A stretch of DNA of 49,788 nucleotides from Escherichia phage LL5. Below, in pieces: positions 1 to 49,788 of the stretch. Numbering within the stretch: the stretch's first letter is position 1; each line of letters starts with the position of its first letter. The notes below the pieces were generated by a model. That model did no database searches, was not told the origin of the DNA, and worked only from the letters and a program-made list of their open reading frames with translations. The position numbers and the translations under genes were made by a program. Where the stretch lies: the sequence record NC_047985.1. The stretch is one strand, 5' to 3'.

Positions 1-31
1 GGCGCAACGTTCCACAACACGTATAACAACA

Positions 32-50
32 AAATATCTATATAATACAT
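32..50 (+). repeat. 19-bp AT-rich motif AAATATCTATATAATACAT (copy 1)
   Basis: see copy at 28885-28903; contains TATAAT. Confidence 0.7.
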
Positions 51-302
51 TGAAAAGTAAGATAATTATTATTATATATCTATATTGTTATATAACTTGT
101 TTTGCTTGTTTCTCATGATATTGATACCCCTTTACTGATTGATAGAGTATAAAATTATAAGATAGGTGCTCTTATTTATTATTGGTGGCGGTGATTTTTA
201 ACGAAATGGTGTAACGATTTAGAACATCGTTGATTTAAAAGGATAAATTTTCAATTACCGTTACATTGCGTGATGTTTTTGTTGTCTAATCAAAAATAAC
301 AC

Positions 303-330
303 TTGACGCACAAGCCAGATTTGCTAAGGT
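303..330 (+). promoter_or_regulatory. sigma70-like promoter (TTGACG-16 nt-TAAGGT) upstream of first early gene
   Basis: -35 TTGACG at 303-308, -10 TAAGGT at 325-330, then SD GGAGG and ATG 365. Confidence 0.45.
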
Positions 331-364
331 TTCTGCATTGAGCAACAACGGAGGATAACCAATT

Positions 365-652
365 ATGGTAATGGGCAAAATCGTAAAGCGTGACCTATCC
401 ATAGTTGACGCAACGCCAGAAGATGCAACAAAAGACATTATGTGCCTAATGTACATAGCGCGGATACTGGAGGCGGCAAAACCAAACAGGCTATATTACA
501 TCGACATTAAGGCATCAGGTCGCGACGTTAATTCATTGCGCCAGGCAATAAACACGATTGCGAAAGAGGATCGCATAACCATTAAGACAATAACCACTGA
601 TAACGGCTATATCGGCTTTGTTATCATCGACGTTAAAGAAGCATTTGTGTAA
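365..652 (+). CDS. hypothetical early protein (95 aa)
   Basis: ORF with GGAGG 10 nt upstream of ATG; no recognisable motif. Confidence 0.6.
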   Translation: MVMGKIVKRDLSIVDATPEDATKDIMCLMYIARILEAAKPNRLYYIDIKASGRDVNSLRQAINTIAKEDRITIKTITTDNGYIGFVIIDVKEAFV

Positions 653-663
653 AGAGGTGAATC

Positions 664-1107
664 ATGGAACAAATGACAAGTAAAGAGTTTTGCGAAAAAT
701 TGCGTGAAGCAGCAAGAGCGGCGGCTACAGGTGAGGCGATCAAGTTGCCAGTTGCCTACATCACAATGCACGTTCAGGCAGAGGACGCAAAGAAGCTAAA
801 TTCCTCATACATTCGCACGATCATGAATCGTGTTCCAGAAGTAAAAGAGGTTGGATCTGTAAGCGTCAAGAAAAAGACAAGCGATGACGGCGCGGAATAT
901 TACGAGATCGCAATCAATCGTGACACAAAGCGCCGCATCGTAACAACTAATGACCTTCCGGCAATCAAAGAGCATGAACGCGAAAAACTGGTTGAAAAGA
1001 TTATGCGCATATCGCCGGACTTCTCACACCTGGACGATGAAAAGGCACTTGTTGCAATGCGAGCGGTTGCCACGTTCAAAGATCTGATTAAGGAGATCTC
1101 AAAGTGA
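664..1107 (+). CDS. hypothetical early protein (147 aa)
   Basis: ORF with AGAGG SD; tightly follows previous gene. Confidence 0.6.
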   Translation: MEQMTSKEFCEKLREAARAAATGEAIKLPVAYITMHVQAEDAKKLNSSYIRTIMNRVPEVKEVGSVSVKKKTSDDGAEYYEIAINRDTKRRIVTTNDLPAIKEHEREKLVEKIMRISPDFSHLDDEKALVAMRAVATFKDLIKEISK

Positions 1108-1211
1108 AAACATTCGCCTTTGTCGCTGCAATGTGGTGTGTTGTTATTGATAGTCCTGGCGTGGCGCTGGTTGTGTTAGGTCTTATTTTGTTGGGGGTGT
1201 TTGATGAATAA
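1104..1211 (+). CDS. small hydrophobic peptide (35 aa, GTG start)
   Basis: GTG overlaps upstream stop (GTGA), AGGAG 8 nt upstream; predicted single TM helix. Confidence 0.35.
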   Translation: MKTFAFVAAMWCVVIDSPGVALVVLGLILLGVFDE

Positions 1212-1317
1212 GAAACTTTTAGATCATGCAGTGCTGTTCTTTATCGCTGCTGCTGGATTTTCGCTGTTGTCAATTGCTTTTTTAATACTTGCTTTTGCCG
1301 TGTCAATGCTGAAATGA
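1204..1317 (+). CDS. small hydrophobic peptide (37 aa)
   Basis: ATG preceded by GGGGG; hydrophobic core LFFIAAAGFSLLSIAFLILAFAV. Confidence 0.35.
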   Translation: MNKKLLDHAVLFFIAAAGFSLLSIAFLILAFAVSMLK

Positions 1318-1337
1318 CGGATTACATCCTGATTGGT

Positions 1338-1359
1338 AAATAGCACTTTTTGTTAAAAC
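1338..1359 (+). promoter_or_regulatory. conserved box copy 1 (AAATAGCAC-N5-TGTTAAAAC); function unknown
   Basis: TAGCA/TGTTA inverted repeat; hairpin GGGGTA..TACCCC follows; 74 nt upstream of ATG 1415. Confidence 0.7.
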
Positions 1360-1414
1360 TCGATTGGGGTAGTTTGGAATAATTACCCCATAGAAACACA
1401 ACGGAGAAAATAAA

Positions 1415-1678
1415 ATGCAATTCGAACTAACCCGCGTAACTGTTGAAATTCTGAATGACGGAACCTATGACGGAATGAAGCATTTAACATTCCCAATCAG
1501 AATTGAGAATTGCCTTGATTATGGCTTGGAAGTCGGAATGGTTGACGTTCCTCTTGATGCCCTGGTTGCGGCTGGTTATGACAAGGTAAAAGGCGGTATG
1601 AATCCAGAATCGCCGGATTGCATGGATAGTGACACGTTTTTACCGTTCAGCTATGGCGAATGCCGGATTGTTGATTAA
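1415..1678 (+). CDS. hypothetical protein (87 aa)
   Basis: ORF with GGAG SD. Confidence 0.55.
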   Translation: MQFELTRVTVEILNDGTYDGMKHLTFPIRIENCLDYGLEVGMVDVPLDALVAAGYDKVKGGMNPESPDCMDSDTFLPFSYGECRIVD

Positions 1679-1749
1679 GGTTATAAAATGAGCAGTTGGC
1701 ACAATGAGCACGTAATGCAATTCTACCGCCACAGAATAAAGAAAATGCT

Positions 1750-1771
1750 AAATAGCACGAATTGCTAAAAC
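1750..1771 (+). promoter_or_regulatory. conserved box copy 2 (AAATAGCACGAATTGCTAAAAC)
   Basis: perfect TAGCA-N5-TGCTA; followed by hairpin with loop ATTTGTTATAGC; 77 nt upstream of ATG 1830. Confidence 0.7.
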
Positions 1772-1829
1772 TAAATCAGGGGCATTTGTTATAGCGTCCC
1801 TCGTTGAGTTAAGCAAAGGAGAATCAACA

Positions 1830-2396
1830 ATGTTAAGCATCGAAAAAATCAACTTCCCGATCACCTTTAAATTCTATCATCCTGACATGCAAGTTACTTT
1901 CACCAGTAAAACGCACGGAGAATGGGGATGTGGTGGAATAACCGGATTTAAACTTGAGTATTTCGTTAACAAGCACAACAACAAAAATCCAGATAATATC
2001 CATGGCAAAGATGGGTATTATGAAATGGCTGCTTGTGGCAGAGAAGAAAAACGAGAGTATGACGATCTGTTAGACGCTTTGAAATATTTAAATATCAAGC
2101 CTGGCCAGGTCAATTTAAACGGTGCTGTATTCACTGCGTCAGTAGGTGCTAAAGATTACGATTACATTTGCAAGGTTGAAAACATGCCAGTTGGCGCAAC
2201 GCTGTTAGGTGTTCAGCGTGAAAACGGCGAATGGGACGAGTTGAAATTTAAACCACGCCGCATTGAAGTACACGACGATGTTATCTGCTTGCTTTCCGGT
2301 TATGCTGGCGGCTACAAGAGCGGCAATAATTACGGCGCTGAAATCAACATTAAGATCGGCACTAACGTAAAAATCAAAAACAGCACTAATTGCTAA
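1830..2396 (+). CDS. hypothetical protein (188 aa)
   Basis: ORF with AAGGAG SD; C-terminal residues NSTNC are encoded by box copy 3. Confidence 0.6.
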   Translation: MLSIEKINFPITFKFYHPDMQVTFTSKTHGEWGCGGITGFKLEYFVNKHNNKNPDNIHGKDGYYEMAACGREEKREYDDLLDALKYLNIKPGQVNLNGAVFTASVGAKDYDYICKVENMPVGATLLGVQRENGEWDELKFKPRRIEVHDDVICLLSGYAGGYKSGNNYGAEINIKIGTNVKIKNSTNC

Positions 2397-2399
2397 AAC
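2378..2399 (+). promoter_or_regulatory. conserved box copy 3, degenerate (AAACAGCACTAATTGCTAAAAC)
   Basis: TAG position is CAG, so upstream ORF reads through to TAA inside the box; 75 nt upstream of ATG 2456. Confidence 0.6.
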
Positions 2400-2455
2400 A
2401 AATTAACGGCCTTGCTATATAGTAAGACCATACCAAACAACGAGAGGATCACAAA

Positions 2456-2770
2456 ATGGAATTAGCACGCAACGCGGTTTATGGCTTACACCTTAAAGGC
2501 GGCAAAGGATCAACTTATGCACACCTGTTTCATGTTAACGAGCGAGGCCAAATTGATATTGCAATGTATGTTGACCAACTTGTTAAAGGTGGTGAGTACG
2601 ACAAGTTCAGGCCGGATCTGATTGAATACGATCACACATACAGTCACGACCACTGGTTAGATGGTTATAAATTTACAATGCTGGATAGCCATGTTATTGA
2701 CACAAGCAAATTAACGAATCGTGACTATAAGCGCATGGCTCGAAAAATCTTGAAGCAGAAAGCACAATAG
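2456..2770 (+). CDS. hypothetical protein (104 aa)
   Basis: ORF with GAGAGG SD. Confidence 0.55.
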   Translation: MELARNAVYGLHLKGGKGSTYAHLFHVNERGQIDIAMYVDQLVKGGEYDKFRPDLIEYDHTYSHDHWLDGYKFTMLDSHVIDTSKLTNRDYKRMARKILKQKAQ

Positions 2771-2842
2771 CACAAAATGTTAAGCGGTCATGTGTGCTGA
2801 TTGGTACAATGACCGCATCAACCAACAAGAGAGGATAGAAAA

Positions 2843-2950
2843 ATGTCAAAAGAATCAATCAAGCAGTTTCTGAAATACGGCTCTATGATTGTGCTCGCTA
2901 CCGTTGTGCTGGCTGGCATCGCGTATAGCATTATTGAGTTTGCGGGGTAA
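2843..2950 (+). CDS. small membrane peptide (35 aa)
   Basis: AGAGAGG SD; hydrophobic stretch MIVLATVVLAGIAYSII. Confidence 0.4.
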   Translation: MSKESIKQFLKYGSMIVLATVVLAGIAYSIIEFAG

Positions 2951-2953
2951 TTG

Positions 2954-3496
2954 ATGTTTACGATCAACTTGTGGGGAAGGGATTATGTTAATCCCTATGT
3001 TGCAACAAAACAGCGTTTCGTTATTTTCGACCTAGACGGCACATTGTCAAATGGTGAGCACCGCTTGCACCTGTTGCCAACGGTTGATTTGCACCTTACT
3101 GAAAGCTGGAGTGAGTTTAATCGCGCGGCTAAGGATGATTTACCGTTCAGCAATAACATTGCCGTATGCAATGCCATGTTTGATGCAGGATATCTGGTTA
3201 TCATCCTAACAGGTCGCAGTGATGAAGTTGAAGCGGAAACGCGAGAATGGTTGGCTGAAAACGGCGTTTCTTTCGATTGGCTTATTATGCGCCGCACGGA
3301 GGACAACCGGAAAGATACCGTAATCAAAGAGGAAGTTTTACGGACTATAGGACTTGATCGTATTGTGGCGTGTTGGGATGATTCACCAAACGTTATTGCA
3401 CACCTGCGCGGCCTGGGCTTGACGGTTTACCAGGTCATTGACTACGGCGACCAGTTGCACGATCACTTAAAGTCTCACGGAGTTGAGAAGTTATGA
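2954..3496 (+). CDS. HAD-superfamily phosphatase (polynucleotide 3'-phosphatase-like)
   Basis: N-terminal DxDGT motif (FVIFDLDGTL), later ILTGR and C-terminal acidic motif; resembles the phosphatase half of T4-type polynucleotide kinase. Confidence 0.65.
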   Translation: MFTINLWGRDYVNPYVATKQRFVIFDLDGTLSNGEHRLHLLPTVDLHLTESWSEFNRAAKDDLPFSNNIAVCNAMFDAGYLVIILTGRSDEVEAETREWLAENGVSFDWLIMRRTEDNRKDTVIKEEVLRTIGLDRIVACWDDSPNVIAHLRGLGLTVYQVIDYGDQLHDHLKSHGVEKL

Positions 3497-3669
3497 AACT
3501 AAAATGCATCGGTGAATATCCAGGCTTTACGGTTGGAAACATGTACAATGCGACAATAGGAATGGATCACACATTTTGTTATGAATGCTATGTTGTCATT
3601 GATGATGATGGTGATTCACGTAGCATTGATTTCGAAACAGAGGATTTTGTAGAGGATCGCTATCTGTGA
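3493..3669 (+). CDS. hypothetical protein (58 aa)
   Basis: ATGA start/stop overlap with upstream gene; GGAG SD. Confidence 0.45.
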   Translation: MKLKCIGEYPGFTVGNMYNATIGMDHTFCYECYVVIDDDGDSRSIDFETEDFVEDRYL

Positions 3670-3763
3670 TTGAAAACTATGATCCAATGGCGCTTGCCTG
3701 GGGCGTTGGTGCTTTCGTTGTGGCGGTTGTGATTTGCTTATGGGATATAAACAGGGGGGATAG

Positions 3764-3973
3764 ATGATCCTGTCCGTTGCTTATGCTAACCCCAGGGGGT
3801 GCAATATATTTGGTTTTAAGGTTGGCGGCATGGTTAACGCCAAATACGACGACAGAGGGCGTTTAATGGTTGAAGCGCCAAAGACAAAAGTAATGATGCA
3901 CGTTAAGGAGATTGGCGGAAGGTTGGCGATCAGGTCAATGGCAGGGCAAACGCTTGTTACTTTCTGTAAATAG
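3764..3973 (+). CDS. hypothetical protein (69 aa)
   Basis: ORF with GGGGGG SD; stop TAG lies inside box copy 4. Confidence 0.5.
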   Translation: MILSVAYANPRGCNIFGFKVGGMVNAKYDDRGRLMVEAPKTKVMMHVKEIGGRLAIRSMAGQTLVTFCK

Positions 3974-3989
3974 CACTTTTTGCTAAAAC
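3968..3989 (+). promoter_or_regulatory. conserved box copy 4 (AAATAGCACTTTTTGCTAAAAC)
   Basis: followed by perfect 8-bp hairpin 3995-4020 with loop TTTGATAAAG; 76 nt upstream of ATG 4047. Confidence 0.7.
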
Positions 3990-4046
3990 TTGCTAAGGCA
4001 CATTTGATAAAGTGTGCCTTGTCGAGACAAGCAAGGAGAATGACAC

Positions 4047-4301
4047 ATGAAACATTACAGGTGCGGCAGTCTTATTTATCGTGACGATTGGGTTAATATT
4101 TTTGTCGCATATTATGACAAGATGGAATTTTTTGAATCCATTTACACAAGGAGCGTTTTTAATTCAATGGTTGATGCCGGATTCATGAAAGAGTGTGAGC
4201 CACCAAAAGAGAAGCCGTTTTATAAAAATGGTGATTTCTGGCATAACGCCGTATTAATCACAGTTCTGTTAATTCTTTCTATGGGGTTTATTTTCTTATG
4301 A
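4047..4301 (+). CDS. hypothetical protein with C-terminal TM segment (84 aa)
   Basis: AAGGAG SD; C-terminal hydrophobic AVLITVLLILSMGFIFL. Confidence 0.5.
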   Translation: MKHYRCGSLIYRDDWVNIFVAYYDKMEFFESIYTRSVFNSMVDAGFMKECEPPKEKPFYKNGDFWHNAVLITVLLILSMGFIFL

Positions 4302-4480
4302 CACTTGATAATAAAGTTGAAACGCAAAAGACGATTGATTATCTGCGTGACCTGGCAGATAAGCTGGAGAATAACCAGATTCATTTAAACAAGATCGTTA
4401 TTGAATCGCGCAACGTTTGTTGGAACGTGGAAGAAGAAACATTGACAATGCAAGTTTTAAAGGCGGTAAACAATGGCTAA
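4298..4480 (+). CDS. hypothetical protein (60 aa)
   Basis: ATGA overlap with upstream stop. Confidence 0.45.
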   Translation: MTLDNKVETQKTIDYLRDLADKLENNQIHLNKIVIESRNVCWNVEEETLTMQVLKAVNNG

Positions 4481-5048
4481 AATTATCATCCTAAATGCGC
4501 CTCCTGGTGCTGGTAAAGACACAATCGGCAAGATGATTTCTTTCTATTCGCCTGGTGAGCAATGCCGCATCATTAGCTTTAAAGAGCCAATGTTTGATAT
4601 TGCATTAGCTATCCTGGGCAAAGAGAACTATCAGCGTTTCATGCTGGCTTACGATGACAGAGAGCAGAAAGAAAGGCCGCAAACGTTCCTGATGGGTATG
4701 TCGCCTCGAGAGTTCATGATCTGGATTAGCGAGGATGTGATCAAGCCTAAATTCGGCAAGGATTATTTCGGCGTAAGGTTTAACCAGAAAGTAAAAGAGT
4801 GTGATGCTCCTGTTGTTTGCACTGACGGAGGTTTTCCAGATGAAATTATCGCGCTAATCAATGCTGGTAATGAAGTGAAGCTATGCCGTTTGCATCGCGA
4901 CGGGTTCACGTTTGCAGGTGATAGCCGCAACTACATTCGAATCAATCCCTATTACCAGAAAAACGGATATAGCGAGCACGATTACTTACTAACGAATGAA
5001 AAGCCGATGATTACAGTTAGCGAAATCATTCGCGATCACCTTAAATAG
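4473..5048 (+). CDS. P-loop nucleotide or polynucleotide kinase
   Basis: Walker A near N-terminus (LNAPPGAGKDT), typical of small phage dNMP/polynucleotide kinases; stop TAG inside box copy 5. Confidence 0.65.
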   Translation: MAKIIILNAPPGAGKDTIGKMISFYSPGEQCRIISFKEPMFDIALAILGKENYQRFMLAYDDREQKERPQTFLMGMSPREFMIWISEDVIKPKFGKDYFGVRFNQKVKECDAPVVCTDGGFPDEIIALINAGNEVKLCRLHRDGFTFAGDSRNYIRINPYYQKNGYSEHDYLLTNEKPMITVSEIIRDHLK

Positions 5049-5064
5049 CACGAATTGCTAAAAC
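5043..5064 (+). promoter_or_regulatory. conserved box copy 5 (AAATAGCACGAATTGCTAAAAC)
   Basis: followed by hairpin 5071-5094 (AAGGCCA/TGGCCTT, loop TTTGATATAG). Confidence 0.7.
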
Positions 5065-5132
5065 TTGCGCAAGGCCATTTGATATAGTGGCCTTATTCAA
5101 GAGAAGCAACCAATCAGAGGAATAAACGATGA

Positions 5133-5172
5133 AAATCAAATGCACCAAATCAAATGCACCAAATCAAACACC
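5133..5172 (+). repeat. 14-bp tandem repeat (AAATCAAATGCACC x2 plus 12-bp partial copy) at 5' end of ORF
   Basis: two exact units at 5133-5146 and 5147-5160; third copy lacks TG. Confidence 0.8.
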
Positions 5173-5340
5173 CTGAATCTGACAGTTGGCGCGATTTACC
5201 ATATGGAAGAAGGTGTAAACGGGTTTAGCCAGACTGTTACGCATGAATACGGCGGTCACTTCTTCTTAAACGGTAAAGACGGATTATCTGTAAATGTTGG
5301 CTCTTTCGTTCTGGCAGAATTTGAGATCGTGGAGGAATAA
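5140..5340 (+). CDS. hypothetical protein (66 aa); start context disturbed by tandem repeat
   Basis: well-placed ATG 5129 (GAGG 8 nt upstream) is out of frame; in-frame ATG 5140 has no SD. Confidence 0.4.
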   Translation: MHQIKCTKSNTLNLTVGAIYHMEEGVNGFSQTVTHEYGGHFFLNGKDGLSVNVGSFVLAEFEIVEE

Positions 5341-5341
5341 A

Positions 5342-5506
5342 ATGTTCTGGATTCATTCGCCGCAAGGATTGCTTTATGTGCCTGGCGTTGAATTGGAAGA
5401 ACGACGCGACGGCGACACGGTAAACATCATAACGAAGGATTCAAAAGGCCATACGCTTAAAACGTATGTTTTTAACACTCCAGTTAAGGTTGAAAAAGAT
5501 GATTAA
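5342..5506 (+). CDS. hypothetical protein (54 aa)
   Basis: GGAGG SD 6 nt upstream of ATG 5342. Confidence 0.45.
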   Translation: MFWIHSPQGLLYVPGVELEERRDGDTVNIITKDSKGHTLKTYVFNTPVKVEKDD

Positions 5507-5625
5507 GATGTGGTTAATATTTATCCTGCTTGTCATAATTGGCAATATTTTGATTGTCGCTTATTGTGTTCCTTTTGGTGGCACTGTTTTGGCTATGGCT
5601 GGTTATTACGTGGGGTACAAATCAA

Positions 5626-5871
5626 ATGAATAGAAAAATGCTGGTACGCGCATTCGCAAAGATTGCTAAAAGATGGGGTGATTCAGCTAAAACGCCTTAC
5701 ACGTTTAGTATGTACGGTTACAAGAATGCTCGCGCCTGGGGTCGCTGCATTGCGGATAACTACAACTCCGAAATGCTGGAAGATTTCGCAAAGTGGATTG
5801 ATACGCCTTTGAAGGATTGGTGTCAATTTGACTATGACTATTTCGCAGAAGAAGAAATTTCTTGTTGGTAA
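5626..5871 (+). CDS. hypothetical protein (81 aa)
   Basis: first ATG of ORF; upstream part of track ORF uses TTG; a 44-aa membrane-peptide ORF (5499-5633) overlaps. Confidence 0.4.
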   Translation: MNRKMLVRAFAKIAKRWGDSAKTPYTFSMYGYKNARAWGRCIADNYNSEMLEDFAKWIDTPLKDWCQFDYDYFAEEEISCW

Positions 5872-5882
5872 GGAGAGTAAAC

Positions 5883-6353
5883 ATGATCGCTAAAAATGAC
5901 CTTTGCAACATGTTAACGGCTGGTAATGATTATCAGGTTTTGAATAGCACAGAAGACCATTATTTTATTGAGTGTGATAATGGGGATCGCATGTGGATTA
6001 AAAAATGCTTTTTCGAAAGCGAGCACCTAAGCAATGCAAAGCGGATCGCAGATGAAGCAAGCGCATTAGCAGAGCGTGAACGAATTCGCGATATAGTAGC
6101 TGAGCAGGTTAGAAATTCTTGTTTGCCTGGTGGCGATATCTTCAATCACGTAAAAGGCGTTGGCGGCTCAGGCTGGCAGATTAAAAAGACTGGTGATGCA
6201 ATCATTCAAAGCATCAACTATGAGCCTAACGAATACGTCAAAGTGCTGGATCAGTTGCGCGAAATCATGCGAGTGCCTGAAGGTGAAAGCATTGTGACAC
6301 ATGCAAAGGTTTTAATGGCGTTGGCTGATGCGCTGATTTGTCTGCAAAAATAG
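5883..6353 (+). CDS. hypothetical protein (156 aa)
   Basis: AGGAG SD then ATG 5883; stop TAG inside box copy 6. Confidence 0.55.
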   Translation: MIAKNDLCNMLTAGNDYQVLNSTEDHYFIECDNGDRMWIKKCFFESEHLSNAKRIADEASALAERERIRDIVAEQVRNSCLPGGDIFNHVKGVGGSGWQIKKTGDAIIQSINYEPNEYVKVLDQLREIMRVPEGESIVTHAKVLMALADALICLQK

Positions 6354-6369
6354 CACTTTTTGTTAAAAC
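6348..6369 (+). promoter_or_regulatory. conserved box copy 6 (AAATAGCACTTTTTGTTAAAAC)
   Basis: followed by hairpin 6377-6398 (loop TTTGTTAAAG, one G.T pair); 76 nt upstream of ATG 6427. Confidence 0.7.
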
Positions 6370-6426
6370 TTCCGCGAGGGCATTTGTTAAAGTGTCCTAA
6401 TTGAAGCGAAACATGGAGATTACGAA

Positions 6427-6630
6427 ATGGCTGTATACACTGGCAAGATGTTTGAATGTCTCAATCCGATTTACGGCGGCAACTATGAGCTAATCATTGA
6501 TGATGATCGCGTTATTCTTGCTAATGATGACGCTGAAGAATATCACGAGGTTGTAGCGGATAAGTACGATAATGACGTTATGATCTTAGCAGGAAACAAC
6601 CGCATCAAGTTTTACGCAGTGGAGGAATAA
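6427..6630 (+). CDS. hypothetical protein (67 aa)
   Basis: ORF with GGAG SD. Confidence 0.5.
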   Translation: MAVYTGKMFECLNPIYGGNYELIIDDDRVILANDDAEEYHEVVADKYDNDVMILAGNNRIKFYAVEE

Positions 6631-6633
6631 CAG

Positions 6634-6939
6634 ATGATCGAAATCAACCTATCAGAAGAACAAGCGAAATCGTTGCTAATGTGCCTGGGTTGGCGCATGG
6701 GCGCAGGTAGCGAGGCGGTTGTAAACATCAAAGAGGAAGTAGCAAGAGAGCTTTTTGCACAGCTTGAGCATAAACTGATGCCAGCCTCAACAAGCGCGGC
6801 GGAGTTGGCTGTGTGGAGGCATGAAAACGGCCTTAATGAAATGGATGTTGAAAAGTGGAAGCGTAAAAACGGGAAAGCTGTTGATAAGGTTGGTTTTGTT
6901 GGTCGCTGTATTATGGTTAACGTGGAGAAGTTCAGATGA
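6634..6939 (+). CDS. hypothetical protein (101 aa)
   Basis: ORF with GGAGG SD. Confidence 0.55.
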   Translation: MIEINLSEEQAKSLLMCLGWRMGAGSEAVVNIKEEVARELFAQLEHKLMPASTSAAELAVWRHENGLNEMDVEKWKRKNGKAVDKVGFVGRCIMVNVEKFR

Positions 6940-7253
6940 TTTATGTTCATAGCTACGGCGTTGGAAAGTTTGGCAGTAAGCAGATCCGAAATATTCACGA
7001 CACGCTCGATGAAGCAATGGCGCAGAAACGCGTTTTAGGTGGAGTGGTTCAGGCGTTTGAATCTGTTGAGAACATAGCTGCTAACGAGTATTACAAAGAC
7101 GTTGTTGTGGATGAGGTTTCGACAATCATCGACGAACTAAGCACGTCAGCGCTAGGCTCACCACGCGATCTTGAGTCGGGTTCTCCAGCGTGGGATAGCT
7201 ACAAGGTCAAGACTTTAAACAACATCCGCGAGCTACTTGACGAAATCAATTAA
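6936..7253 (+). CDS. hypothetical protein (105 aa)
   Basis: ATGA overlap with upstream gene. Confidence 0.55.
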   Translation: MIYVHSYGVGKFGSKQIRNIHDTLDEAMAQKRVLGGVVQAFESVENIAANEYYKDVVVDEVSTIIDELSTSALGSPRDLESGSPAWDSYKVKTLNNIRELLDEIN

Positions 7254-7271
7254 AAATCGATACTGTTTAAA

Positions 7272-7305
7272 GCGCCTCAGACGCATTCTAAGAGGCGCAA
7301 AATTT
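7272..7305 (+). terminator. putative terminator hairpin (GCGCCTC..GAGGCGC) with A/T tract
   Basis: 7-bp GC-rich inverted repeat then AAAATTT, 20 nt after stop of 6936-7253. Confidence 0.35.
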
Positions 7306-7319
7306 GGAAAGGTGATTCT

Positions 7320-7448
7320 ATGCCTAACTACATAAAACCGTCGCAGTGGTGCGCACAGAAGCAAGAGGAAGCGTTAGAGCGCGGCGACACTGATACAGCG
7401 TTGCACTATTTTGAAATGCACCAACTATGGATTAGCAGAGGAATGTAA
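7320..7448 (+). CDS. hypothetical small protein (42 aa)
   Basis: AAGGTG SD; below track length cutoff. Confidence 0.35.
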   Translation: MPNYIKPSQWCAQKQEEALERGDTDTALHYFEMHQLWISRGM

Positions 7449-7449
7449 A

Positions 7450-7677
7450 ATGTTTGGACTTAACGAGGAACAATACAACGCAATAAAGAAAATGGCTCGC
7501 GAGTGCAACAAAGAATTGAAATTCGAATGTGACAACGGCAAGAAGTATGATCACGTTGCAACGGGAATTATCACAAAGCACCACACGCCAGTTTCGACGC
7601 TAATCACTCGCATTAGTTTTATTTGGCTTTGCGGTCACTTAGCGGAGCGGTTCGGTAGGGTTGGCGAGTACGAATAA
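7450..7677 (+). CDS. hypothetical protein (75 aa)
   Basis: GAGG SD then ATG 7450 (track ORF extends upstream without SD). Confidence 0.45.
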   Translation: MFGLNEEQYNAIKKMARECNKELKFECDNGKKYDHVATGIITKHHTPVSTLITRISFIWLCGHLAERFGRVGEYE

Positions 7678-7859
7678 TAGCCAGTTGAATCTGGTAAGGT
7701 TGACGGCGTGTTGTCTGATTGGTAGATTAAACGCCGTGAACATAAGAGACTCAATAGAGCAAAGCGCGGCGCGTTAGCCGTAAAGCCAAATCGGATGGGA
7801 TTGCATTGCAAATGACCATCGCGGGAACCGTAACCCGCAACCACTCAGGAGATTAATTT

Positions 7860-8069
7860 ATGAAATGCACTTTGCTTTTCAAAGAAAGAGTTTTGCACCC
7901 TGGTAGCGAACTTCTTGTTAATCGCGTCATTGTTTCAGAAAAAGATTTCTATATTGATGTTCAAAGGGATGGTGTCATAATCTTAAACAAAGAAGATACA
8001 AAGGCGTTTTCATTCCCAAAACACAACATCATCCAGCTTATCGTAGAGGAAGAAAATAATGCAGAATAA
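7860..8069 (+). CDS. hypothetical protein (69 aa)
   Basis: AGGAG SD. Confidence 0.5.
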   Translation: MKCTLLFKERVLHPGSELLVNRVIVSEKDFYIDVQRDGVIILNKEDTKAFSFPKHNIIQLIVEEENNAE

Positions 8070-8220
8070 AGAAATTGCAAAGGTTACAATCATTGTTGAG
8101 CGCGACGGCAAGAAAACGCGATACAAAAAACGCTTTGCAAAAGGAGAGGCGGTATTAGGCCGGATCGGTGATTTCATGGTGAAATTGCAAGAGGATAAGC
8201 CTGATGAAGTGGAAAGTTAA
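8059..8220 (+). CDS. hypothetical small protein (53 aa)
   Basis: GAGGA SD 8 nt upstream; overlaps neighbours at both ends. Confidence 0.3.
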   Translation: MQNKEIAKVTIIVERDGKKTRYKKRFAKGEAVLGRIGDFMVKLQEDKPDEVES

Positions 8221-8386
8221 CTTTACCATTAGGCGCATTGGTCGCAATTGCGGATCATGCAAACAAGAATTTGAAACGGTTGTTACAGCATGTAGCGCTG
8301 AAATGGCTGTAAGATTTGCTAAAGAATATTCTGGAGCAGATCCAGAAACGCACCAATTTTCAATCAATTATGTGAGGGCTATATAA
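8204..8386 (+). CDS. hypothetical protein (60 aa)
   Basis: GAGGA SD 9 nt upstream. Confidence 0.4.
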   Translation: MKWKVNFTIRRIGRNCGSCKQEFETVVTACSAEMAVRFAKEYSGADPETHQFSINYVRAI

Positions 8387-8616
8387 TGCTGATGTTTTTT
8401 TATGGTGTTGGCGTGACTGTTGCTATTGGTTTTCTGATTCTTTGGGCTATTGGCAAAGCCTCAAAGAAAATGGAAGTTGAACGAAAAATTGCAAGCGCGT
8501 TTTATGACAGCAAGAATGATTGCTGGAAGGTTCGAGGGAATTATATTGCTATTGCGCAAATCATTGAGAATCGCATAAAGCATGGCAAGCCTGGAAGCAT
8601 CAAGTATATTGACTAA
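8386..8616 (+). CDS. small membrane protein (76 aa)
   Basis: N-terminal TM helix MLMFFYGVGVTVAIGFLILWAIG. Confidence 0.45.
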   Translation: MLMFFYGVGVTVAIGFLILWAIGKASKKMEVERKIASAFYDSKNDCWKVRGNYIAIAQIIENRIKHGKPGSIKYID

Positions 8617-8632
8617 TCCAAAGCCGAAACAT

Positions 8633-8657
8633 AACCCGCCTTGCGCGGGTTTTTTTG
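8633..8657 (+). terminator. rho-independent terminator ending the early region
   Basis: CCCGC..GCGGG stem followed by 7 T. Confidence 0.7.
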
Positions 8658-8678
8658 TGCATACAATTTAGCTATAAT
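8650..8678 (+). promoter_or_regulatory. candidate late promoter (perfect -10 TATAAT, weak -35)
   Basis: TATAAT at 8673-8678 between terminator and small terminase start. Confidence 0.3.
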
Positions 8679-8703
8679 CACGCATCAACAGGAGGATTTT
8701 ATT

Positions 8704-9228
8704 ATGGCTAAAAAAACAGAAGCGCCAGCGGCGGAAAGTCTAAACTTTAAAAAGTTATGGAATAAGCGATATTCCGATCTGGTAGGTAGTGAGATTGATA
8801 AGCGCGCAACGCTAACGCCGGAACAAGTCATGAACCTGATTGTTCAGTATTTTGAGTGGGCGGAGCTAAACGCCATTAAAGCAGGTGAAACGGCATCCTT
8901 TCAGGGTCGAGTGTATCAGGATACGATTCACAAGCCGCGTATTTTTACATGGGAAGGGTTAAAGCTGTTTTGCGGTTTTTCCGGCACAGCACTAGCAAAG
9001 TGGAAACTTAAACCAGGCTATGATGTTGTTATTGAGTTTGCGGAATCGGTAATCAAAGAACAAAAATACCAGTTAGCTGCAAACGGAATGATTAACAGCA
9101 CCATGATCGCAAAAGAGCTTGGCATTGATAAAGGCGACACGTTCAATATTAGCGCCAACGCAAAAGAGCAAGACAATACAGAAGAAGCGATGAAAAACGC
9201 AGTCGCAAGCGTCCTAAGCAAGATTTAA
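8704..9228 (+). CDS. terminase small subunit (putative)
   Basis: 174-aa ORF directly upstream of large terminase at head of late operon; AGGAGG SD; call is positional. Confidence 0.55.
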   Translation: MAKKTEAPAAESLNFKKLWNKRYSDLVGSEIDKRATLTPEQVMNLIVQYFEWAELNAIKAGETASFQGRVYQDTIHKPRIFTWEGLKLFCGFSGTALAKWKLKPGYDVVIEFAESVIKEQKYQLAANGMINSTMIAKELGIDKGDTFNISANAKEQDNTEEAMKNAVASVLSKI

Positions 9229-9230
9229 AG

Positions 9231-10811
9231 GTGAATGCTATGTTGATTTGGGAAGATTTAACAAAACTTGAAAAGCTGGCTATTAAGGAATTAAGCACAC
9301 ACGATTTTGATACTTTCGTTAAAATCTGGTTCCCGATCCAGCAGGGAGAAAAATGGATTCCTAACTGGCATCACCTTTATATTGCAAGGGCAATTGATGA
9401 AATTATTGAAGGTGTGCGCAAAGATACCATTTTTAACGTAACGCCAGGCTCAGGCAAAACCGAATTGCTTTCGATCCACTTTCCGCCTTATTCATATCTA
9501 AAATTGAACAAGGTGCGAAATCTGAATATTTCGTTTGCTGATACACTGGTTAAACGTAACAGCAAGCGTGTGCGAGATCTGGTTAACTCGCGAGAATGGC
9601 AAGAGCTTTACCCAGCAAAAACTGGTACAAGCAAGGATGATGAATTTCAGATCCTTAATGACGCTGGCAAAGTTCGCCTGGAAATGATTAGTAAATCAAT
9701 GGGCGGTCAGATTACTGGTAGTCGTGGCGGTTACATCACGCCTGGCGTTTATTCCGGTTGTGTGACGCTTGATGATCCAGAAAAGCCGGATGATATGTTT
9801 TCGAAGGTGAAGCGTGAGCGCGGTCAAATGATCGCAAAGAACACCATTCGATCACGTCGCGCACATTCAGAAACGCCGATTATCGTTATTCAGCAGCGTC
9901 TACACGCGCAGGATATGACCTGGTTTCTGATGAATGGCGGAATGGGTATTGAATTTGATCAGATATCAATTCCGTCGATGGTTACAGAGGAATACGGGAA
10001 ATCGCTTCCTGATTGGTTACAGCCTCATTTTGAAAAAGATGTGCTTTCGTCTGAATACATCGTTATTGACGGCGTGAAGTATTATTCTTTCTGGCCTAGC
10101 AAGGAAAGCATCCATGATCTTAAAGCGCTACGCGATGCTGATTTGTACACGTTCCTTTCTCAGTATCAGCAAGAGCCAATTGCTCTTGGAGGTAACGCAA
10201 TTAACGTTGGATGGTTCCAGTATTACGGAACCGGAGAAAAATCAACGATGCCAAAACCGGATCGCTTTGATTATACGTTTATTACAGCAGATACCGCTCA
10301 GAAAGAAGGTGAGCTAAACGACTACAGCGTTTTATGTTATTGGGGCATGTTCAAAGGCCGTATATATTTTATTGACGGTGTGCGCGGAAAATGGGAAGCG
10401 CCAATGTTAGAAACGCAGTTTAAAGCGTTTGTTAAACAGTGCTGGAACCGTAACAAAGAATGCGGAAACTTGCGTAAAATTTACGTGGAAGATAAAGCCA
10501 GCGGTACAGGTCTGATCCAGAATTGCCGCAAAGAATTTCCGATAGAAATTACGCCAGTGCAACGCGATAAAGACAAAGTAACGCGCTGCATGGACGCACA
10601 GCCAGTGATCAAGAATGGTTATGTTGTATTGCCTGAATCGCATCACATGCTTGCTGAATTTCTGGCAGAGGCGGCGGCATTCACTTATGATGATAGCCAT
10701 CCTCATGATGATATTATGGATAACCTTTTTGATGCGGTTAATATTGAGCTTAACCTTGCTGATAATGCGGTTGATAGAATGAAGCGTTTAGCTGGATTAG
10801 CGAAGCGTTAA
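9231..10811 (+). CDS. terminase large subunit
   Basis: 526 aa; N-terminal ATPase P-loop-like VTPGSGKTE; C-terminal RNaseH-like nuclease region. Confidence 0.9.
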   Translation: MNAMLIWEDLTKLEKLAIKELSTHDFDTFVKIWFPIQQGEKWIPNWHHLYIARAIDEIIEGVRKDTIFNVTPGSGKTELLSIHFPPYSYLKLNKVRNLNISFADTLVKRNSKRVRDLVNSREWQELYPAKTGTSKDDEFQILNDAGKVRLEMISKSMGGQITGSRGGYITPGVYSGCVTLDDPEKPDDMFSKVKRERGQMIAKNTIRSRRAHSETPIIVIQQRLHAQDMTWFLMNGGMGIEFDQISIPSMVTEEYGKSLPDWLQPHFEKDVLSSEYIVIDGVKYYSFWPSKESIHDLKALRDADLYTFLSQYQQEPIALGGNAINVGWFQYYGTGEKSTMPKPDRFDYTFITADTAQKEGELNDYSVLCYWGMFKGRIYFIDGVRGKWEAPMLETQFKAFVKQCWNRNKECGNLRKIYVEDKASGTGLIQNCRKEFPIEITPVQRDKDKVTRCMDAQPVIKNGYVVLPESHHMLAEFLAEAAAFTYDDSHPHDDIMDNLFDAVNIELNLADNAVDRMKRLAGLAKR

Positions 10812-10825
10812 TGTGTAAAATCAAA

Positions 10826-10850
10826 GGCTGGAATATTCCGGCCTTTTTTA
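10826..10850 (+). terminator. hairpin plus T-tract between terminase and portal
   Basis: GGCTGG-AATATT-CCGGCC then TTTTTT. Confidence 0.5.
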
Positions 10851-10864
10851 TTATGGGGGTATTT

Positions 10865-12151
10865 ATGAGCGACAAGGTAAAGGCCATTACTAAAGAAGAT
10901 GGTTACAACGAAATTTTCGGATCTAAAGATGTAGCGTTTAGGCCAAATGCTTTTTACATGCAAAGTGCGGCATTTAAAACGTTATCGCAATTTTATGAAG
11001 AAGATGGAATGGCGCGGCGCATTGTCGATGTTATTCCCGAAGAAATGGTAACGCCTGGTTTTAAAGTTGACGGCGTGAAAAATGAAAAGTCTTTTAAATC
11101 GCGTTGGGATGAATTGCGATTAAACGCTAAAATTATTGATGCGCTTTCATGGTCGCGTTTATTTGGCGGTTCTGCAATTCTTGCTGTTGTTGCTGATAAC
11201 AGAATGCTGAAATCACCTGTAAAGCCTGGTGCACAACTTGAAGATATTCGCGTATATGATCGCTATCAGATCACCATTCAGGAACGTGAAACTAATGCGC
11301 GGAGTGTTCGTTACGGTGAGCCAAAACTTTATAAGATCTCACCTGGCGGAGATATACCGGAATTCTTTGTTCATTACTCGCGTATTTGCATCATTGATGG
11401 TGAGCGCGTATCGAATGAAAAACGCAGTCAAAATGATGGTTGGGGCGCAAGCATTTTAAACAAGCGTTTGATTGAGGCGATTATTGATTATAACTATTGC
11501 CATGAATTAGCAACGCAATTGCTACGCAGAAAACAACAAGCAGTATGGAAAGCGCGTGATCTGGCTTTGATGTGCGACGATGAAGAAGGGCGCTATGCGG
11601 CGCGTTTGCGTTTGGCTCAGGTTGATGACGAAAGCGGAGTTGGTAAGGCAATTGGTATTGATGCCACCGATGAAGAATATGAGGTTCTAAATTCTGACGT
11701 TTCCGGCGTTCCAGAGTTCTTACAGGAAAAGATTGATCGAATTGTTGCACTAACTGGCATTCATGAAATCATCCTCAAAAATAAGAACACTGGCGGCGTT
11801 TCAGCGAGTCAAAACACGGCGCTAGAGACTTTCTATAAGTTAATTGATCGCAAGCGCGGAGAGGATTACAAGCCGATTCTTGAATTCCTTTTGCCGTTCA
11901 TGATCTCAGAAGCGGAATGGTCTATTGAATTCGAACCGTTAAGCGTTCCGAGTGATAAGGACAAAGCTGAAATTATGGCTAAGAACGTTGAATCTGTTGT
12001 AAAATTGAAAGCTGAACAGGCAATTAATCTCAAAGAAACAAGAGACACTTTGCGATCCATTTGTCCAGATCTTAAAATTATGGACAATGACAACATTGAA
12101 TTGCCAGAGCCGGAAGATTTAGATCCAGAGCCAGGGCAAGAGGGGGATTGA
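10865..12151 (+). CDS. portal protein
   Basis: 428 aa immediately after large terminase; GGGGG SD; acidic C-terminus. Confidence 0.8.
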   Translation: MSDKVKAITKEDGYNEIFGSKDVAFRPNAFYMQSAAFKTLSQFYEEDGMARRIVDVIPEEMVTPGFKVDGVKNEKSFKSRWDELRLNAKIIDALSWSRLFGGSAILAVVADNRMLKSPVKPGAQLEDIRVYDRYQITIQERETNARSVRYGEPKLYKISPGGDIPEFFVHYSRICIIDGERVSNEKRSQNDGWGASILNKRLIEAIIDYNYCHELATQLLRRKQQAVWKARDLALMCDDEEGRYAARLRLAQVDDESGVGKAIGIDATDEEYEVLNSDVSGVPEFLQEKIDRIVALTGIHEIILKNKNTGGVSASQNTALETFYKLIDRKRGEDYKPILEFLLPFMISEAEWSIEFEPLSVPSDKDKAEIMAKNVESVVKLKAEQAINLKETRDTLRSICPDLKIMDNDNIELPEPEDLDPEPGQEGD

Positions 12152-12155
12152 ATAA

Positions 12156-12827
12156 ATGATGTTTCCCGATATGACAGAGAGCGACGTTGAAAAGGCGCTT
12201 AATGATCTGGCGGTTGATATCACTGAAAACAAAGCTGATGTAGAGGCGGCAATTGCCGCCTTTATGTTGCTGGTTTACGGGTTCGCCGTTAGTGCATACA
12301 AATACCACACTCGCCAATTTATCAGAATGGCAAAGCAAACAGGAAGCGCAAATAATCGATCCGTTATCCTTCTGATTGGTGGCGTTTACGGAAATATGAA
12401 TGAACGTTGGTTCAATTCAAAATACATAACCTGGCGATCACTTATTGAGGCATCCGTAAGGAAATTTGCGTATAATGTGCTTGATGATTGGGAAGTGCAA
12501 CAGCGTTTAAATGAGTTACGCGAGCAAGCAGAAACAAGAGCGCAGATCCGAAAGCGTCTAAGAAAATATAAGGCGTGGGCTAAAAATAGGGCGTCTGGTT
12601 TTGTTGGTTCGTGGTATTCCGTGTTAATGTATCAACGCGTGGTTGATACAGGAGTTACCCATTATATTTGGCGTACTCAGGAAGATAACATGGTTAGACC
12701 TGAACACGCTAAATTGGACATGAAACGGATCTCATTGGCAATAAAGCACATATTCCCAGGGCAGGAATATAATTGTCGCTGTTGGGCGCAACCGGATTGG
12801 GAAACAGAGCAAGAGGTATATTTATGA
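12156..12827 (+). CDS. head morphogenesis protein (Mu F / SPP1 gp7-like)
   Basis: C-terminal motif VRPEHAKLDMK...PGQEYNCRCWAQP. Confidence 0.8.
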   Translation: MMFPDMTESDVEKALNDLAVDITENKADVEAAIAAFMLLVYGFAVSAYKYHTRQFIRMAKQTGSANNRSVILLIGGVYGNMNERWFNSKYITWRSLIEASVRKFAYNVLDDWEVQQRLNELREQAETRAQIRKRLRKYKAWAKNRASGFVGSWYSVLMYQRVVDTGVTHYIWRTQEDNMVRPEHAKLDMKRISLAIKHIFPGQEYNCRCWAQPDWETEQEVYL

Positions 12828-13933
12828 AGAAGGTGCAACGTTTTGATAGTGTCAGAGTAAAGGCGCATTTTGATGAACACGGCTTTTTAGTAGATCGGCC
12901 TATTGTGGCGCGAATTGGTTTGCAGATTTATCAAACGCCATACGGCGAGCGCAGAGAATTCAGGCCAGCAAGTGAAGTGTTTAAAGCTGATAGCTTGGCG
13001 ACTTACGCAGGTAAACCAATCACAGTAGGTCACGTAACAGTAACGCCGGAAAATGCGCGTGATGTTGTAGTTGGTACTTGTTCAGGGGCTGGCATTCCAA
13101 ATGGGATCGGAGTTGAGGCGCCTTTGAATATTTACGCAAAGGATGCAATTGAAAGCGCGAAGAAAAAACAAACGGCTGAAATTAGCGTGGGCTATACGTC
13201 AATTGATATTGATAAGCCTGGTTATGGATCTAATGAAACTGGTGAATACATCTTTGAAGAAGATCTAAAAGAAGATGAGCAGCCGCCTGAAGGATGGGTA
13301 AAATTTGATGCACTGCAAACAAGCATTAGTGTTAACCATATTGCGTTAGTGTTTAAGGGTCGCGCTGGAATTGCAAAATTGAATCTTGATAGCGAGCAAG
13401 AATTCCCGTATGATATCGACGTTAAATTAAATAAAGAGGACGAGGTTATGACCGTTAAAATTAAACTTGATGGTGCTGTTGAATTTGACGTACCAAAAGA
13501 AGTTGCTACTTTTATCGAAACCGTGAAAGCAGACGCTACAGCGGCAAAAACTAAAGCCGATAGCCTGGAAGCAGAGCGCGATGCTCTACAGGCGAAAGTT
13601 GACGGCATTCCGGCGCAGATTGAAGAAGCCGTTAAAAAGGCAAAAGCTGACGCTGATGAACATGCCGCACTGGTCGCTACCGCTTCCGAAGTTGGCGTAA
13701 AATGCGACGGACTAACAGCCAAAGAAATTAAGATCGCATATGTGAAAGAGGTCATGGGTAATGACATTAGCGAAAAGGCTGATGCATATATTGATACCGC
13801 TTTTGATATCGCGAAAGAATCTGATAAAATGGCGGCTCAACGTATCGCATTAAAAGGCGATGCAGCAAAAAACAAACAGGATGCAGCGGAAACCATTCTT
13901 GATCCTTCCGCACGTCTGAATAAAGCTAAGTAA
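12824..13933 (+). CDS. putative head scaffolding protein
   Basis: 369 aa between head morphogenesis gene and capsid; Ala/Lys/Glu-rich predicted coiled-coil C-terminal half. Confidence 0.5.
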   Translation: MKKVQRFDSVRVKAHFDEHGFLVDRPIVARIGLQIYQTPYGERREFRPASEVFKADSLATYAGKPITVGHVTVTPENARDVVVGTCSGAGIPNGIGVEAPLNIYAKDAIESAKKKQTAEISVGYTSIDIDKPGYGSNETGEYIFEEDLKEDEQPPEGWVKFDALQTSISVNHIALVFKGRAGIAKLNLDSEQEFPYDIDVKLNKEDEVMTVKIKLDGAVEFDVPKEVATFIETVKADATAAKTKADSLEAERDALQAKVDGIPAQIEEAVKKAKADADEHAALVATASEVGVKCDGLTAKEIKIAYVKEVMGNDISEKADAYIDTAFDIAKESDKMAAQRIALKGDAAKNKQDAAETILDPSARLNKAK

Positions 13934-13945
13934 GGAGAAAATATT

Positions 13946-14425
13946 ATGGCTCAGATTTCAGCAAGTTATCATGTTGCAATGGCTCGCGCCTTGCCTGGTC
14001 AAGTTTCTGACACTTCCGCGTATAACATCGACGGCGCTTGTGTTCTTGATGGTGATGCCGGATCAACAATTTATGTTGGCGTTGGTGTTCAACATGGCGG
14101 AGTTAGCGCAAGCGGTGATAAATTAATTAAGGCTATGGCAGCGTCTGGTAATGCTTATGGTGTTGCTATTCGATCCAACTTCCAGACCACATCTAAAGAT
14201 GGTCGCATGGTTTATGAGGCTGGTAGCGGAATTAACGTAATGACTAAAGGTCGCGTTTGGATGTTATCTGTAGAATCAGAAGCGCCAGAATTCAAAACAC
14301 CTATCAAACTTGATAATTCAGGACAGGTTGATTTAACGTCTGGATCAATTGAAACTACTTGGATCGCAACTGGAGACTTTACGAAATTCCAAGATCTAAA
14401 ACTCGTTGAGGTTCAACTGGTATAA
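13946..14425 (+). CDS. structural protein, tandem paralog A (decoration-like, putative)
   Basis: shares YNIDG, GRVW and C-terminal ...VQL with next ORF. Confidence 0.5.
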   Translation: MAQISASYHVAMARALPGQVSDTSAYNIDGACVLDGDAGSTIYVGVGVQHGGVSASGDKLIKAMAASGNAYGVAIRSNFQTTSKDGRMVYEAGSGINVMTKGRVWMLSVESEAPEFKTPIKLDNSGQVDLTSGSIETTWIATGDFTKFQDLKLVEVQLV

Positions 14426-14430
14426 TAATA

Positions 14431-14455
14431 AGGCCGGATTATTCCGGCCTTTTAT
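14431..14455 (+). terminator. hairpin plus T-tract between paralogs
   Basis: perfect AGGCCGGATT/AATCCGGCCT palindrome then TTTTAT. Confidence 0.55.
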
Positions 14456-14468
14456 ATATGGTGGTTTT

Positions 14469-14909
14469 ATGTCTGATTACGGTTCTATAATAGGTATAGT
14501 TGAAAATGGGTGCTTGGTAGATTCAAGCCTTTATAATATAGATGGCTCGCCAGTTATGGATGTTTCAGCCGTGATAGGTAATGCCGTATGTGTTGATCGC
14601 ATATCTTGCGGTTACAAAATAATCAGCCACAATTTTAATGAAAACTCAAATCATTACGGAATCGTTACGCGTGATTATATGGATTTTTGCAAAGAATATT
14701 ACGACGCCGGAGATCCGGTCAACGTAATAACTCATGGTCGAATTTGGGTAATCACTCAGGACGAACATGATATTCCATCGTATAAAGATCCTGTTTTTGT
14801 TAAAGACAATGGCTCTATATCAACAAGTGGATTTCCTACCAGTTGGTTTTTTACTGGCGAGTACGTAAGATATTCACACGGGTATATTTTACTATCAGTC
14901 CAGTTGTAG
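14469..14909 (+). CDS. structural protein, tandem paralog B
   Basis: paralog of 13946-14425; GGTGG SD. Confidence 0.5.
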   Translation: MSDYGSIIGIVENGCLVDSSLYNIDGSPVMDVSAVIGNAVCVDRISCGYKIISHNFNENSNHYGIVTRDYMDFCKEYYDAGDPVNVITHGRIWVITQDEHDIPSYKDPVFVKDNGSISTSGFPTSWFFTGEYVRYSHGYILLSVQL

Positions 14910-14958
14910 CGTGCTAACACAAAAAACACTTGAACGTTTAACAAAAAATGCTATATTA

Positions 14959-14983
14959 AAGCCGTTATTATGACGGCTTTTCT
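14959..14983 (+). terminator. hairpin plus T-tract upstream of capsid gene
   Basis: GCCGT-TATTATG-ACGGC then TTTTCT. Confidence 0.45.
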
Positions 14984-14998
14984 ATGAGGGAAAATATT

Positions 14999-15973
14999 AT
15001 GTCTAAAGAAATGAAATATGATGAGTTTGAAGCAAACGTGATCGCCAACCATATGCAGTTACGCGGCGCTAAAAACGACGCATCTGATATGGGTATTTGG
15101 ACGGCTCAAGAGCTTCATAAAATTAAGGCTCAAGCCTATGAAAAAGAATATCCGGCAGGTTCCGCACTGCGTGTATTCCCTGTAACGTCCGAGCTTTCCG
15201 ATACTGATAAAACTTTTGAATACCAGACTTTCGACAAAGTAGGTCACGCAAAAATCATTGCTGATTACACTGATGATCTGCCAACTGTTGACGCGCTGAT
15301 GACTTCTGAATTTGGTAAAGTGTTCCGCCTGGGTAATGCGTTCCTGATTTCCATTGACGAAATCAAAGAAGGTCAACGCACTGGCAAGAGCCTTTCCACT
15401 CGCAAGGCAAACGCCGCACAGAATGCGCATGATCAGCTTGTAAACCACCTGGTTTTCAGAGGTTCTAAACCGCACAAAATTATCAGTGTGTTTGAACATC
15501 CGAACATCACAACTATCGACTCAGGCGGCTGGAATAACGCAACAGGTACGACTAAGAATCCTGAACGTGCACAGGATGAATTAGAGCAAGCGATTGAAAA
15601 AATCGAAACGCTGACCAACGGGCAGCACCGAGCTACTCACATTCTGATCCCGCCGTCAATGCGTAAAGTTCTGATGGTTCGTATGCCGGAAACAACCATG
15701 AGCTATCTTGATTATTTCAAGCAGCAGAATGGCGGTATCACTATCGAATCCATTTCCGAGCTTGAAGATATCGACGGCTCAGGCACTAAAGCTGCACTGG
15801 TTTACGAAAAAGATCCGATGAATATGAGCATCGAAATTCCAGAAGCGTTTAACATGCTGACCGCGCAGCCTAAAGACCTGCATTTCAAAGTACCTTGTAC
15901 TTCTAAGTGTACTGGTCTGACGATTTACCGTCCGTTGACGCTGGTTCTAATTAAAGGTCTTGTGAACGGCTAA
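14999..15973 (+). CDS. major capsid protein
   Basis: 324 aa, largest head-module ORF after scaffold; GAGGG SD; followed by strong terminator. Confidence 0.75.
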   Translation: MSKEMKYDEFEANVIANHMQLRGAKNDASDMGIWTAQELHKIKAQAYEKEYPAGSALRVFPVTSELSDTDKTFEYQTFDKVGHAKIIADYTDDLPTVDALMTSEFGKVFRLGNAFLISIDEIKEGQRTGKSLSTRKANAAQNAHDQLVNHLVFRGSKPHKIISVFEHPNITTIDSGGWNNATGTTKNPERAQDELEQAIEKIETLTNGQHRATHILIPPSMRKVLMVRMPETTMSYLDYFKQQNGGITIESISELEDIDGSGTKAALVYEKDPMNMSIEIPEAFNMLTAQPKDLHFKVPCTSKCTGLTIYRPLTLVLIKGLVNG

Positions 15974-15989
15974 TAATTAGATTAATATA

Positions 15990-16016
15990 GGGAACCGTTA
16001 AAAGGTTCCCTTTTTT
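15990..16016 (+). terminator. rho-independent terminator after capsid gene
   Basis: GGGAACC-GTTAAAA-GGTTCCC then TTTTTT. Confidence 0.7.
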
Positions 16017-16034
16017 ATTTCTGGAGAAAAACAA

Positions 16035-16307
16035 ATGGCTAAAGAAAAAGAAATTACACTTGTTAACACTGGCGTTGCACTGATTATTATTGATCGCGTT
16101 GACGTTATGCCAGGTAAAGAAATTACCGTTGCGGAAAGCGTGTTAGAGCGTCAAGGCACTAAAGCACTTATGGCAGAAGGTAAGCTAACAATCAAAGATA
16201 ACAGCGATCTCAATGCTGAAATCGTTGAAGCGTTTAAGAGCAAGCGCAAAAAAGATCCGAACGAAGGCAAGACAAAAAAAGAGCTTGAGGACGGCGGCGA
16301 GTATTAA
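16035..16307 (+). CDS. hypothetical head-associated protein (90 aa)
   Basis: ORF with GGAG SD between capsid and connector genes. Confidence 0.45.
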   Translation: MAKEKEITLVNTGVALIIIDRVDVMPGKEITVAESVLERQGTKALMAEGKLTIKDNSDLNAEIVEAFKSKRKKDPNEGKTKKELEDGGEY

Positions 16308-16313
16308 TTAGAA

Positions 16314-16340
16314 AAGGCGCTCATGTAGCGCCTTTTTTAT
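16314..16340 (+). terminator. hairpin plus T-tract
   Basis: GGCGC-TCATGTA-GCGCC then TTTTTT. Confidence 0.6.
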
Positions 16341-16353
16341 TATGGGGGTTATT

Positions 16354-16773
16354 ATGGTTGATGAAATTTATGGTGATATTGAGATCCTAGAGCAAATTTA
16401 TAAAATCGCGCCAGCGTTCAAAAAAGTTGATCCTGAATTGATTCAGGCATGGATTGAACTGGCTAAAGATTTCGTTTGCGAAAAGCATTTCAAAGACAAA
16501 TATTTCCGCGCTGTTGCTCTTTACACTTTGCACCTGATGACTCTTGACGGAGCTATGAAACAGGAAAGTGAGAGCGTAGAAAGCTACTCGCATCGTATAG
16601 CATCATTTTCCCTGACTGGTGAGTTTTCGCAAACGTTCAGCAAAGTTAGCGACGACACAAGCGGTAACACGTTGCGCCAAACTCCGTGGGGTAAAATGTA
16701 CGAAGTTCTCAACAAGAAAAAAGGCGGCGGATTTGGCCTTACAACTGCATTTCATCGGAGGTGCTCACGATGA
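16354..16773 (+). CDS. head-tail connector / head completion protein (putative)
   Basis: positional call; GGGGG SD. Confidence 0.4.
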
Positions 16774-17141
16774 ATTATGAACAAATCAGATCTATGGCAT
16801 CGGCTGGAATTAATTTTTTTAGCGATGAAACTGGTGAATTTGATTGCATTACTCAACCTGGAAGCGTTGAAATTGTTGGCGGTATTGAGGTTGAAAAACC
16901 TGAAATAAAGGTGAAGATTAAAGGTCTTGTGAGAAAACCACGGACGCGAGAAGTTGACGGAGAGGTAATTAGAGTTACCGACAAGTTAGGCATTTTTAAT
17001 GCTGATGTAGAGCTTAAAAACGGATATCAGATTGATATAGACGGAGAGCGTTATGTTATGGTTGAAACAAGACCAATCAGACCAACAAGCATTACCGTTG
17101 CTTACCGTCCAATAATGCGGAGGATTTCGGTTCATGGCTGA
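16770..17141 (+). CDS. head-tail adaptor protein (putative)
   Basis: positional call; GGAGG SD 9 nt upstream. Confidence 0.4.
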
Positions 17142-17574
17142 CTATTCGATCCGAGAATTTCATGGCAATGTTGACAAATGGATCGAGCAAGTAGAAAGCG
17201 GATTGAATGATGTGATTCAGATTTTTGGTGAAAAGGTTCACGGCGCATTAGTTGATATTGCGCCAGTGGACACAGGCAGATTCAAAGCCAGTATGCAGAT
17301 CACAGCAAACAAGCCGCCTCTTTACGCGCTCAATCAATATGATCCTGATGGTGAGAAAACAAAGGCGGAAGGTCGCAGGACGCTTTATGCTTTATTGCAT
17401 GGCGGCGGCGCTATTAAATCAATATACTTTTCCAATATGCTGATTTACGCTAATGCTCTTGAATATGGTCATTCAAAGCAAGCGCCAGCGGGTGTATTTG
17501 GTATCGTTGCGATCCGGTTGCGCTCTTACATGGCGGAAGCGATAAGGGAGGCGAGAAAGAAAAATGCACTATGA
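17134..17574 (+). CDS. tail completion protein (HK97 gp10-like)
   Basis: VDTGRFKAS near N-terminal third and ALEYGHSKQAPAG C-terminal motif. Confidence 0.55.
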   Translation: MADYSIREFHGNVDKWIEQVESGLNDVIQIFGEKVHGALVDIAPVDTGRFKASMQITANKPPLYALNQYDPDGEKTKAEGRRTLYALLHGGGAIKSIYFSNMLIYANALEYGHSKQAPAGVFGIVAIRLRSYMAEAIREARKKNAL

Positions 17575-18087
17575 ATTATCTGTTGCGGCAAGAATGGCGC
17601 TGGCTCAAGAATACGAAAGCGAATATATGATCGCTTATGAAAACGTTGAATTTACTCCACCAAAAGGCGGAGGCATTTGGCTTAAATATGACTACAAAGA
17701 AGCAGATACAATAATTCATGATCTGAAAAGGAAATGCATTAGCTATATTGGAATGGTTCAGATCGGAATTGAATTCCCGCCAGGCTCAGGAATTGATAAG
17801 GCTCGCAAGCTGGCAAAAAATATTGCTGATTTCTTTGAAGATGGTAAAATGATCTGAAAAGGAAATGCATTAGCTATATTGGAATGGTTCAGATCGGAAT
17901 TGAATTCCCGCCAGGCTCAGGAATTGATAAGGCTCGCAAGCTGGCAAAAAATATTGCTGATTTCTTTGAAGATGGTAAAATGCTTGCGAATGGTTATATT
18001 TCAGAAGGTGCAAAAGTGCATCCAGTTCAGAAATCAGAATCAGGCTGGTTTTATCCAGTACGTTTTTATGTTCGTTATGATGGTTAA
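17564..18087 (+). pseudogene. tail terminator-like gene split by a perfect 131-bp tandem duplication
   Basis: ORFs 17564-17857 and 17884-18087 share MVQIGIEFPPGSGIDKARKLAKNIADFFEDGKM; removing one copy restores a 130-aa ORF. Confidence 0.6.
17718..17982 (+). repeat. perfect 131-bp direct tandem duplication (2 copies plus shared ATG)
   Basis: 17718-17848 identical to 17849-17979 by eye. Confidence 0.9.
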
Positions 18088-18101
18088 TAAAGGGGGCTAT
18101 T

Positions 18102-18764
18102 ATGCACTTACCTAACGGATCACAGATTTTTATTGAAAACACGCGCGGCGTGTCAGTAAGCGCAACCAACGTAAGCAATGCAACAAAACCGGAATTTACG
18201 CTTGAAAGCGGCGGTGATGGATTCCAGAAAGGTGATTACATTATCGTTACCTCCTCAAGTTGGGGTAAATTGCTTGATCGCGTTCTGCGTGTGACGGCGG
18301 CTGAATCAACTAAGGTTACTGTTGAAGGTATCGACACAACCGATACTAACGTTTTTCCGGCTGGATCTGTAACTGCGAGCTTTGCGAAAATAAACGGTTG
18401 GACAGAGATCCCATGCGTACAGGACTTGGGGCAGGACGGCGGCGAGCAACAGTATTACAATTACCAGTGCTTGAACGATGACCAGGAGCAGCAGTTACCA
18501 ACCTATAAAAGCGCGGTATCACTGACTTACACATTTGCGCATGAATACGATAACCCGATTTATCCGCTATTGCGTAAGGCTGACGAATCCGGCGACGTTA
18601 AAGCATTGCGCATGTATGTACCAAAAGCGAAAGAAATGCGCCTTTGGGCAGGTGTGCTTTCCTTCAACGAGATCCCACAAACGGCGGTAAACGAAATGGA
18701 AACCGTTTCTTTGTCGGTGTCCCTGAAAGGTCGCTTTACTTTCCTCCCTGCTAACCAGGATTAA
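18102..18764 (+). CDS. major tail protein
   Basis: 220 aa immediately upstream of G/G-T chaperone and tape measure; GGGGG SD; terminator follows. Confidence 0.65.
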   Translation: MHLPNGSQIFIENTRGVSVSATNVSNATKPEFTLESGGDGFQKGDYIIVTSSSWGKLLDRVLRVTAAESTKVTVEGIDTTDTNVFPAGSVTASFAKINGWTEIPCVQDLGQDGGEQQYYNYQCLNDDQEQQLPTYKSAVSLTYTFAHEYDNPIYPLLRKADESGDVKALRMYVPKAKEMRLWAGVLSFNEIPQTAVNEMETVSLSVSLKGRFTFLPANQD

Positions 18765-18770
18765 TATTAA

Positions 18771-18795
18771 GGGGCGCATTGCGTCCCTTTTTTAT
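18771..18795 (+). terminator. rho-independent terminator after major tail gene
   Basis: GGGGCGC..GCGTCCC then TTTTTT. Confidence 0.6.
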
Positions 18796-18841
18796 TTGAT
18801 GTAATATCACCTCAATATTTAACCACTCAGGAGAAATGACA

Positions 18842-19156
18842 ATGGCTAAAATGAAATTGACTCTTGCCCCGCTTCCAGATTTCAAACTTCCAGTTAAATT
18901 TGTATTGCCGGATGGTAACGAGCAAAAAATTGTGTTTACCGTTAAGCATAAAAAGGCCAGCGAGATTCAAGAGCTTTACCAGAAAGAAGGTATTAAAGAT
19001 CCTGAATTCATCATGAATGTTGCCGTGGGTTGGGATCTGGAGGAAGAATTCAACGAAGAAAACGCGCAACTGTTAGTTGATTATTATCCTGGCGCGGCGC
19101 TGGCTCTTATGGGATCTTATTTAAGTGCGCTGGCAGGGCAACGCGTAAAAAACTAA
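18842..19156 (+). CDS. tail assembly chaperone G
   Basis: 104 aa ORF upstream of tape measure; AGGAG SD; ends just after slippery site. Confidence 0.7.
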   Translation: MAKMKLTLAPLPDFKLPVKFVLPDGNEQKIVFTVKHKKASEIQELYQKEGIKDPEFIMNVAVGWDLEEEFNEENAQLLVDYYPGAALALMGSYLSALAGQRVKN

Positions 19157-19190
19157 AACGGGCGGTTTATCTGTATTATCAGAAACCGCC
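19147..19190 (+). other. candidate -1 programmed frameshift site with stimulatory hairpin
   Basis: heptamer AAAAAAC in X_XXY_YYZ register of G; GGCGGTTT/AAACCGCC 8-bp stem. Confidence 0.55.
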
Positions 19191-19473
19191 GACAGACGCA
19201 GAATTGCAAGCCGTAGGATTAACACGCGCAGACTATGAAGGAGAAGATCCGCCAGAGGTCATATTTGATGAAAGTATGATGCAATCATGGGATATATTTT
19301 GCGCGATGGGTACACAGTGGCGTAGTGCTGGCGCTGGTGCTTACGGTTTTGATTATAATGTTTTGCCTATGTTATTCAGAATCTATAAAATAGACGATGA
19401 AGAAATGGCCTTAAATGACTTGCGCATCATGGAACAAAAAGCACTGGAAATGATGCAAGCAAATAACAAATAA
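19147..19473 (+). CDS. T-frame extension of G-T fusion (-1 frame, no own start)
   Basis: -1 frame open from slippery heptamer A_AAA_AAC (19147-19153) to 19473; stem-loop 19161-19190 lies 7 nt downstream. Confidence 0.6.
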   Translation, partial: KKLKRAVYLYYQKPPTDAELQAVGLTRADYEGEDPPEVIFDESMMQSWDIFCAMGTQWRSAGAGAYGFDYNVLPMLFRIYKIDDEEMALNDLRIMEQKALEMMQANNK

Positions 19474-19497
19474 AGCGCCTACGGGCGCTTTTTTTAT
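19474..19497 (+). terminator. hairpin plus T-tract before tape measure
   Basis: GCGCC-TACG-GGCGC then 7 T. Confidence 0.6.
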
Positions 19498-19510
19498 GAG
19501 GGTAAAATAT

Positions 19511-22420
19511 ATGGCTGAACAATTTGCAGGTTTAACACTTGGCGTTAACGTCGAGCAGTTAAACAGGGCTGTAAAGTCATTGCAGGACTTTAAAAAAGCA
19601 AACGACGAAGCAAAGAAAGGCGTTGAGAGCTTTGTTAATGAGGAAGAAATTGCAAAGCAAAGAGCAAAACAATTAGCTGATGAATTGGCGAAACAGAGCC
19701 GTGAATTTAAACGCATTCAGGACACTGTTGATCCGACAGCGGCGAAAATGCGCAAGCTATCTCAGGCAGCAAGAGATCTTGATAAGCTATGGCAAAAGGG
19801 CCTTGTTCCCGATGAAACGTTTTTCCAGTTGGGGAGTATGCTGGAAACTCAGATCAGTAAGCTGGAGCGTAATAAAAAGGCGTTAACGGAAGAAGGCCGC
19901 GCAGCACTTGAGGAATCAAAAGCCAAAGATAAAGCAGCGTTAGCCGGAAAAACTTTCCTTGCGGATCTGGAATCGCAAGCAGCCGCTCTTGGCAAAACAA
20001 AAGCCGAATTACTGGAAATGAAAGCGGCGCAACTTGGCGTAAGTGCTCAGGCAGCGCCATTCATTGCACAGCTTAAAGCGCAAGAAAAACAGATGAATTT
20101 AACCGGAATTAGCGCAGGGCAATATAACCAGGCAATGCGAATGCTTCCGGCTCAGATCACTGACGTTGTAACGTCGCTGGCTTCCGGTATGCCTGTTTGG
20201 TTGGTTGCAATCCAGCAGGGTGGACAGATTAAAGATTCTTTCGGCGGCGTTGGTAATACGTTTAAAGTGCTGTTGTCGTTTCTGAATCCGGTAAACGTTG
20301 GCCTTGCCGCATTAGCCGTTTCAATGGGTGCTCTTGTTAAGGCTGGTTATGATGCGTATAAGTCGCAACGTGACTTGCAAGAGGCGTTGGTGCTGACTGG
20401 TGGCTATGCTGGCACAAGCGGCGCACAGTTCGATAAGCTGGCGCAGGACATTAATAACAGCACTGATGCGACGATAGGAAGCATCCGATCCATCGCAACA
20501 GAGCTTGCAAAATCCGGCAAATTCACGATTGATCAGATTAAATCGATCACAAAGACTACCGCTCAGTGGTCAACGGTAACGGGTGAATCAAGCGACAAGA
20601 TAACCGATTACTTTAATAAGATTGCTGGCGATCCGGTTAAAGGTCTTGCAGAGCTAAACGAGCAATTCAACTTTTTAAGCGAAGGGCAGTTAACTTATAT
20701 TGCAGACCTGGAGGAAACGAAAGGAAAAACGGAAGCAGTGACGGCGGCGACAAAGTTATTTGCTGATGTTATGGATCAGAGATTAGCTAAACTGGCAGAC
20801 TCCGCAACGCCATTAGAAAAGATGTGGACGAACATTAAAAAATGGGCGTCAGATGCATGGGGTTGGGTTGGAGATCACACGCTGGCGGCGCTTAACCTGA
20901 TTATTGACGTTGTAGCCGGAACCGTTGAGCAGGTTCGTTACTTGCTTAATCAGGGTGATATTCTCATTGGTGAGTTTATCGTGTCTGCAACAAAGGCTAT
21001 GCAAAAAATACCTGGTCTTGATGGAGTTGGTGATTCAGTAATTGCACAGCAGCAACAGATCATTAATAAATCAAAAGAGCAAAACAAAGAGCTATTAAAA
21101 TCAATTGCCGAACGTAACGAGCGAGTCAAAAAAGGCGAGCAGGGTTACATTGACATGATAAAAAATCGTGCGGCGGTTGAACAGCAATATGCTACTAAAA
21201 CAAAGGATAATATCAGGAAGGAAGCCGAGGAATTAGCCAAACGCGATAAAAAGCAAAAGGCTGAAAAAGTTAAGGTATCGGCTGGCGATAAGCTGGAAGA
21301 ACAATATCAGCGTGATATCCTGGCGTTAGAAACTCAATTAAGAGTTTTGAAAGAGCACAAGACGATCACAGATACCATAAGCCAGCAACGTAAATCTTTA
21401 TGGGCTGAACAAGCTAAAATTCAGATTTTGCAAGAAGCCTCAACAAAACGGCAACTTACTGATGAAGAAAAAAGCATTTTAGCCAACAAAGATAAGATCC
21501 TAGCGATGGCTGAACAAAAAGCTATTTTAGGAGATCAGATTGTTGCACAAACGCGCCTTAATCAGTTGCAAGATAGCTCAATCAAGTTTATCCAGCAGCA
21601 GAAAGCAGCAACAGAAGCACTAGCCAAAACCAGAGGGTTAAGTGAACGTGAAGCAGCAAGAGCGGCGGAACGTGCAAAGGTTGAGGCTGATTATCTTGCC
21701 AAAGGAGGCAAGGAAGGAGATCCGCAACTTAAAGCCATGATGGATGCCTTAGACAACCGCTATAAAGAGGAAGATGATAAACGCGCTGATTGGTTAGCTG
21801 GCGCTAAAAATGCCTTTGCGGAGTATGGCGAGGAAGCAATGAACATGTATGATAATATCGGCAACATTGCGAGCCAGGCGCTAAACGGCCTATCGCAACA
21901 AATGGCTGATTTTTTGACTACTGGACAAGCCAACTTTAAAGACTTTGCAAAATCGATCATTAGCCTTATTGTTCAGATGATCACAAAGATGGTTATCTTC
22001 AATAGCATTTCCGGCATGATGGGCGGCTCAACATGGACGCTTGGAAGCCTTTTAAGCGGTGCTGGTTTTTCTGGCGGCGGTTATACTGGCGACGGTGGCA
22101 AATATGATCCGGCTGGAGTTGTTCATAAAGGTGAGTTTGTTTTTACCAAAGAGGCAACGCAAAGGATCGGAGCCAAAAACCTGTATCGCATGATGCGAGG
22201 TTATGCAAACGGCGGTCAAGTAGGAAGCGTGACAACTGGCGGCGCTGGCATCAATCGCGGTGCATCGCAATTTGCATTTGGTGATATCAACGTTAACATT
22301 GACAACGGTCAAGATCCAAAAGGGATGGAAACTGGTATTAAGATGATTTTCACCGAAATGATTCAACGTTCATGCTCGCAAGGTGGCGAGGTTTATAATT
22401 TTGTTCATGGGAGGGCTTAA
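19511..22420 (+). CDS. tail tape measure protein
   Basis: 969 aa, coiled-coil-rich with internal hydrophobic segments; GAGGG SD. Confidence 0.85.
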   Translation: MAEQFAGLTLGVNVEQLNRAVKSLQDFKKANDEAKKGVESFVNEEEIAKQRAKQLADELAKQSREFKRIQDTVDPTAAKMRKLSQAARDLDKLWQKGLVPDETFFQLGSMLETQISKLERNKKALTEEGRAALEESKAKDKAALAGKTFLADLESQAAALGKTKAELLEMKAAQLGVSAQAAPFIAQLKAQEKQMNLTGISAGQYNQAMRMLPAQITDVVTSLASGMPVWLVAIQQGGQIKDSFGGVGNTFKVLLSFLNPVNVGLAALAVSMGALVKAGYDAYKSQRDLQEALVLTGGYAGTSGAQFDKLAQDINNSTDATIGSIRSIATELAKSGKFTIDQIKSITKTTAQWSTVTGESSDKITDYFNKIAGDPVKGLAELNEQFNFLSEGQLTYIADLEETKGKTEAVTAATKLFADVMDQRLAKLADSATPLEKMWTNIKKWASDAWGWVGDHTLAALNLIIDVVAGTVEQVRYLLNQGDILIGEFIVSATKAMQKIPGLDGVGDSVIAQQQQIINKSKEQNKELLKSIAERNERVKKGEQGYIDMIKNRAAVEQQYATKTKDNIRKEAEELAKRDKKQKAEKVKVSAGDKLEEQYQRDILALETQLRVLKEHKTITDTISQQRKSLWAEQAKIQILQEASTKRQLTDEEKSILANKDKILAMAEQKAILGDQIVAQTRLNQLQDSSIKFIQQQKAATEALAKTRGLSEREAARAAERAKVEADYLAKGGKEGDPQLKAMMDALDNRYKEEDDKRADWLAGAKNAFAEYGEEAMNMYDNIGNIASQALNGLSQQMADFLTTGQANFKDFAKSIISLIVQMITKMVIFNSISGMMGGSTWTLGSLLSGAGFSGGGYTGDGGKYDPAGVVHKGEFVFTKEATQRIGAKNLYRMMRGYANGGQVGSVTTGGAGINRGASQFAFGDINVNIDNGQDPKGMETGIKMIFTEMIQRSCSQGGEVYNFVHGRA

Positions 22421-22767
22421 TGTTAGATGAATTTACCTGGTGTACGCAGATTCAGAGCGGCGGCGGTGTAATGACAACTACCAATAACGACAGGGAAGTT
22501 GTTTTTGGTAACGGTTATCGCCAAAAGGCATCTTCTGGATTTAACACGGAGCGGAGGGAGTTTTCTATTGTTTACGCTGGAACTGATTATAAAAAAGTGA
22601 AAGCGTTCATGACGGATCACAGATTAAAGCCTTTCTTGTGGAGGATGCCGGATGGTGATTTAGGTTTGTTTACGGTTAAAGCTGGAACGGTAGGGCTAAC
22701 GCCAATAAGCCCAACCGCTCAGGAAGTCAAAGCAACTTTTACGGAAGAATTTACATCCATGCGATAA
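22420..22767 (+). CDS. minor tail protein (lambda gpM-like)
   Basis: FGNGYRQKA and LKPFLWRMP resemble lambda M FGDGYSQRA / WKSFLWTPP. Confidence 0.8.
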   Translation: MLDEFTWCTQIQSGGGVMTTTNNDREVVFGNGYRQKASSGFNTERREFSIVYAGTDYKKVKAFMTDHRLKPFLWRMPDGDLGLFTVKAGTVGLTPISPTAQEVKATFTEEFTSMR

Positions 22768-22772
22768 ATCAA

Positions 22773-22797
22773 AGCCGCCATTGTGCGGCTTTTTTAT
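22773..22797 (+). terminator. hairpin plus T-tract between M-like and L-like genes
   Basis: AGCCGC-CATTGT-GCGGCT then TTTTT. Confidence 0.55.
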
Positions 22798-22834
22798 TGT
22801 GTCTATAATGGTGCTTTATTGGAGGGCATATAAT

Positions 22835-23593
22835 ATGGCTGAAAAACAGATCAAAAAGACTTTTGAAAATTGTCTGCAATCGCTTTTCCCTGGTGAAATA
22901 ATTACGCTTGTTGAGGTTGACGGCACAAAATTTGGTGCGCAGGTTTACCGCTTTCATGCTGAAAATATCGCGTACACTCCAGAGGAATTAATGCAAGCGC
23001 GTGAAACTGGAATATTGCCGCCGAAAGATATTAAATTTCGTGGCGAGGTTTACGGGGCGCGGCCTTTTGGGATTACTGGTATTGGCTTTACAAGTAACGG
23101 AAAGGCAGAGAAACCACAATTAGCGCTTTCAAATTTAGATAGCCGCGTATCTGCATTAATCAGATCATATAATGGAATGATGCAAGCCAAAGTAACAATT
23201 TGGGTTACATCGGCTGATTTAATTGATGAAGAAGGAAACGTGGAGGACGGCGCATATAGAAAGTTGGTTTATTATATTGAGCGTCCGAATTTTGTTAATC
23301 AGACGGTTGCACGTTTTGAATTAACATCACCTTATGACATGGACGGAATCATGATCCCGCCACGACTCACGCAAAGCGTTTGTTATTGGGCGCAAATGGG
23401 ATGGTATAGAAGCGGGAAAGGTTGCGGATATAACGGATCGGCAATGTTCGATAAAGATAATAATCCGGTAACAGATCCGAGCAAGGATTATTGCGCCGGA
23501 ACAGTGACAGCTTGTAAATTGCGCTTTGGCGCTCAAAATGAATTAGATTTCGGCGGTTGCGCAGTTGCATCACTATTGAGGAAAAATCAATGA
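22835..23593 (+). CDS. minor tail protein (lambda gpL-like)
   Basis: Cys-rich C-terminus CYWAQMGWYRSGKGCGY...CKLRF...FGGC as in lambda L. Confidence 0.85.
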   Translation: MAEKQIKKTFENCLQSLFPGEIITLVEVDGTKFGAQVYRFHAENIAYTPEELMQARETGILPPKDIKFRGEVYGARPFGITGIGFTSNGKAEKPQLALSNLDSRVSALIRSYNGMMQAKVTIWVTSADLIDEEGNVEDGAYRKLVYYIERPNFVNQTVARFELTSPYDMDGIMIPPRLTQSVCYWAQMGWYRSGKGCGYNGSAMFDKDNNPVTDPSKDYCAGTVTACKLRFGAQNELDFGGCAVASLLRKNQ

Positions 23594-24312
23594 TTAACGC
23601 AAAAATTAAACTTGAAATTATGCGCCATGCAAATGACGTTTATCCTAATGAATGTTGCGGCCTGGTAACTCAAAAATCACGCGTACAGAAATATCACCGG
23701 ATCGACAACGTAAGCAAGGAGCCGGAAAAGCATTTTGAAATGGACGCGGAACAATATGCAGAAGTTGAGGACGGCGGAGCAGATATCATCGCGATAGTTC
23801 ATAGCCATACAGGGGAGGGAGCAACCACAATCCCTAGCGCACACGATTTGTGCATGTGTGATGAAACTGGTGTTTCTTGGGTTATAGTTTCGATACCAGA
23901 AGGAGACATGAGAATCATAGAGCCACAATCACGACCTTTGATTGGTCGCCCCTGGTCGCTTGGCGCTTATGATTGTTGGGGGCTTATTATGGCCTGGCAT
24001 AAAGAGCAAGGCGTGATCCTGAATGATTTTCGCAAGCCGTATGAATGGTGGAAGCCGGAACATGGTGAAAACCTTTATCAAGATAATTACTTGAAAGAAG
24101 GTTTTATAGAAACAGGAGAGCCACCAAAGCCAGGTGATATGATCATAATGCAGTTGCAAGCGCCAGTATGGAACCACGCCGGAATTTATTTAGGCAACAA
24201 TCAACTATTGCATCATGCATTCGGCAAGTTGTCGCGAGTTGATTTATATTCTGGATGGTATCAGGAACACACAACAATGATTTGCAGACATAAGGATCTG
24301 AAAAATGAATAA
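23590..24312 (+). CDS. tail assembly protein (lambda gpK-like; JAMM/MPN plus NlpC/P60)
   Basis: JAMM motif HSHTGEGATTIPSAHD; Cys-His pair CWGLIMAWH. Confidence 0.85.
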   Translation: MINAKIKLEIMRHANDVYPNECCGLVTQKSRVQKYHRIDNVSKEPEKHFEMDAEQYAEVEDGGADIIAIVHSHTGEGATTIPSAHDLCMCDETGVSWVIVSIPEGDMRIIEPQSRPLIGRPWSLGAYDCWGLIMAWHKEQGVILNDFRKPYEWWKPEHGENLYQDNYLKEGFIETGEPPKPGDMIIMQLQAPVWNHAGIYLGNNQLLHHAFGKLSRVDLYSGWYQEHTTMICRHKDLKNE

Positions 24313-24904
24313 GGTTATCAACGTAAAATTATCAGGCTCATTAGGTCGCCGCTTTGGTGTTTTCCATAAATACGCCGTTGAGAGTTGGCCTGAATGCGTA
24401 AGGGCATTATCAAGCCAGGTTGAAGGATTCAAAGAATTTATGCAAAGTGAAATCGGATCAAAGATGAAATTTGCAATTTTCGTTGATGGTAAAAATGTTG
24501 GCCTGAATAATGATAGCGCATGGCGTTGCGCTCGTGAGGTTAGGATTGTTCCAGTTCCAACCGGTTCAAAATCTGGAGGTTTATTTCAAGTTGTATTAGG
24601 AGCTGTAATTATGGTTGCTGCATTCTATACTGGTGGCGCTTCACTTGCTGCAATGGGGGCTTTTTCTTCATCGGCTTTTATGATGGGCGGTGCTATGGTT
24701 CTTGGCGGAGTAATGCAGATGATTAGCCCACAACAAGGAGGAATGAGGATGGAGAGCCAAAGCGCAGCAAATAAACCATCATATGCGTTTGGTGGTGCTG
24801 TTAATACTACGGCGGCAGGTTATCCGGTATGTTTGCCATATGGTTATAGAACGGTTGGCGGCGCTGTATTCAGTGCTGGCTCATACGCAGAAGATAAACT
24901 TTAA
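24305..24904 (+). CDS. tail assembly protein (lambda gpI-like)
   Basis: 199 aa, Gly/Ala-rich hydrophobic C-terminal half; position between K-like and J-like. Confidence 0.75.
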   Translation: MNKVINVKLSGSLGRRFGVFHKYAVESWPECVRALSSQVEGFKEFMQSEIGSKMKFAIFVDGKNVGLNNDSAWRCAREVRIVPVPTGSKSGGLFQVVLGAVIMVAAFYTGGASLAAMGAFSSSAFMMGGAMVLGGVMQMISPQQGGMRMESQSAANKPSYAFGGAVNTTAAGYPVCLPYGYRTVGGAVFSAGSYAEDKL

Positions 24905-24912
24905 TTATATAA

Positions 24913-24936
24913 ACCCGCCGTTGCGCGGGTTTTTTG
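24913..24936 (+). terminator. hairpin plus T-tract before J-like gene
   Basis: ACCCGC-CGTTGC-GCGGGT then TTTTT. Confidence 0.6.
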
Positions 24937-24985
24937 TTACATGTACAATGGCAGCACGTTTAAATAGCATAAAAGGTTAAAAGCT

Positions 24986-27900
24986 ATGATCAAAAATATG
25001 ATAACTGGCAGTAAGGGCGGTTCTTCAAAGCCTCATACACCTGTTGAAATGGAAGATAACCTAATTTCAATCAACAGGATCAGAATTCTTTTAGCCGTTT
25101 CTGATGGTGAAGTTGATCCAAACTTTTCATTGAAAGATTTATATTTTGATGACGTTCCGGTTATGAATCAGGATGGTTCACTAAACTTTCAGAATGTTAA
25201 GGCAGAATTCAGACCAGGGACGCAAACGCAGGATTATATTCAGGGCTTTACTGATACAGCCAGCGAAGTTACGGTTGCTCGCGATCTGACAGCCGCAACG
25301 CCTTATATTATTTCTGTTACCAATAAAAACATTTCTGCGATCCGTATTAAAATTTTAATGCCTCGCGGGGTTACTCAGGAAGATAACGGAGATCTAACAG
25401 GCGTTCGCGTTGAATATGCTGTTGATATGGCTGTTGATGGTGCTGAATATAAAGAGGTTTTGCATGATGTAATTGAAGGTAAAACAATGAGCGGTTACGA
25501 CAGAAGCCGCAGAATTGATTTACCTGCTTTCAATGATCGTGTTTTATTGCGCGTCCGTCGCATGACAGATAGCACGTCAGCAAGGGTTACGGATTTGATT
25601 AAGATGCAGAGCTACGCAGAAGTAGTAGACGCTAAGTTTCGTTATCCCCTGACTGGTTTAGTTTACGTTGAGTTTGACAGTGAATTATTCCCTAATGATT
25701 TGCCGAATATAAGCATTAAAAAGAAATGGAAAATCATTAATGTTCCGTCTAATTACGATCCGATTAGCCGCACATATTCAGGCTCTTGGGATGGAACTTG
25801 GAAAAAGGCATGGAGCAATAACCCTGCTTTTGTTCTGTATGATTTAATCACCAATCAGCGTTACGGACTCGACCAACGAGAATTAGGCATTGCGATTGAT
25901 AAGTGGAGTATTTACGAATGTGCGCAATATTGCGATCAGATGGTTCCAGATGGCAATGGTGGAACAGAGCCGCGCTATCTATGCGACGTTGTGATCCAGA
26001 GCCAGGTAGAAGCGTATCAGCTTGTGCGTGATATTTGTTCAATCTTCCGTGGCATGAGCTTTTGGAATGGTGAGAGCCTTTCAATCGTGATCGATAAGCC
26101 TCGCGATGCGTCATACATCTTTACTAATGACAACGTTGTTAACGGTGAATTCACTTACACGTTTGCCAGCGAAAAAAGCATGTACACGCAATGCAACGTG
26201 ACTTTCGACGACGAACAAAACATGTATCAACAGGATGTTGAGGGAGTTTTCGAAACGGAGGCGGCGTTACGCTTTGGCTATAACAGCACGTCAATTACTG
26301 CGATTGGATGCACACGACGCAGCGAAGCCAACCGCCGTGGGCGATGGATTTTAAAAACCAACGTCAAGAGCACAACGGTAAACTTTGCTACAGGTCTGGA
26401 AGGTATGATCCCAACAGTAGGCGATGTGATTGTTGTATCTGATAACTTTTGGTCAAGCGCTCTAACGCTGAATCTATCAGGTCGCGTGATGGAGGTTAGC
26501 GGGTTGCAGGTGTTCACGCCGTTTAAGGTAGACGCAAGAGCAGGTGATCGAATTCTGGTAAATAAGCCGGATGGTAAGCCAGTTGGTAGAACCATTGCGC
26601 GTGTGAGTGATGACGGTAAAACGCTAACGCTAAACACGACATTTGGTTTTGACGTTCAGCCGGATACCATTTTTGCAATTGAGCGAACCGATATTGCACA
26701 GCAACGATATGTTGTAACAGGAATCACTAATGGTGACGGTGATGAAGAATTTACCTACAACATAACGGCTGTTGAATACGATCCGAACAAATACGATGAA
26801 ATTGATTATGGCGTAAACATTGATGACCGTCCGACTTCAATCGTGCAGCCTGACATTTTGCCAGCACCGAAAAACGTCAAGATCGAATCTTATTCGCGAG
26901 TTGTCCAGGGCACGAGCGTGGAAACAATGCATGTTTCATGGGATAAGGTTGAATATGCAAGCCTTTATGAAATGCAGTGGAGAAAAGACAATGGCAACTG
27001 GAACAACACGCCGCGCACAGCCAACAAGGAAACGGAAGTTGAAGGAATTTACGCGGGTAACTATCACGTAAGGGTTAGATCTGTTGCAGCTAATGGTTCA
27101 GCGTCTGGATGGTCAGCCATTGTAAGCGCCGGATTAACTGGCAAGGTTGGCGAACCGGAAAGGCCAATTAACCTTACTGCGTCTGACAATGAAGTTTTCG
27201 GAATTCGCGTAAAATGGGGTATGCCAGAAGGAAGCGGAGACACGGCATATATTGAGTTGCATCAAGCGCCAAACGGTTCTGATGGTCATCCTATTGTTGA
27301 TGAAGCAACGCTCTTAACGCTGATACCGTTCCCGCAATATGAGTATTGGCATTCAATACTGCCAGCGGGTCATGTTGTCTGGTACAAGGCAAGGGCAGTT
27401 GACAAAATCGGTAACGTTTCTGATTGGACTGATTTTGTGCGCGGCATGGCTTCCGACGATACGAGCATTATCACGGATCATATTAAGGTCGATATTGAAA
27501 ATTCTGATGGCTATAAGTGGTTGCAGGAAAACGCAATAAAGGCCAATGATAAGATCCACAGCACAGCGGAATCAGTGATTGAAAACGCATTAGCTAATGA
27601 TAAAGATGTTCGACGTATGCGAGTTGAAAACGGCAAGCGTAAAGCGGAGTTCTTGCAATCGCTGAAACTCATTGCAGACGAAACAGAAGCTAGGGTAACA
27701 CAGGTCACTCAAATGAGTGCGCAATTTGACGAGAAATTAACGGCTCAAAATAGCGAATTGAGAGAGGTTATTGCTAACAGCACAGAAACCATTAGCCAAA
27801 GGATTGATCAGCTTACAGCCACATTTGAGAGTGAAATTGATGGTGTTAAGCAGGATATCAAAGCGCAGATAACTGATGTTAACAAGGCAATTACCAATGA

Positions 27901-28762
27901 AGCGGAAGCGCGAGCGTCAGCGGATAGGGCGTTATCAACTCAAATTGGTGATACCCAATCAGCGGTTAACCAGAAACTTGATTCATGGGTTAACGGTACA
28001 AGCGTTGGTGCGATGTACGGCGTTAAGTTGGGGATCAGGTATAACGGGCAGGAATATAGCGCAGGTATGGCTCTTTCTCTTGTCGCTGATGGTGGCGGAG
28101 TTAAATCACAATTCCTGTTTGATGCCGGAAGATTTGCGATCATAAACAACCAACAGAGCGGAGCCTTTACATTGCCGTTTGTTGTTGAGAATAATCAGGT
28201 GTTTATCAACAGCTTACTTGTGAAAAATGGCTCTATTGGTAACGCTCAGATTGCGGATCAGATTAACTCTAACAACTGGAGCAGCGGCGCGGCTGGATGG
28301 ATGATTAATAAGAATGGTTATGCTGAATTTAACCAGGTAACGGTAAGGGGTACAGTGTACGCAAACGCCGGATCATTCACTGGTAACGTTTACGCTACTG
28401 ATGGTTGGTTTAGGGGTACTGTTTACGCTGAAAAAATCGAGGGCGACGTTGCAAAGGCTGTTGTTCTTGGGTTTAACGGATCGGTTCACATTCCGGCAGT
28501 AAACTACAACAGACACCTTGTGATTCCTTATGTTGGTTTGCATGGCTATACCTATTCAGGCGGTACGTGGGGCGGTGGTACTGTTTGGGTTGATTCATCA
28601 TATGGCGGTCGCTTGGCTGACGTTCAAGCTACGGCTATGCATGGCGGTTCAAGTGGATACCTTCTGTTGCCAGCGGGTAACGCAACAACGCTTTCATATG
28701 GTGGCAACCTGAATCACGCTAACGCGGTTCCAGTATTAACAATACTGCTATTCAAAGCATAA
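24986..28762 (+). CDS. tail tip / host specificity protein (lambda gpJ-like)
   Basis: 1258 aa following M-L-K-I; conserved N-terminal two-thirds, divergent C-terminus. Confidence 0.9.
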   Translation: MIKNMITGSKGGSSKPHTPVEMEDNLISINRIRILLAVSDGEVDPNFSLKDLYFDDVPVMNQDGSLNFQNVKAEFRPGTQTQDYIQGFTDTASEVTVARDLTAATPYIISVTNKNISAIRIKILMPRGVTQEDNGDLTGVRVEYAVDMAVDGAEYKEVLHDVIEGKTMSGYDRSRRIDLPAFNDRVLLRVRRMTDSTSARVTDLIKMQSYAEVVDAKFRYPLTGLVYVEFDSELFPNDLPNISIKKKWKIINVPSNYDPISRTYSGSWDGTWKKAWSNNPAFVLYDLITNQRYGLDQRELGIAIDKWSIYECAQYCDQMVPDGNGGTEPRYLCDVVIQSQVEAYQLVRDICSIFRGMSFWNGESLSIVIDKPRDASYIFTNDNVVNGEFTYTFASEKSMYTQCNVTFDDEQNMYQQDVEGVFETEAALRFGYNSTSITAIGCTRRSEANRRGRWILKTNVKSTTVNFATGLEGMIPTVGDVIVVSDNFWSSALTLNLSGRVMEVSGLQVFTPFKVDARAGDRILVNKPDGKPVGRTIARVSDDGKTLTLNTTFGFDVQPDTIFAIERTDIAQQRYVVTGITNGDGDEEFTYNITAVEYDPNKYDEIDYGVNIDDRPTSIVQPDILPAPKNVKIESYSRVVQGTSVETMHVSWDKVEYASLYEMQWRKDNGNWNNTPRTANKETEVEGIYAGNYHVRVRSVAANGSASGWSAIVSAGLTGKVGEPERPINLTASDNEVFGIRVKWGMPEGSGDTAYIELHQAPNGSDGHPIVDEATLLTLIPFPQYEYWHSILPAGHVVWYKARAVDKIGNVSDWTDFVRGMASDDTSIITDHIKVDIENSDGYKWLQENAIKANDKIHSTAESVIENALANDKDVRRMRVENGKRKAEFLQSLKLIADETEARVTQVTQMSAQFDEKLTAQNSELREVIANSTETISQRIDQLTATFESEIDGVKQDIKAQITDVNKAITNEAEARASADRALSTQIGDTQSAVNQKLDSWVNGTSVGAMYGVKLGIRYNGQEYSAGMALSLVADGGGVKSQFLFDAGRFAIINNQQSGAFTLPFVVENNQVFINSLLVKNGSIGNAQIADQINSNNWSSGAAGWMINKNGYAEFNQVTVRGTVYANAGSFTGNVYATDGWFRGTVYAEKIEGDVAKAVVLGFNGSVHIPAVNYNRHLVIPYVGLHGYTYSGGTWGGGTVWVDSSYGGRLADVQATAMHGGSSGYLLLPAGNATTLSYGGNLNHANAVPVLTILLFKA

Positions 28763-28884
28763 AAAGGAGGTAAATCAATGCCCTGGCTTAACGGTCGGGG
28801 CATTTTGTTTTCTTTTGTTCCACGATGTTCGCAACCGAATACGGCGTAAAATTGAAAACGTCTTGATAACAAAAAGAACAAATT

Positions 28885-28903
28885 AAATATCTATATAATA
28901 CAT
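28885..28903 (+). repeat. 19-bp AT-rich motif AAATATCTATATAATACAT (second copy at 32-50)
   Basis: identical 19-mer in both large noncoding regions, each followed by similar TAATTATTATTATATAT stretch. Confidence 0.7.
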
Positions 28904-29167
28904 ACACTTAGAGTTTAATTATTATTATATATATCTATTTGTATTATTATTGTTTCTATTGTTCTATATGGTTTGTGGTGGTTGTGTGTTTTGTATTGGT
29001 TGATGGTTATATATCACATGGTATGTATTTATATATGGTATGCGGCGCAAATGCGTGAACAATGGAACACAAAAACAACAATTAGTAAAATCATAAATTT
29101 ACGATGTGATTTTGTTGTCAATGCTAGTTGTAAACGTATGCAAAACAAAAAGAACACTTAAAGGGTA

Positions 29168-29195
29168 TTGACTACATGCAACAAAGACATATAAT
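29168..29195 (+). promoter_or_regulatory. strong sigma70-like promoter for exonuclease-Erf-SSB operon
   Basis: TTGACT-16 nt-TATAAT; about 28 nt upstream of SD/ATG 29224. Confidence 0.6.
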
Positions 29196-29223
29196 GCAGG
29201 CATACCAACGAGGGGATGACAAA

Positions 29224-30279
29224 ATGAGCGATTTTAAAGTTTACACCTTTGACCAGTTAACCAATGATAAATATCACGATCCTAAAGGTTGGGCGGCTGA
29301 ATACGTTAGCGGTTCAAGCCTGGCAGAAATCTTTGCAAGTTGTCCGGCAGCATGGAAATACAGACCACGCGAGGAAAGCAAAGCGCTTGTTTTCGGTACG
29401 CAGTCACATACCAACTTTCAAAGCAGTGAGTTGTTCGCAAAAGAGTACCGCCGAGCGCCAGCGCCGGAAGATTACGAAAACTTAATCACAAGCCAAACGG
29501 CATTAGCCAGCAAGTTAAAATCTTTTGGCCTGACTGGTACAAGCGGGAAAACTTATCCAGACCTGATAAAAATGATGGTTGATTGTGGTGAGGATCTTAA
29601 TGTTCAGTGGCTGATTGAAATGATCGCAGAAAGCGAGGCGCGAGCGGATAACGTTGAATTGGTTCCTGCTAAAGATTACGACGCTTGCGTTACCATGCGC
29701 CGCGTACTGGAAAGCATACCTGAACACAACGCTTGTATGAATAGCCCAACAGCACAACGCGAGCTATCAATTTTCGGCACTATAAAAGGCGTGAAAGTCA
29801 AAGTAAGGCTTGACCATGTTGATATTTGCAAGGATGTGCTTGCAACGGTGATTTCCGGCTATGACGGTGAAGGGAATCCGGTTTATGAAACAACGCGATT
29901 TGATGAAGCGATTGTGATCACTGATTACAAAACAACGTCAAGCGCTAACCCAACGGAGTTTTCACGGCTGGCATTTAATCATGGTTACTACTTGAAAATG
30001 GCATTGCAGCATGACCTATTCAAGAAAGCGTATCCAGAAGAAACGCGCCCCGTAGTAGTCAGATTGCTGGCGCAGGAAAAGAAAGAGCCTTATTTACCTA
30101 TTGCATACCGCATGACGGATGAACAATTGAAGATCGGACGGCTTCAATACATGAGTGTGATAAACCAGTTTGCAGAATGCCAGGAAAATGACGTTTGGCC
30201 TTCATACGCAAACGGAGAGCCTGAAATTGATCTTCAAACGCCTGATTGGGTTCGTCGTCAATACAAAGGTTTTTTATAA
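29224..30279 (+). CDS. PD-(D/E)xK exonuclease (recombination exonuclease, putative)
   Basis: motifs RLDHVD and ITDYKTT; sits upstream of Erf-like annealase. Confidence 0.6.
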   Translation: MSDFKVYTFDQLTNDKYHDPKGWAAEYVSGSSLAEIFASCPAAWKYRPREESKALVFGTQSHTNFQSSELFAKEYRRAPAPEDYENLITSQTALASKLKSFGLTGTSGKTYPDLIKMMVDCGEDLNVQWLIEMIAESEARADNVELVPAKDYDACVTMRRVLESIPEHNACMNSPTAQRELSIFGTIKGVKVKVRLDHVDICKDVLATVISGYDGEGNPVYETTRFDEAIVITDYKTTSSANPTEFSRLAFNHGYYLKMALQHDLFKKAYPEETRPVVVRLLAQEKKEPYLPIAYRMTDEQLKIGRLQYMSVINQFAECQENDVWPSYANGEPEIDLQTPDWVRRQYKGFL

Positions 30280-30299
30280 ATAGCACTTTTTGCTAAAAA
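30278..30299 (+). promoter_or_regulatory. conserved box copy 7 (AAATAGCACTTTTTGCTAAAA)
   Basis: followed by perfect 8-bp hairpin 30308-30331 whose loop holds TATACT; 76 nt upstream of ATG 30357. Confidence 0.7.
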
Positions 30300-30356
30300 A
30301 GCCATTAGATGCGTGGTATACTACACGCATCAACCAACGAGAGAGAGGAAATAAAA

Positions 30357-30647
30357 ATGGAACAGCAATTCAATGAACAAGACATTCAAGATGTACGCGA
30401 TCACGTAGGCGGATTTGTAAACGCATTAGGAATTATGCAACGCCAGTTCTTGCGCGTAATTGATCCAAGCGAATCACCGGAAACTCTTGAATATGTTCGC
30501 AAGGTTGCATATTTGATTGATAACGTTGTGTTAACGGTTCTTCAAATGGAAAATAACGAAGAACATCGCAAGATGATTAATCAGGCAAGTGAAATCATGA
30601 TCCAGAATTTGATTGATTATCACAACGAGAACAAAGAAAAGTATTAA
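30357..30647 (+). CDS. hypothetical protein (96 aa)
   Basis: GAGAGAGG SD. Confidence 0.5.
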   Translation: MEQQFNEQDIQDVRDHVGGFVNALGIMQRQFLRVIDPSESPETLEYVRKVAYLIDNVVLTVLQMENNEEHRKMINQASEIMIQNLIDYHNENKEKY

Positions 30648-30693
30648 TTAACATGGCGGCGCAAGCCGCCATTATTAAACCGGAGCCAATGAA

Positions 30694-31356
30694 ATGAAAT
30701 TTTCCGAACAAAACGCAAACGTAATTAAGGCATTGTTTGAGGCGCGTCAATTATTCACCAAAGTAAAAAAGGATAAGCAAAACACGCACCTGAAAAATAA
30801 ATATGCAACTCTTGACAGCGTTCTTGATGCTATTATGCCTGGCCTTACTGATAAGGGTTTATTCCTTACTCAAGATCAGAAAGTTGGCGAAGATTTGAAA
30901 TCAATGACGGTTTTAACTCGCTTCATTCACGTTGAATCAAATGAATGGGTTGAATATAGTTTCACGTTGCCAATGCAGAAATTAGATCCACAAGGCGGCG
31001 GCTCAACAAACAGCTATGCGAGACGTTATGCTCTTTGCACGGCTCTTGGCCTGGCAACGGCTGACGATGACGCAAATCTTGCCACCAAAAACGCGCAGGA
31101 TTGGAAAAAAGATCTTGATGCTTGCGATAACCTTACAGACTTGCAAGAAACGTTTAAAACTGCTTACAAGCAATCTGACGCAGCAAACCGCCGAATCATT
31201 AAAGAACATTACGACAAGCTGAAAGCTAAAATGGAAATCGGAAAGGCTCGCGGTTTTAATCCGGCTGAACCAGCGGCGAATGTTGCAAAGAATGAAAAGG
31301 TTGAAAAGGAACCGCAACAGGAAGTAAAATCACAATCTATCACTGACTTTGAATAA
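30694..31356 (+). CDS. erf: Erf-family single-strand annealing protein
   Basis: KYATLDSVLDAI and GSTNSYARRYALCTALGLATADDD resemble P22 Erf. Confidence 0.75.
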   Translation: MKFSEQNANVIKALFEARQLFTKVKKDKQNTHLKNKYATLDSVLDAIMPGLTDKGLFLTQDQKVGEDLKSMTVLTRFIHVESNEWVEYSFTLPMQKLDPQGGGSTNSYARRYALCTALGLATADDDANLATKNAQDWKKDLDACDNLTDLQETFKTAYKQSDAANRRIIKEHYDKLKAKMEIGKARGFNPAEPAANVAKNEKVEKEPQQEVKSQSITDFE

Positions 31357-31394
31357 TTTATCGCGGGGCGATAACGCCCCGATAAGGAAATAAA

Positions 31395-31820
31395 ATGCAC
31401 GTTATCACCGGAGAAATTCGCAAAGAGCCTTTTGTTAATCAAGGGCAAAACGGCACGCTTTATATTGTTGATCTTTCAGAATCATATAAAGATCGAGAAG
31501 GTAACAGACAATACACCAATTACAAATTCTTCTTTAATGCAAAAAGCGAGGGAATGAATAATTGGTATCGTGAAGCATTTCAGCAGGGTAAAGTTATTTC
31601 TGTATCATGCGATCAGTTGCGCATTGATAGCCAGGAATACAACGGGCAGGTTTATAACACATTGACGGCGGCGGGTTGGCCTAATCTTTTATTCAGCCAG
31701 CGCGGAGAAGGGAAAGCGCCACAACAGCAACGACCTACTCAGCAACAGCCACAACAGAAACAACAAGCACCACAAAACAACGAGCCTCCAATTGATTTCG
31801 ACGACGATATCCCATTCTGA
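31395..31820 (+). CDS. ssb: single-stranded DNA-binding protein
   Basis: Gln/Pro-rich linker and acidic tail DFDDDIPF as in E. coli SSB. Confidence 0.9.
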   Translation: MHVITGEIRKEPFVNQGQNGTLYIVDLSESYKDREGNRQYTNYKFFFNAKSEGMNNWYREAFQQGKVISVSCDQLRIDSQEYNGQVYNTLTAAGWPNLLFSQRGEGKAPQQQRPTQQQPQQKQQAPQNNEPPIDFDDDIPF

Positions 31821-31825
31821 TAAAA

Positions 31826-31852
31826 TAAAACCCCGCAATGCGGGGTTTTTTA
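31826..31852. terminator. bidirectional terminator between ssb (+) and tail fibre (-)
   Basis: AAAACCCCGCAATGCGGGGTTTTTT flanked by A- and T-tracts. Confidence 0.75.
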
Positions 31853-34363
31853 TTACTTAGTAAGCTGAACAAGCATTGCTTTCATTTCAGCCATTGCGGT
31901 TTTCATTTCAGTAATTTCTTCTTTCATTTCCTCATTGTCTTTTTGTAACTCTTGAATCACAACAATAAGATCAGAAACAACAGCGCGATCATTAACGTTC
32001 ATGATTTCGAATTCATCACCATTTTCATCTGTTGCAGTGCCGCCAAAGAAAACGTAAGTATCATCTATTTCAGCCATTTGTTGCGCAAGATAACCACGCT
32101 GCAAAACATTATTTCCCTTATATGAAAACTCCATTACACCAATCTGCTTAACTCGATCCCACGCACCGACCTTTGGTTTTTCAAAGCGATCTTTAATCCT
32201 AACGTCAGACCCCTGAATTGCCACCACTCCTAGCGGCGTATTCATTATGCCGTCATCCCTAATTGAATAACTCAAACTTGAGCCATTCGATTTTGTAAGT
32301 TGCCAAGAGTAATATGTAATACCATCAACAGCGGTAATGATGTAGTTTGTTACACCGCAATTTGAATTTGCCAGATAGGAAAGCTGGTTAATTTTGTATG
32401 AATCATTTGTTTGCTGATCTGCAAGTTTTTGCACAGCCGCAACATCGGAACCACCAGTACCATAAAAAGCCCTTGAAAGCGCATTGCCTGGAATAGTAAG
32501 GTTTCCATCAGATCCAAAAATCATAACAGATGTATTATCACCAACAGCACTTATTTTTGCTTCGGTTATCCCATTTCCTATTGTTTGCGATGCATAAAAA
32601 TCAGCGCTAAAGTTGTCAGCAGTTCCAACTTTATATTTAGATTGAATCTTACCTCCAGTAACAAAAGTTCCCTGTTGTGGCAATTCTTTATCACCATTAA
32701 TAACGCTCCATGAAGTATTAGCAGCAATAAATCCGCCAAATGCTCGAATAACCCAAACACCAACAAAGTTTTTAGGAATTATGTTGTTTGAAATAGCATA
32801 TCTGCCATATACAGAATCGCTTCTTTCTGCGTTAAAATTAGTTGTAGCATTATTACGTATTCTACCAAAAGTCCCATCATTCGGTAAAAATGTTTCCTCT
32901 GTAGAAGATGCATATCCGAAAGCTCCAGATACAGTTCTAGGGGATGGCATCCATACTTTACCACTAGTATCATTAGCAAATGTACCGATTATATTTGGTG
33001 CAGCCGCTTGATAAATACGCCCATCTTCTGATGAAGTACCACCATCACCACGACCGAAAAGGCTTGTAACTGATCCAGGTTGAACACCGTTTCTATCAGG
33101 TACACGGAAAGTTGTAGTTCCGTCGCCTGTAGAATATCTGCCCCTTTTTTCTACATCAGCAAGCCAATCAGAATCACTAATCGGGCTTAATAGTTGTGCA
33201 TAAGACCATAACTCTGGATAATCTTCTCTTGATAGTAGTTGTCCGTCAGATGTTATCTCATACGGCTGTATATATGCTCGTGAATCTCTTAGGTGAAAAT
33301 CACCCACACCATAATTCATAACGCCATTCATAGTTGGGCCAAGAATCCCAGAATTTATTCTATTTTCCACCCATCGCACTGTTGTGGCATCATAATCGTT
33401 AACTGGGTCACCAGCTAGAGGAGTTGGTCCTATAGGCCGAACGTTAAGCCATGCCGCAGCGCGATCCGCGATACCATCAAGATTATCTTTCTTTAGGAAT
33501 GCTTCAGATATTGATGGAACTTTTAAATTTGCCCTCGCTTCTTCAATGTTTGCTATATCATTAAGATTCTGATCTTTATGCAACATATTGTCTGGATTAA
33601 CCTGTTGCGCCCATTGGCGAGCTTCATCACGCGCAGTTTCAGCGCCAGACTTTGCATTATCAGCACCAACCTTTGATTGCTCTGCGGCTAATTGTGCGTT
33701 TTCAGCTTCATCACGCGCGTCTAATGCTTCATTTTTAATTCCGGTTATCTCAGTAACGGCAGAATCTTTAATCTGTTGCGTTTGGTTTTTTATTGCGTCC
33801 GTGTCTGCCTTAATCTGATTGGTTTCAGCAATAGCGGAATCTTTAATCTGTTGCGTTTCATTAACAGCGGCATCTTTAATTTGTTGAGTTTCATTTACAG
33901 CAGAATCCTTAATCTGTTGCGTATCATTTTTTAATTGTTCGGTTGCAACTTTATCAGCGGCAACTTGTGCGGCATCAGCATGAACCTTATTGATTAAATC
34001 CTGCAATTCTTTCAGATCAAAATTCCTGAAAAAGTCAAGAGCTTCCTCAATGACCGTTTCTTTGCTTTGATAATAACGCAGCGTTTCCGCTACATCTTGC
34101 GCCATTCCGTCAACAGTTAACGAGTCATTCAACAGGATCACATATTTACCATCAGAAACAACAGCGCCATCAGTGCTAATAGCCTTCATTTCAGTGTCGC
34201 TAACAATTTCACTAATAACGGCAAGCTGAATAACTGGTTGCTCAAGAAATACAATGGTTGCGCCAGTGCGAATTAATGACAAAGGTTCACGCCATTTTGT
34301 TCCAGTGCCAGTAATAACGCCTTGTGCGTCCATAGCGGCGGTTCCAATACGATATAAAGCCAT
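31853..34363 (-). CDS. tail fibre with C-terminal intramolecular chaperone (peptidase S74-like) domain
   Basis: 836 aa; C-terminus SDVRIKDRF...coiled-coil [26 protein letters not shown]; 11-aa repeats in N-terminal part. Confidence 0.8.
33750..33935 (-). repeat. imperfect 33-bp tandem repeats inside tail fibre gene
   Basis: about 5 copies of GAATCTTTAATCTGTTGCGTTTCATTAACAGCG-like units. Confidence 0.7.
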
Positions 34364-34400
34364 AATTTCACCTCATTTGCTTGTTTAAAATAGTGTAGTG

Positions 34401-34430
34401 ATTATGCGATATTGCTATGTTACATGCAAT
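34401..34430 (-). promoter_or_regulatory. sigma70-like promoter for tail fibre gene
   Basis: on - strand TTGCAT-18 nt-CATAAT. Confidence 0.45.
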
Positions 34431-34453
34431 AAAAAAACCCCGAATAGCGGGGC
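34431..34453 (-). terminator. rho-independent terminator after primase gene
   Basis: on - strand CGCCCCGCTATTCGGGG then 7 T. Confidence 0.65.
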
Positions 34454-34494
34454 GTTGAAAGGCAACAAAAGAAAGTAGCAGTGACAAAGAAATA

Positions 34495-35421
34495 TTATAA
34501 TAAGTCAGATGCCTTGTAAAGCATCCTTTCTATTCCGTTTTTGAATTTACCGTTAATAGGCAACATAACGTCTAAATCGCGATCATCAGCGGCAATTATC
34601 GTTTCCTTGTCATCAGGCTTGCACACTACGCGCATTTTTCGATCACCTTTGTAGCGATATGCAACAATCTCAAGATTCGACGCAGAAAAGCAAGCCCATA
34701 CCTCTTGCCCAGTTGCTAAATGGATGTGTTGCGCATCAATCCAATCAACGCAAAGGTAAATTGTTTTGTCAGTCTTGCCAGTTACCGCAACAGCGCCGCG
34801 TGTGTAATCCTTAGCGTAAAAACTGCTTTTACCTTCCTCATTTACGAAAAGAATATTGCACATTTCATCATCCAATTCATCGCTATGCACCAGGTGGCAA
34901 GGAATAGCGTGAATATGCTCGCAATATCCATTGTCATGAGTTTTTACGCCAACTTGATACGATTCGCCGTCTAATGGATAAAACGCCTCAAAAACGCTTA
35001 GATTTGTTATTTCCATGCGTTCAGTTTTATCCATCACCTCAACACATTTTTCATGTGGTGCTTGCGATCCGAAATTGTAACCGGAGTCACGTTTTGCCGC
35101 TTTGTTAGCCTTGTTTACAACCTCAACCGGAACCAGGTTTAACCATTCACCTAGAGTGTCGATTGCTTCACTGTAATTTTCACCACGTATTCGCATGAAT
35201 AATCCGATCCCTGAATCATTCCCGCATTGGTTGCAAATGTTGCCGCCGTCGCCTTTCTCGTTGATTTTGTCAGTCCAACGAAAGCGATCTTTACCGCCGC
35301 AATAAGGGCAAGATTGATGCTTTCCGTTAAAGGTTAATTGAGGAATATCGCAAAGTTTCATTAATGCCGCTTGCCACATGCCGCGCATCTTTGGGATCAC
35401 TTCTTCTTTTTGATAATGCAT
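34495..35421 (-). CDS. DNA primase (zinc-ribbon type)
   Basis: N-terminal CPYCGG...CNQCG zinc ribbon; GGAGG SD. Confidence 0.65.
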   Translation of the reverse strand: MHYQKEEVIPKMRGMWQAALMKLCDIPQLTFNGKHQSCPYCGGKDRFRWTDKINEKGDGGNICNQCGNDSGIGLFMRIRGENYSEAIDTLGEWLNLVPVEVVNKANKAAKRDSGYNFGSQAPHEKCVEVMDKTERMEITNLSVFEAFYPLDGESYQVGVKTHDNGYCEHIHAIPCHLVHSDELDDEMCNILFVNEEGKSSFYAKDYTRGAVAVTGKTDKTIYLCVDWIDAQHIHLATGQEVWACFSASNLEIVAYRYKGDRKMRVVCKPDDKETIIAADDRDLDVMLPINGKFKNGIERMLYKASDLL

Positions 35422-35478
35422 TTATCAACCTCCAAATAAAAACCTGGCACGATGATAAACCATGCCAGGCCGGAATTT

Positions 35479-36087
35479 TTAGCAATCAGTGCTATCGACG
35501 GAAATCACAACGCGTTTCTTCTGATTGGCTTCCTTTGCTTTGCGCCGTTCTTCTTTCGCCTTTTCGCGTTCAGCTTTGCGCCGCGCTTTCTCCTTCTCGC
35601 GTTCTTCTGGACTCATAGACCTCAACGGATCGTAAGGCCGGACAAATCCTCTTGCTTCCGCTTCCTCTTTGGTTACAAATCGCATCAGCTTTCTGTTGCT
35701 GCAACGATTCTCTAATGGCTTGCCGTTATTATCAAATTTGATATCTGGACGGCAATATGAAGCGCGGAAGCCGTTAAAACCTTTGCGTCGGTAATCTTTC
35801 TGGATCAGTTCAGCGCCTTTAGTTGAAATCATTCCGCGCTCTTTCCATCCCCATACTGTTTTAAGGTTAACGCCAATTTCACGCGCCAGGGCAGCGCAAC
35901 CGCCGTAAGCGTTGACAACTTCATCAAGCCGTGCTTTTAATCCTGCTCTTACTTCTTCCTTTAATACAAGATAACCGCTAACAGGTGAGCGACGTTTACG
36001 ATCTTTACCACGTCTTACGCCGTTGTTACCATTGATTGTGCGTTTGTCGATTTCGCCAGTTGAGGCAGCAATTTTGATTTCGCTCAT
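35479..36087 (-). CDS. putative DNA-binding protein with basic C-terminal tail
   Basis: HTH-like AALAREIGVNLKTVWGWKERG; Lys/Arg/Glu-rich C-terminus. Confidence 0.45.
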   Translation of the reverse strand: MSEIKIAASTGEIDKRTINGNNGVRRGKDRKRRSPVSGYLVLKEEVRAGLKARLDEVVNAYGGCAALAREIGVNLKTVWGWKERGMISTKGAELIQKDYRRKGFNGFRASYCRPDIKFDNNGKPLENRCSNRKLMRFVTKEEAEARGFVRPYDPLRSMSPEEREKEKARRKAEREKAKEERRKAKEANQKKRVVISVDSTDC

Positions 36088-36095
36088 ATTTTCAC

Positions 36096-36119
36096 CTATA
36101 GCACTTTTTGCTAAAAAAC
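36096..36119 (+). promoter_or_regulatory. conserved box copy 8 (TATAGCACTTTTTGCTAAAAAAC)
   Basis: in divergent intergenic region; 77 nt upstream of ATG 36176. Confidence 0.65.
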
Positions 36120-36175
36120 TTGATTAAGTTTGTGTATGATATTCCGCAAATGGCATTTAGTCAAAAGGATAAAAA

Positions 36176-38149
36176 ATGATTCCTAACATTGAAAAGCAGA
36201 TCGCCGATCTCGGAGAAGAAAAGATCAGAGAAATCCAGAAACGATTCACGGTTGGCGATATTGTCCCTTACGAATATCAATGCGTTGCGTATGTTGAGAT
36301 CGCAAAGCGCATAAGCAGATATGAGCACCCATTCTTTGTTAAAGCGGCTGTATCGGCTGGCAAAACAATTACGTTTGCTATGGTTGCGTCACAATGCCGC
36401 AAAATGGCATTAAAGGCTTTATTTCTTGCGCGTCAGTCTGAAATTGTCGATCAGGATTCGAAAGAAATTAGCGCCTTTGGTGTTCCGAATTCCGTTTATT
36501 GCGCTGGCCTGAATACCAAGAGCGCTTATTTCCCGATTGTTGTCGGATCGGAAGGTACTGTAATTGGCGGATTGAATAAGGCGTTAGGTGATTACGTCCC
36601 ACAGGTTTTAGGTATAGATGAATGTCATCAAGTAAACTGGAATGATATTGTTGAAGCCGATGAAAACGGCGAAAGCATAGAGCAGATGATGACGCCGAAA
36701 GGGGAACCAGTAGAAGGGAATCCGTTGCTGATTGGTACAGGCCGCGCACAATACACAATTATTATTTTTGAAATGCGCCGTCGTTGTCGTGAGGTTCACG
36801 GTCATGAATTGCGCATATTTGGAATGACAGGATCGGAATATCGGGGAATTGATCCAATATTGGTTGAAGATAAGCGAATCCCTGGATTTTGGCGCGAACA
36901 GGTAACAAACATTGATACTGATTACCTGGTTAAATTCGGCTCAGTTGTTCCAACTTATTTTGGCAATGTTGGTGATTTGGGTTACGACTTATCAGAATTT
37001 ACGCCAGTGCATGAATTTGGCGTTGCTGATTATGACCAGAAGCAATTAAAGGCCATGAGTGACAAGATTCACCAATCAGGAACCATGACGCAGAAAATAA
37101 TGCAGATGGTTCACGAGGTGATGAAAAACCGCTTGTGCGCTCTTGTTACTTGCGCTGACGAAAGGCACTGCAAAGAGGCAGCGGCGGCGCTTCCGTCTGG
37201 CACGAAATATCACATTATTACCGGAAAAACTGGAGAGAAACAGCGGCGCTTATGGCTTGAGGATGCCTATGAAGGGCGAGTGAAATATATTTTCCAGGTT
37301 CAGGCTCTAACAACTGGCGTTAACGTTCCGCCGTGGGATACCTCTGTTATTTTGCGCAAGATCGGAAGTCTTACGCTATTAACTCAGCTTTTGGGTCGTG
37401 GTATGCGTCAATTAAAGACTTACCACAAAGAAGTTTTGGGAATGCACAAAACAGATCATCTTGTTTTGGACTTTTCCGGCACGATGTTTGAAATGGGTAA
37501 TTTGTATTTCGATCCAATGCTTGAGCAAGCGCAATTCCAGTTGCGTAAATCGCAGGATAAAGATCCGAAATTTTGCCCGATTTGCGGCACGGAAAATTCA
37601 TTCTATGCTCGCCGTTGCATTAATGAAGATGAAAACGGAAATCGTTGTGAGCACTTTTGGACGTTTCAAACGTGTGATGATCAGATTGATGACCGCACAA
37701 AGAAAATAACGGTAAAAGGTTGTGGTGCAAAAAATGACGTTGCGGCGCGTGTATGCCGTTGCTGTAATGTTCAGTTACGCGATCCAAATGATAACTTATC
37801 CGGCAAGATGTACCGTAAAAACGATTGGTGCGACGTGTTAGATTTTAATGTGACGCTGACAAAAAACCAGGCTGGAGTAATATTCTGCTACACGTTGCGT
37901 GATAGTGGCGGCGTAGAATTCAGGGCATACGAAAAATATTTCCCTGAATCAGAACACAAGATATGTAAAACGCTTTGGACAAAGGCGGTTAGAACACACG
38001 TTATAGATCGCCAGGCTGCAAACTTTATGATCACTTGCAGAAATGCAATTAAGATCATGAGTTATACTGGGCAAATATTGCCGCCAAAACGTGTTACCCA
38101 TCGCAAGAACACAAAGAAAGAAGATTTGATCGCACAGAAGGAGTTTTAA
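36176..38149 (+). CDS. SF2 (DEAD/DEAH-box) helicase with C-terminal zinc ribbons
   Basis: motif I AAVSAGKT, motif II DECH, motif VI QLLGRGMR; C-terminal CPICG...C..C and CRCC clusters. Confidence 0.85.
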   Translation: MIPNIEKQIADLGEEKIREIQKRFTVGDIVPYEYQCVAYVEIAKRISRYEHPFFVKAAVSAGKTITFAMVASQCRKMALKALFLARQSEIVDQDSKEISAFGVPNSVYCAGLNTKSAYFPIVVGSEGTVIGGLNKALGDYVPQVLGIDECHQVNWNDIVEADENGESIEQMMTPKGEPVEGNPLLIGTGRAQYTIIIFEMRRRCREVHGHELRIFGMTGSEYRGIDPILVEDKRIPGFWREQVTNIDTDYLVKFGSVVPTYFGNVGDLGYDLSEFTPVHEFGVADYDQKQLKAMSDKIHQSGTMTQKIMQMVHEVMKNRLCALVTCADERHCKEAAAALPSGTKYHIITGKTGEKQRRLWLEDAYEGRVKYIFQVQALTTGVNVPPWDTSVILRKIGSLTLLTQLLGRGMRQLKTYHKEVLGMHKTDHLVLDFSGTMFEMGNLYFDPMLEQAQFQLRKSQDKDPKFCPICGTENSFYARRCINEDENGNRCEHFWTFQTCDDQIDDRTKKITVKGCGAKNDVAARVCRCCNVQLRDPNDNLSGKMYRKNDWCDVLDFNVTLTKNQAGVIFCYTLRDSGGVEFRAYEKYFPESEHKICKTLWTKAVRTHVIDRQAANFMITCRNAIKIMSYTGQILPPKRVTHRKNTKKEDLIAQKEF

Positions 38150-38151
38150 AG

Positions 38152-38559
38152 ATGGTTACTGACAAAGGAGATTATCTGGAGTATTACAACAAATCAGATC
38201 CAGACGATAGGAAGGAGGAAGCGCACCAGGTTGATTCTTATTCATGGCTAACATATGAGTTTCCCATGTGGCTTGTTTGGCACACTAAAAACGAGGGGAA
38301 GAAAACCATAGGCACAGCCGTAAAGGATAAGCAAGCGGGTGTGAAGAAGGGAGTTAGCGACATTCTAATTCTGACTGGTTTTATTGGCTGCAAGTATTCA
38401 TTTATAGCCATTGAGCTTAAACGCGCCAACAAGAAAGGCACGAAGGTAAGCTACGAACAAAAGGAATTCTTGCGACGTGTCAGAGAGTGCGGAGGATTTG
38501 CCGCCGTATGCTATGGAGTAGAGCAAGTAAAATTGGCTATCGCAGACGCTACAAAATAG
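38152..38559 (+). CDS. VRR-NUC domain nuclease
   Basis: GVSDILIL...IAIELKR...YEQKEFL core. Confidence 0.65.
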   Translation: MVTDKGDYLEYYNKSDPDDRKEEAHQVDSYSWLTYEFPMWLVWHTKNEGKKTIGTAVKDKQAGVKKGVSDILILTGFIGCKYSFIAIELKRANKKGTKVSYEQKEFLRRVRECGGFAAVCYGVEQVKLAIADATK

Positions 38560-38575
38560 CACTTTTTGTTAAAAC
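38554..38575 (+). promoter_or_regulatory. conserved box copy 9 (AAATAGCACTTTTTGTTAAAAC)
   Basis: TAG is the VRR-NUC stop; hairpin GGCGCA/TGCGCC 38577-38594 then CATAAT; 74 nt upstream of ATG 38631. Confidence 0.7.
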
Positions 38576-38630
38576 AGGCGCAACGGAATGCGCCATAATG
38601 CACCCATCAGAACGAAACGGAGAATTAACC

Positions 38631-38909
38631 ATGAAAAAGATGTTATCAGTAGTTGCTTTATCACTTGCTCTTGTCGGTTGCATGGATAAACCCAAAACAT
38701 ATATTTGCGGAAATGAAGCGTTTGAGGTTACAAGCGACTATATGAAAGTTGTGCAAGGAAAAAGCACAGGCGTTGTAATGGATAATATCAGCAAAAATCA
38801 ATATAAGTTGTTTACGCCAATTGGAACGGCTTTCTACACAGTTAATGAAAACACAATTGATATTAAAGTTGGCGTTTATCAGAACACTCTAACTTGCGAG
38901 GTAAAATAA
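38631..38909 (+). CDS. small lipoprotein (candidate receptor-blocking superinfection-exclusion protein)
   Basis: signal peptide MKKMLSVVALSLALVGC with lipobox LVGC; function is speculative. Confidence 0.6.
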   Translation: MKKMLSVVALSLALVGCMDKPKTYICGNEAFEVTSDYMKVVQGKSTGVVMDNISKNQYKLFTPIGTAFYTVNENTIDIKVGVYQNTLTCEVK

Positions 38910-38910
38910 A

Positions 38911-39651
38911 ATGGCTAAAGATATTCAGGACAAAACCACAATTGACACTTTCGCACAGGAAATGTATTTTCATGAACTGCAACACGGCAGATATTCAGAT
39001 ATTGCGTTGCGTTCAGGTGGTCATTATCAGCCAGTTAGAGAAAACCCAATGTTCAAGGTTAGCGGAAACCGTTATGCAGGAAGCAAAACGCCGGACGTTG
39101 TGCGCGATTTGTGGGAAACGCCAGATGAAATTGTTGAATATCTTGCTGGACGTTACGGAAAATATGATCTTGATGCAGCCGCAACGGAAGATAACAAAAA
39201 ATGCGATAAGTTTTACAGCAAAGAAACAAACTGTTTAAAGCGTTGGTGGGGTAGCAATAAGCACGTTTGGTTAAATCCACCATATAGCAATCCAGATCCA
39301 TTTATCAAAAAAGCAATTGAGCAGATGGAACACGGAAATCAGATTGATATTTTGCTTCCCGCTGATAATTCGACGGCATGGTTTAGTGACGCACAAAAAC
39401 ACGCGGCAGAAATTATCTGGATTACTGGTGAAACCTGGAAGGATGAAGAAGGTCGCGAATATTCCAGAACTGGTCGAGTAGCGTTTATTTCTGGCATGAC
39501 AGGTGAGCCAGTTAGCGGAAACAATAAAGGTAGTGTAATTTTTATCATGCGCCAATTGGAAGAAGGTGAGCAACAGCAAACGCACTATGTGAAGATTAGC
39601 GACATTTGCCCTTCCGTAAAAAATAAACGAGCCAAAGCGCGGAGTATTTAA
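38911..39651 (+). CDS. DNA N6-adenine methyltransferase (phage Dam-type)
   Basis: DLDAAAT (motif I-like) and NPPYS (motif IV). Confidence 0.85.
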   Translation: MAKDIQDKTTIDTFAQEMYFHELQHGRYSDIALRSGGHYQPVRENPMFKVSGNRYAGSKTPDVVRDLWETPDEIVEYLAGRYGKYDLDAAATEDNKKCDKFYSKETNCLKRWWGSNKHVWLNPPYSNPDPFIKKAIEQMEHGNQIDILLPADNSTAWFSDAQKHAAEIIWITGETWKDEEGREYSRTGRVAFISGMTGEPVSGNNKGSVIFIMRQLEEGEQQQTHYVKISDICPSVKNKRAKARSI

Positions 39652-39652
39652 A

Positions 39653-39883
39653 ATGAGCATTCGATTAGCCGATCACATGAAATGGGATTTATTTGTCGGT
39701 ATGACAATTCGCTTACTTGATAAGCATGGTTATAACGATGATAAAATGGAGTTGATAAACTGCCTGGATATGACATTTGACGAAATCAAAGTTGCGCCTT
39801 TGTACATGTGGGAAAGAAAAATTGAGCACGACCTGATACAATACAAACGCAGAGAGGGCGCACGATTTTTTAATGTGAAATAG
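39653..39883 (+). CDS. hypothetical protein (76 aa)
   Basis: start adjacent to MTase stop; stop TAG inside box copy 10. Confidence 0.5.
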   Translation: MSIRLADHMKWDLFVGMTIRLLDKHGYNDDKMELINCLDMTFDEIKVAPLYMWERKIEHDLIQYKRREGARFFNVK

Positions 39884-39899
39884 CACTTTTTGTTAAAAC
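39878..39899 (+). promoter_or_regulatory. conserved box copy 10 (AAATAGCACTTTTTGTTAAAAC)
   Basis: followed by CCCGCTACGGCGGG plus TTTT (same hairpin as after copy 12); 74 nt upstream of ATG 39955. Confidence 0.7.
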
Positions 39900-39954
39900 C
39901 CGCTACGGCGGGTTTTGTATTATGTTCTTAACGGAAAACAAGAGGATTTCAAAA

Positions 39955-40119
39955 ATGAAAATCGTAAACGTCGAATACTTCAAAGATGCGCAATGGCTGG
40001 CTAAAGAATCATTATTTATGCTTGATCGCAAAAATCCAAAGGTTATTGCACAAATACTTTGGAATGACGCAATGGAGTTACTTAAAAAGGCTTACGGTTA
40101 TGAAAGTGACAAAAGGTAA
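39955..40119 (+). CDS. hypothetical protein (54 aa)
   Basis: AGAGGA SD; same frame stays open after TAA for 74 more codons. Confidence 0.45.
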   Translation: MKIVNVEYFKDAQWLAKESLFMLDRKNPKVIAQILWNDAMELLKKAYGYESDKR

Positions 40120-40224
40120 AAGGAAACTTGGGAGTTAGCGAAAAAAGGCGGTCTTGATGATGGGATCGCCAAAATAGCGCAATATTTCGATATTAAAGAC
40201 GTGTGCATTATTGTAGGTGATGAA

Positions 40225-40341
40225 ATGGCGTATGTGGATGAAAAGCCGCGACGTGTTCACCGTGTTCCAGCAATACCAACTACAATCGACTATAAAGAAG
40301 TTATTAACAAAACTAAAGAGCAAAAGAAAAGGTTTAAGTGA
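40225..40341 (+). CDS. hypothetical small protein (38 aa)
   Basis: AGGTGA SD; lies in downstream part of the frame opened after TAA at 40117. Confidence 0.3.
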   Translation: MAYVDEKPRRVHRVPAIPTTIDYKEVINKTKEQKKRFK

Positions 40342-40823
40342 TTATGTGGAGCGATATATTTTATTACAAAGATGGTGTTATTTATTGGAAGGTAAGGATG
40401 AACGGAAGAAACGGAGGTGTTAAGCCTGGGGATATTGCAGGATGTAAGAATGAATATGGATACGTTGTGATTGGTTATAATGGAAAGTTGTATTATAGAC
40501 ACTCTATAGTTTGGGAAATGCATAATGGCAAAATTCCAGATGGTTTTATTATAGATCATAAAAATCCTGTTGTTGATGGTCTTGAATCAGATGACAGAAT
40601 AGAAAATCTTAGAATAATAAAACACGCAGATAATTTAAGGAAGGGATCTAATAGGTTAAGATCCAGTAATTCAAGCGGCATAACAGGAGTTTCATATATA
40701 AAACAACATGATTGCTGGAGGGCTGCAATTTGCGTAAATGGTAAAAAGATGCAAAGGAATTTCAAGTCAATTGATGCAGCAATTAATCAGCGTGTTTATT
40801 GGGAATCTATTTATATAAAATGA
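40338..40823 (+). CDS. HNH homing endonuclease with AP2-type DNA-binding domain
   Basis: HNH core HSIVWEMHNGKIPDGFIIDHKNPVVDG...ENLRIIKHADN; AP2-like GITGVSYIKQHDCWRAAICVNGKK; ATG at 40344; AT-rich region. Confidence 0.8.
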   Translation: MIMWSDIFYYKDGVIYWKVRMNGRNGGVKPGDIAGCKNEYGYVVIGYNGKLYYRHSIVWEMHNGKIPDGFIIDHKNPVVDGLESDDRIENLRIIKHADNLRKGSNRLRSSNSSGITGVSYIKQHDCWRAAICVNGKKMQRNFKSIDAAINQRVYWESIYIK

Positions 40824-40906
40824 GATACATTTATGTTATTTTGTTGCCGCCTGTTATCGCTTGGGTTATTATGTACGCTGTTGTTATGAATTAAGAGGAT
40901 GTTAAA

Positions 40907-42022
40907 ATGAGTTTAAAAAAGATTACCGACGAGCAATTGATCGCTGAACGTGAGGCGGGTTTAAAACTGCGTGAGATTGCGGAAAAATACGGAATGAGCT
41001 TGCGCCAGGTTGAGCACCGACACAGTAAATTGGCTAAACGTGGTGAAATATCAACAATCGGATCACCTGGCTTTGCGGTAATTGGTGAATCACAGCTTAA
41101 ACGTGCAAATGGTGAGGTTGTAATGACCTGGACTAAAACGCACAAAGACAAAGCGCAATTAGAGGCAATAATGCAAGCGGCTATGGCTGCATTTTCTGAC
41201 GAATTGCCACGCCTTGAGCCTAAACCGGAAAAGATTACTGACTATTCGAAAACGCTTGCTCTATATCCGATCTTTGATATTCACATTGGCGCAATGGCTC
41301 ATAAGCATGAAAGCGGTGAGAATTACGACACGGCAACGGCGGAAAACGTCATGAATGAGTTTTTCGATTATGCAGTTTATAAAGCGCCGAATAGCGAAAA
41401 GGCTGTATTGCTGATTGGTGGTGATATGATTCACAGTGACGGATTAGAAGCCGTCACACCTGCAAGCGGTCACGTATTGGATCAAGATTCACGTTATGCA
41501 AAACTGGTTTATGTTGCCATTCGTGCCACGCGTCGAGCAGTAAGCCGGATGCTTGAAAAGCATAAAGAAGTTGAGATCCAGATCATTGAGGGTAATCACG
41601 ACCAATCAGGAATGATCTGGCTACGTGCTGCAATGGCGGCGGCGTATGAGAATGAGCCACGCGTAAAGGTTGATGTTTCTCCGCGTGTCGTGCATCACAC
41701 TCAATATGGTAAAACGTTCCTGGCTTATCATCATGGTCACACTGTACGCAAGCCAGAAACGCTTTTAATGATGTGTGCAGCGGATTGGCGGGAAGATTTC
41801 GGAAACTCCAATTCAATGTATGCTCATGTAGGGCATTGGCATCATCAGACTGTGACGGAAACTAGCTTGGGCATTGTTGAGGTTCATAGCACTATGGCGG
41901 CTAAAGATGCTTATGCGGCTCGTGGCGGTTGGCGTTCACGTCGCAGAGCGGCGGTAATTATTTACGATAAGGAATATGGCGAAATAGGAAGATTTATGTT
42001 TTACCCTGAAATGATTGCTTAA
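40907..42022 (+). CDS. calcineurin-like metallophosphoesterase with N-terminal HTH
   Basis: DIHIG, GGDMIHSD, GNHD, HHGH, GHWHH motifs; N-terminal EREAGLKLREIAEKYGMSLRQV. Confidence 0.75.
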   Translation: MSLKKITDEQLIAEREAGLKLREIAEKYGMSLRQVEHRHSKLAKRGEISTIGSPGFAVIGESQLKRANGEVVMTWTKTHKDKAQLEAIMQAAMAAFSDELPRLEPKPEKITDYSKTLALYPIFDIHIGAMAHKHESGENYDTATAENVMNEFFDYAVYKAPNSEKAVLLIGGDMIHSDGLEAVTPASGHVLDQDSRYAKLVYVAIRATRRAVSRMLEKHKEVEIQIIEGNHDQSGMIWLRAAMAAAYENEPRVKVDVSPRVVHHTQYGKTFLAYHHGHTVRKPETLLMMCAADWREDFGNSNSMYAHVGHWHHQTVTETSLGIVEVHSTMAAKDAYAARGGWRSRRRAAVIIYDKEYGEIGRFMFYPEMIA

Positions 42023-42040
42023 TTAAATTATCAAGAAAAA

Positions 42041-42066
42041 GGCTGGCTAAGTGCTGGCCTTTTTTT
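42041..42066 (+). terminator. terminator hairpin (with G.U pairs) plus T7
   Basis: GGCTGGC-TAAGT-GCTGGCC then TTTTTTT. Confidence 0.5.
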
Positions 42067-42133
42067 GTTTTTGTGGTTAACATATTCACACTAATTTTTG
42101 CATTTACATTTTAATTTAATTGAGGATCAGATT

Positions 42134-42358
42134 ATGAGGGACTTTCTTTTAATGGCGCAAAACTCTTTCGGAGGTGCAACGGTAGTTGGATCTTTTACTG
42201 GTGAGTTTTTGCTTGCACTTGCTACGTTTATTTTGTTCGCTATTTTCGGCTGTTGGGGCGCATGGCTGAAATGGCGTGATAGTAAAGCGATCCGAGAGGC
42301 TTTAGATTCAGGGGATTTAAAAACAGCGCTTAATCTACGGCAGAAAGAGAGGGTATAA
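42134..42358 (+). CDS. holin (dual-start, two TM segments)
   Basis: GAGGA SD; dual-start Met pattern MRDFLLMAQ; two hydrophobic helices; directly upstream of endolysin. Confidence 0.7.
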   Translation: MRDFLLMAQNSFGGATVVGSFTGEFLLALATFILFAIFGCWGAWLKWRDSKAIREALDSGDLKTALNLRQKERV

Positions 42359-42798
42359 TGACAATCAAGAAAGGTATAGCCGCCACCGTCACAGGGGCGG
42401 CTTTAATGTTGGCATCGCCTTTGATTGAAGAAATTGAGGGCGTAAAGTATAAGCCTTACAAGGATATTGCTGGAATCTGGACGGTATGCCACGGCATTAC
42501 CGGAAAGGATGTGATTCTTGGAAAGGAATATACCAGGAGAGAATGTGACGCGCTATTAGCAAAGCATATGAAAGTAGCGGCTGACGCTGTTGATAAGGCG
42601 GTTAATGTTGAAATTCCTTTATCAATGCGAGCGGCTTTATACTCATTTACTTTCAATGCTGGTACTGGTGCGTTTCGTAAGTCAACCATGCTGAAAAAGA
42701 TCAACAATGGTGATCTATGGGGCGGTTGTGGCGAGCTATGGAACTGGACATATTACAGGAACCCTAAAACGGGTAAAAGGAAAAATCAAGAGGATTGA
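42358..42798 (+). CDS. endolysin (GH24 lysozyme, possible N-terminal SAR anchor)
   Basis: catalytic region EEIEGVKYKPYKDIAGIWTVCHGIT; N-terminal Gly/Ala-rich weakly hydrophobic segment. Confidence 0.9.
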   Translation: MTIKKGIAATVTGAALMLASPLIEEIEGVKYKPYKDIAGIWTVCHGITGKDVILGKEYTRRECDALLAKHMKVAADAVDKAVNVEIPLSMRAALYSFTFNAGTGAFRKSTMLKKINNGDLWGGCGELWNWTYYRNPKTGKRKNQED

Positions 42799-42844
42799 AG
42801 AACCGCCGCGCCGTCGAATATAAATATTGTGTGAGGGATCTTAA

Positions 42845-43249
42845 ATGAAATGGCTAAAATTGCTTTACCCGTTTGCAGTAATCATATTTGCGTGTTTTAT
42901 TGTAGCTTGTTCGCCGTCAAGCGTGTTACCTGGTCTGATTGGTAGCAAGCCTGATATAACGGCACAGGCTGGAGCTGAGAATGTGAAACAGACTGTTGGT
43001 GTAACCGCAAAGCAGGATACATCAAGCAAGCAGGAAACCACATTTAAAGAATCGGCTGTTGGAAAGGTTGACACGTCGAATAAAAAACAGGTGAGCACTT
43101 CAAGCATTAAGGCAGACAACATCACAGCGGAAAGAATAGAGATCCGCAATAATGATGGTCTTAATGTTACTGCAATCGCAATTGGTATATTGATGTTTAT
43201 TGCTGGTATGCTGGCAGGGTGGACACTTAAACGTAACAAGGCGGCATAA
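42845..43249 (+). CDS. unimolecular spanin (lipoprotein with C-terminal TM anchor)
   Basis: lipobox IVACS plus C-terminal TM AIAIGILMFIAGMLAGW; follows endolysin. Confidence 0.7.
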   Translation: MKWLKLLYPFAVIIFACFIVACSPSSVLPGLIGSKPDITAQAGAENVKQTVGVTAKQDTSSKQETTFKESAVGKVDTSNKKQVSTSSIKADNITAERIEIRNNDGLNVTAIAIGILMFIAGMLAGWTLKRNKAA

Positions 43250-43264
43250 GCCGCCTTTTCTTTT
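43240..43264. terminator. terminator hairpin overlapping spanin stop
   Basis: GGCGGC-ATAA-GCCGCC then TTTTCTTTT. Confidence 0.6.
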
Positions 43265-43265
43265 A

Positions 43266-43460
43266 CTAAAATTTTCTAACATGAATTAGCAATTCACCAT
43301 CATGATTTGTCAGTTGATGCTCTTGATCCCCAAACGCTCGCATATCGCTGTAAAGCAACAGCATTAACGCATATACAAAATCATCATGCGGAATTTGCAT
43401 TGCTGAACTTTCTTTCAAAATAAGATCTATAAAATGCTGGCTTGCTGAATAATTCTTCAT
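43266..43460 (-). CDS. hypothetical ORF (64 aa), possibly the frameshifted C-terminal part of the upstream gene
   Basis: no convincing SD; ends just before terminator. Confidence 0.3.
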   Translation of the reverse strand: MKNYSASQHFIDLILKESSAMQIPHDDFVYALMLLLYSDMRAFGDQEHQLTNHDGELLIHVRKF

Positions 43461-43776
43461 CGCTCATTTTCTCAATGTTCATCATCTCCCACACATAACG
43501 ATTGGAATCACCTTCCAAGCTATGCAACTCAAAATTAAACGGCCTTTTCATCTTGTTTTTGCACCAGTACACGCAATGAACGCCGTCAAGATATCCATAA
43601 CCCATCATTCGCGCTATAAACTCTTTGCTTGAGCTTGAAGCGAAATAGCGTGGCGTTATCCCCGCATTTTTGGCGAGCCTTTCACATTCACGGTGACGGA
43701 ATATAAATCTTGCTAACTCTTGGCGGTTGAATTTCTCGCGAGACTCGCAAAAGCGATACAGATCTAATAAGAACAT
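43384..43776 (-). CDS. hypothetical protein (130 aa)
   Basis: start overlaps stop of upstream P-loop gene; overlaps ORF 43266-43460 by 77 nt in another frame. Confidence 0.45.
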   Translation of the reverse strand: MFLLDLYRFCESREKFNRQELARFIFRHRECERLAKNAGITPRYFASSSSKEFIARMMGYGYLDGVHCVYWCKNKMKRPFNFELHSLEGDSNRYVWEMMNIEKMSDEELFSKPAFYRSYFERKFSNANSA

Positions 43777-43778
43777 GA

Positions 43779-45359
43779 TTACCCCATTAACGCCGGATTT
43801 ACATAAACAAATTTACCAACGCTGCAAACATAATTCTTTTCTTCAAGCATTGGCAATAATTGTTCCTCAATTCGTTTCATCACGCCTGATTGACCTGTAA
43901 ACGGCTTAACCTTACGCGCACTTTCATAGATAGCTCTTGCATTGGTAACTCCTTTATTTTGACGTGAGATCTTAATGATGATTTCAATTAACTTGCTCAT
44001 TTCGGCATCATCGCCAGCGTGACCTGAAGCATTCGCGGCGTTGATATATGTTTTGCTTAATTCGCTGAACATCACCAAAGCCTCTTGCATTGTCTCAACT
44101 TCAATTTCTCGAGACTTTTGCGGCGTACAGTTTGGATTAAACCAATTACGGATCGTGTGCAATACTGACGCAATGCGGATCACTTGCTTATCCATTTTAC
44201 CCAAAGCACCACGCAACATTGTATGTGAATATTTCCCGCCGTCTGCTAAATCTGGCTCTAATTGCTGGCGAGCAATATTAAGAACACGCATTGCAGAACG
44301 TGACGGCTTCAATACCACATTTTGTTCAGTCATAATGTTATGAATCAACTGGAAATATTGCGCCTTTAATTCTTTATCAACTGGCGTGTAATCAAGATCA
44401 CCATTTTCATCAATAAATACACGCTCGCCTAACATTGTTTTTTCACGTACAAGCAAGAAACGTTCACTAACACCAATACCCCGCGCCCCTGCATCCATGA
44501 TCCCTTTTATCGTTTCATCCTGGGCAATTACGCTCATGCAGCCCAACGCAACAAAACTCATATTGTTTTCAGAGGTGGCGCGAGCTATTGAAACGTGTCC
44601 TGCGTCCCATGCTTTTAGAACCAATTCACTGTTAGTCTTGCGATCACTATTAGCGTAAGTCAACCCTAGTAAGCTGTTGATGCTTGTTGCTTCATCGGAA
44701 ATGACAGCAAAGTTACCCTGGCGATTGTTAATCTTTGCTAACCCTTCCGGCGTGGTGTCTGATACCGGAAAAACGATATCGCACATTTTTTCTAACTTTT
44801 CCTCTAATTCCTCCTTTTCCTCAAACAACGCCGCTAACTCAGTGCCTGAACGTTCAGCTTTCAATTCCTTTTCAACGCCTTTTAATTTAGCCGCGATCTT
44901 CTTTCGCTCTTTCTTGCGTTGTTCGTTGATTCGCTCAACTTCACAGACCATTGGCGCAATAGCCAGGCTGTTGATTGCTGATTTACCAGTTGATGGCGGC
45001 TGACTGGTTACAACATAAAGCGCCGTTGGTTGTTCAGTGCCGTGGTACTCAACCTGGAAGCGTCCAACCATAGCTGCGGAAACGCAACCTATGAAATGCA
45101 TATAGGCCGATGATTCAGGAAATTGAACAGATTGCGCAATGCTGCGTGACAGTTTACCCACAACATCAACATCATTACCCAAAGAGATCACAGGATAACG
45201 GTCATTAGCTCCGTTGATATCCTTCACAGGTTCCCAAAAGCTGGACGATTGGCGGTAGCCGTTCGACTGAATAGCAACGCGAAGCGGCGATGTTCCCTGC
45301 GATTCTGCAATGGCTATAACTTGTTGAGGTGTCAATTTGTTGGTGTCAAAGTCAAACAT
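43779..45359 (-). CDS. P-loop NTPase (putative replicative helicase / DNA-dependent ATPase)
   Basis: Walker A QPPSTGKSA, Walker B FAVISDEAT; AGGAG SD. Confidence 0.55.
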   Translation of the reverse strand: MFDFDTNKLTPQQVIAIAESQGTSPLRVAIQSNGYRQSSSFWEPVKDINGANDRYPVISLGNDVDVVGKLSRSIAQSVQFPESSAYMHFIGCVSAAMVGRFQVEYHGTEQPTALYVVTSQPPSTGKSAINSLAIAPMVCEVERINEQRKKERKKIAAKLKGVEKELKAERSGTELAALFEEKEELEEKLEKMCDIVFPVSDTTPEGLAKINNRQGNFAVISDEATSINSLLGLTYANSDRKTNSELVLKAWDAGHVSIARATSENNMSFVALGCMSVIAQDETIKGIMDAGARGIGVSERFLLVREKTMLGERVFIDENGDLDYTPVDKELKAQYFQLIHNIMTEQNVVLKPSRSAMRVLNIARQQLEPDLADGGKYSHTMLRGALGKMDKQVIRIASVLHTIRNWFNPNCTPQKSREIEVETMQEALVMFSELSKTYINAANASGHAGDDAEMSKLIEIIIKISRQNKGVTNARAIYESARKVKPFTGQSGVMKRIEEQLLPMLEEKNYVCSVGKFVYVNPALMG

Positions 45360-45411
45360 CTAAAAATCTCCTTCTTGTTGCCGCTAATTATAACGGCAAC
45401 ATTCTACAGCC

Positions 45412-45432
45412 TTTTAGCAATTCGTGCTATTT
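45412..45432 (-). promoter_or_regulatory. conserved box copy 11 (- strand AAATAGCACGAATTGCTAAAA)
   Basis: TAG is stop of ORF 45427-45675; hairpin 45377-45400 follows; 71 nt upstream of ATG 45359. Confidence 0.7.
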
Positions 45433-45675
45433 GATCGGCTCAACCCTGGCTAATAACTTTCCGTCTATAATGCTATGACATTCAAGAGTTTTAGGATCGA
45501 ACGCAAGCGAACGATGGAACGTATGACCAATCAGCAAATATGAATGCTTATCCCTGATGCGATATACCGTTTCACCTTCATTTAATGACGATATCGCACT
45601 AAAAACAACCTTGTAACGGTATTTTTGCATGGCCTCAGAACGGTGAGGGATGTAGTCTTTTTCCGGTAGGATCAT
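45427..45675 (-). CDS. hypothetical protein (82 aa)
   Basis: ORF; stop inside box. Confidence 0.45.
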   Translation of the reverse strand: MILPEKDYIPHRSEAMQKYRYKVVFSAISSLNEGETVYRIRDKHSYLLIGHTFHRSLAFDPKTLECHSIIDGKLLARVEPIK

Positions 45676-46061
45676 GAATATTTAGCCTCAAACAGATAAG
45701 CGCCGCCAGCGGCTGAAAATCCAACTTCTTCCCTATACAGCGTGAAACGATCGCCGTTTTCGTCGAATACGTATCCAGCAACAGCACCTAACACGCGGCC
45801 TTGCTCGATCTGGTAACGCTTATCGGCTTTGAAAGTTTTCTTGATCTGCATGGAGTGATTTACCCATGTGCATTTAATGGTTTTGGTCTTAACGTGGCGA
45901 TAGCCTGGCTCATAAGCATCACACCATTTTGAACCTTTCGCCAACTCGCGAACCTGGAATACCTCCATTTCAACAACTTCACCGCTATCATTAAAAGGAA
46001 CCATTACCGCTTTAAAGCGAGCATTCATTAGTTTGTTGTCAGAGTTGCGAATTACTTTCAT
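45672..46061 (-). CDS. hypothetical protein (129 aa)
   Basis: GGAG SD before first ATG (46061). Confidence 0.5.
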   Translation of the reverse strand: MKVIRNSDNKLMNARFKAVMVPFNDSGEVVEMEVFQVRELAKGSKWCDAYEPGYRHVKTKTIKCTWVNHSMQIKKTFKADKRYQIEQGRVLGAVAGYVFDENGDRFTLYREEVGFSAAGGAYLFEAKYS

Positions 46062-46062
46062 T

Positions 46063-46257
46063 TTATTTCTCCACAATTTCAAATTTAGCAACAGTGCCGC
46101 AACAAGTATCCATTACAAGATTTTTATCTAACTGGATTTTTGCCCTTCCATATTTAACCAACACTTTACCGTTATCATCAATCCATCCTTTGTGTATGTA
46201 GTCAACCGTATAACTTTTTGCGCGGCTGGCTACGCATTTCAACTTTATAGGCTTCAT
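46063..46257 (-). CDS. hypothetical protein (64 aa)
   Basis: AGGAGG SD before ATG 46257. Confidence 0.45.
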   Translation of the reverse strand: MKPIKLKCVASRAKSYTVDYIHKGWIDDNGKVLVKYGRAKIQLDKNLVMDTCCGTVAKFEIVEK

Positions 46258-46301
46258 TGTTTCCTCCTGTTGTCTGTAATGTAACAAACCCGCCGTAGCG
46301 G

Positions 46302-46323
46302 GTTTTAACATTTTGTGCTATTT
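46302..46323 (-). promoter_or_regulatory. conserved box copy 12 (- strand AAATAGCACAAAATGTTAAAAC)
   Basis: TAG is stop of the C5-MTase-like gene; followed by CCCGCTACGGCGGG hairpin plus TTTG; 63 nt upstream of ATG 46257. Confidence 0.7.
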
Positions 46324-47013
46324 CTGATTTGCAAGGCAGATCGCCAGGGCGAAGCCGCGAGGGGTGAGAGAGCGGATCAGTTTTGTGCGCTTAGACTTGC
46401 CTCCCAACTTCTGCCAGCCTGGATTGTTGTTCCCTGTTGGCAATACTGCGTTTGTATCCGGCATCACAAAACCGTTACCCGTCCAAAGGCAAGTTTTTTT
46501 GGTGTACGCATCGCGAGCAGGAATGATTTCAGGAAAGTGAGGATGCTTATCATCTTCCGGCAACAGACCGCCAAACGCGCAAGGATGAAAGATAAAATCA
46601 GGTTGCCGCCACATCGACGACAGGACGCTAACAGGATTCTCGATCATGTATGGCGCATTGAACCAATCCGCAATTTCAGCCGCAATCTTGCATGTTGAAA
46701 CGGCCTTATCCTGGAATAGCGGATCACGTTCACGCTTTGCGGCAAAGTGACGCGAACCGCTAACAGCTAAATCAGTGCAGGGAGGAAATGCAATTACAAA
46801 ATCAGGCTTTCCGTAAACCTCATTGCGAGCCTTAAAGCTGAAATCTGAATCAATCCAAACGTTTACATACTCAATGTTGGGATGACTTACCCGCACTGAA
46901 TGGTAATCACCATGATCGGCATCATCATAATTGAAACAGATTACTTTGTTACCACGTTCAGCCCACGGCAAAGCGGCATAACCTGAACCATCAAAAAGAG
47001 AGAAAATCAACAT
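46318..47013 (-). CDS. DNA (cytosine-5)-methyltransferase-like protein, unusually compact (231 aa)
   Basis: motif I-like FSLFDGSGYAALPW, motif IV-like FPPCTDLAVSG, ENV-like MIENPV; no room for a normal target-recognition domain. Confidence 0.6.
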   Translation of the reverse strand: MLIFSLFDGSGYAALPWAERGNKVICFNYDDADHGDYHSVRVSHPNIEYVNVWIDSDFSFKARNEVYGKPDFVIAFPPCTDLAVSGSRHFAAKRERDPLFQDKAVSTCKIAAEIADWFNAPYMIENPVSVLSSMWRQPDFIFHPCAFGGLLPEDDKHPHFPEIIPARDAYTKKTCLWTGNGFVMPDTNAVLPTGNNNPGWQKLGGKSKRTKLIRSLTPRGFALAICLANQK

Positions 47014-47120
47014 GTTTAAATCCTTTGTGTATGACCTTGTAAGGAGTTTTGTTTAGTGGTGTCGCAATTGTATTAGTTGCAGCCTGAAATCGCCACGCGA
47101 TGCGAAACAGGCCGCAAATT

Positions 47121-47198
47121 TTACTTACAGAACGGGCAGGTAGTTTTATCTCCGCTACCGCCGTGACGTGGACAGCAAATTTTTTCGATTGGAGTCAT
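47121..47198 (-). CDS. small zinc-ribbon peptide (25 aa, putative)
   Basis: GAGGA SD; CCPRH...CPFC. Confidence 0.3.
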   Translation of the reverse strand: MTPIEKICCPRHGGSGDKTTCPFCK

Positions 47199-47208
47199 GA
47201 TAAAATCC

Positions 47209-47448
47209 TCAAAATGGAAAACATCTTTTGCAAGATGGGTCGAAGTTACAATCGCAATCATTAACAATCGCGTTAGGATCAGCAAGCATAAAGCCGCTTT
47301 CATGGTTCATATCCATAGCGCCTAATGCATCATCAAGCGTCATTTCAAGATACGCAACTTTTAAAGCATACTCGCGATTTAATCCAGCTTGTTCAGCCTC
47401 ATGCAGTCGAGCAAAAAACGGATCATCATATTTCTTTGCGTCAACCAT
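47209..47448 (-). CDS. hypothetical protein (79 aa)
   Basis: GGAG SD 9 nt before ATG 47448. Confidence 0.45.
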   Translation of the reverse strand: MVDAKKYDDPFFARLHEAEQAGLNREYALKVAYLEMTLDDALGAMDMNHESGFMLADPNAIVNDCDCNFDPSCKRCFPF

Positions 47449-47453
47449 CTTTA

Positions 47454-47675
47454 TTAACTCCACTTTTCAATAAACATAGAAAGGTCATCAATTAGCGCGT
47501 AAACGTCAGCCTCAGTAAAGCGGCGAATCTTACCGCCTGGATGTTCTCCAACAGCGTAACCAGTTTTTACGCGGGTAATCGTTAACTGATGGAATCCAGA
47601 AGCGCGATCCATTTTCAAAACTACTTTCCCGTGAGCTTTGACAATGTTCATGATGGATTCAGTTTTCAGTTTCAT
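47454..47675 (-). CDS. hypothetical protein (73 aa)
   Basis: ORF 74 nt downstream of box copy 13. Confidence 0.45.
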   Translation of the reverse strand: MKLKTESIMNIVKAHGKVVLKMDRASGFHQLTITRVKTGYAVGEHPGGKIRRFTEADVYALIDDLSMFIEKWS

Positions 47676-47731
47676 TTTTGATTCTCAATTTTGTTTGTGT
47701 GAAAGTATGATACCAATCAGAGCGATATAGT

Positions 47732-47752
47732 TTTTAACTATTCGTGCTATTT
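47732..47752 (-). promoter_or_regulatory. conserved box copy 13 (- strand AAATAGCACGAATAGTTAAAA)
   Basis: upstream ORF reads through the box in frame (C-terminal NSTNS) and stops at its TAA. Confidence 0.65.
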
Positions 47753-47901
47753 ACAGCGATAAACGGATATCCGGTTAAATCTGCGTTGCGGTATCTGGCA
47801 GACCTTACCCAACAGCCCGACTTACTCATAATCAACGCGTTTTTGTGGCGAAGGTTTACGCGGTAAATCCTTCCTGTTTTGATGTTTTTGAAATAGGTCA
47901 T
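47734..47901 (-). CDS. hypothetical protein (55 aa)
   Basis: GAGG SD; ATG overlaps stop of upstream gene. Confidence 0.4.
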   Translation of the reverse strand: MTYFKNIKTGRIYRVNLRHKNALIMSKSGCWVRSARYRNADLTGYPFIAVNSTNS

Positions 47902-48131
47902 AATTTAACCTCATGATATTCTATGAATTCTTGCACATATGCGCATTCGCGCGGCGACTCCTGGCCTTTTAGAACTTCACAGCCACCATTAAACAGATAG
48001 CAATGCTGGCAAATGTTGCCGCCTACGTTTTCCTAAGCGATCTGAATTCCGGTACACAAACCGCCACCAAACCTATGAGGAAAATCGTAAGCCTGGCAGC
48101 GGCACGTTACTTGATGCCGCTTTCTGGTCAT
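47898..48131 (-). CDS. small Cys-rich protein interrupted by an in-frame TAG (amber) codon
   Basis: ATG overlaps upstream stop; TAG at 48033-48035 after 32 codons; frame continues 44 codons with no start to TGA that overlaps next ATG. Confidence 0.4.
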
Positions 48132-48400
48132 TAAATGTTCTCGCTGATAAATTTGATTACTTCACGAAGATGTTTTTCATCTTTGATAGTTGCTGGCAAT
48201 TCTTCCTTAACTTCTTGTTTCAGGTAAACGTTGCCGTTCCAGGTAAAAGAGCCATCATTGTTAATCAGGTAATAGCAAAGCCATTCGCAATCGTTATCCG
48301 CTTCCCAAATGCAAAGGATATCGCCATTCCCGAAATCCTCAACGCTTAACTTAATGCCACGCTTAACAGCAAAGTTAGTAGTTGTTTTTGATACCATCAT
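48131..48400 (-). CDS. hypothetical protein (89 aa)
   Basis: GGAG SD; 74 nt downstream of box copy 14. Confidence 0.5.
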   Translation of the reverse strand: MMVSKTTTNFAVKRGIKLSVEDFGNGDILCIWEADNDCEWLCYYLINNDGSFTWNGNVYLKQEVKEELPATIKDEKHLREVIKFISENI

Positions 48401-48456
48401 TTTAAATTCTCCGGTTCGTTTCGATGAATGTATTATGCCAAAACAAACCGGATCGC

Positions 48457-48477
48457 TTTTAACAAAAAGTGCTATTT
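48457..48477 (-). promoter_or_regulatory. conserved box copy 14 (- strand AAATAGCACTTTTTGTTAAAA)
   Basis: TAG is stop of ORF 48472-48684; GCATAAT motif in downstream region. Confidence 0.7.
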
Positions 48478-48684
48478 AACAAGTTCGGCCTCAGACCCTA
48501 AAACAAAATTAAAATATCCTTGTATTGGAAAAACATTCTTTTTTACTCCAAACTTCAAAAACTCATCACATGGAACCCTTACAAGGCGACTGCAATTTAA
48601 ATTGCATCCTTTTACTATGATGGGAAAGTTAATTTCACATGCAAAAGAAAAGCCGCCATCATTTAACAATTTATATTGTTTCAT
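48472..48684 (-). CDS. hypothetical Cys-containing protein (70 aa)
   Basis: GGAGAG SD; stop inside box. Confidence 0.45.
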   Translation of the reverse strand: MKQYKLLNDGGFSFACEINFPIIVKGCNLNCSRLVRVPCDEFLKFGVKKNVFPIQGYFNFVLGSEAELVK

Positions 48685-48878
48685 TAATCACTCTCCATGA
48701 CAATTACAGGCTCAAGGCGCTCAAGCACCACTTTGAAATCGGCGTAAAAAGTCGTACGGCGTTCAGTTAATTCTGTGTAGGTATCGGTTGCAAGGCAAGC
48801 GCGATCACCTTCATAGTACACAACGCGGTTACCATTTGCGCGACTGATTGCAACCACGCGGTAAGTGTTCTTGATCAT
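48684..48878 (-). CDS. hypothetical protein (64 aa)
   Basis: GGAG SD. Confidence 0.45.
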   Translation of the reverse strand: MIKNTYRVVAISRANGNRVVYYEGDRACLATDTYTELTERRTTFYADFKVVLERLEPVIVMESD

Positions 48879-49078
48879 TTTACGATCTCCATAACAGTCT
48901 GTGAGTCACCAGCCAGGCAGAAGTAAAACTCATTGACGCGCTGAACGTTCCAGATCAGGCCGCAATGATAGGCCACCATATCTTCAAGATCGATTGTGAT
49001 TACACGGCCTTTCTTGAATGCTGATTTATCCAGTTCTTTATTGCGGCTGATAACTTTAACGTCGATTTGAGTTTCCAT
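48875..49078 (-). CDS. hypothetical protein (67 aa)
   Basis: AGGAGAG SD; 75 nt downstream of box copy 15. Confidence 0.45.
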   Translation of the reverse strand: METQIDVKVISRNKELDKSAFKKGRVITIDLEDMVAYHCGLIWNVQRVNEFYFCLAGDSQTVMEIVK

Positions 49079-49134
49079 CGTTTGACTCTCCTGATTGGTT
49101 GATGTGTGTATTATGCCGGAATCAGATCCGGCAC

Positions 49135-49155
49135 GTTTAACAAAAAGTGCTATTT
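49135..49155 (-). promoter_or_regulatory. conserved box copy 15 (- strand AAATAGCACTTTTTGTTAAAC)
   Basis: TAG is stop of ORF 49150-49428; hairpin GCCGGA/TCCGGC 49115-49132 then GCATAATA. Confidence 0.7.
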
Positions 49156-49428
49156 AGCAAAAGCAATCAAAACTTTGTGGTGAAAATGAACATCAAGTTC
49201 AACGCTTTTGCAGTCATCCGTCATTTTGATACCGTTAAACGCAATGATGATTTCACCGTTTTCTGCGTCGATGTATTGTTCAGTGTTGGCGATGCGATAA
49301 ATGCGACCTACCGCATCCATAGGATCATCAATTTCAAAATAAGCGCATACGGCCTTTTTGAGTAGCGCATCTTTCTTACTGTTGACGGTATCGGCAATCT
49401 GTTTGGTGAATTCTGTAAGCATTGACAT
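49150..49428 (-). CDS. hypothetical protein (92 aa)
   Basis: AGGAG SD before ATG 49428 (track ORF extends to 49470 without SD). Confidence 0.45.
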   Translation of the reverse strand: MSMLTEFTKQIADTVNSKKDALLKKAVCAYFEIDDPMDAVGRIYRIANTEQYIDAENGEIIIAFNGIKMTDDCKSVELDVHFHHKVLIAFAK

Positions 49429-49482
49429 TGTTTTATCTCCTGTTGTTTCGATGTGCTCAATGTAGCGCATTCGTGCTGATTG

Positions 49483-49504
49483 GTTTTAACAAAAAGTGCT
49501 ATTC
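49483..49504 (-). promoter_or_regulatory. conserved box copy 16 (- strand GAATAGCACTTTTTGTTAAAAC)
   Basis: outermost - strand copy, next to the large noncoding region; 73 nt upstream of ATG 49428. Confidence 0.65.
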
Positions 49505-49788
49505 ATGCGATAGACCGATTGGTCTATACCGTTTGGTATAATGAACGCATCGTTTTCTGTATCGAACGCATTCATGATCCTGTTACGTGATCGTTATATG
49601 ATCGGGTGATGATTGATGTGTGAGATTTTGTGATTGAAATTGATTTGATTTGATTAGATTTGAGTAGTGAGTGAGTAGAAATGATTGCACCTTGCCGATT
49701 GCGTGAAAACTTTCCTGCAAAACATCAATCCATGCTCCGCGCGTTTCGTTTTGTTCCTCGTTGTTTTTTGTCAGACCTTCCGCAGTTT

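What the first reader, a model, noticed from the sequence alone, without database searches (positions are those of the whole stretch)
38631..38909. Small lipoprotein embedded in the replication/modification module
The product has a signal peptide ending in lipobox LVGC and a roughly 75-residue mature domain, and is expressed from its own box-plus-hairpin unit between the VRR-NUC nuclease and the adenine methyltransferase. Small phage-encoded outer-membrane lipoproteins of this size (Llp of T5, Cor of phi80/N15) block the phage's own receptor and give superinfection exclusion. That is the most likely role here but it is inferred from architecture only.
Basis: inference. Interest (0 to 1): 0.45.

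Follow-up and report, generated by a model that had tools for sequence, protein, structure and literature searches.

The report
Mobile beta-barrel lipoprotein gene upstream of dam
A TLS-like coliphage really does encode a small outer-membrane lipoprotein, but it belongs to an uncharacterised beta-barrel family that moves between phages regardless of which receptor they use, so it is unlikely to be a Cor/Llp-type blocker of the phage's own receptor.

Summary
Window 38631-38909 (+) encodes a 92-aa protein with a textbook lipoprotein signal peptide (MKK, hydrophobic core, LVG|C17) and a 76-aa mature domain, lying between a VRR-NUC gene and dam. The window is a Tlsvirus, 97.8% identical to phage TLS over the 1.6 kb around the gene; the gene is TLS gp60, annotated there with an over-long GTG start.

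The gene is real. Lipobox Gly-Cys and two further Cys are invariant in relatives down to about 30% identity, and dN/dS is 0.12-0.19.

- The mature domain has no similarity to Cor or Llp. The weak Cor PHROG hit comes from the signal peptide alone.
- It models confidently as an 8-stranded beta-barrel, with weak fold resemblance to MliC/PliC/PhiA lysozyme inhibitors, lipocalins and avidins.
- Close homologues (66-100%) sit in the same slot in phages using TolC, YncD or OmpC.
- The gene is absent from T1, Warwickvirus and Vilniusvirus.
- Its synonymous divergence is far below that of flanking genes, indicating horizontal exchange.
- The box plus hairpin is not its own: it is the dam promoter element, and the gene is inserted between that element and dam.

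Best reading, with function untested: an early accessory envelope lipoprotein acting on a conserved host envelope component, possibly excluding other phages.

The parts
38556..38574 (+). Conserved promoter-associated box ATAGCACTTTTTGTTAAAA. It overlaps the TAG stop codon of the VRR-NUC gene (38557-38559).
   Evidence: One of 18 matches in the window against 0.34 expected. It corresponds to the 21-nt direct repeat described for TLS in PMC11447400. The same box precedes dam directly in PeterMerian and T1.
38577..38594 (+). Hairpin GGCGCA-acggaa-TGCGCC inside the spacer between the box and the -10-like hexamer.
   Evidence: Predicted fold energy -11 kcal/mol. Homologous hairpins lie at the same place upstream of dam in PeterMerian and T1. 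No T-run follows on the + strand, so it is not terminator-like in this orientation.
38594..38599 (+). -10-like hexamer CATAAT, 22 nt after TTGTTA of the box.
   Evidence: Read directly from the sequence. By my reading, 17 of the 18 boxes have a -10-like hexamer (T or C, then A, ending in T or C) 21-22 nt after the TTGNTA position of the box.
38619..38622 (+). Shine-Dalgarno GGAG, 8 nt before the ATG.
38631..38909 (+). Lipoprotein gene (92 aa precursor; phrog_7420; equals the C-terminal 92 aa of TLS 'gp60').
38631..38681 (+). Type II signal peptide MKKMLSVVALSLALVG plus the lipid-modified Cys17. The +2 residue is Met.
   Evidence: Lipobox rule scan. G16 and C17 are invariant in 15 diverged members. 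The LPAM_1 Pfam motif is hit weakly by 6 of 15 members.
38682..38906 (+). Mature domain, predicted as an 8-stranded up-and-down beta-barrel. Cys26 (38706-08) and Cys89 (38895-97) are invariant and probably form a disulfide between the first and last strands.
38898..38913 (+). The dam ribosome-binding site GAGG lies inside codons E90-V91 of the lipoprotein gene. The stop codon TAA is at 38907-09 and the dam ATG at 38911.
   Evidence: The 1-nt gap implies co-transcription and probably translational coupling (inference).
38911..39883 (+). Downstream genes of the same unit: dam (38911-39651) and a small gp62-like ORF (39653-39883). The next box is at 39880-39898 and a terminator-like hairpin at 39894-39917.
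38152..38559 (+). Upstream VRR-NUC nuclease gene, which forms the left border of the insertion slot.
   Evidence: PF08774, E 2.6e-8. Homologues occur in 949 phage records, most without the lipoprotein.

Best explanation
The gene encodes an accessory (moron-like) envelope protein. The precursor is exported by Sec, lipid-modified at Cys17 and cleaved by signal peptidase II. With Met at +2, it would be carried by Lol to the periplasmic leaflet of the outer membrane. There it would display a compact, probably disulfide-locked, 8-stranded beta-barrel.

It is made early or mid-infection as the first gene of the dam transcription unit.

The cassette is exchanged horizontally between Drexlerviridae genera, independently of their receptor-binding modules. 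It is kept under purifying selection in phages of Escherichia, Salmonella, Citrobacter and Klebsiella. Its target is therefore most likely a periplasm-exposed host envelope component conserved across these hosts, not the phage's own terminal receptor.

I favour a protective or competitive role. It would make the infected cell refractory to other phages (heterotypic or post-adsorption exclusion) or to envelope attack, by binding and neutralising that component.

Shown: the gene, the lipobox, the predicted fold, the insertion architecture, the distribution, and the horizontal exchange.

Inferred: membrane location, the disulfide, timing of expression, the target, and the exclusion function.
For: - Lipoprotein signal with invariant G16-C17 and +2 not Asp in all but two distant members, P0041 and P0044.
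- Confident beta-barrel model.
- C26 and C89 are invariant, which fits an oxidising compartment.
- The promoter box is shared with early and replication genes.
- The gene is inserted between the dam promoter and dam.
- The slot is filled in Tlsvirus, Henuseptimavirus, Webervirus, Nouzillyvirus and K50PH164C1. It is empty in Tunavirus, Warwickvirus and Vilniusvirus.
- The lipoprotein is the best-conserved protein of the whole genome between the window and Klebsiella phage RCIP0001: 80%, against 56-63% for its flanks. It is only 26% identical to that of K50PH164C1, whose flanks are 59-81%.
- Its dS is 0.41 (Bas10) and 0.94 (RCIP0001), while the flanks are saturated. dN/dS is 0.12-0.19.
- No phage gene shares its identity profile across genomes, which points to a host rather than a phage partner.
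- The family was found only on phage-sized contigs or short fragments.
- Small beta-barrel lipoproteins and periplasmic proteins among the fold neighbours are protein inhibitors: MliC, PliC, PhiA, Ng-ACP, and a T6SS immunity protein.
Against: - There is no functional data for any member, and no literature on it was found.
- No sequence or fold link to any proven exclusion protein.
- Early timing is inferred only from a promoter-like box whose function is itself unproven (PMC11447400).
- Many successful relatives, T1 included, do without the gene.
- Two distant members (P0041, P0044) have Asp at +2, which would suggest inner-membrane retention there.
Confidence: 0.4

Rival explanations
1. One reading: a Cor/Llp-type exclusion lipoprotein that binds the phage's own terminal receptor (TolC for TLS-like phages) from the periplasmic side and blocks adsorption of sister phages and loss of progeny on cell debris.
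For: - TolC-using Drexlerviridae lack the RBP locus after gpJ that normally carries the cognate exclusion gene (PMC8594841). The window shows a gene-free gap at 28763-29175.
- Apart from the spanin, this is the only lipoprotein in the window.
- Size and lipoprotein nature resemble Cor (76-aa precursor) and Llp (77-aa precursor).
Against: - The same allele occurs in YncD phage Bas10 (86%), which also has its own RBP locus containing a secreted protein. It also occurs in OmpC phage GH-K3 (66%; PMC6546894) and in 168 Klebsiella phage records.
- The TolC-type GpJ tip is absent from Bas10, RCIP0001, K50PH164C1 and T1. It is present in only 43 records, none of them from Klebsiella.
- The mature domain is unrelated to Cor or Llp in sequence, and Llp is not among the fold matches listed.
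Confidence: 0.1
2. An MliC/PliC-like inhibitor of a peptidoglycan hydrolase. It would be anchored in the periplasm and neutralise a muramidase: host or animal lysozyme, a tail-borne lysin of incoming phages (analogous to T4 Spackle), or prematurely released SAR endolysin.
For: - Shared lipoprotein anchoring.
- A shared pattern of Tyr-x-Cys in the first strand plus a Cys near the C-terminus: C26 and C89 here, C37 and C102 in MliC.
- One GenBank record calls a homologue 'putative adhesin', possibly because of an ACP-like hit.
Against: - No member hits the Pfam MliC model PF09864.
- hhalign against enterobacterial MliC aligns only the signal peptide and the Tyr-x-Cys stretch.
- The MliC positions S69-A70-S71-G72 and S84-K85-G86, invariant, have no counterpart here.
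- The top fold hits also include avidins, lipocalins and uncharacterised barrels at equal or higher Z.
- The phage's own endolysin is T4-lysozyme type (PF00959), not the C-type lysozyme that MliC inhibits by name. No lysozyme domain was found in the tape-measure or tail-tip proteins scanned.
Confidence: 0.15
3. Another envelope role unrelated to exclusion: for example a small-ligand-binding lipocalin-type protein, a modulator of outer-membrane or lipoprotein trafficking, or an anti-defence factor against an envelope-located host system.
For: - Lipocalins, avidins and fatty-acid-binding proteins are among the fold neighbours.
- The allele pattern is independent of host genus and of receptor.
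- There are no hits to known defence families or curated families, so nothing constrains the function.
Against: The barrel is very small (about 70 residues), leaving little room for a ligand cavity. No positive evidence points to any specific alternative.
Confidence: 0.2
4. Not a functional gene, or the real product is the 140-aa GTG-initiated ORF annotated in TLS (38487-38909), with no signal peptide at its N-terminus.
For: RefSeq TLS annotates the long form. One metagenomic cluster is called at 133 aa (P0001).
Against: - The long form would overlap the VRR-NUC gene and read through the conserved promoter box and hairpin.
- Bas08, Bas10, KLPN1 and RCIP0001 annotate 92 aa.
- A good GGAG sits 8 nt before the ATG at 38631.
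- The signal peptide and lipobox are conserved in all relatives, and dN/dS is 0.12-0.19.
Confidence: 0.02

Closest known systems
Cor (T1, phi80, N15; phrog_1119) and Llp (T5; PDB 8A60/7QJF): outer-membrane lipoproteins that block FhuA. Also the Rtp accessory protein that binds the periplasmic face of LptD.
   Same: Small phage-encoded lipoprotein with a type II signal peptide. The mature domain has a Cys near each end. It is not a lysis gene.
   Different: No sequence similarity outside the signal peptide. The predicted fold is an 8-stranded barrel of 76 aa, against 59-62-aa mature domains, and Llp is not among the fold matches listed. The gene is not next to gpJ or the RBP genes and does not co-vary with receptor specificity.
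MliC/PliC/PhiA/ACP family of lysozyme inhibitors (PF09864 and relatives)
   Different: Fails the Pfam model and profile-profile comparison beyond the signal peptide. Lacks the MliC positions that are invariant. No C-type lysozyme is encoded by the phage.
T4 Spackle (Sp) and Imm; TP-J34 Ltp: exclusion proteins that act after adsorption (from my own knowledge of the literature)
   Same: They would be functional analogues if this protein excludes phages independently of the terminal receptor. Ltp is also a lipoprotein.
   Different: No homology was tested or expected. Spackle and Ltp are helical proteins (from memory, not tested here).
phrog_7420 (PHROGs; unknown function), including TLS gp60, Bas08_0036, Bas10_0036 and KP36_57
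   Same: Full-length match, E 1.6e-53. 100% identical to the C-terminal 92 aa of TLS gp60.
   Different: Nothing; this is the family it belongs to. No member has been characterised.

Membership tests
Bacterial lipoproteins (Lgt/LspA substrates) | N-terminal positive region, hydrophobic core, lipobox [LVI][ASTVI][GAS]C | tested here: met
   MKK / MLSVVALSLA / LVGC17. G16 and C17 are invariant in 15 diverged members.
Bacterial lipoproteins (Lgt/LspA substrates) | Actual lipid modification and outer-membrane sorting (+2 not Asp in Enterobacteria) | not testable with these tools
   The +2 residue is Met here and S, G, N or A in most relatives, but Asp in P0041 and P0044. Localisation needs globomycin or palmitate labelling and membrane fractionation.
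Cor superinfection exclusion proteins (phrog_1119) | Sequence similarity of the mature domain | tested here: not met
   The full-length hit (E 3.6e-4) covers residues 1-43 only. Mature domains give no Cor hit at E <= 1, whereas mature T1 Cor gives 3.1e-19. BLASTP finds nothing. hhalign probability 0.2%.
Cor superinfection exclusion proteins (phrog_1119) | Encoded in the RBP locus downstream of gpJ and linked to receptor specificity | tested here: not met
   T1 cor lies at 29623-29850, after gpJ and two accessory genes. Here the region after gpJ is empty and the gene lies about 10 kb away. Homologues occur in TolC, YncD and OmpC phages.
Llp (T5 lytic conversion lipoprotein) | Sequence and fold similarity to Llp (8A60_B / 7QJF_A) | tested here: not met
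MliC/PliC lysozyme inhibitors (PF09864) | 8-stranded beta-barrel of about 80-100 aa | tested here: met
MliC/PliC lysozyme inhibitors (PF09864) | Match to the family profile | tested here: not met
   None of 15 members hits PF09864 at E <= 10. hhalign against an enterobacterial MliC alignment aligns only 35 columns, the signal peptide plus Tyr-x-Cys.
MliC/PliC lysozyme inhibitors (PF09864) | Conserved lysozyme-binding loop motifs (S-x-S-G-x-x-Y and S/T-K-G) | tested here: not met
   MliC invariants are S69, A70, S71, G72, R74, Y75 and S84, K85, G86. Here the conserved loop is T62-x-x-G65-x-A67, and there is no K-G motif. That these motifs are the lysozyme-binding ones is from my own knowledge of the literature.
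MliC/PliC lysozyme inhibitors (PF09864) | Inhibition of lysozyme | not testable with these tools
   Needs an enzyme assay.
phrog_7420 | Full-length profile match | tested here: met
   E 1.6e-53 over residues 1-92 of 92. All 15 diverged relatives match.

The most novel reading that the evidence does not exclude
The cassette is a new class of phage exclusion or protection factor. It would be a horizontally mobile beta-barrel outer-membrane lipoprotein of virulent T1-like phages that works independently of the phage's own receptor. It would bind a conserved periplasm-exposed host factor needed after adsorption (for example a DNA-entry cofactor) or neutralise an incoming envelope-attacking activity. 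Divergent alleles (about 26-36% identical here, in the same slot) would then represent different specificities.
Probability: 0.3. Interest if true: 0.6.

Novelty: new variant of a known kind. Interest (0 to 1): 0.35.

Why it matters
TolC-targeting phages such as TLS and U136B are studied as tools to select against antibiotic efflux. What they do to the cell envelope during infection therefore matters.

This gene is the only non-lysis lipoprotein these phages encode. It is the best-conserved protein between an E. coli Tlsvirus and a Klebsiella Webervirus, and it has been swapped repeatedly between genera. That is the signature of a gene with a strong, portable benefit.

If it is an exclusion factor, it would show that T1-like phages carry a second exclusion layer that does not depend on their own receptor. 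This would be relevant to designing phage cocktails.

If it is not, then automatic 'Cor superinfection exclusion protein' labels on some Klebsiella phage records are wrong and should not be propagated.

Tried and rejected
- Cor homology. The PHROG Cor hit (E 3.6e-4; 12 of 15 members) looked promising, but it vanished when the signal peptides were removed. The positive control, mature T1 Cor, scored 3e-19.
- Llp homology. hhalign and both PDB fold searches were negative.
- MliC homology. I built an MliC alignment. hhalign aligned only the signal peptide and the Tyr-x-Cys stretch, and Pfam was negative. That alignment is shallow (at least 71% identity among its members), so very remote homology is not excluded.
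- PDB sequence search with the family profile gave only noise.
- NCBIfam and PADLOC gave only sub-threshold signal-peptide matches or nothing.
- Co-variation search. I compared all window proteins with Bas10, RCIP0001, K50PH164C1, T1 and TLS, looking for a phage gene with the same high/high/low identity pattern as the lipoprotein. None was found. The tape measure is 87/53/58%, and the spanin and endolysin do not track it.
- TolC link. The GpJ tip domain was searched and does not co-occur with the lipoprotein outside Tlsvirus.
- The afdb50 fold library was unavailable.
- Literature searches found no paper on this gene.
- The 140-aa GTG-start reading was rejected; see the rival explanations.

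Full report
**What the window is.** A 1.6-kb stretch around the finding is 97.8% identical to Escherichia phage TLS (Drexlerviridae, Tempevirinae, Tlsvirus). It is 92-97% identical to the other Tlsvirus-like phages of E. coli, Citrobacter and Salmonella listed. Gene order matches TLS throughout. TLS uses TolC and LPS as receptors (PMC11447400).

**The observation.** The ORF at 38631-38909 (+) starts with ATG, 8 nt after GGAG, and encodes 92 aa.
- The N-terminus MKK-MLSVVALSLA-LVG|C is a canonical type II signal peptide with lipobox L-V-G-C. Cys17 would be the lipidated first residue of a 76-aa mature protein.
- The +2 residue is Met. By the enterobacterial Lol rule (established knowledge) this predicts outer-membrane sorting.
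- A rule-based scan of all frames and all start codons found only one other lipobox ORF in the window, the unimolecular spanin at 42845-43249.
- The flanking genes are a VRR-NUC nuclease (PF08774) and a Dam methyltransferase (PF05869).
- TLS RefSeq annotates the gene ('gp60') from an upstream GTG as 140 aa, overlapping gp59. That start would read through a conserved promoter element. Bas08, Bas10, KLPN1 and RCIP0001 annotate 92 aa.

**It is a real gene.**
- It matches phrog_7420 (unknown function) end to end, E 1.6e-53.
- tblastn finds full-length homologues in 230 phage records.
- A search of 5.8 billion proteins found 34 clusters, on phage-sized (about 48-52 kb) contigs or short fragments.
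- An exhaustive profile search of 1.84 billion cluster representatives found only 11, so the family is narrow.
- In an alignment reaching about 30% identity, the invariant positions are M1, K2, G16, C17, Y24, C26, G27, Y58 and C89. Near-invariant positions are T62, G65, A67 and V91.
- Pairwise dN/dS is 0.12-0.19.

**The 'box-plus-hairpin unit'.**
- The box ATAGCACnnnTTGnTAAAA occurs 18 times in the window, against 0.34 expected. It is the 21-nt direct repeat reported for TLS, T1 and Rtp, whose function is unsettled (PMC11447400).
- The copy at 38556-38574 overlaps the VRR-NUC stop codon. It is followed by a hairpin (38577-38594) and CATAAT (38594-38599).
- Reading the 18 sites, 17 have a -10-like hexamer 21-22 nt after the TTGNTA position of the box. 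The boxes therefore look like the upstream halves of promoters.
- The same box, hairpin and ATAAT element lies directly upstream of dam in phages that lack the lipoprotein gene: PeterMerian/Bas05 and T1.
- In the window, dam starts 1 nt after the lipoprotein stop codon, and its GAGG ribosome-binding site lies inside codons 90-91.
- So the lipoprotein gene is an insertion between the dam promoter and dam. It is the first gene of a lipoprotein-dam-gp62 unit; the next box is at 39880. It does not have a private unit.

- A weak hit to the Cor PHROG (E 3.6e-4) covers residues 1-43 only and recurs in 12 of 15 relatives.
- With signal peptides removed, no member hits Cor at E <= 1. Mature T1 Cor, the positive control, scores 3e-19.
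- BLASTP of the mature domains finds nothing. hhalign of the family profile gives 0.2% probability against Cor and 1.2% against Llp. The Llp sequence was verified against PDB 8A60_B.
- This is therefore not a Cor or Llp family member.

**Structure.**
- AlphaFold2 with the family alignment gives a confident model: pLDDT about 96 for residues 21-92, with eight beta-strands.
- Foldseek against the PDB gives nothing at E <= 1e-3. The best sensible match is PhiA, TM 0.50.
- Among viral models only TLS gp60 itself and a 32%-identical 'lipoprotein' of phage ESCO41 match.
- The fold is thus a small calycin-like 8-stranded barrel.
- The resemblance to MliC/PliC is intriguing: both are lipoproteins, and both have Tyr-x-Cys in the first strand and a Cys near the C-terminus. 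But Pfam PF09864 is not hit and profile-profile alignment stops after the Tyr-x-Cys stretch. The MliC positions invariant have no counterpart here.
- The phage's own endolysin is T4-lysozyme type (PF00959). No lysozyme domain was detected in the tape-measure or tail-tip proteins scanned.

**Does it go with the receptor?**
- In Drexlerviridae, receptor specificity and cognate exclusion genes map to the RBP locus after gpJ. TolC phages lack that locus and use a C-terminal extension of GpJ (PMC8594841; bioRxiv 10.64898/2026.04.02.716166).
- The window fits this pattern: GpJ is 1258 aa and is followed by a gene-free 412 bp.
- The lipoprotein is not confined to TolC phages. It sits in the same helicase / VRR-NUC / lipoprotein / dam slot in these phages:
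  - Bas08 (TolC).
  - Bas10 IsaakIselin (YncD; 86% identical), which also has its own RBP locus with a secreted 110-aa protein.
  - Klebsiella weberviruses (168 records, mostly 62-80% identical). These include GH-K3 (66%), whose secondary receptor is OmpC (PMC6546894).
  - Nouzillyvirus (34-36% identical).
- The last ~100 residues of the window's GpJ, its presumed TolC-specific tip, have no counterpart in Bas10, RCIP0001, K50PH164C1 or T1. A slightly larger C-terminal query (107 aa) occurs in only 43 phage records, none from Klebsiella.
- The slot is empty in T1 and Sfin-2 (Tunavirus), Bas05 and JLBYU07 (Warwickvirus) and HazelMika (Vilniusvirus). Rtp and Rogue1 have no dam there and carry unrelated small genes.
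- VRR-NUC homologues occur in 949 records, against about 230-270 with the lipoprotein.

**Mobility.**

| Comparison with the window | Lipoprotein identity | Flanking genes (VRR-NUC, helicase, dam, exonuclease) |
|---|---|---|
| Webervirus RCIP0001 | 80% (best-conserved protein in the genome) | 56-63% |
| Bas10 | 86% | 62-82% |
| K50PH164C1 | 26% | 59-81% |

- Synonymous divergence of the lipoprotein gene is 0.41 (Bas10) and 0.94 (RCIP0001). Flanking genes are saturated.
- This shows recent horizontal exchange of the cassette between genera, presumably by recombination in the conserved promoter element and the conserved 5' end of dam (inference). It also shows allelic replacement in some lineages.
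- No other phage gene shares this identity profile. A co-evolving phage partner is therefore unlikely, and a conserved host partner more likely.

**Interpretation.**
- The gene is an accessory, horizontally mobile, early- or middle-expressed outer-membrane lipoprotein with a compact barrel domain.
- It is not a Cor or Llp homologue, and its distribution argues against cognate blocking of TolC.
- The most defensible mechanism is binding of a periplasm-exposed host envelope component shared by Escherichia, Salmonella, Citrobacter and Klebsiella. The likeliest benefit is protection of the infected cell from other phages or from envelope attack. This is inference; I put it at about 0.4.
- Rival explanations:
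  - MliC-like inhibition of a muramidase, about 0.15.
  - Another envelope role, about 0.2.
- No experiment on any family member was found in the literature searched.
- Two Klebsiella phage records label a homologue 'Cor superinfection exclusion protein'. That label is probably an artefact of the signal-peptide match.

**Verdict.** The finding is real but ordinary in kind: a conserved hypothetical phage lipoprotein. The added points of interest are its predicted fold, its insertion into the dam unit, and its striking horizontal mobility. Novelty: a new variant of the known kind 'phage accessory outer-membrane lipoprotein'. Interest 0.35.

Noticed in passing
window, 18 sites (e.g. 1340, 3970, 30280, 36098, 38556, 39880, 45430-, 49153-): The TLS/T1 direct-repeat box ATAGCACnnnTTGnTAAAA is followed, in 17 of 18 copies, by a -10-like hexamer 21-22 nt after the TTGNTA position. 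Several have TG one base upstream (extended -10), usually with a hairpin in the spacer, and then a Shine-Dalgarno site and start codon. This spacing is too long for a standard -35/-10 pair. The box may therefore be an activator or UP-type site of a phage-specific promoter class. The TLS paper leaves its role open.
   Followed up: partly
L001/L002 (NC_009540) 38231-38653: RefSeq TLS annotates gp60 from a GTG as 140 aa, overlapping gp59 and reading through the promoter box. The conserved product is the 92-aa lipoprotein that starts at the internal ATG.
   Followed up: yes
window 28763-29175: There is a 412-bp stretch without annotated genes after gpJ, where other Drexlerviridae carry the RBP and exclusion locus. 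It contains an unannotated TTG-start ORF (28973-29161, 62 aa) with a very hydrophobic N-terminus.
   Followed up: no
phage database records OR786094 ('Streptococcus phage MBBL140') and about 19-20 'Campylobacter phage' records (e.g. MG065685): These records match this T1-like enterobacterial phage DNA (MBBL140 is 95% identical over 1.6 kb, with the same TolC-type GpJ tip). This suggests mislabelled hosts or contaminant sequences.
   Followed up: no
window 31853-34363 (-) and 40338-40823 (+): The lateral tail fibre matches that of TLS over only about the N-terminal third (72% identity over 34% of its length). The HNH endonuclease is only 40% identical to TLS endY. Several early ORFs (365-652, 3764-3973, 48131-48400, 49150-49470) have no TLS counterpart. 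These are mosaic differences within an otherwise 95-100% identical genome.
   Followed up: no
P0041, P0044 (metagenomic relatives): Two distant family members have Asp-Asn at positions +2 and +3 after the lipid Cys. In Enterobacteria this would signal inner-membrane retention, unlike the rest of the family.
   Followed up: no
L007 6099-6431 (-) (Bas10 bas10_0024): The YncD-type RBP locus of Bas10 encodes a 110-aa protein with a signal-peptidase-I type signal peptide (MKKIMLAMALVAPLNAMA|LNV). It is a candidate cognate exclusion protein that is not a lipoprotein.
   Followed up: no
window 23557-24312 (+): The lambda-gpK-like tail-tip protein carries JAB and NlpC/P60 domains, as gpK homologues typically do (from memory). 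It was the only peptidoglycan-hydrolase-like domain found in the tail proteins scanned.
   Followed up: no

What the first reader, a model, noticed from the sequence alone, without database searches (positions are those of the whole stretch)
40225..40880. HNH-AP2 homing endonuclease in an AT-rich island
The ORF at 40338-40823 combines an HNH nuclease core with a C-terminal AP2-type DNA-binding domain, the typical build of free-standing phage homing endonucleases. The surrounding sequence is visibly more AT-rich than the flanking methyltransferase and phosphoesterase genes, consistent with a selfish element inserted between modules. A 38-aa ORF (40225-40341) just upstream may be a remnant of the interrupted locus.
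Basis: partly seen in the sequence, partly recalled or inferred. Interest (0 to 1): 0.45.

Follow-up and report, generated by a model that had tools for sequence, protein, structure and literature searches.

The report
Free-standing HNH-AP2 homing endonuclease gene
This is an ordinary, already annotated kind of selfish phage gene: a small DNA-cutting enzyme gene that sits between two genes of a T1-like (Tlsvirus) phage, is missing from most close relatives, and probably copies itself into them during co-infection.

Summary

The gene lies in a 488-nt cassette (40330-40817, GC 0.33, lowest 0.7% of the window). Compared with about 29 related Tlsvirus genomes whose site is empty, the cassette replaces 7 nt. 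The same gene (98.7% aa) is annotated as an HNH (homing) endonuclease in Citrobacter phages SorkZaugg and CF1. Diverged alleles (52-71% aa) occupy the same junction in Warwickvirus and other Drexlerviridae, where close relatives are also empty. HNH similarity does not track flank similarity, which points to horizontal spread.

It is the 3' part of a conserved 80-aa gene (TLS gp64 family). That gene is broken here by a 1-nt homopolymer deletion at 40118-40121, not by the insertion.

Homing activity itself is inferred, not shown. Novelty is low: this is a known gene of a known class.

The parts
40330..40817 (+). Inserted cassette (488 nt). Relative to empty-site alleles it replaces 7 nt (TATTACA), a net gain of 481 nt.
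   Evidence: Alignment of the window with 11 related loci. The last base shared with the empty alleles on the left is 40329, and sequence is shared again from 40818. The 481-nt length difference agrees with the record spans. GC is about 0.33.
40338..40823 (+). HNH-AP2 endonuclease ORF, 161 aa from GTG 40338 or 159 aa from ATG 40344. The stop overlaps the start of the next ORF (ATGA).
   Evidence: GTG 40338 overlaps the stop of the gp64 homologue (GTGA). It is positionally homologous to the ATG start (ATGA overlap) of the alleles in L012, L015 and L017. GenBank annotators of SorkZaugg used the ATG.
40491..40640 (+). HNH (His-Me finger) catalytic core, residues 52-101, including D73, H74, N90 and N99.
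40674..40814 (+). AP2-fold DNA-binding domain, residues about 113-159.
40100..40341 (+). Homologue of TLS gp64 / JK_65P (normally 80 aa). It is frameshifted here by a missing A in the 40118-40121 run. Its last three codons (40330-40338 region, KRFK*) belong to the cassette.
   Evidence: An independent assembly, L018, has the same A4 run.
40820..40894 (+). Conserved, unannotated 24-aa hydrophobic mini-ORF (MRYIYVILLPPVIAWVIMYAVVMN). It forms the right-hand border of the insertion site.
   Evidence: It is kept as an open frame with a similar peptide in Tlsvirus, the PHB07 type, Warwickvirus and L017, despite nucleotide divergence. There is no PHROG match.
40907..42022 (+). Downstream neighbour: a metallophosphoesterase-type DNA repair exonuclease gene.
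   Evidence: PHROG 704 at E 2e-149. The Pfam Metallophos match is weak.
39894..39917 (+). Terminator-like hairpin upstream of the gp63-gp64-HNH-miniORF-exonuclease gene string. A second one lies at 42034-42066, after the exonuclease gene.
   Evidence: The equivalent site is annotated as a terminator in phage Stevie.

Best explanation
The ORF is a free-standing homing endonuclease gene of the HNH-AP2 class. It is carried on a 488-nt AT-rich cassette that sits exactly between the stop codon of the gp64-family gene and the start of a 24-aa mini-ORF, in the early/replication region of a Tlsvirus (Drexlerviridae) phage.

Shown here:
- the two-domain architecture, with intact catalytic residues;
- a presence/absence polymorphism at one precise junction in at least two phage genera;
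- a near-identical cassette lying in diverged flanks;
- endonuclease similarity that does not track flank similarity.

Inferred mechanism: the gene is translated from the gp63-exonuclease transcript, with its start overlapping the upstream stop (GTGA). The AP2 domain and the N-terminal beta-hairpins position the I-HmuI-like HNH active site on the endonuclease-free allele of a co-infecting relative. The likely target is at or near the junction core AAATATTAYAARTGA, which is present in all seven empty alleles examined and absent from this genome. The enzyme nicks or cuts there. Recombinational repair from the endonuclease-carrying genome then copies the cassette in, together with a short stretch of flank (the KRFK* tail of gp64). 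The insertion destroys the site, which would make the carrier immune.
For: Domains and fold:
- HNH_3 matches at E 2.3e-13 and PHROG 99 at E 5.9e-45.
- A family profile hits I-HmuI at E 2.8e-8.
- D73, H74, N90 and N99 are invariant.

Polymorphism at the site:
- Two phages (three records: SorkZaugg, CF1) carry this gene.
- About 29 distinct Tlsvirus phages have an empty site.
- Six phages carry a different HNH-AP2 gene (TLS endY type).
- Three phages carry a decayed fusion.

Junctions and site specificity:
- The junctions are precise.
- Alleles 71%, 62% and 52% identical sit at the same junction in Warwickvirus EC167/mar001J1, a Salmonella-assembly contig and a Logan contig.
- Warwickvirus relatives with 99% identical flanks are empty.

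Horizontal spread:
- Window against SorkZaugg: at most 2 mismatches per 100 nt inside the cassette, against 15 per 100 just upstream and 10-22 per 100 from 41000 onward.
- HNH nucleotide identity is 98.6% against 89.1% for the exonuclease gene.
- L015 has an exonuclease 94.6% identical but an HNH only 62% identical. L012 has an exonuclease 76% identical but an HNH 71% identical.

Co-conversion-like flanks: both the window and the Warwickvirus carrier alleles have the gp64 tail KRFK*, while all empties have KYYK*. The Warwickvirus carrier allele has about 40 nt of foreign gp64 3' end.

Composition: low GC in every lineage, 9-13 points below neighbouring genes.

Putative target: the core is present in 7 of 7 empty alleles and absent from both strands of the window.

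Literature: HNH plus AP2 is a recognised homing endonuclease family (PMC10448857, citing Magnani et al. 2004).
Against: No cleavage, nicking or homing has been measured. The target site is a guess from the shared empty-site sequence, and free-standing endonucleases can cut at a distance from their insertion point.

Tlsvirus genomes are mosaic everywhere. Ordinary homologous recombination could therefore also move a gene between backgrounds.

The AP2 match of this protein alone is below the Pfam cutoff. The Foldseek PDB search gave no significant hit, with all E values above 0.1.

This window's protein carries a unique R-to-M change at residue 23 (WKVRMNG against WKVRRNG in its closest relatives P0001-P0003). 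Its effect is unknown.
Confidence: 0.85

Rival explanations
1. The gene is a relic: a once-mobile endonuclease gene that is now inactive or fixed in this lineage. It would be carried passively and spread only by general recombination.
For: HEGs at this locus do decay. F115, F61 and NBSal001 carry an in-frame gp64::HNH fusion, made by a 310-nt deletion between two GTTCATCGTGTT repeats. The window protein has a unique R23M change. The neighbouring gp64 homologue is frameshifted.
Against: The ORF is full length and all four catalytic residues are conserved. Between the window and SorkZaugg there are 5 synonymous and 2 non-synonymous differences (counted by eye from the alignment), and the cassette is 98.6% identical in flanks that are about 85-89% identical. 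Both observations argue for recent transfer of a functional gene.
Confidence: 0.08
2. The gene is an accessory nuclease with a role for the phage rather than a selfish role. Examples would be degrading host or competitor DNA, processing DNA together with the adjacent exonuclease, or regulating transcription through the AP2 domain. It would be gained and lost like any moron.
For: It lies in the replication/recombination module, next to a DNA repair exonuclease and a VRR-NUC nuclease. AP2 domains are transcription factor domains elsewhere. Homing endonucleases also exclude competitor markers, so the two roles overlap.
Against: The gene is dispensable: most close relatives lack it and nothing replaces it. 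Several diverged alleles keep to exactly one junction in different genera. That is the signature of target-site specificity, not of a generally useful cargo gene. Its composition is foreign to the genome.
Confidence: 0.05
3. The gene is a packaging-associated HNH endonuclease that works with the terminase, as in HK97-like phages.
For: Only the shared HNH motif supports this.
Against: The terminase large subunit gene is at 9231-10811, 29.5 kb away. The gene is absent from most relatives. Its architecture is I-HmuI-like plus AP2, not the short terminase-adjacent HNH type.
Confidence: 0.01

Closest known systems
HNH endonuclease gp37 of Citrobacter phage vB_CfrD_SorkZaugg (UGO53932.1) and the 'HNH homing endonuclease' of Citrobacter phage CF1 DK-2017
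   Same: 98.7% amino-acid identity over the full length, the same insertion junction and the same neighbouring genes.
   Different: Two amino-acid differences. The upstream gp64-family allele is of a different type: the window's resembles those of empty-site phages, while SorkZaugg's resembles that of TLS.
HNH-AP2 homing endonuclease family (Magnani et al. 2004, as cited in PMC10448857; 'IPA-HNH' HEGs of ICP1 in PMC10448857)
   Same: An N-terminal HNH nuclease plus a C-terminal AP2 DNA-binding domain, in a free-standing phage gene next to essential or replication genes.
   Different: The ICP1 IPA-HNH proteins are too divergent for the Pfam HNH_3 profile, whereas this one is a clear HNH_3 member. 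No member close to this protein has been biochemically characterised, as far as the searches here show.
I-HmuI (PDB 1u3e), intron-encoded HNH homing endonuclease of Bacillus phage SPO1
   Different: I-HmuI is encoded in a group I intron, has helical and helix-turn-helix C-terminal DNA-binding modules instead of AP2, and is a nickase. Here there is no intron and the C-terminus is an AP2 fold.
endY of phage TLS, and the HNH genes of FSL SP-126 and GS156
   Same: The same family (35-40% identity, HNH_3 plus AP2-like), the same gap between the gp64 homologue and the exonuclease gene, the same low GC, and also sporadic among relatives.
   Different: These genes are inserted on the other side of the mini-ORF, about 75 nt downstream, directly before the exonuclease gene. 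They come with altered first codons of that gene.
T4 free-standing homing endonucleases (Seg and Mob families)
   Same: Intergenic selfish nuclease genes that spread in co-infection with co-conversion of flanking markers (general knowledge; references 10-11 in PMC10448857).
   Different: The Seg proteins are GIY-YIG enzymes. Their sequences and targets are unrelated to this gene.

Membership tests
HNH / His-Me finger endonucleases (Pfam HNH_3, PF13392) | Profile match above the curated cutoff | tested here: met
   50 bits against a cutoff of 24.8, E 2.3e-13, full-length match to the 46-position model. All 15 of 15 relatives match.
HNH / His-Me finger endonucleases (Pfam HNH_3, PF13392) | Catalytic and metal-binding residues (the D-H ... 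N ... N of I-HmuI: D74, H75, N87, N96) | tested here: met
   D73, H74, N90 and N99 are invariant in the family alignment. They align to the I-HmuI residues in the profile hit.
HNH / His-Me finger endonucleases (Pfam HNH_3, PF13392) | Beta-beta-alpha-metal fold | tested here: met
HNH / His-Me finger endonucleases (Pfam HNH_3, PF13392) | Metal-dependent DNA nicking or cleavage | not testable with these tools
   This needs purified protein and a substrate.
AP2 DNA-binding domain (Pfam PF00847) | Profile match above the curated cutoff | tested here: not met
   This protein scores 19.6 bits against a cutoff of 33.3, E 1.1e-3, covering 30 of 54 model positions. Relatives do better: 9 of 15 reach E <= 0.01, best 1.8e-8.
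AP2 DNA-binding domain (Pfam PF00847) | Three-stranded antiparallel sheet packed on one alpha-helix | tested here: met
Free-standing homing endonuclease gene | Presence/absence polymorphism at one precise site among closely related genomes | tested here: met
   The cassette is present in this window, SorkZaugg and CF1. It is absent, with a clean junction, from about 29 Tlsvirus phages. The same holds in Warwickvirus.
Free-standing homing endonuclease gene | Gene history incongruent with flanks, indicating recent horizontal spread | tested here: met
   The cassette is 98.6% identical in flanks that are 85-89% identical. The ranking of HNH identity across lineages does not follow the ranking of exonuclease identity.
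Free-standing homing endonuclease gene | Co-conversion of flanking sequence with the gene | tested here: inconclusive
   The KRFK* tail of gp64 travels with the cassette in two genera, and about 40 nt of foreign gp64 3' end accompanies it in Warwickvirus. The tracts are short, and L015 and L017 have other tails.
Free-standing homing endonuclease gene | Cleavage of the gene-less allele and biased inheritance in mixed infection | not testable with these tools
   This requires a cleavage assay and phage crosses.
Intron- or intein-encoded homing endonuclease | The ORF is embedded in a group I/II intron or fused in frame inside a host protein | tested here: not met
   There is no intron family in Rfam at E <= 1 in 39500-41500. 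The ORF lies between two complete genes.
Terminase-associated HNH (HK97 gp74 type) | Adjacent to the terminase genes and conserved in relatives | tested here: not met
   The terminase gene is at 9231-10811. The HNH gene is absent from most relatives.

The most novel reading that the evidence does not exclude
The 90-bp gap between the gp64-family gene and the exonuclease gene of Tempevirinae phages may be a contested homing hotspot. On this reading, at least two HNH-AP2 lineages and several diverged alleles compete for opposite sides of a conserved, unannotated 24-aa membrane mini-gene. The 15-nt core AAATATTAYAARTGA would be the recognition site of the window-type enzyme. The locus would then show the whole endonuclease life cycle in sequenced isolates: invasion, replacement, and decay by microhomology deletion. 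That would make it a compact natural model system.
Probability: 0.35. Interest if true: 0.3.

Novelty: already known. Interest (0 to 1): 0.15.

Why it matters
It matters little beyond annotation. It confirms that this window carries a typical selfish endonuclease gene, and it fixes the insertion point to within a few bases. It also corrects the reading of the upstream ORF and flags a probable homopolymer error or pseudogene.

There are practical uses. The cassette and its flanks should be left out of phylogenies of these phages. The empty and occupied alleles give a ready-made substrate pair for anyone who wants to characterise an HNH-AP2 enzyme. None close to this protein appears to have been studied biochemically.

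Tried and rejected
- A sequence search of the single protein against PDB chains gave only chance hits, to activin receptor kinase at E about 0.3. A family profile was needed to reach I-HmuI.
- There are no paralogues of the gene elsewhere in the window (tblastn).
- There is no intron or other RNA family around the gene. The only hit was a sub-threshold rsmX match on the terminator hairpin at 39814-39918, taken as chance.
- There is no notable RNA structure at the translation start (z +1.6).
- The promoter-like hits in the region are no more frequent than in shuffled sequence (10 against 7.3 +/- 2.9), so no promoter is claimed for the cassette.
- Magnani et al. 2004 could not be read. It is cited only through PMC10448857.
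- A literature search for 'Tlsvirus' plus 'HNH' found nothing.
- The mini-ORF has no PHROG family.
- The terminase-helper HNH idea was rejected on the gene's position and dispensability.

Full report
**What is at the coordinates.** The + strand carries an ORF from GTG 40338 (or ATG 40344) to the TGA ending at 40823. Its product matches Pfam HNH_3 over the whole 46-position model (residues 52-101, E 2.3e-13, 50 bits against a cutoff of 24.8). It matches Pfam AP2 weakly (residues 113-142, E 1.1e-3, 19.6 bits against a cutoff of 33.3). The best PHROG is phrog_99, 'HNH endonuclease', at E 5.9e-45. The window is a Tlsvirus-type phage (Drexlerviridae, Tempevirinae). The best megablast matches over 25 kb are Citrobacter, Salmonella and Escherichia Tlsvirus genomes at about 92% identity, and none is identical.

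The local gene order is:
- helicase (36176-38149);
- VRR-NUC nuclease (38152-38559);
- a Cor-like small protein;
- Dam methyltransferase (38911-39651);
- three small conserved genes (39653-39883; 39922-40119; 40100-40341);
- the HNH gene;
- a 24-aa mini-ORF (40820-40894);
- a metallophosphoesterase-type exonuclease (40907-42022);
- holin and lysozyme.

**Protein architecture.** A database search returned only 12 relatives at E <= 1e-5. In the alignment of these with the TLS and GS156 proteins, D73, H74, N90 and N99 are invariant. A profile of that alignment hits the HNH homing endonuclease I-HmuI (PDB 1u3e) at E 2.8e-8. Those four residues pair with I-HmuI D74, H75, N87 and N96. The next hits are plant and apicomplexan AP2 domains at marginal E values, all on the C-terminal 60 residues. 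Nine of the 15 family members hit Pfam AP2 at E <= 0.01, best 1.8e-8.

**Composition.** The ORF has GC 0.333 against a window mean of 0.425 (sd 0.029 for 486-nt windows). Only 0.74% of such windows are as low, and the only other comparable island is an intergenic region at 28671-29370. GC3 is 0.25 against 0.36-0.42 in neighbouring genes. The shift is sharp on the right (exonuclease gene 0.456). It is gradual on the left, where the small genes are at 0.34-0.38. The homologous endonuclease genes in other lineages are likewise 9-13 GC points below their neighbours.

**Endonuclease-free alleles and the insertion point.** A megablast of 39600-41500 found 93 phage records. The top 49 records fall into four states:
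- Two phages (three records: SorkZaugg and CF1) carry this gene, where it is annotated 'HNH endonuclease' or 'HNH homing endonuclease'.
- About 29 distinct Tlsvirus phages match both flanks but are 471-481 nt shorter. They include Stevie, Stevie_ev116, Supreme284, UTK0006, phSE-2, U136B, Sazh and PHB07.
- Six phages carry a different HNH gene in the gap. They include TLS endY, FSL SP-126 and GS156.
- Three phages carry a truncated fusion: F115, F61 and NBSal001.

Aligning 11 of these loci with the window gives the junctions. The empty allele reads ...GAGCAAAAGAAA-TATTACA-AATGAGATACATTT.... In the window, the 7 nt TATTACA are replaced by 40330-40817 (488 nt). The cassette supplies a new tail and stop for the upstream gene (KYYK* becomes KRFK*) and a start that overlaps that stop (GTGA). 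Its own stop overlaps the ATG of the mini-ORF (ATGA), exactly as the gp64 stop does in the empty alleles. Nothing is interrupted. The element sits on a gene boundary and keeps the translational coupling on both sides.

**The same site in other lineages.** The nearest non-identical homologues (71% aa) are in Warwickvirus EC167 and mar001J1. They lie between the JK_65P/gp64 homologue and the exonuclease gene. Many Warwickvirus genomes whose flanks are 98-99% identical to EC167 lack the gene. The empty allele of phage tonnikala reads ...CGCAAATATTATAAATGAGGATAG.... Homologues at 62% and 52% identity, from a Salmonella-assembly contig and a Logan contig, occupy the same junction with the same stop-start overlap. 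All seven empty alleles examined share the 15-nt core AAATATTAYAARTGA at the junction. The window has no copy of it on either strand. I propose this core as the target, or part of it. That is inference only.

**Signs of horizontal movement.**
- Between the window and SorkZaugg the cassette differs at no more than 2 positions per 100 nt. The 130 nt immediately upstream differ at 15 per 100, and the exonuclease gene from 41000 onward differs at 10-22 per 100.
- In that upstream stretch the window matches the empty-site phages Stevie_ev116 and Supreme284, whereas SorkZaugg matches TLS.
- HNH nucleotide identity is 98.6% against 89.1% for the exonuclease gene.
- Across lineages the two do not track each other. 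L015 has an exonuclease 94.6% identical but an HNH 62% identical. L012 has an exonuclease 76% identical but an HNH 71% identical.
- The Warwickvirus carrier allele has about 40 nt of a different gp64 3' end, which resembles the Tlsvirus type (SVIDSSREQRKRFK against EAMAKIREPRKYYK in the empty allele). This looks like a co-conversion tract.
- The caveat is that these genomes are mosaic throughout, so general recombination contributes as well.

**The upstream '38-aa ORF'.** The frame 40123-40341 translates to ETWELAKKGG...KEQKKRFK*. This is the C-terminal 72 residues of the 80-aa TLS gp64 / JK_65P family protein (PHROG 2817, E 6e-14). The first seven codons, from ATG 40100, are in another frame and run into a stop (MKVTKGKRKLGS*). 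The cause is that the window has four A's at 40118-40121 where all 11 relatives have five. The gene is intact in the endonuclease-carrying phage SorkZaugg and in the relatives whose gene was translated. The break is therefore unrelated to the insertion. An independent assembly from SRR9134807 (L018) is identical to the window over 2.4 kb and shares the A4 run. However, it has two other single-A homopolymer deletions (window positions 39618 and 40915), so a sequencing artefact cannot be excluded.

**Alternatives considered.**
- A terminase-helper HNH is excluded. The terminase gene is 29.5 kb away and the HNH gene is dispensable.
- An intron- or intein-borne endonuclease is excluded. There is no intron family nearby and both neighbouring genes are complete.
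- An inactive relic is possible but unlikely, given the intact catalytic residues and the near-identical copies in different backgrounds.
- A useful accessory nuclease cannot be formally excluded. It does not explain why diverged alleles keep to one junction.
- No promoter is claimed for the cassette. It lies between terminator-like hairpins at 39894-39917 and 42034-42066 and is probably expressed with its neighbours.

**Comparison with known systems, and verdict.** The HNH-AP2 combination is a recognised homing endonuclease family in phages, cyanobacteria and protists (PMC10448857, citing Magnani et al. 2004). This very gene is already annotated as such in two GenBank phages. The finding is correct and ordinary: a known gene of a known class. 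I scored it low in interest. The comparative picture is tidy: two endonuclease lineages on either side of a mini-ORF, plus a decayed fusion. It could serve as a small model system, but it does not change what is known.

Noticed in passing
window 40118-40121 (gene 40100-40341): There is a one-base deletion in an A-run: A4 here against A5 in all 11 relatives. It frameshifts the conserved 80-aa gp64/JK_65P-family gene. An independent Logan assembly (L018) has the same A4 run, but it also has other homopolymer indels. The break is therefore either a real pseudogene or a sequencing error.
   Followed up: partly
window 40820-40894: A conserved hydrophobic mini-ORF of 23-27 aa (MRYIYVILLPPVIAWVIMYAVVMN) lies between the gp64/HNH genes and the exonuclease gene. 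It is unannotated in every record inspected. It stays open, with a similar peptide, in Tlsvirus, the PHB07 type, Warwickvirus and a Logan contig. It has no PHROG family, and it is deleted in the F115-type fusion.
   Followed up: partly
L004 (TLS) 2243-2800; L006; L007: A second HNH-AP2 lineage (TLS endY type, 35-40% identical) is inserted on the other side of the mini-ORF, directly before the exonuclease gene. It comes with an altered mini-ORF tail and altered first codons of the exonuclease gene, in tracts of different length in TLS/SP-126 and in GS156.
   Followed up: partly
L008 (Salmonella phage F115) 1998-2483; also F61 and NBSal001: This is a decayed endonuclease gene. A 310-nt deletion between two copies of GTTCATCGTGTT (encoding VHRV in both genes) fuses gp64 residues 1-56 in frame to the C-terminal two thirds of the GS156-type HNH protein. 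The deletion also removes the mini-ORF.
   Followed up: yes
window 28671-29370: This is the only other GC trough as deep as the HNH gene (minimum 0.30). It covers the end of the 1258-aa tail fibre gene and the intergenic region before the exonuclease VIII gene (29176-30279). No ORF with a family match was seen there.
   Followed up: no
L012/L013 2991-4187; L004 2122-2793: The database annotations look over-extended upstream. The Warwickvirus 'DNA repair exonuclease' is started at a GTG inside the mini-ORF, in another frame; the homologous start is the ATG at 3072. TLS endY is started inside gp64.
   Followed up: partly
L018 (logan SRR9134807_8), window positions 39618 and 40915: The Logan assembly of what appears to be the same phage lacks one A at each of two homopolymers. 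This fuses Dam with the next gene and frameshifts the exonuclease gene. These are probably read or assembly errors.
   Followed up: no

What the first reader, a model, noticed from the sequence alone, without database searches (positions are those of the whole stretch)
46318..47013. Unusually short cytosine-5 methyltransferase-like protein alongside a Dam-type adenine methyltransferase
The 231-aa product has C5-MTase-like motifs in the right order (FSLFDGSGYAALPW for motif I, FPPCTDLAVSG for the catalytic PC motif, MIENPV for ENV), but it is 100-200 residues shorter than ordinary C5 methyltransferases and has no obvious target-recognition domain; the usual PCQ is PCT. It could be a minimal anti-restriction methylase, could need a partner for targeting, or could catalyse a different cytosine-directed reaction. 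The genome also encodes a canonical phage Dam-type N6-adenine methyltransferase (38911-39651), so it may carry both modifications.
Basis: partly seen in the sequence, partly recalled or inferred. Interest (0 to 1): 0.55.

Follow-up and report, generated by a model that had tools for sequence, protein, structure and literature searches.

The report
Known short phage cytosine methyltransferase (Dcm-like)
This gene encodes a real but already known, unusually compact phage DNA cytosine-5 methyltransferase whose close relative has been shown to methylate DNA and to set off the bacterial retron Ec86/Eco1 defence, so the finding is correct but ordinary.

The parts
46318..47013 (-). CDS of the short Dcm-like C5-cytosine DNA methyltransferase (231 aa plus stop)
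47021..47025 (-). AAGGA ribosome-binding site, 7 nt upstream of the ATG
   Evidence: read directly from the sequence
46963..47004 (-). Motif I (aa 4-17, FSLFDGSGYAALPW), the AdoMet-binding loop after beta-1
   Evidence: aligned to Pfam PF00145 profile positions 3-93 and to M.HaeIII/DNMT3B motif I; coordinates
46756..46788 (-). Motif IV (aa 76-86, FPPCTDLAVSG); the catalytic nucleophile Cys79 is encoded at 46777-46779
   Evidence: C79 is invariant in 41 diverse members; it equals C82 of the K42/KarlJaspers Dcm mutated in the inactive Dcm-mut
46630..46647 (-). Motif VI (aa 123-128, MIENPV); Glu125 is encoded at 46639-46641
   Evidence: E125 and P127 invariant, N126 at least 90% conserved; equals E128 of K42 Dcm
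46495..46500 (-). Lys172-Lys173 just before beta-7, the inferred stand-in for the canonical motif VIII QxRxR
   Evidence: K172 and T174 at least 90% conserved; equal K175/K176 of K42 Dcm, mutated in Dcm-mut; the equivalence to motif VIII is inferred from position in the secondary structure
46321..46476 (-). C-terminal 52 residues (aa 180-231): a variable loop plus three short helices ending in the conserved IRSLTPRGFAxAV segment; this takes the place of the TRD and motifs IX/X of canonical enzymes
   Evidence: secondary structure of the model; this is the most variable part of the family alignment apart from R214, S215, P218, G220 and A224; not recognised by the Pfam profile
38911..39651 (+). 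Phage Dam-type N6-adenine DNA methyltransferase (246 aa), the second methylase of the genome
   Evidence: Pfam PF05869 E 2.2e-62, TIGR01712 E 8.4e-57, phrog_111 E 1.7e-89

Best explanation
The gene encodes a stand-alone, S-adenosylmethionine-dependent DNA cytosine-5 methyltransferase of the compact phage 'Dcm-like' family (phrog_757). It consists essentially of the catalytic Rossmann-type domain alone. Cys79 (motif IV, PCT) is inferred to attack C6 of a flipped-out cytosine. Glu125 (motif VI, ENP) is inferred to protonate N3. Lys172/Lys173 before beta-7 are inferred to replace the usual motif VIII arginines. A roughly 50-residue C-terminal segment, and possibly the long beta6-beta7 loop, replace the large target-recognition domain. 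During infection the enzyme most likely methylates replicating phage DNA at CCWGG (inferred). Together with the phage Dam acting at GATC, this would shield progeny DNA from EcoRII-type and other methylation-sensitive restriction faster than host enzymes could. As a side effect, this activity is what retron Ec86/Eco1 senses: methylation of the CCTGG site in the msDNA stem-loop activates the effector. This phage is therefore predicted to be sensitive to that retron. Shown here: family membership, fold, conserved catalytic residues and orthology with the characterised enzyme. Shown in the literature for the ortholog: 5mC formation and retron triggering. Inferred: CCWGG specificity, the anti-restriction role and the residue roles. 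The confidence of 0.85 is for 'active stand-alone DNA C5-methyltransferase orthologous to the K42/KarlJaspers Dcm'; for CCWGG as the exact site I would give about 0.6.
Against: The window protein itself is below the Pfam gathering threshold (15.6 against 22 bits), and only its N-terminal 100 residues align to the profile. NCBIfam has no match. No canonical motif VIII, IX or X could be identified by sequence. CCWGG specificity was never mapped directly: the preprint assumed it by analogy with host Dcm. The assay host MG1655 is itself dcm+ (dcm is annotated there), yet 5mC on msDNA was low without the phage enzyme. So either host Dcm does not reach msDNA, or the phage enzyme's target differs. 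Lack of CCWGG avoidance is only weak evidence, because several other 5-bp palindromes are also not avoided. T1, which lacks the gene, shows only mild CCWGG depletion (O/E 0.82, n=1). BASEL found no simple link between methyltransferase genes and restriction resistance in Drexlerviridae.
Confidence: 0.85

Rival explanations
1. It is an active C5-cytosine DNA methyltransferase, but its target is not host-Dcm-like CCWGG inner-cytosine methylation. The minimal recognition module might read a shorter or degenerate site, or methylate the outer cytosine.
For: Specificity was assumed, not mapped. MG1655 is dcm+, yet it neither auto-activates Ec86 nor gives high msDNA 5mC without the phage enzyme. There is no detectable relationship to E. 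coli Dcm beyond the PC motif (hhalign probability about 1%). The closest structural relatives are the DNMT3 enzymes, which read only 2 bp. Both ACTGG and CATGG variants of the msDNA site abolished defence.
Against: AAS23 virion DNA behaves as Dcm-methylated in restriction digests. CCWGG is unavoided while the sibling sites CCSGG and GGWCC are essentially eliminated, which argues against a degenerate CCNGG or CC/GG-type target that would protect those too. The CCTGG site in msDNA is required.
Confidence: 0.22
2. It transfers a group other than methyl to cytosine C5, for example carboxymethyl from Cx-SAM as CmoX does, providing a handle for hypermodification.
Confidence: 0.03
3. It is only the catalytic half of a methylase and needs a separately encoded targeting partner, or it is an inactive remnant.
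For: There is no separate TRD domain. The gene is flanked by small ORFs of unknown function, one of which (46063-46311) has no PHROG match.
Against: The ortholog expressed alone from a plasmid is active in vivo. The flanking genes differ between Tempevirinae, Braunvirinae, Sauletekiovirus and Dhillonvirus. The catalytic residues and a full-length architecture of about 230 aa are conserved across 2,049 clusters, which is not expected for a remnant.
Confidence: 0.03
4. Its physiological substrate is RNA (DNMT2-like tRNA methylation) or single-stranded DNA rather than duplex phage DNA.
Against: The DNMT2 scores are lower than those of the DNA enzymes. The methylated msDNA element is a duplex hairpin carrying a palindromic-type site. 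AAS23 genomic DNA is reported as Dcm-methylated.
Confidence: 0.02

Closest known systems
Phage K42 / KarlJaspers (Bas06) 'Dcm-like C5 cytosine methyltransferase' (bas06_0055, QXV82308.1), the trigger of retron Ec86/Eco1; PHROG family phrog_757
   Same: 68% identity over the full length; same length class (231 vs 236 aa); same PCT, ENP and KKT residues; the same 'NPGW...GGKS.RTK.IRSLTPRGFA' C-terminal variant; same genomic position downstream of the phrog_2373 helicase block; co-occurrence with a phage Dam.
   Different: 32% of residues differ. Two residues fewer in the loop around aa 193-196, and a 3-residue shorter N-terminus. An extra 82-aa ORF (46063-46311) lies between the MTase and the next gene. 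Activity and retron triggering have not been tested for this protein.
Pantoea phage AAS23 gp52 DNA cytosine methyltransferase
   Same: 58.5% identity over 234 aa, syntenic, and paired with a Dam. Described in the same way: no conserved domain by BLASTP, with HHpred hits to C5-MTases.
   Different: Different host genus. The evidence there is restriction digestion of virion DNA only.
DNMT3A/DNMT3B catalytic domains (eukaryotic de novo C5-MTases)
   Different: Sequence similarity is not significant (E about 0.09). DNMT3 domains are about 280 aa and work as dimers or tetramers with DNMT3L on CpG. The oligomeric state of the phage enzyme is unknown.
Canonical bacterial type II C5-MTases (M.HhaI, M.HaeIII; Pfam PF00145)
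   Same: Same fold and the same order of motifs I, IV and VI, with the catalytic Cys and Glu.
   Different: About 100 residues shorter. No separate TRD lobe. Motif VIII QxRxR and motifs IX/X are not recognisable. PCT instead of PCQ, and ENP instead of ENV. Only the N-terminal third aligns to the Pfam profile.
E. coli K-12 Dcm (EcoRII-type CCWGG methylase, 472 aa)
   Same: Presumed same product (5mC) and presumed same site (CCWGG), hence the shared name.
   Different: Not an ortholog: hhalign finds only the PC motif (27 columns, probability about 1%). Host Dcm has a DNA_meth_N domain and a full PF00145 domain (E 3.9e-77).
CmoX, phage DNA cytosine C5-carboxymethyltransferase (PDB 8yf3)
   Different: CmoX is 333 aa, uses Cx-SAM through an Arg that replaces the motif X Asn, targets GC, and is encoded next to CmoA and CmoY. 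None of these features was found here.

Membership tests
C5-cytosine methyltransferase superfamily (Pfam PF00145 fold and motifs) | Class I AdoMet-MTase fold specifically resembling C5-MTase catalytic domains | tested here: met
C5-cytosine methyltransferase superfamily (Pfam PF00145 fold and motifs) | Motif I (FxGxG) AdoMet-binding loop after beta-1 | tested here: met
   F7-D8-G9-S10-G11 aligns to motif I of PF00145, M.HaeIII and DNMT3B. In distant members only the last Gly is kept.
C5-cytosine methyltransferase superfamily (Pfam PF00145 fold and motifs) | Motif IV Pro-Cys catalytic nucleophile | tested here: met
   P78-C79; C79 is invariant in 41 diverse members. The following residue is Thr, not Gln.
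C5-cytosine methyltransferase superfamily (Pfam PF00145 fold and motifs) | Motif VI Glu-Asn-Val | tested here: met
   E125-N126-P127(-V128) at the end of beta-5; E125 and P127 are invariant. This is a variant form, ENP.
C5-cytosine methyltransferase superfamily (Pfam PF00145 fold and motifs) | Motif VIII QxRxR | tested here: not met
   No QxRxR is present. The segment before beta-7 reads Y170-T-K172-K173-T174. Functional equivalence is inferred only.
C5-cytosine methyltransferase superfamily (Pfam PF00145 fold and motifs) | Separate target-recognition domain followed by motifs IX and X | tested here: not met
   Only 52 residues follow beta-7, and no Pfam or hhalign alignment extends beyond about aa 100. 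Whether the last helix plays the role of motif X could not be tested, because no residue-level structural alignment was available.
C5-cytosine methyltransferase superfamily (Pfam PF00145 fold and motifs) | Score above the Pfam gathering threshold (22 bits) | tested here: not met
   The window protein scores 15.6 bits, E 0.011. However, 22 of 35 close family members hit the model, and the best reach 24.7-28.5 bits.
C5-cytosine methyltransferase superfamily (Pfam PF00145 fold and motifs) | AdoMet-dependent formation of 5-methylcytosine in DNA | not testable with these tools
   Shown by LC-MS for the K42 enzyme, whose Bas06 counterpart is 68% identical to the window protein.
Compact phage Dcm-like methyltransferase (phrog_757; K42/KarlJaspers Dcm) | Full-length homology to characterised member(s) | tested here: met
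   phrog_757 E 7.4e-87 over aa 1-230. 68% identity, E 9e-120, to KarlJaspers Dcm. 58.5% identity to AAS23 gp52.
Compact phage Dcm-like methyltransferase (phrog_757; K42/KarlJaspers Dcm) | Conservation of the residues whose combined mutation inactivates the enzyme (C82, E128, K175, K176) | tested here: met
   Window C79, E125, K172 and K173 lie in identical heptapeptide contexts.
Compact phage Dcm-like methyltransferase (phrog_757; K42/KarlJaspers Dcm) | Single-domain architecture of about 210-260 aa | tested here: met
   231 aa. The 149 cluster representatives have a median of 234 aa, IQR 214-249.
Compact phage Dcm-like methyltransferase (phrog_757; K42/KarlJaspers Dcm) | CCWGG target specificity | tested here: inconclusive
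   CCWGG is not avoided (O/E 1.04), whereas CCSGG and GGWCC are purged. But T1, which lacks the gene, shows only O/E 0.82, and specificity was not mapped in the literature read.
Compact phage Dcm-like methyltransferase (phrog_757; K42/KarlJaspers Dcm) | Triggers retron Ec86/Eco1 | not testable with these tools
   Shown for K42 Dcm; predicted here by orthology.
E. coli Dcm / EcoRII-methylase orthologs | Detectable full-length homology, including the DNA_meth_N domain and the TRD | tested here: not met
   hhalign of family profile A1 against K-12 Dcm aligns 27 columns around the PC motif, probability about 1%. Host Dcm has PF18284 plus a full PF00145 domain.
CmoX-type DNA cytosine carboxymethyltransferases | Genomic association with CmoA (Cx-SAM synthase) and CmoY ligase | tested here: not met
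   No such domains in the ten non-structural ORFs scanned, and none annotated in KarlJaspers or AAS23.
CmoX-type DNA cytosine carboxymethyltransferases | Arg replacing the motif X Asn (M.HhaI N304) to bind the carboxymethyl group | not tested
   The motif X equivalent could not be assigned without a residue-level structural superposition. R219 at the start of the last helix is not conserved in the family.

The most novel reading that the evidence does not exclude
This roughly 230-aa family may be the smallest naturally active DNA C5-methyltransferase architecture. It may recognise its site in a way not yet described: through the extended beta6-beta7 loop plus a roughly 40-residue C-terminal module, possibly as a DNMT3-like dimer across the pseudo-palindromic site. 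Its true specificity may differ from host Dcm, which would explain why dcm+ E. coli K-12 does not self-activate retron Ec86.
Probability: 0.25. Interest if true: 0.45.

Novelty: already known. Interest (0 to 1): 0.2.

Why it matters
For genome annotation, the gene can be named confidently as a Dcm-like DNA cytosine-5 methyltransferase, even though Pfam and NCBIfam miss it and several near-identical GenBank copies are labelled 'hypothetical protein'. Biologically, it predicts two things. First, this phage methylates both adenine (Dam) and cytosine, which affects its sensitivity to restriction systems. Second, it carries the known trigger of retron Ec86/Eco1, which is relevant when choosing hosts or designing therapeutic phage cocktails. 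The remaining scientific value lies in enzymology: how a catalytic domain without a TRD achieves sequence specificity, and what that specificity actually is.

Tried and rejected
1. Sequence-only assignment failed or was marginal. Pfam PF00145 was below threshold, NCBIfam gave nothing, and phmmer or a family profile against PDB sequences gave only E 0.09-0.65 over motifs I-IV.

2. A profile comparison of the family with E. coli K-12 Dcm, intended to locate motifs VIII-X, aligned only the PC motif. The C-terminal motif equivalences therefore remain inferred from secondary structure.

3. I tried to read the published Cell Reports paper (10.1016/j.celrep.2024.114857), but it is not held. I relied on the preprint and on how later papers cite the published version.

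4. The comparative test of CCWGG specificity used one gene-lacking phage (T1) against three carriers. It gave a small difference in the predicted direction (O/E 0.82 against 1.02-1.04) but is underpowered, and T1 does not avoid restriction sites strongly in general. I treat it as inconclusive.

5. An earlier 2nd-order Markov estimate suggested CCWGG over-representation (z = 5). With the stricter maximal-order model the site is simply not avoided (O/E 1.04), so I dropped the over-representation claim.

6. The promoter and terminator scan around the gene found nothing beyond chance.

8. The partner-protein idea was rejected because the flanking genes are not conserved and the ortholog is active when expressed alone.

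Full report
OBSERVATION

The ORF reported at 46318-47013 is real, but it lies on the minus strand. It starts with ATG at 47013, is preceded by an AAGGA Shine-Dalgarno 7 nt upstream, and encodes 231 aa. The three quoted motifs are present in the stated order:
- FSLFDGSGYAALPW at aa 4-17
- FPPCTDLAVSG at aa 76-86
- MIENPV at aa 123-128

The companion gene at 38911-39651 (+) is a textbook phage Dam: Pfam PF05869 E 2.2e-62, TIGR01712 E 8.4e-57.

The window is a T1-like siphovirus genome close to Citrobacter phage Stevie and Salmonella Tlsvirus-like phages, with 86-90% DNA identity around the gene.

IS IT MORE THAN CHANCE, AND WHAT FAMILY IS IT?

Curated general models barely see this protein:
- Pfam DNA_methylase PF00145 gives 15.6 bits (E 0.011), below the 22-bit threshold, and aligns only aa 3-102 to profile positions 3-93 of 324.
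- NCBIfam gives nothing.
- The PDB sequence search gives only M.HaeIII at E 0.65.

The phage-specific library is unambiguous: phrog_757 'DNA methyltransferase', E 7.4e-87 over the whole protein.

The family is very large:
- tblastn finds it in 1,525 phage records, 1,465 of them full length. These include Drexlerviridae, Dhillonvirus, rV5-like myoviruses, Klebsiella Webervirus, and Vibrio and Arthrobacter phages. The annotations vary: 'Dcm', 'DNA cytosine methyltransferase', 'DNA methyltransferase' or 'hypothetical protein'.
- There are 5,353 homologs in the 5.8-billion-protein set.
- A profile search of 1.84 billion cluster representatives finds 2,049 clusters at E<=1e-3 and 208 at E<=1e-30.
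- The 149 best representatives have a median length of 234 aa, IQR 214-249.

The short length is therefore the normal architecture of a successful family. It is not a truncation.

STRUCTURE AND ANATOMY

An AlphaFold2 model built on 35 homologs is confident (pLDDT 90.9, pTM 0.88).

- DNMT1, M.MpeI and DNMT2 at about 11

The secondary structure follows the class I MTase order:
- beta1 (aa 2-6), followed by motif I
- beta2 (aa 23-28)
- beta3 (aa 47-51)
- beta4 (aa 72-75), followed by the PC loop
- a long helix (aa 100-117)
- beta5 (aa 122-126), ending in ENP
- beta6 (aa 140-142)
- an unusually long 31-residue beta6-beta7 connection
- beta7 (aa 174-179)
- only 52 further residues: a loop and three short helices

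Canonical enzymes have about 150 residues after beta7 (TRD, motif IX, motif X).

In an alignment of 41 members that are only 32-68% identical:
- Invariant positions: C79, E125, P127, P144, Y170, W177, P185.
- Positions at least 90% conserved: F76, T80, L82, G86, K93, N126, R136, F142, D168, K172, T174, R214, S215, P218, G220, A224.

The catalytic Cys and the motif VI Glu are therefore absolutely conserved. 'PCT' and 'ENP' are family signatures. A YxKKT segment sits where QxRxR normally precedes beta7; that equivalence is inferred from position and was not tested. The segment at aa 180-210 is the most variable part, as expected for a specificity determinant.

At the family level the sequence link to PF00145 holds: 22 of 35 close homologs hit it, and the best reach 24.7-28.5 bits, above threshold. 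The hits are always through motifs I-IV only.

THE DECISIVE LINK: AN EXPERIMENTALLY CHARACTERISED ORTHOLOG

A literature search for Drexlerviridae cytosine methyltransferases led to the preprint 'Defense mechanism of a bacterial retron supramolecular assembly' (bioRxiv 10.1101/2023.08.16.553469). [quoted passage not shown]

The preprint reports the following for phage K42, a strain 95.4% identical to BASEL phage KarlJaspers:
- K42 escapes retron Ec86 only by disrupting a 711-bp dcm gene.
- Expressing Dcm alone is toxic only in the presence of Ec86.
- LC-MS shows high 5-methylcytosine on msDNA with wild-type Dcm, but not with the C82A/E128A/K175A/K176A mutant.
- Changing the CCTGG site of the msDNA stem-loop abolishes defence.
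- 34 of 35 Ec86-sensitive phages encode such a Dcm.

I fetched KarlJaspers (MZ501090). Gene bas06_0055 is exactly 711 bp, is annotated 'Dcm-like C5 cytosine methyltransferase', and lies downstream of the same helicase block as in the window.

Its 236-aa product is 68% identical to the window protein over the full length (E 9e-120). Residues 82, 128, 175 and 176 are C, E, K and K, as in the paper. They map to window C79, E125, K172 and K173 within identical local sequence. The two proteins also share the same variant of the variable C-terminal loop (…NPGW.K.GGKS.RTK.IRSLTPRGFA…), so they probably share specificity.

A second relative is gp52 of Pantoea phage AAS23. It is 58.5% identical and syntenic. 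It was described in the same terms: no conserved domain by BLASTP, with HHpred hits to C5-MTases. The AAS23 virion DNA was reported as Dam- and Dcm-methylated by restriction analysis.

MECHANISM

The most likely mechanism is as follows. The enzyme is a stand-alone AdoMet-dependent DNA C5-cytosine methyltransferase. It uses Cys79 as nucleophile and Glu125 as the general acid on N3, with Lys172/173 in place of the motif VIII arginines. DNA recognition is provided by the long beta6-beta7 loop and the short C-terminal module.

Its biological role, together with Dam, is rapid self-methylation of replicating phage DNA against methylation-sensitive restriction. That same activity is the signal sensed by retron Ec86/Eco1.

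The status of each step:
- Shown here: family, fold, residue conservation, orthology.
- Shown in the literature for the ortholog: 5mC formation, autonomy, retron triggering.
- Inferred: CCWGG specificity, the anti-restriction benefit, the residue roles.

HOW SOLID IS CCWGG?

It is less solid than the name suggests.
- The preprint assumed the site by analogy with host Dcm.
- The phage enzyme is not an ortholog of host Dcm. hhalign finds only the PC motif, with probability about 1%, whereas host Dcm has a full PF00145 domain plus DNA_meth_N.
- The assays were done in MG1655, which carries dcm, yet msDNA 5mC was low without the phage enzyme.

Indirect support from composition:
- With a maximal-order Markov expectation, the window eliminates many restriction-type palindromes: CCSGG 0 observed against 13.9 expected, GGWCC 1/15.9, TCCGGA 0/23, GGATCC 0/15.8, AAGCTT 0/13.2, and GGCC O/E 0.47.
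- It does not avoid CCWGG (103/99.1, O/E 1.04) or GATC (284/257.8, O/E 1.10).
- KarlJaspers shows the same pattern.

This is what one expects if CCWGG and GATC are covered by the phage's own methylases. It also argues against a degenerate CCNGG-type target. However, other 5-bp palindromes are also unavoided. T1, which lacks the gene (no tblastn hit), shows only mild CCWGG depletion (O/E 0.82). T1 does not avoid sites strongly in general. I therefore rate this test as inconclusive.

RIVALS

Four alternatives were considered:
- An obligatory partner. This is unlikely because the ortholog works alone and the neighbouring genes differ between lineages.
- An RNA substrate. This has no specific support.
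- A different DNA target. A C5 DNA methylase with a target other than the inner C of CCWGG remains a live alternative, at about 0.2.

COMPARISON WITH KNOWN FAMILIES

- By function and orthology, the protein is a member of the compact phage Dcm-like family (phrog_757; K42/KarlJaspers Dcm).
- By fold, it belongs to the C5-MTase superfamily. It fails several classical sequence criteria: the Pfam threshold, QxRxR, and a recognisable TRD and motifs IX/X.
- Structurally it is closest to the DNMT3 catalytic domain, the other C5-MTase class with a minimal recognition module.
- It is not an ortholog of E. coli Dcm, despite the shared name.

VERDICT

The thing itself is already known: it is abundantly present and frequently annotated in phage genomes, and its function has been demonstrated in a close ortholog. 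The residual interest is enzymological: the exact site, the recognition mode and the oligomeric state of a roughly 230-aa C5-MTase. Interest 0.2.

Noticed in passing
whole window (1-49788); also L005 (KarlJaspers): Very strong avoidance of restriction-type palindromes under a maximal-order Markov expectation: TCCGGA 0/23, GGATCC 0/15.8, AGGCCT 0/13.8, AAGCTT 0/13.2, CCSGG 0/13.9, GGWCC 1/15.9, GGCGCC 1/14.7, and GGCC O/E 0.47. GATC and CCWGG are not avoided. T1 and AAS23 avoid CCSGG and GGWCC much less.
   Followed up: partly
window 46063-46311 (-): An 82-aa ORF immediately downstream of the methylase (4-nt gap) has no PHROG match and is absent from the corresponding position in KarlJaspers. 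Function unknown. The other neighbours are PHROG families of unknown function.
   Followed up: partly
window 46315-46698 (+): A 127-aa GTG-initiated ORF lies antisense, entirely inside the methylase gene. It is most likely a shadow ORF.
   Followed up: no
GenBank OR786094.1 (hit H4): A record named 'Streptococcus phage MBBL140', with host Streptococcus agalactiae, is about 89% identical at the DNA level to this enterobacterial T1-like genome. This is probably a mislabelled or contaminant record.
   Followed up: no
Campylobacter phage records (e.g. MG065638.1, hit H85): About 39 Campylobacter phage records match only the first ~41 residues of the protein, at 68% identity. This may be a fragment or a domain-swapped relative. 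Unexplained.
   Followed up: no
family profile A1 vs DNMT3B: The best (non-significant, E 0.09) PDB sequence match of the family profile is DNMT3B rather than a bacterial enzyme. The local resemblances are 'HE.NI.YVN' and 'PC(T/N)DL(A/S)', matching the structural ranking. This may be a hint about the relatives of the DNMT3 catalytic domain.
   Followed up: no
window 38911-39651 (+): The Dam protein has about 56 N-terminal residues ahead of the Pfam Dam domain (the domain spans aa 57-242). phrog_111 covers them, so the extension is conserved among phage Dams.
   Followed up: no
window 40338-40823 (+), 2951-3496 (+), 30694-31356 (+), 29176-30279 (+): Other accessory genes seen while checking for CmoA: an HNH_3 endonuclease, a PNKP-type HAD phosphatase, an ERF single-strand annealing protein and a PDDEXK (DUF3799, RecE-like) nuclease. 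These are typical T1-like content.
   Followed up: no
GenBank annotations of homologs: Annotation of this family is inconsistent. Near-identical copies are labelled 'hypothetical protein' (e.g. OQ359885, 97.4% identical). In PV654122 the region under the match is annotated 'portal protein | holin protein'.
   Followed up: no

What the first reader, a model, noticed from the sequence alone, without database searches (positions are those of the whole stretch)
47898..48131. In-frame amber (TAG) codon inside a tightly packed Cys-rich small gene
A - strand ORF starts at an ATG overlapping the stop of the upstream gene (48129-48131) and ends at a TGA overlapping the ATG of the downstream gene (47898-47900), but it contains a TAG at 48033-48035 after 32 codons. 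The 44 codons after the TAG have no start codon of their own and encode a Cys-rich sequence (…CQHCYLFNGGCEV…), so the two halves look like one 77-codon gene. Possibilities: a nonsense mutation (phage stocks with amber mutations are common laboratory material), a pseudogene, or stop-codon readthrough. This TAG is unrelated to the TAGs of the conserved boxes.
Basis: seen in the sequence. Interest (0 to 1): 0.5.

Follow-up and report, generated by a model that had tools for sequence, protein, structure and literature searches.

The report
Amber nonsense mutation in phage LL5
A small, conserved, cysteine-rich accessory gene of coliphage LL5 carries a single-base change that turns a glutamate codon into a stop codon; this is an ordinary recent knockout mutation, probably masked in the suppressor-carrying lab strain used to grow the phage, and not a new recoding mechanism.

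Summary
On the minus strand, an ATG at 48131 opens a 77-codon frame that ends at a TGA (47900-47898) and is interrupted by a TAG at 48035-48033 (codon 33).

The window is Escherichia phage LL5, a Tlsvirus. The gene is the orthologue of TLS gp78 (phrog_5016). Read through the TAG, it matches that family end to end.

- **Sense codon elsewhere:** every close relative has GAG (Glu) at codon 33, so LL5 differs by one G-to-T change. No other copy in the roughly 38 loci I translated has a stop.
- **No recoding:** LL5 has no tRNA genes, and TAG is the normal terminator of 9 of 73 conserved genes.
- **Recent event:** the family is under purifying selection in both halves, and LL5's distal half is undecayed.
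- **Present in the reads:** an independent re-assembly of LL5's own 454 reads also has TAG. The two assemblies differ only by homopolymer indels and a 131-bp finishing artefact, never by a substitution. A sequencing error is therefore unlikely.
- **Host context:** LL5 was grown on DH5alpha, whose supE44 suppressor inserts Gln at UAG, which would give a full-length E33Q protein there. LL5 also plaques on BW25113, so the gene is dispensable in the laboratory.

Verdict: an ordinary amber mutation in a non-essential gene of unknown function. Low interest.

The parts
47898..48131 (-). Interrupted 77-codon gene, the LL5 orthologue of TLS gp78 (phrog_5016). It encodes a small Cys/His-rich protein.
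   Evidence: Searches give the sequence. One search gives the end-to-end phrog_5016 match (E = 2e-41). Searches show a single CDS in the same slot in Sephi301i, Stevie and TLS.
48033..48035 (-). In-frame amber codon TAG at codon 33. Orthologues have GAG (Glu), so this is a single G-to-T change at window position 48035.
   Evidence: alignment; codon survey of about 38 loci; same base in the Logan re-assembly of LL5's own reads.
48036..48131 (-). The 32 codons translated in a non-suppressor host. They carry the conserved N-terminal module CxCxAYxFPHRxxGGxC (C10, C12, H19, C26).
47901..48032 (-). The 44 distal codons, translated only if the UAG is suppressed. They hold the most conserved block of the family (C41, C44, C51, V53, G56, E58, C63) and show no further disabling changes.
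47734..47901 (-). Downstream 55-aa gene (LL5 gp82, equivalent to TLS gp77). Its ATG overlaps the TGA as ATGA, and it has its own GAGG seven nucleotides upstream.
48131..48400 (-). Upstream 89-aa gene (LL5 gp84). Its TAA overlaps the ATG of the interrupted gene by one base.

Best explanation
This is a genuine, evolutionarily recent nonsense (amber) mutation, GAG (Glu33) to TAG. It sits in a conserved but non-essential early-region accessory gene of phage LL5, the orthologue of TLS gp78 (phrog_5016). In a non-suppressor host, translation stops after 32 residues. That removes four of the eight conserved Cys/His residues, so the product is probably inactive. The downstream gene has its own Shine-Dalgarno sequence and can still be initiated. 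In DH5alpha, the strain LL5 was propagated on, the supE44 tRNA-Gln(CUA) would read the UAG and give a full-length E33Q protein. The mutation would therefore be partly or wholly masked there and could drift to fixation. Shown: the lesion, its uniqueness, its presence in the reads, the propagation host and the phage's growth on BW25113. Inferred: that suppression actually occurs at this codon, that the truncated peptide is inactive, and whether the mutation arose in the wild or during laboratory passage.
For: - **Identity of the genome:** the window is Escherichia phage LL5, shown by exact matches of flanking proteins to HOT39_gp81, gp82 and gp84 on a 49,788-bp contig.
- **Sense codon in relatives:** GAG in Sephi301i, Stevie and TLS, with flanking bases identical. 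Glu appears in nearly all of about 38 loci and none has a stop. By tblastn, 529 of 530 phage records cover at least 80% of the protein. Glu is found in 10 of 11 cluster representatives.
- **TAG allele absent elsewhere:** the TAG 18-mer occurs in 0 viral contigs, against 7 for the GAG version. All 15 hits in metagenome and genome contigs are chance matches.
- **Selection and age:** pN/pS is 0.30 in the N-terminal half and 0.18 in the C-terminal half. LL5-private changes are only K2T, E33*, L40I and one synonymous change, so the event is recent.
- **One domain:** the AlphaFold2 model is a single compact domain with pLDDT 90.9. The conserved Cys/His residues lie on both sides of the stop.
- **Real in the reads:** the Logan re-assembly of SRR9134807 is 100% identical over the gene, TAG included. 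Over about 11.7 kb, the two assemblies differ by 0 substitutions, 4 single-A homopolymer indels and the 131-bp duplicate.
- **No recoding:** there are no tRNA genes, and TAG terminates 9 of 73 conserved genes.
- **Host:** LL5 was propagated on DH5alpha, whose supE44 inserts Gln at UAG efficiently. A natural family member has Gln at this position (L039).
- **Dispensability:** LL5 plaques on BW25113, which was the reference host with EOP 1.0.
Against: - The record comes from 19.9x 454 data and has other lesions: a 131-bp artefactual duplicate and a likely homopolymer frameshift in the endolysin.
- The Logan assembly uses the same reads, so it is not an independent sequencing of the phage. I could not inspect per-read allele counts.
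- No experiment shows suppression at this codon, or any phenotype.
- That BW25113 lacks a suppressor rests on my own knowledge of its genotype.
- No comparison of plating efficiency between DH5alpha and BW25113 is reported.
Confidence: 0.78

Rival explanations
1. Base-calling or consensus error: the phage really has GAG and the T is an artefact of low-coverage 454 sequencing.
For: Sequencing was 454 FLX Titanium at 19.9x, assembled with Newbler. The record has other defects. An untrimmed 131-bp contig-end overlap splits the tail-terminator gene. A change from A5 to A4 shifts the endolysin C-terminus, whereas 10 relatives and TLS have 163-164 aa. The T allele is a singleton among all relatives.
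Against: An independent de Bruijn re-assembly of the same reads gives the same T. Over about 11.7 kb the two assemblies disagree only at A-homopolymer indels and never by a substitution. The error mode of this dataset is therefore indels, whereas the TAG is a clean, length-preserving substitution. From general knowledge, 454 errors are overwhelmingly homopolymer indels.
Confidence: 0.12
2. Programmed stop-codon readthrough or recoding: the TAG is a regulated feature that yields a short and a long product.
For: The TAG is followed by a purine (UAG-G), a context I recall as favourable for suppression. A few natural family members consist of the N-terminal module alone (P0183, P0196, P0201). The distal half is intact.
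Against: The stop is not conserved in any orthologue. There is no tRNA in the genome. TAG is an ordinary terminator in 9 of 73 genes. The RNA downstream of the TAG is not significantly structured, z = -1.5.
Confidence: 0.02
3. Adaptive loss or down-tuning: the knockout was positively selected because the protein is costly or counter-productive in the ETEC or K-12 hosts used. On this reading it was not merely tolerated.
For: LL5 grows well on the K-12 strains DH5alpha and BW25113. The mutation is fixed in the sequenced population, since both assemblies have it.
Against: There is no direct evidence. In DH5alpha the allele would be suppressed, which weakens any selection for loss. The family is under purifying selection everywhere else. 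A single private nonsense change is what drift through plaque-purification bottlenecks would also give.
Confidence: 0.07

Closest known systems
Classical amber (UAG) nonsense mutations of coliphages, suppressed by supE (glnV44/supE44) hosts
   Same: A single-base change turns a sense codon into UAG. The gene product is truncated in sup0 hosts. Gln insertion is expected in a supE44 host, and LL5's propagation strain DH5alpha is one.
   Different: The mutation was not isolated deliberately. It lies in a non-essential gene, so it is not conditional-lethal: LL5 plaques on BW25113. Suppression at this codon has not been tested.
TLS gp78 / Stevie gp51 / phrog_5016 family of small Cys-rich phage proteins (function unknown)
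   Same: Same genomic slot, same length, an end-to-end HMM match, and all eight conserved Cys/His residues retained in the read-through translation.
   Different: LL5's copy is the only one with an in-frame stop. It also has the private substitutions K2T and L40I.
Stop-codon-reassigned (TAG-recoded) phages with suppressor tRNAs
   Same: Only the superficial feature of an in-frame TAG inside a conserved gene.
   Different: There is no tRNA. There is a single in-frame TAG in one gene. TAG is used as a true stop in 9 of 73 conserved genes. The host is E. coli with the standard code.

Membership tests
Amber nonsense mutation (simple point mutation of a sense codon) | Orthologues carry a sense codon at the homologous position | tested here: met
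   GAG in all close Tlsvirus relatives. GAG or GAA in nearly all of about 38 loci, with one Asp, one Met and one Gln.
Amber nonsense mutation (simple point mutation of a sense codon) | One nucleotide substitution from the ancestral codon, with reading frame and length otherwise unchanged | tested here: met
   GAG to TAG. The flanking 40 bases or more are identical to relatives, and the gene is 234 bp as in Sephi301i and Stevie.
Amber nonsense mutation (simple point mutation of a sense codon) | The variant is present in the sequenced DNA and is not an assembly artefact | tested here: met
   The Logan re-assembly of SRR9134807 has TAG. Assembly disagreements are only homopolymer indels. Per-read counts were not inspected.
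Amber nonsense mutation (simple point mutation of a sense codon) | Suppressor-dependent production of the full-length product | not testable with these tools
   Inferred from propagation on DH5alpha and its supE44 genotype.
Programmed readthrough / stop-codon reassignment | The in-frame stop is conserved among orthologues | tested here: not met
   No orthologue has a stop. The TAG 18-mer is absent from viral contigs, and hits elsewhere are chance.
Programmed readthrough / stop-codon reassignment | A suppressor tRNA is present, or TAG is avoided as a terminator | tested here: not met
   Zero tRNAs. TAG terminates 9 of 73 conserved genes.
Programmed readthrough / stop-codon reassignment | A stimulatory RNA structure lies downstream of the stop | tested here: inconclusive
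   The 171-nt fold has z = -1.5, which is not distinct from shuffled sequences.
phrog_5016 / TLS gp78 protein family | Full-length profile match | tested here: met
   E = 2e-41, residues 2-77 against profile positions 3-79 of 79.
phrog_5016 / TLS gp78 protein family | Conserved residues C10, C12, Y15, F17, P18, H19, R20, G24, C26, C41, C44, C51, V53, G56, E58 and C63 | tested here: met
   All are present in LL5's read-through translation.
phrog_5016 / TLS gp78 protein family | Synteny: upstream of the gp77 and gp76 homologues in the minus-strand early cluster near dcm | tested here: met
Decayed pseudogene | Several disabling lesions, or relaxed selection downstream of the first stop | tested here: not met
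   There is only one lesion. The distal half has 1 private non-synonymous change (L40I) and 1 synonymous change.
Zinc-binding mini-protein | Tetrahedral Cys/His metal sites | not testable with these tools
   Eight conserved ligands and a confident compact model.

The most novel reading that the evidence does not exclude
The family is modular. The N-terminal CxC-H-C module can act alone, as in natural N-module-only members such as P0183, P0196 and P0201. LL5's amber codon would then create a host-dependent switch: the short form in sup0 hosts, and short plus long (E33Q) forms in supE hosts. That switch would have been selected and not merely tolerated. LL5 would then be a ready-made conditional allele for finding the function of a widespread, structurally novel Cys-rich phage protein family with 243 clusters and no PDB fold relative.
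Probability: 0.05. Interest if true: 0.35.

Novelty: already known. Interest (0 to 1): 0.12.

Why it matters
The biological weight is small. It is one nonsense mutation in one laboratory-propagated phage. There are three practical consequences.

1. **Record quality.** The LL5 GenBank record (MH491968), and the RefSeq record derived from it, need curation. This gene is a disrupted orthologue of TLS gp78. The tail-terminator gene is split by an artefactual 131-bp duplicate. The endolysin C-terminus is probably frameshifted by a homopolymer error. LL5 is sold in a commercial product (PreforPro), so an accurate reference has some value.
2. **A caution about hosts.** Propagating phages on supE44 cloning strains such as DH5alpha can mask amber mutations and so let them accumulate.
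3. **A free genetic tool.** LL5 is a natural knockout, and possibly a suppressor-conditional allele, of a conserved and uncharacterised Cys/His-rich phage protein family with no known fold relatives. It shows that the gene is dispensable on E. coli K-12.

Tried and rejected
- **Suppressor tRNA or recoding.** ARAGORN found no tRNA, and TAG is a normal stop in 9 of 73 genes. Rejected.
- **A second amber codon in the TLS gp03 orthologue.** One search flagged one. It is an artefact of the TLS annotation. In the alternative frame the A/G difference is a synonymous Leu change, and two short ORFs fit better.
- **The TAG allele in other collections.** There were 0 hits in viral contigs. Eight metagenome and 7 genome-contig hits were all chance 18- to 24-mers that do not encode the gene.
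- **LL5's own annotation.** The accession is not in the held collections, and the 32-aa fragment is not in the protein collection. What the record calls gp83 is therefore unknown.
- **Logan contig across the endolysin.** Three look-ups found no exact product, and the holin is too widely shared to reach the LL5 contig.
- **Polarity on the downstream gene.** The RNA fold is not significant and the promoter and terminator scan is at background level, so no claim is made.

Full report
**1. The observation.** Reading the minus strand confirms every coordinate in the finding.
- The ATG at 48131-48129 shares one base with the TAA of the upstream 89-aa gene.
- Thirty-two sense codons follow, and then a TAG at 48035-48033.
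- Forty-four more sense codons follow, ending at a TGA (47900-47898) that overlaps the ATG of the next gene as ATGA.
- The distal part has no in-frame ATG or TTG. Its only in-frame GTG is 12 codons from the end.

**2. What genome and what gene.** Megablast places the window among TLS-like Drexlerviridae of the genus Tlsvirus.
- Exact look-up of the flanking proteins identifies the window as Escherichia phage LL5, 49,788 bp, with the flanking genes being HOT39_gp81, gp82 and gp84.
- The read-through translation matches phrog_5016 end to end, E = 2e-41.
- Sephi301i and Stevie annotate one 234-bp CDS in exactly this slot. TLS calls its 246-bp orthologue gp78.
- The two halves are therefore one gene.

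**3. The codon in relatives.**
- In an alignment with Sephi301i, Stevie and TLS, the only difference around the stop is G to T, that is GAG (Glu) to TAG.
- By tblastn, 529 of 530 phage records with a homologue cover at least 80% of the protein.
- In about 38 loci translated in frame, position 33 is Glu (GAG or GAA) in nearly all, with one Asp, one Met and one Gln. The only stop is in LL5's own reads.
- The 18-mer spanning the TAG is absent from IMG/VR, while the GAG version occurs 7 times.
- The 15 hits in the metagenome and genome collections are chance matches, of the order expected for an 18-mer in databases of this size. None encodes the gene.

**4. Recoding is excluded.**
- The window has no tRNA or tmRNA genes.
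- TAG is the terminator of 9 of 73 genes conserved with TLS, against 48 for TAA and 16 for TGA.
- A genome-wide scan of TLS proteins against the window flagged one more in-frame TAG, in the 'gp03' orthologue. This is an artefact of the TLS annotation. In the other frame the difference is a synonymous TTA/TTG Leu change, and two short ORFs fit the sequence.

**5. Is the base real?**
- The genome announcement (PMC6606918) reports 454 FLX Titanium sequencing at 19.9x coverage, Newbler assembly, closure from identical contig ends, and re-opening to match TLS.
- The record has defects of exactly the kinds that history predicts.
  - A perfect 131-bp tandem duplicate at 17718-17982 splits the tail-terminator gene.
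  - A change from AAAAA to AAAA shifts the last 18 or so codons of the endolysin. Ten relatives and TLS have 163-164 aa, against LL5's 146.
- The Logan collection holds an independent de Bruijn assembly of the same run, SRR9134807.
  - In it the tail terminator is a single intact 130-aa ORF, so the duplicate is an artefact.
  - The interrupted gene, however, is 100% identical to the window, TAG included.
- Over about 11.7 kb the two assemblies differ at four single-A homopolymer positions and at the 131-bp duplicate, and at no substitution.
- This dataset's error mode is therefore indels. A clean, frame-preserving substitution reproduced by two assemblers is most probably real. I put the residual probability of a sequencing error at about 0.12.

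**6. Age and selection.**
- Among Tlsvirus orthologues, pN/pS is 0.30 for codons 1-32 and 0.18 for codons 34-77. Both halves are therefore protein-coding and constrained.
- LL5's private changes are K2T, E33*, L40I and one synonymous change. The distal half has not decayed, so the nonsense mutation is recent.

**7. The protein.**
- A profile search of 1.84 billion representatives finds 243 clusters, mostly of 70-110 aa and nearly all spanning both halves of the profile.
- Sixteen positions are nearly invariant or invariant: C10, C12, Y15, F17, P18, H19, R20, G24 and C26 before the stop, and C41, C44, C51, V53, G56, E58 and C63 after it.
- That gives seven Cys and one His, enough for two tetrahedral metal sites. 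This is inference; it was not tested.
- AlphaFold2 gives a confident single compact domain, pLDDT 90.9 and pTM 0.76.
- Pfam, NCBIfam, PADLOC and a PDB sequence profile give nothing.
- Truncation at codon 33 removes four of the eight putative ligands and the most conserved block.
- A few natural members keep only the N-terminal module, and one has two tandem copies. A residual function for the 32-aa peptide therefore cannot be excluded.

**8. Host context and mechanism.**
- DH5alpha carries supE44, a tRNA-Gln(CUA) that inserts Gln at UAG efficiently (PMC6920384).
- In the propagation host the gene would thus be read through to a full-length E33Q protein. Gln occurs naturally at this position in one family member (L039).
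- Selection against the mutation would therefore be relaxed in DH5alpha.
- LL5 also plaques on BW25113, the reference host of the Keio screen. From my own knowledge of its genotype, that strain has no suppressor. So the gene is dispensable under laboratory conditions.
- The downstream gene has its own GAGG seven nucleotides before its ATG, and the intervening RNA is not significantly structured. I make no claim about polarity.
- Whether the mutation arose in nature or during laboratory passage cannot be decided from the data at hand.

**9. Comparison with what is known, and verdict.**
- This is a textbook amber nonsense mutation in a non-essential phage gene, in a phage grown on a supE host.
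- It is not programmed readthrough, not a reassigned code and not two separate genes. It is also not a long-decayed pseudogene.
- It is not novel in kind, and interest is low (0.12).
- The useful by-products are curation flags for the LL5 reference record, and the recognition that LL5 is a natural knockout, possibly conditional, of a widespread and structurally unclassified Cys-rich phage protein family.

Noticed in passing
window 17718-17982 (+), within 17564-18087: A perfect 131-bp tandem duplicate (2.0 copies, 100% identity) splits the tail-terminator gene (TLS gp41 orthologue, PF13554) into ORFs of 97 and 67 aa. The Logan re-assembly of the same reads has one copy and an intact 130-aa gene. 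The duplicate is therefore an untrimmed contig-end overlap left in when the circular assembly was re-opened.
   Followed up: yes
window about 42774, in the endolysin ORF 42358-42798 (+): The A-run is AAAA, against AAAAA in TLS. This shifts the endolysin C-terminus, giving 146 aa against 163-164 aa in TLS and 10 other relatives. The downstream DNA is still conserved in the old frame. This is probably a 454 homopolymer error. The LL5 read-based contig over this site could not be retrieved.
   Followed up: partly
window 1105-1317 (+): The TLS 'gp03' orthologue contains a TAG in LL5. The A/G difference is a synonymous Leu change in another frame. Two short membrane-like ORFs fit better: a GTG-started one of about 35 aa from 1105, and an ATG-started one of 37 aa from 1204. 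The TLS gp03 annotation is probably wrong.
   Followed up: partly
window 48457-48477 (-) and 47732-47753 (-): These are copies of the conserved box AAATAGCAC-NNN-T(T/A)G-TTAAAA, upstream of gene blocks on the minus strand. They correspond to the 21-nt direct repeats (aaATAGCACnnnTTGnTAAAA) described for TLS, whose function is unknown: promoter, UP-element and stoperator roles have been proposed. They are unrelated to the amber codon.
   Followed up: partly
window 48060-48131 (-), compared with TLS L003:1063-1140: The first 20 or so codons of the gene are highly divergent between LL5 and TLS, with about 15 non-synonymous differences. The remainder is nearly identical. TLS also has an HNH endonuclease (endZ) immediately upstream where LL5 has an unrelated 89-aa gene. 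This looks like a mosaic or recombination junction inside the gene.
   Followed up: no
proteins P0183, P0196, P0201, P0055: Some family members keep only the N-terminal CxCxAYxFPHRxxGGxC module, followed by an acidic tail. P0055 carries two tandem full copies. The family may therefore be modular.
   Followed up: no
L038 (IMGVR_UViG_2974728900_000001), 490-820: This contig's copy of the gene is broken across three reading frames and is flanked by an inverted duplicate of its 5' part. It is probably another low-quality or chimeric assembly.
   Followed up: no
L012 and L013 (Logan SRR9134807) against window 46494, 15807, 16420 and 19155: The Logan assembly of the LL5 reads has four single-A deletions in A-runs relative to GenBank. 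One of them splits the major capsid gene into 273 and 51 aa. This illustrates the 454 homopolymer noise in the dataset.
   Followed up: yes
phage record OR786094.1: The closest full-length relative over the left half of the window is deposited as 'Streptococcus phage MBBL140', with host Streptococcus agalactiae. It is a typical Tlsvirus at 94.8% identity. Fifteen to 22 'Campylobacter' phage records also match. These look like host mislabelling or contamination.
   Followed up: no
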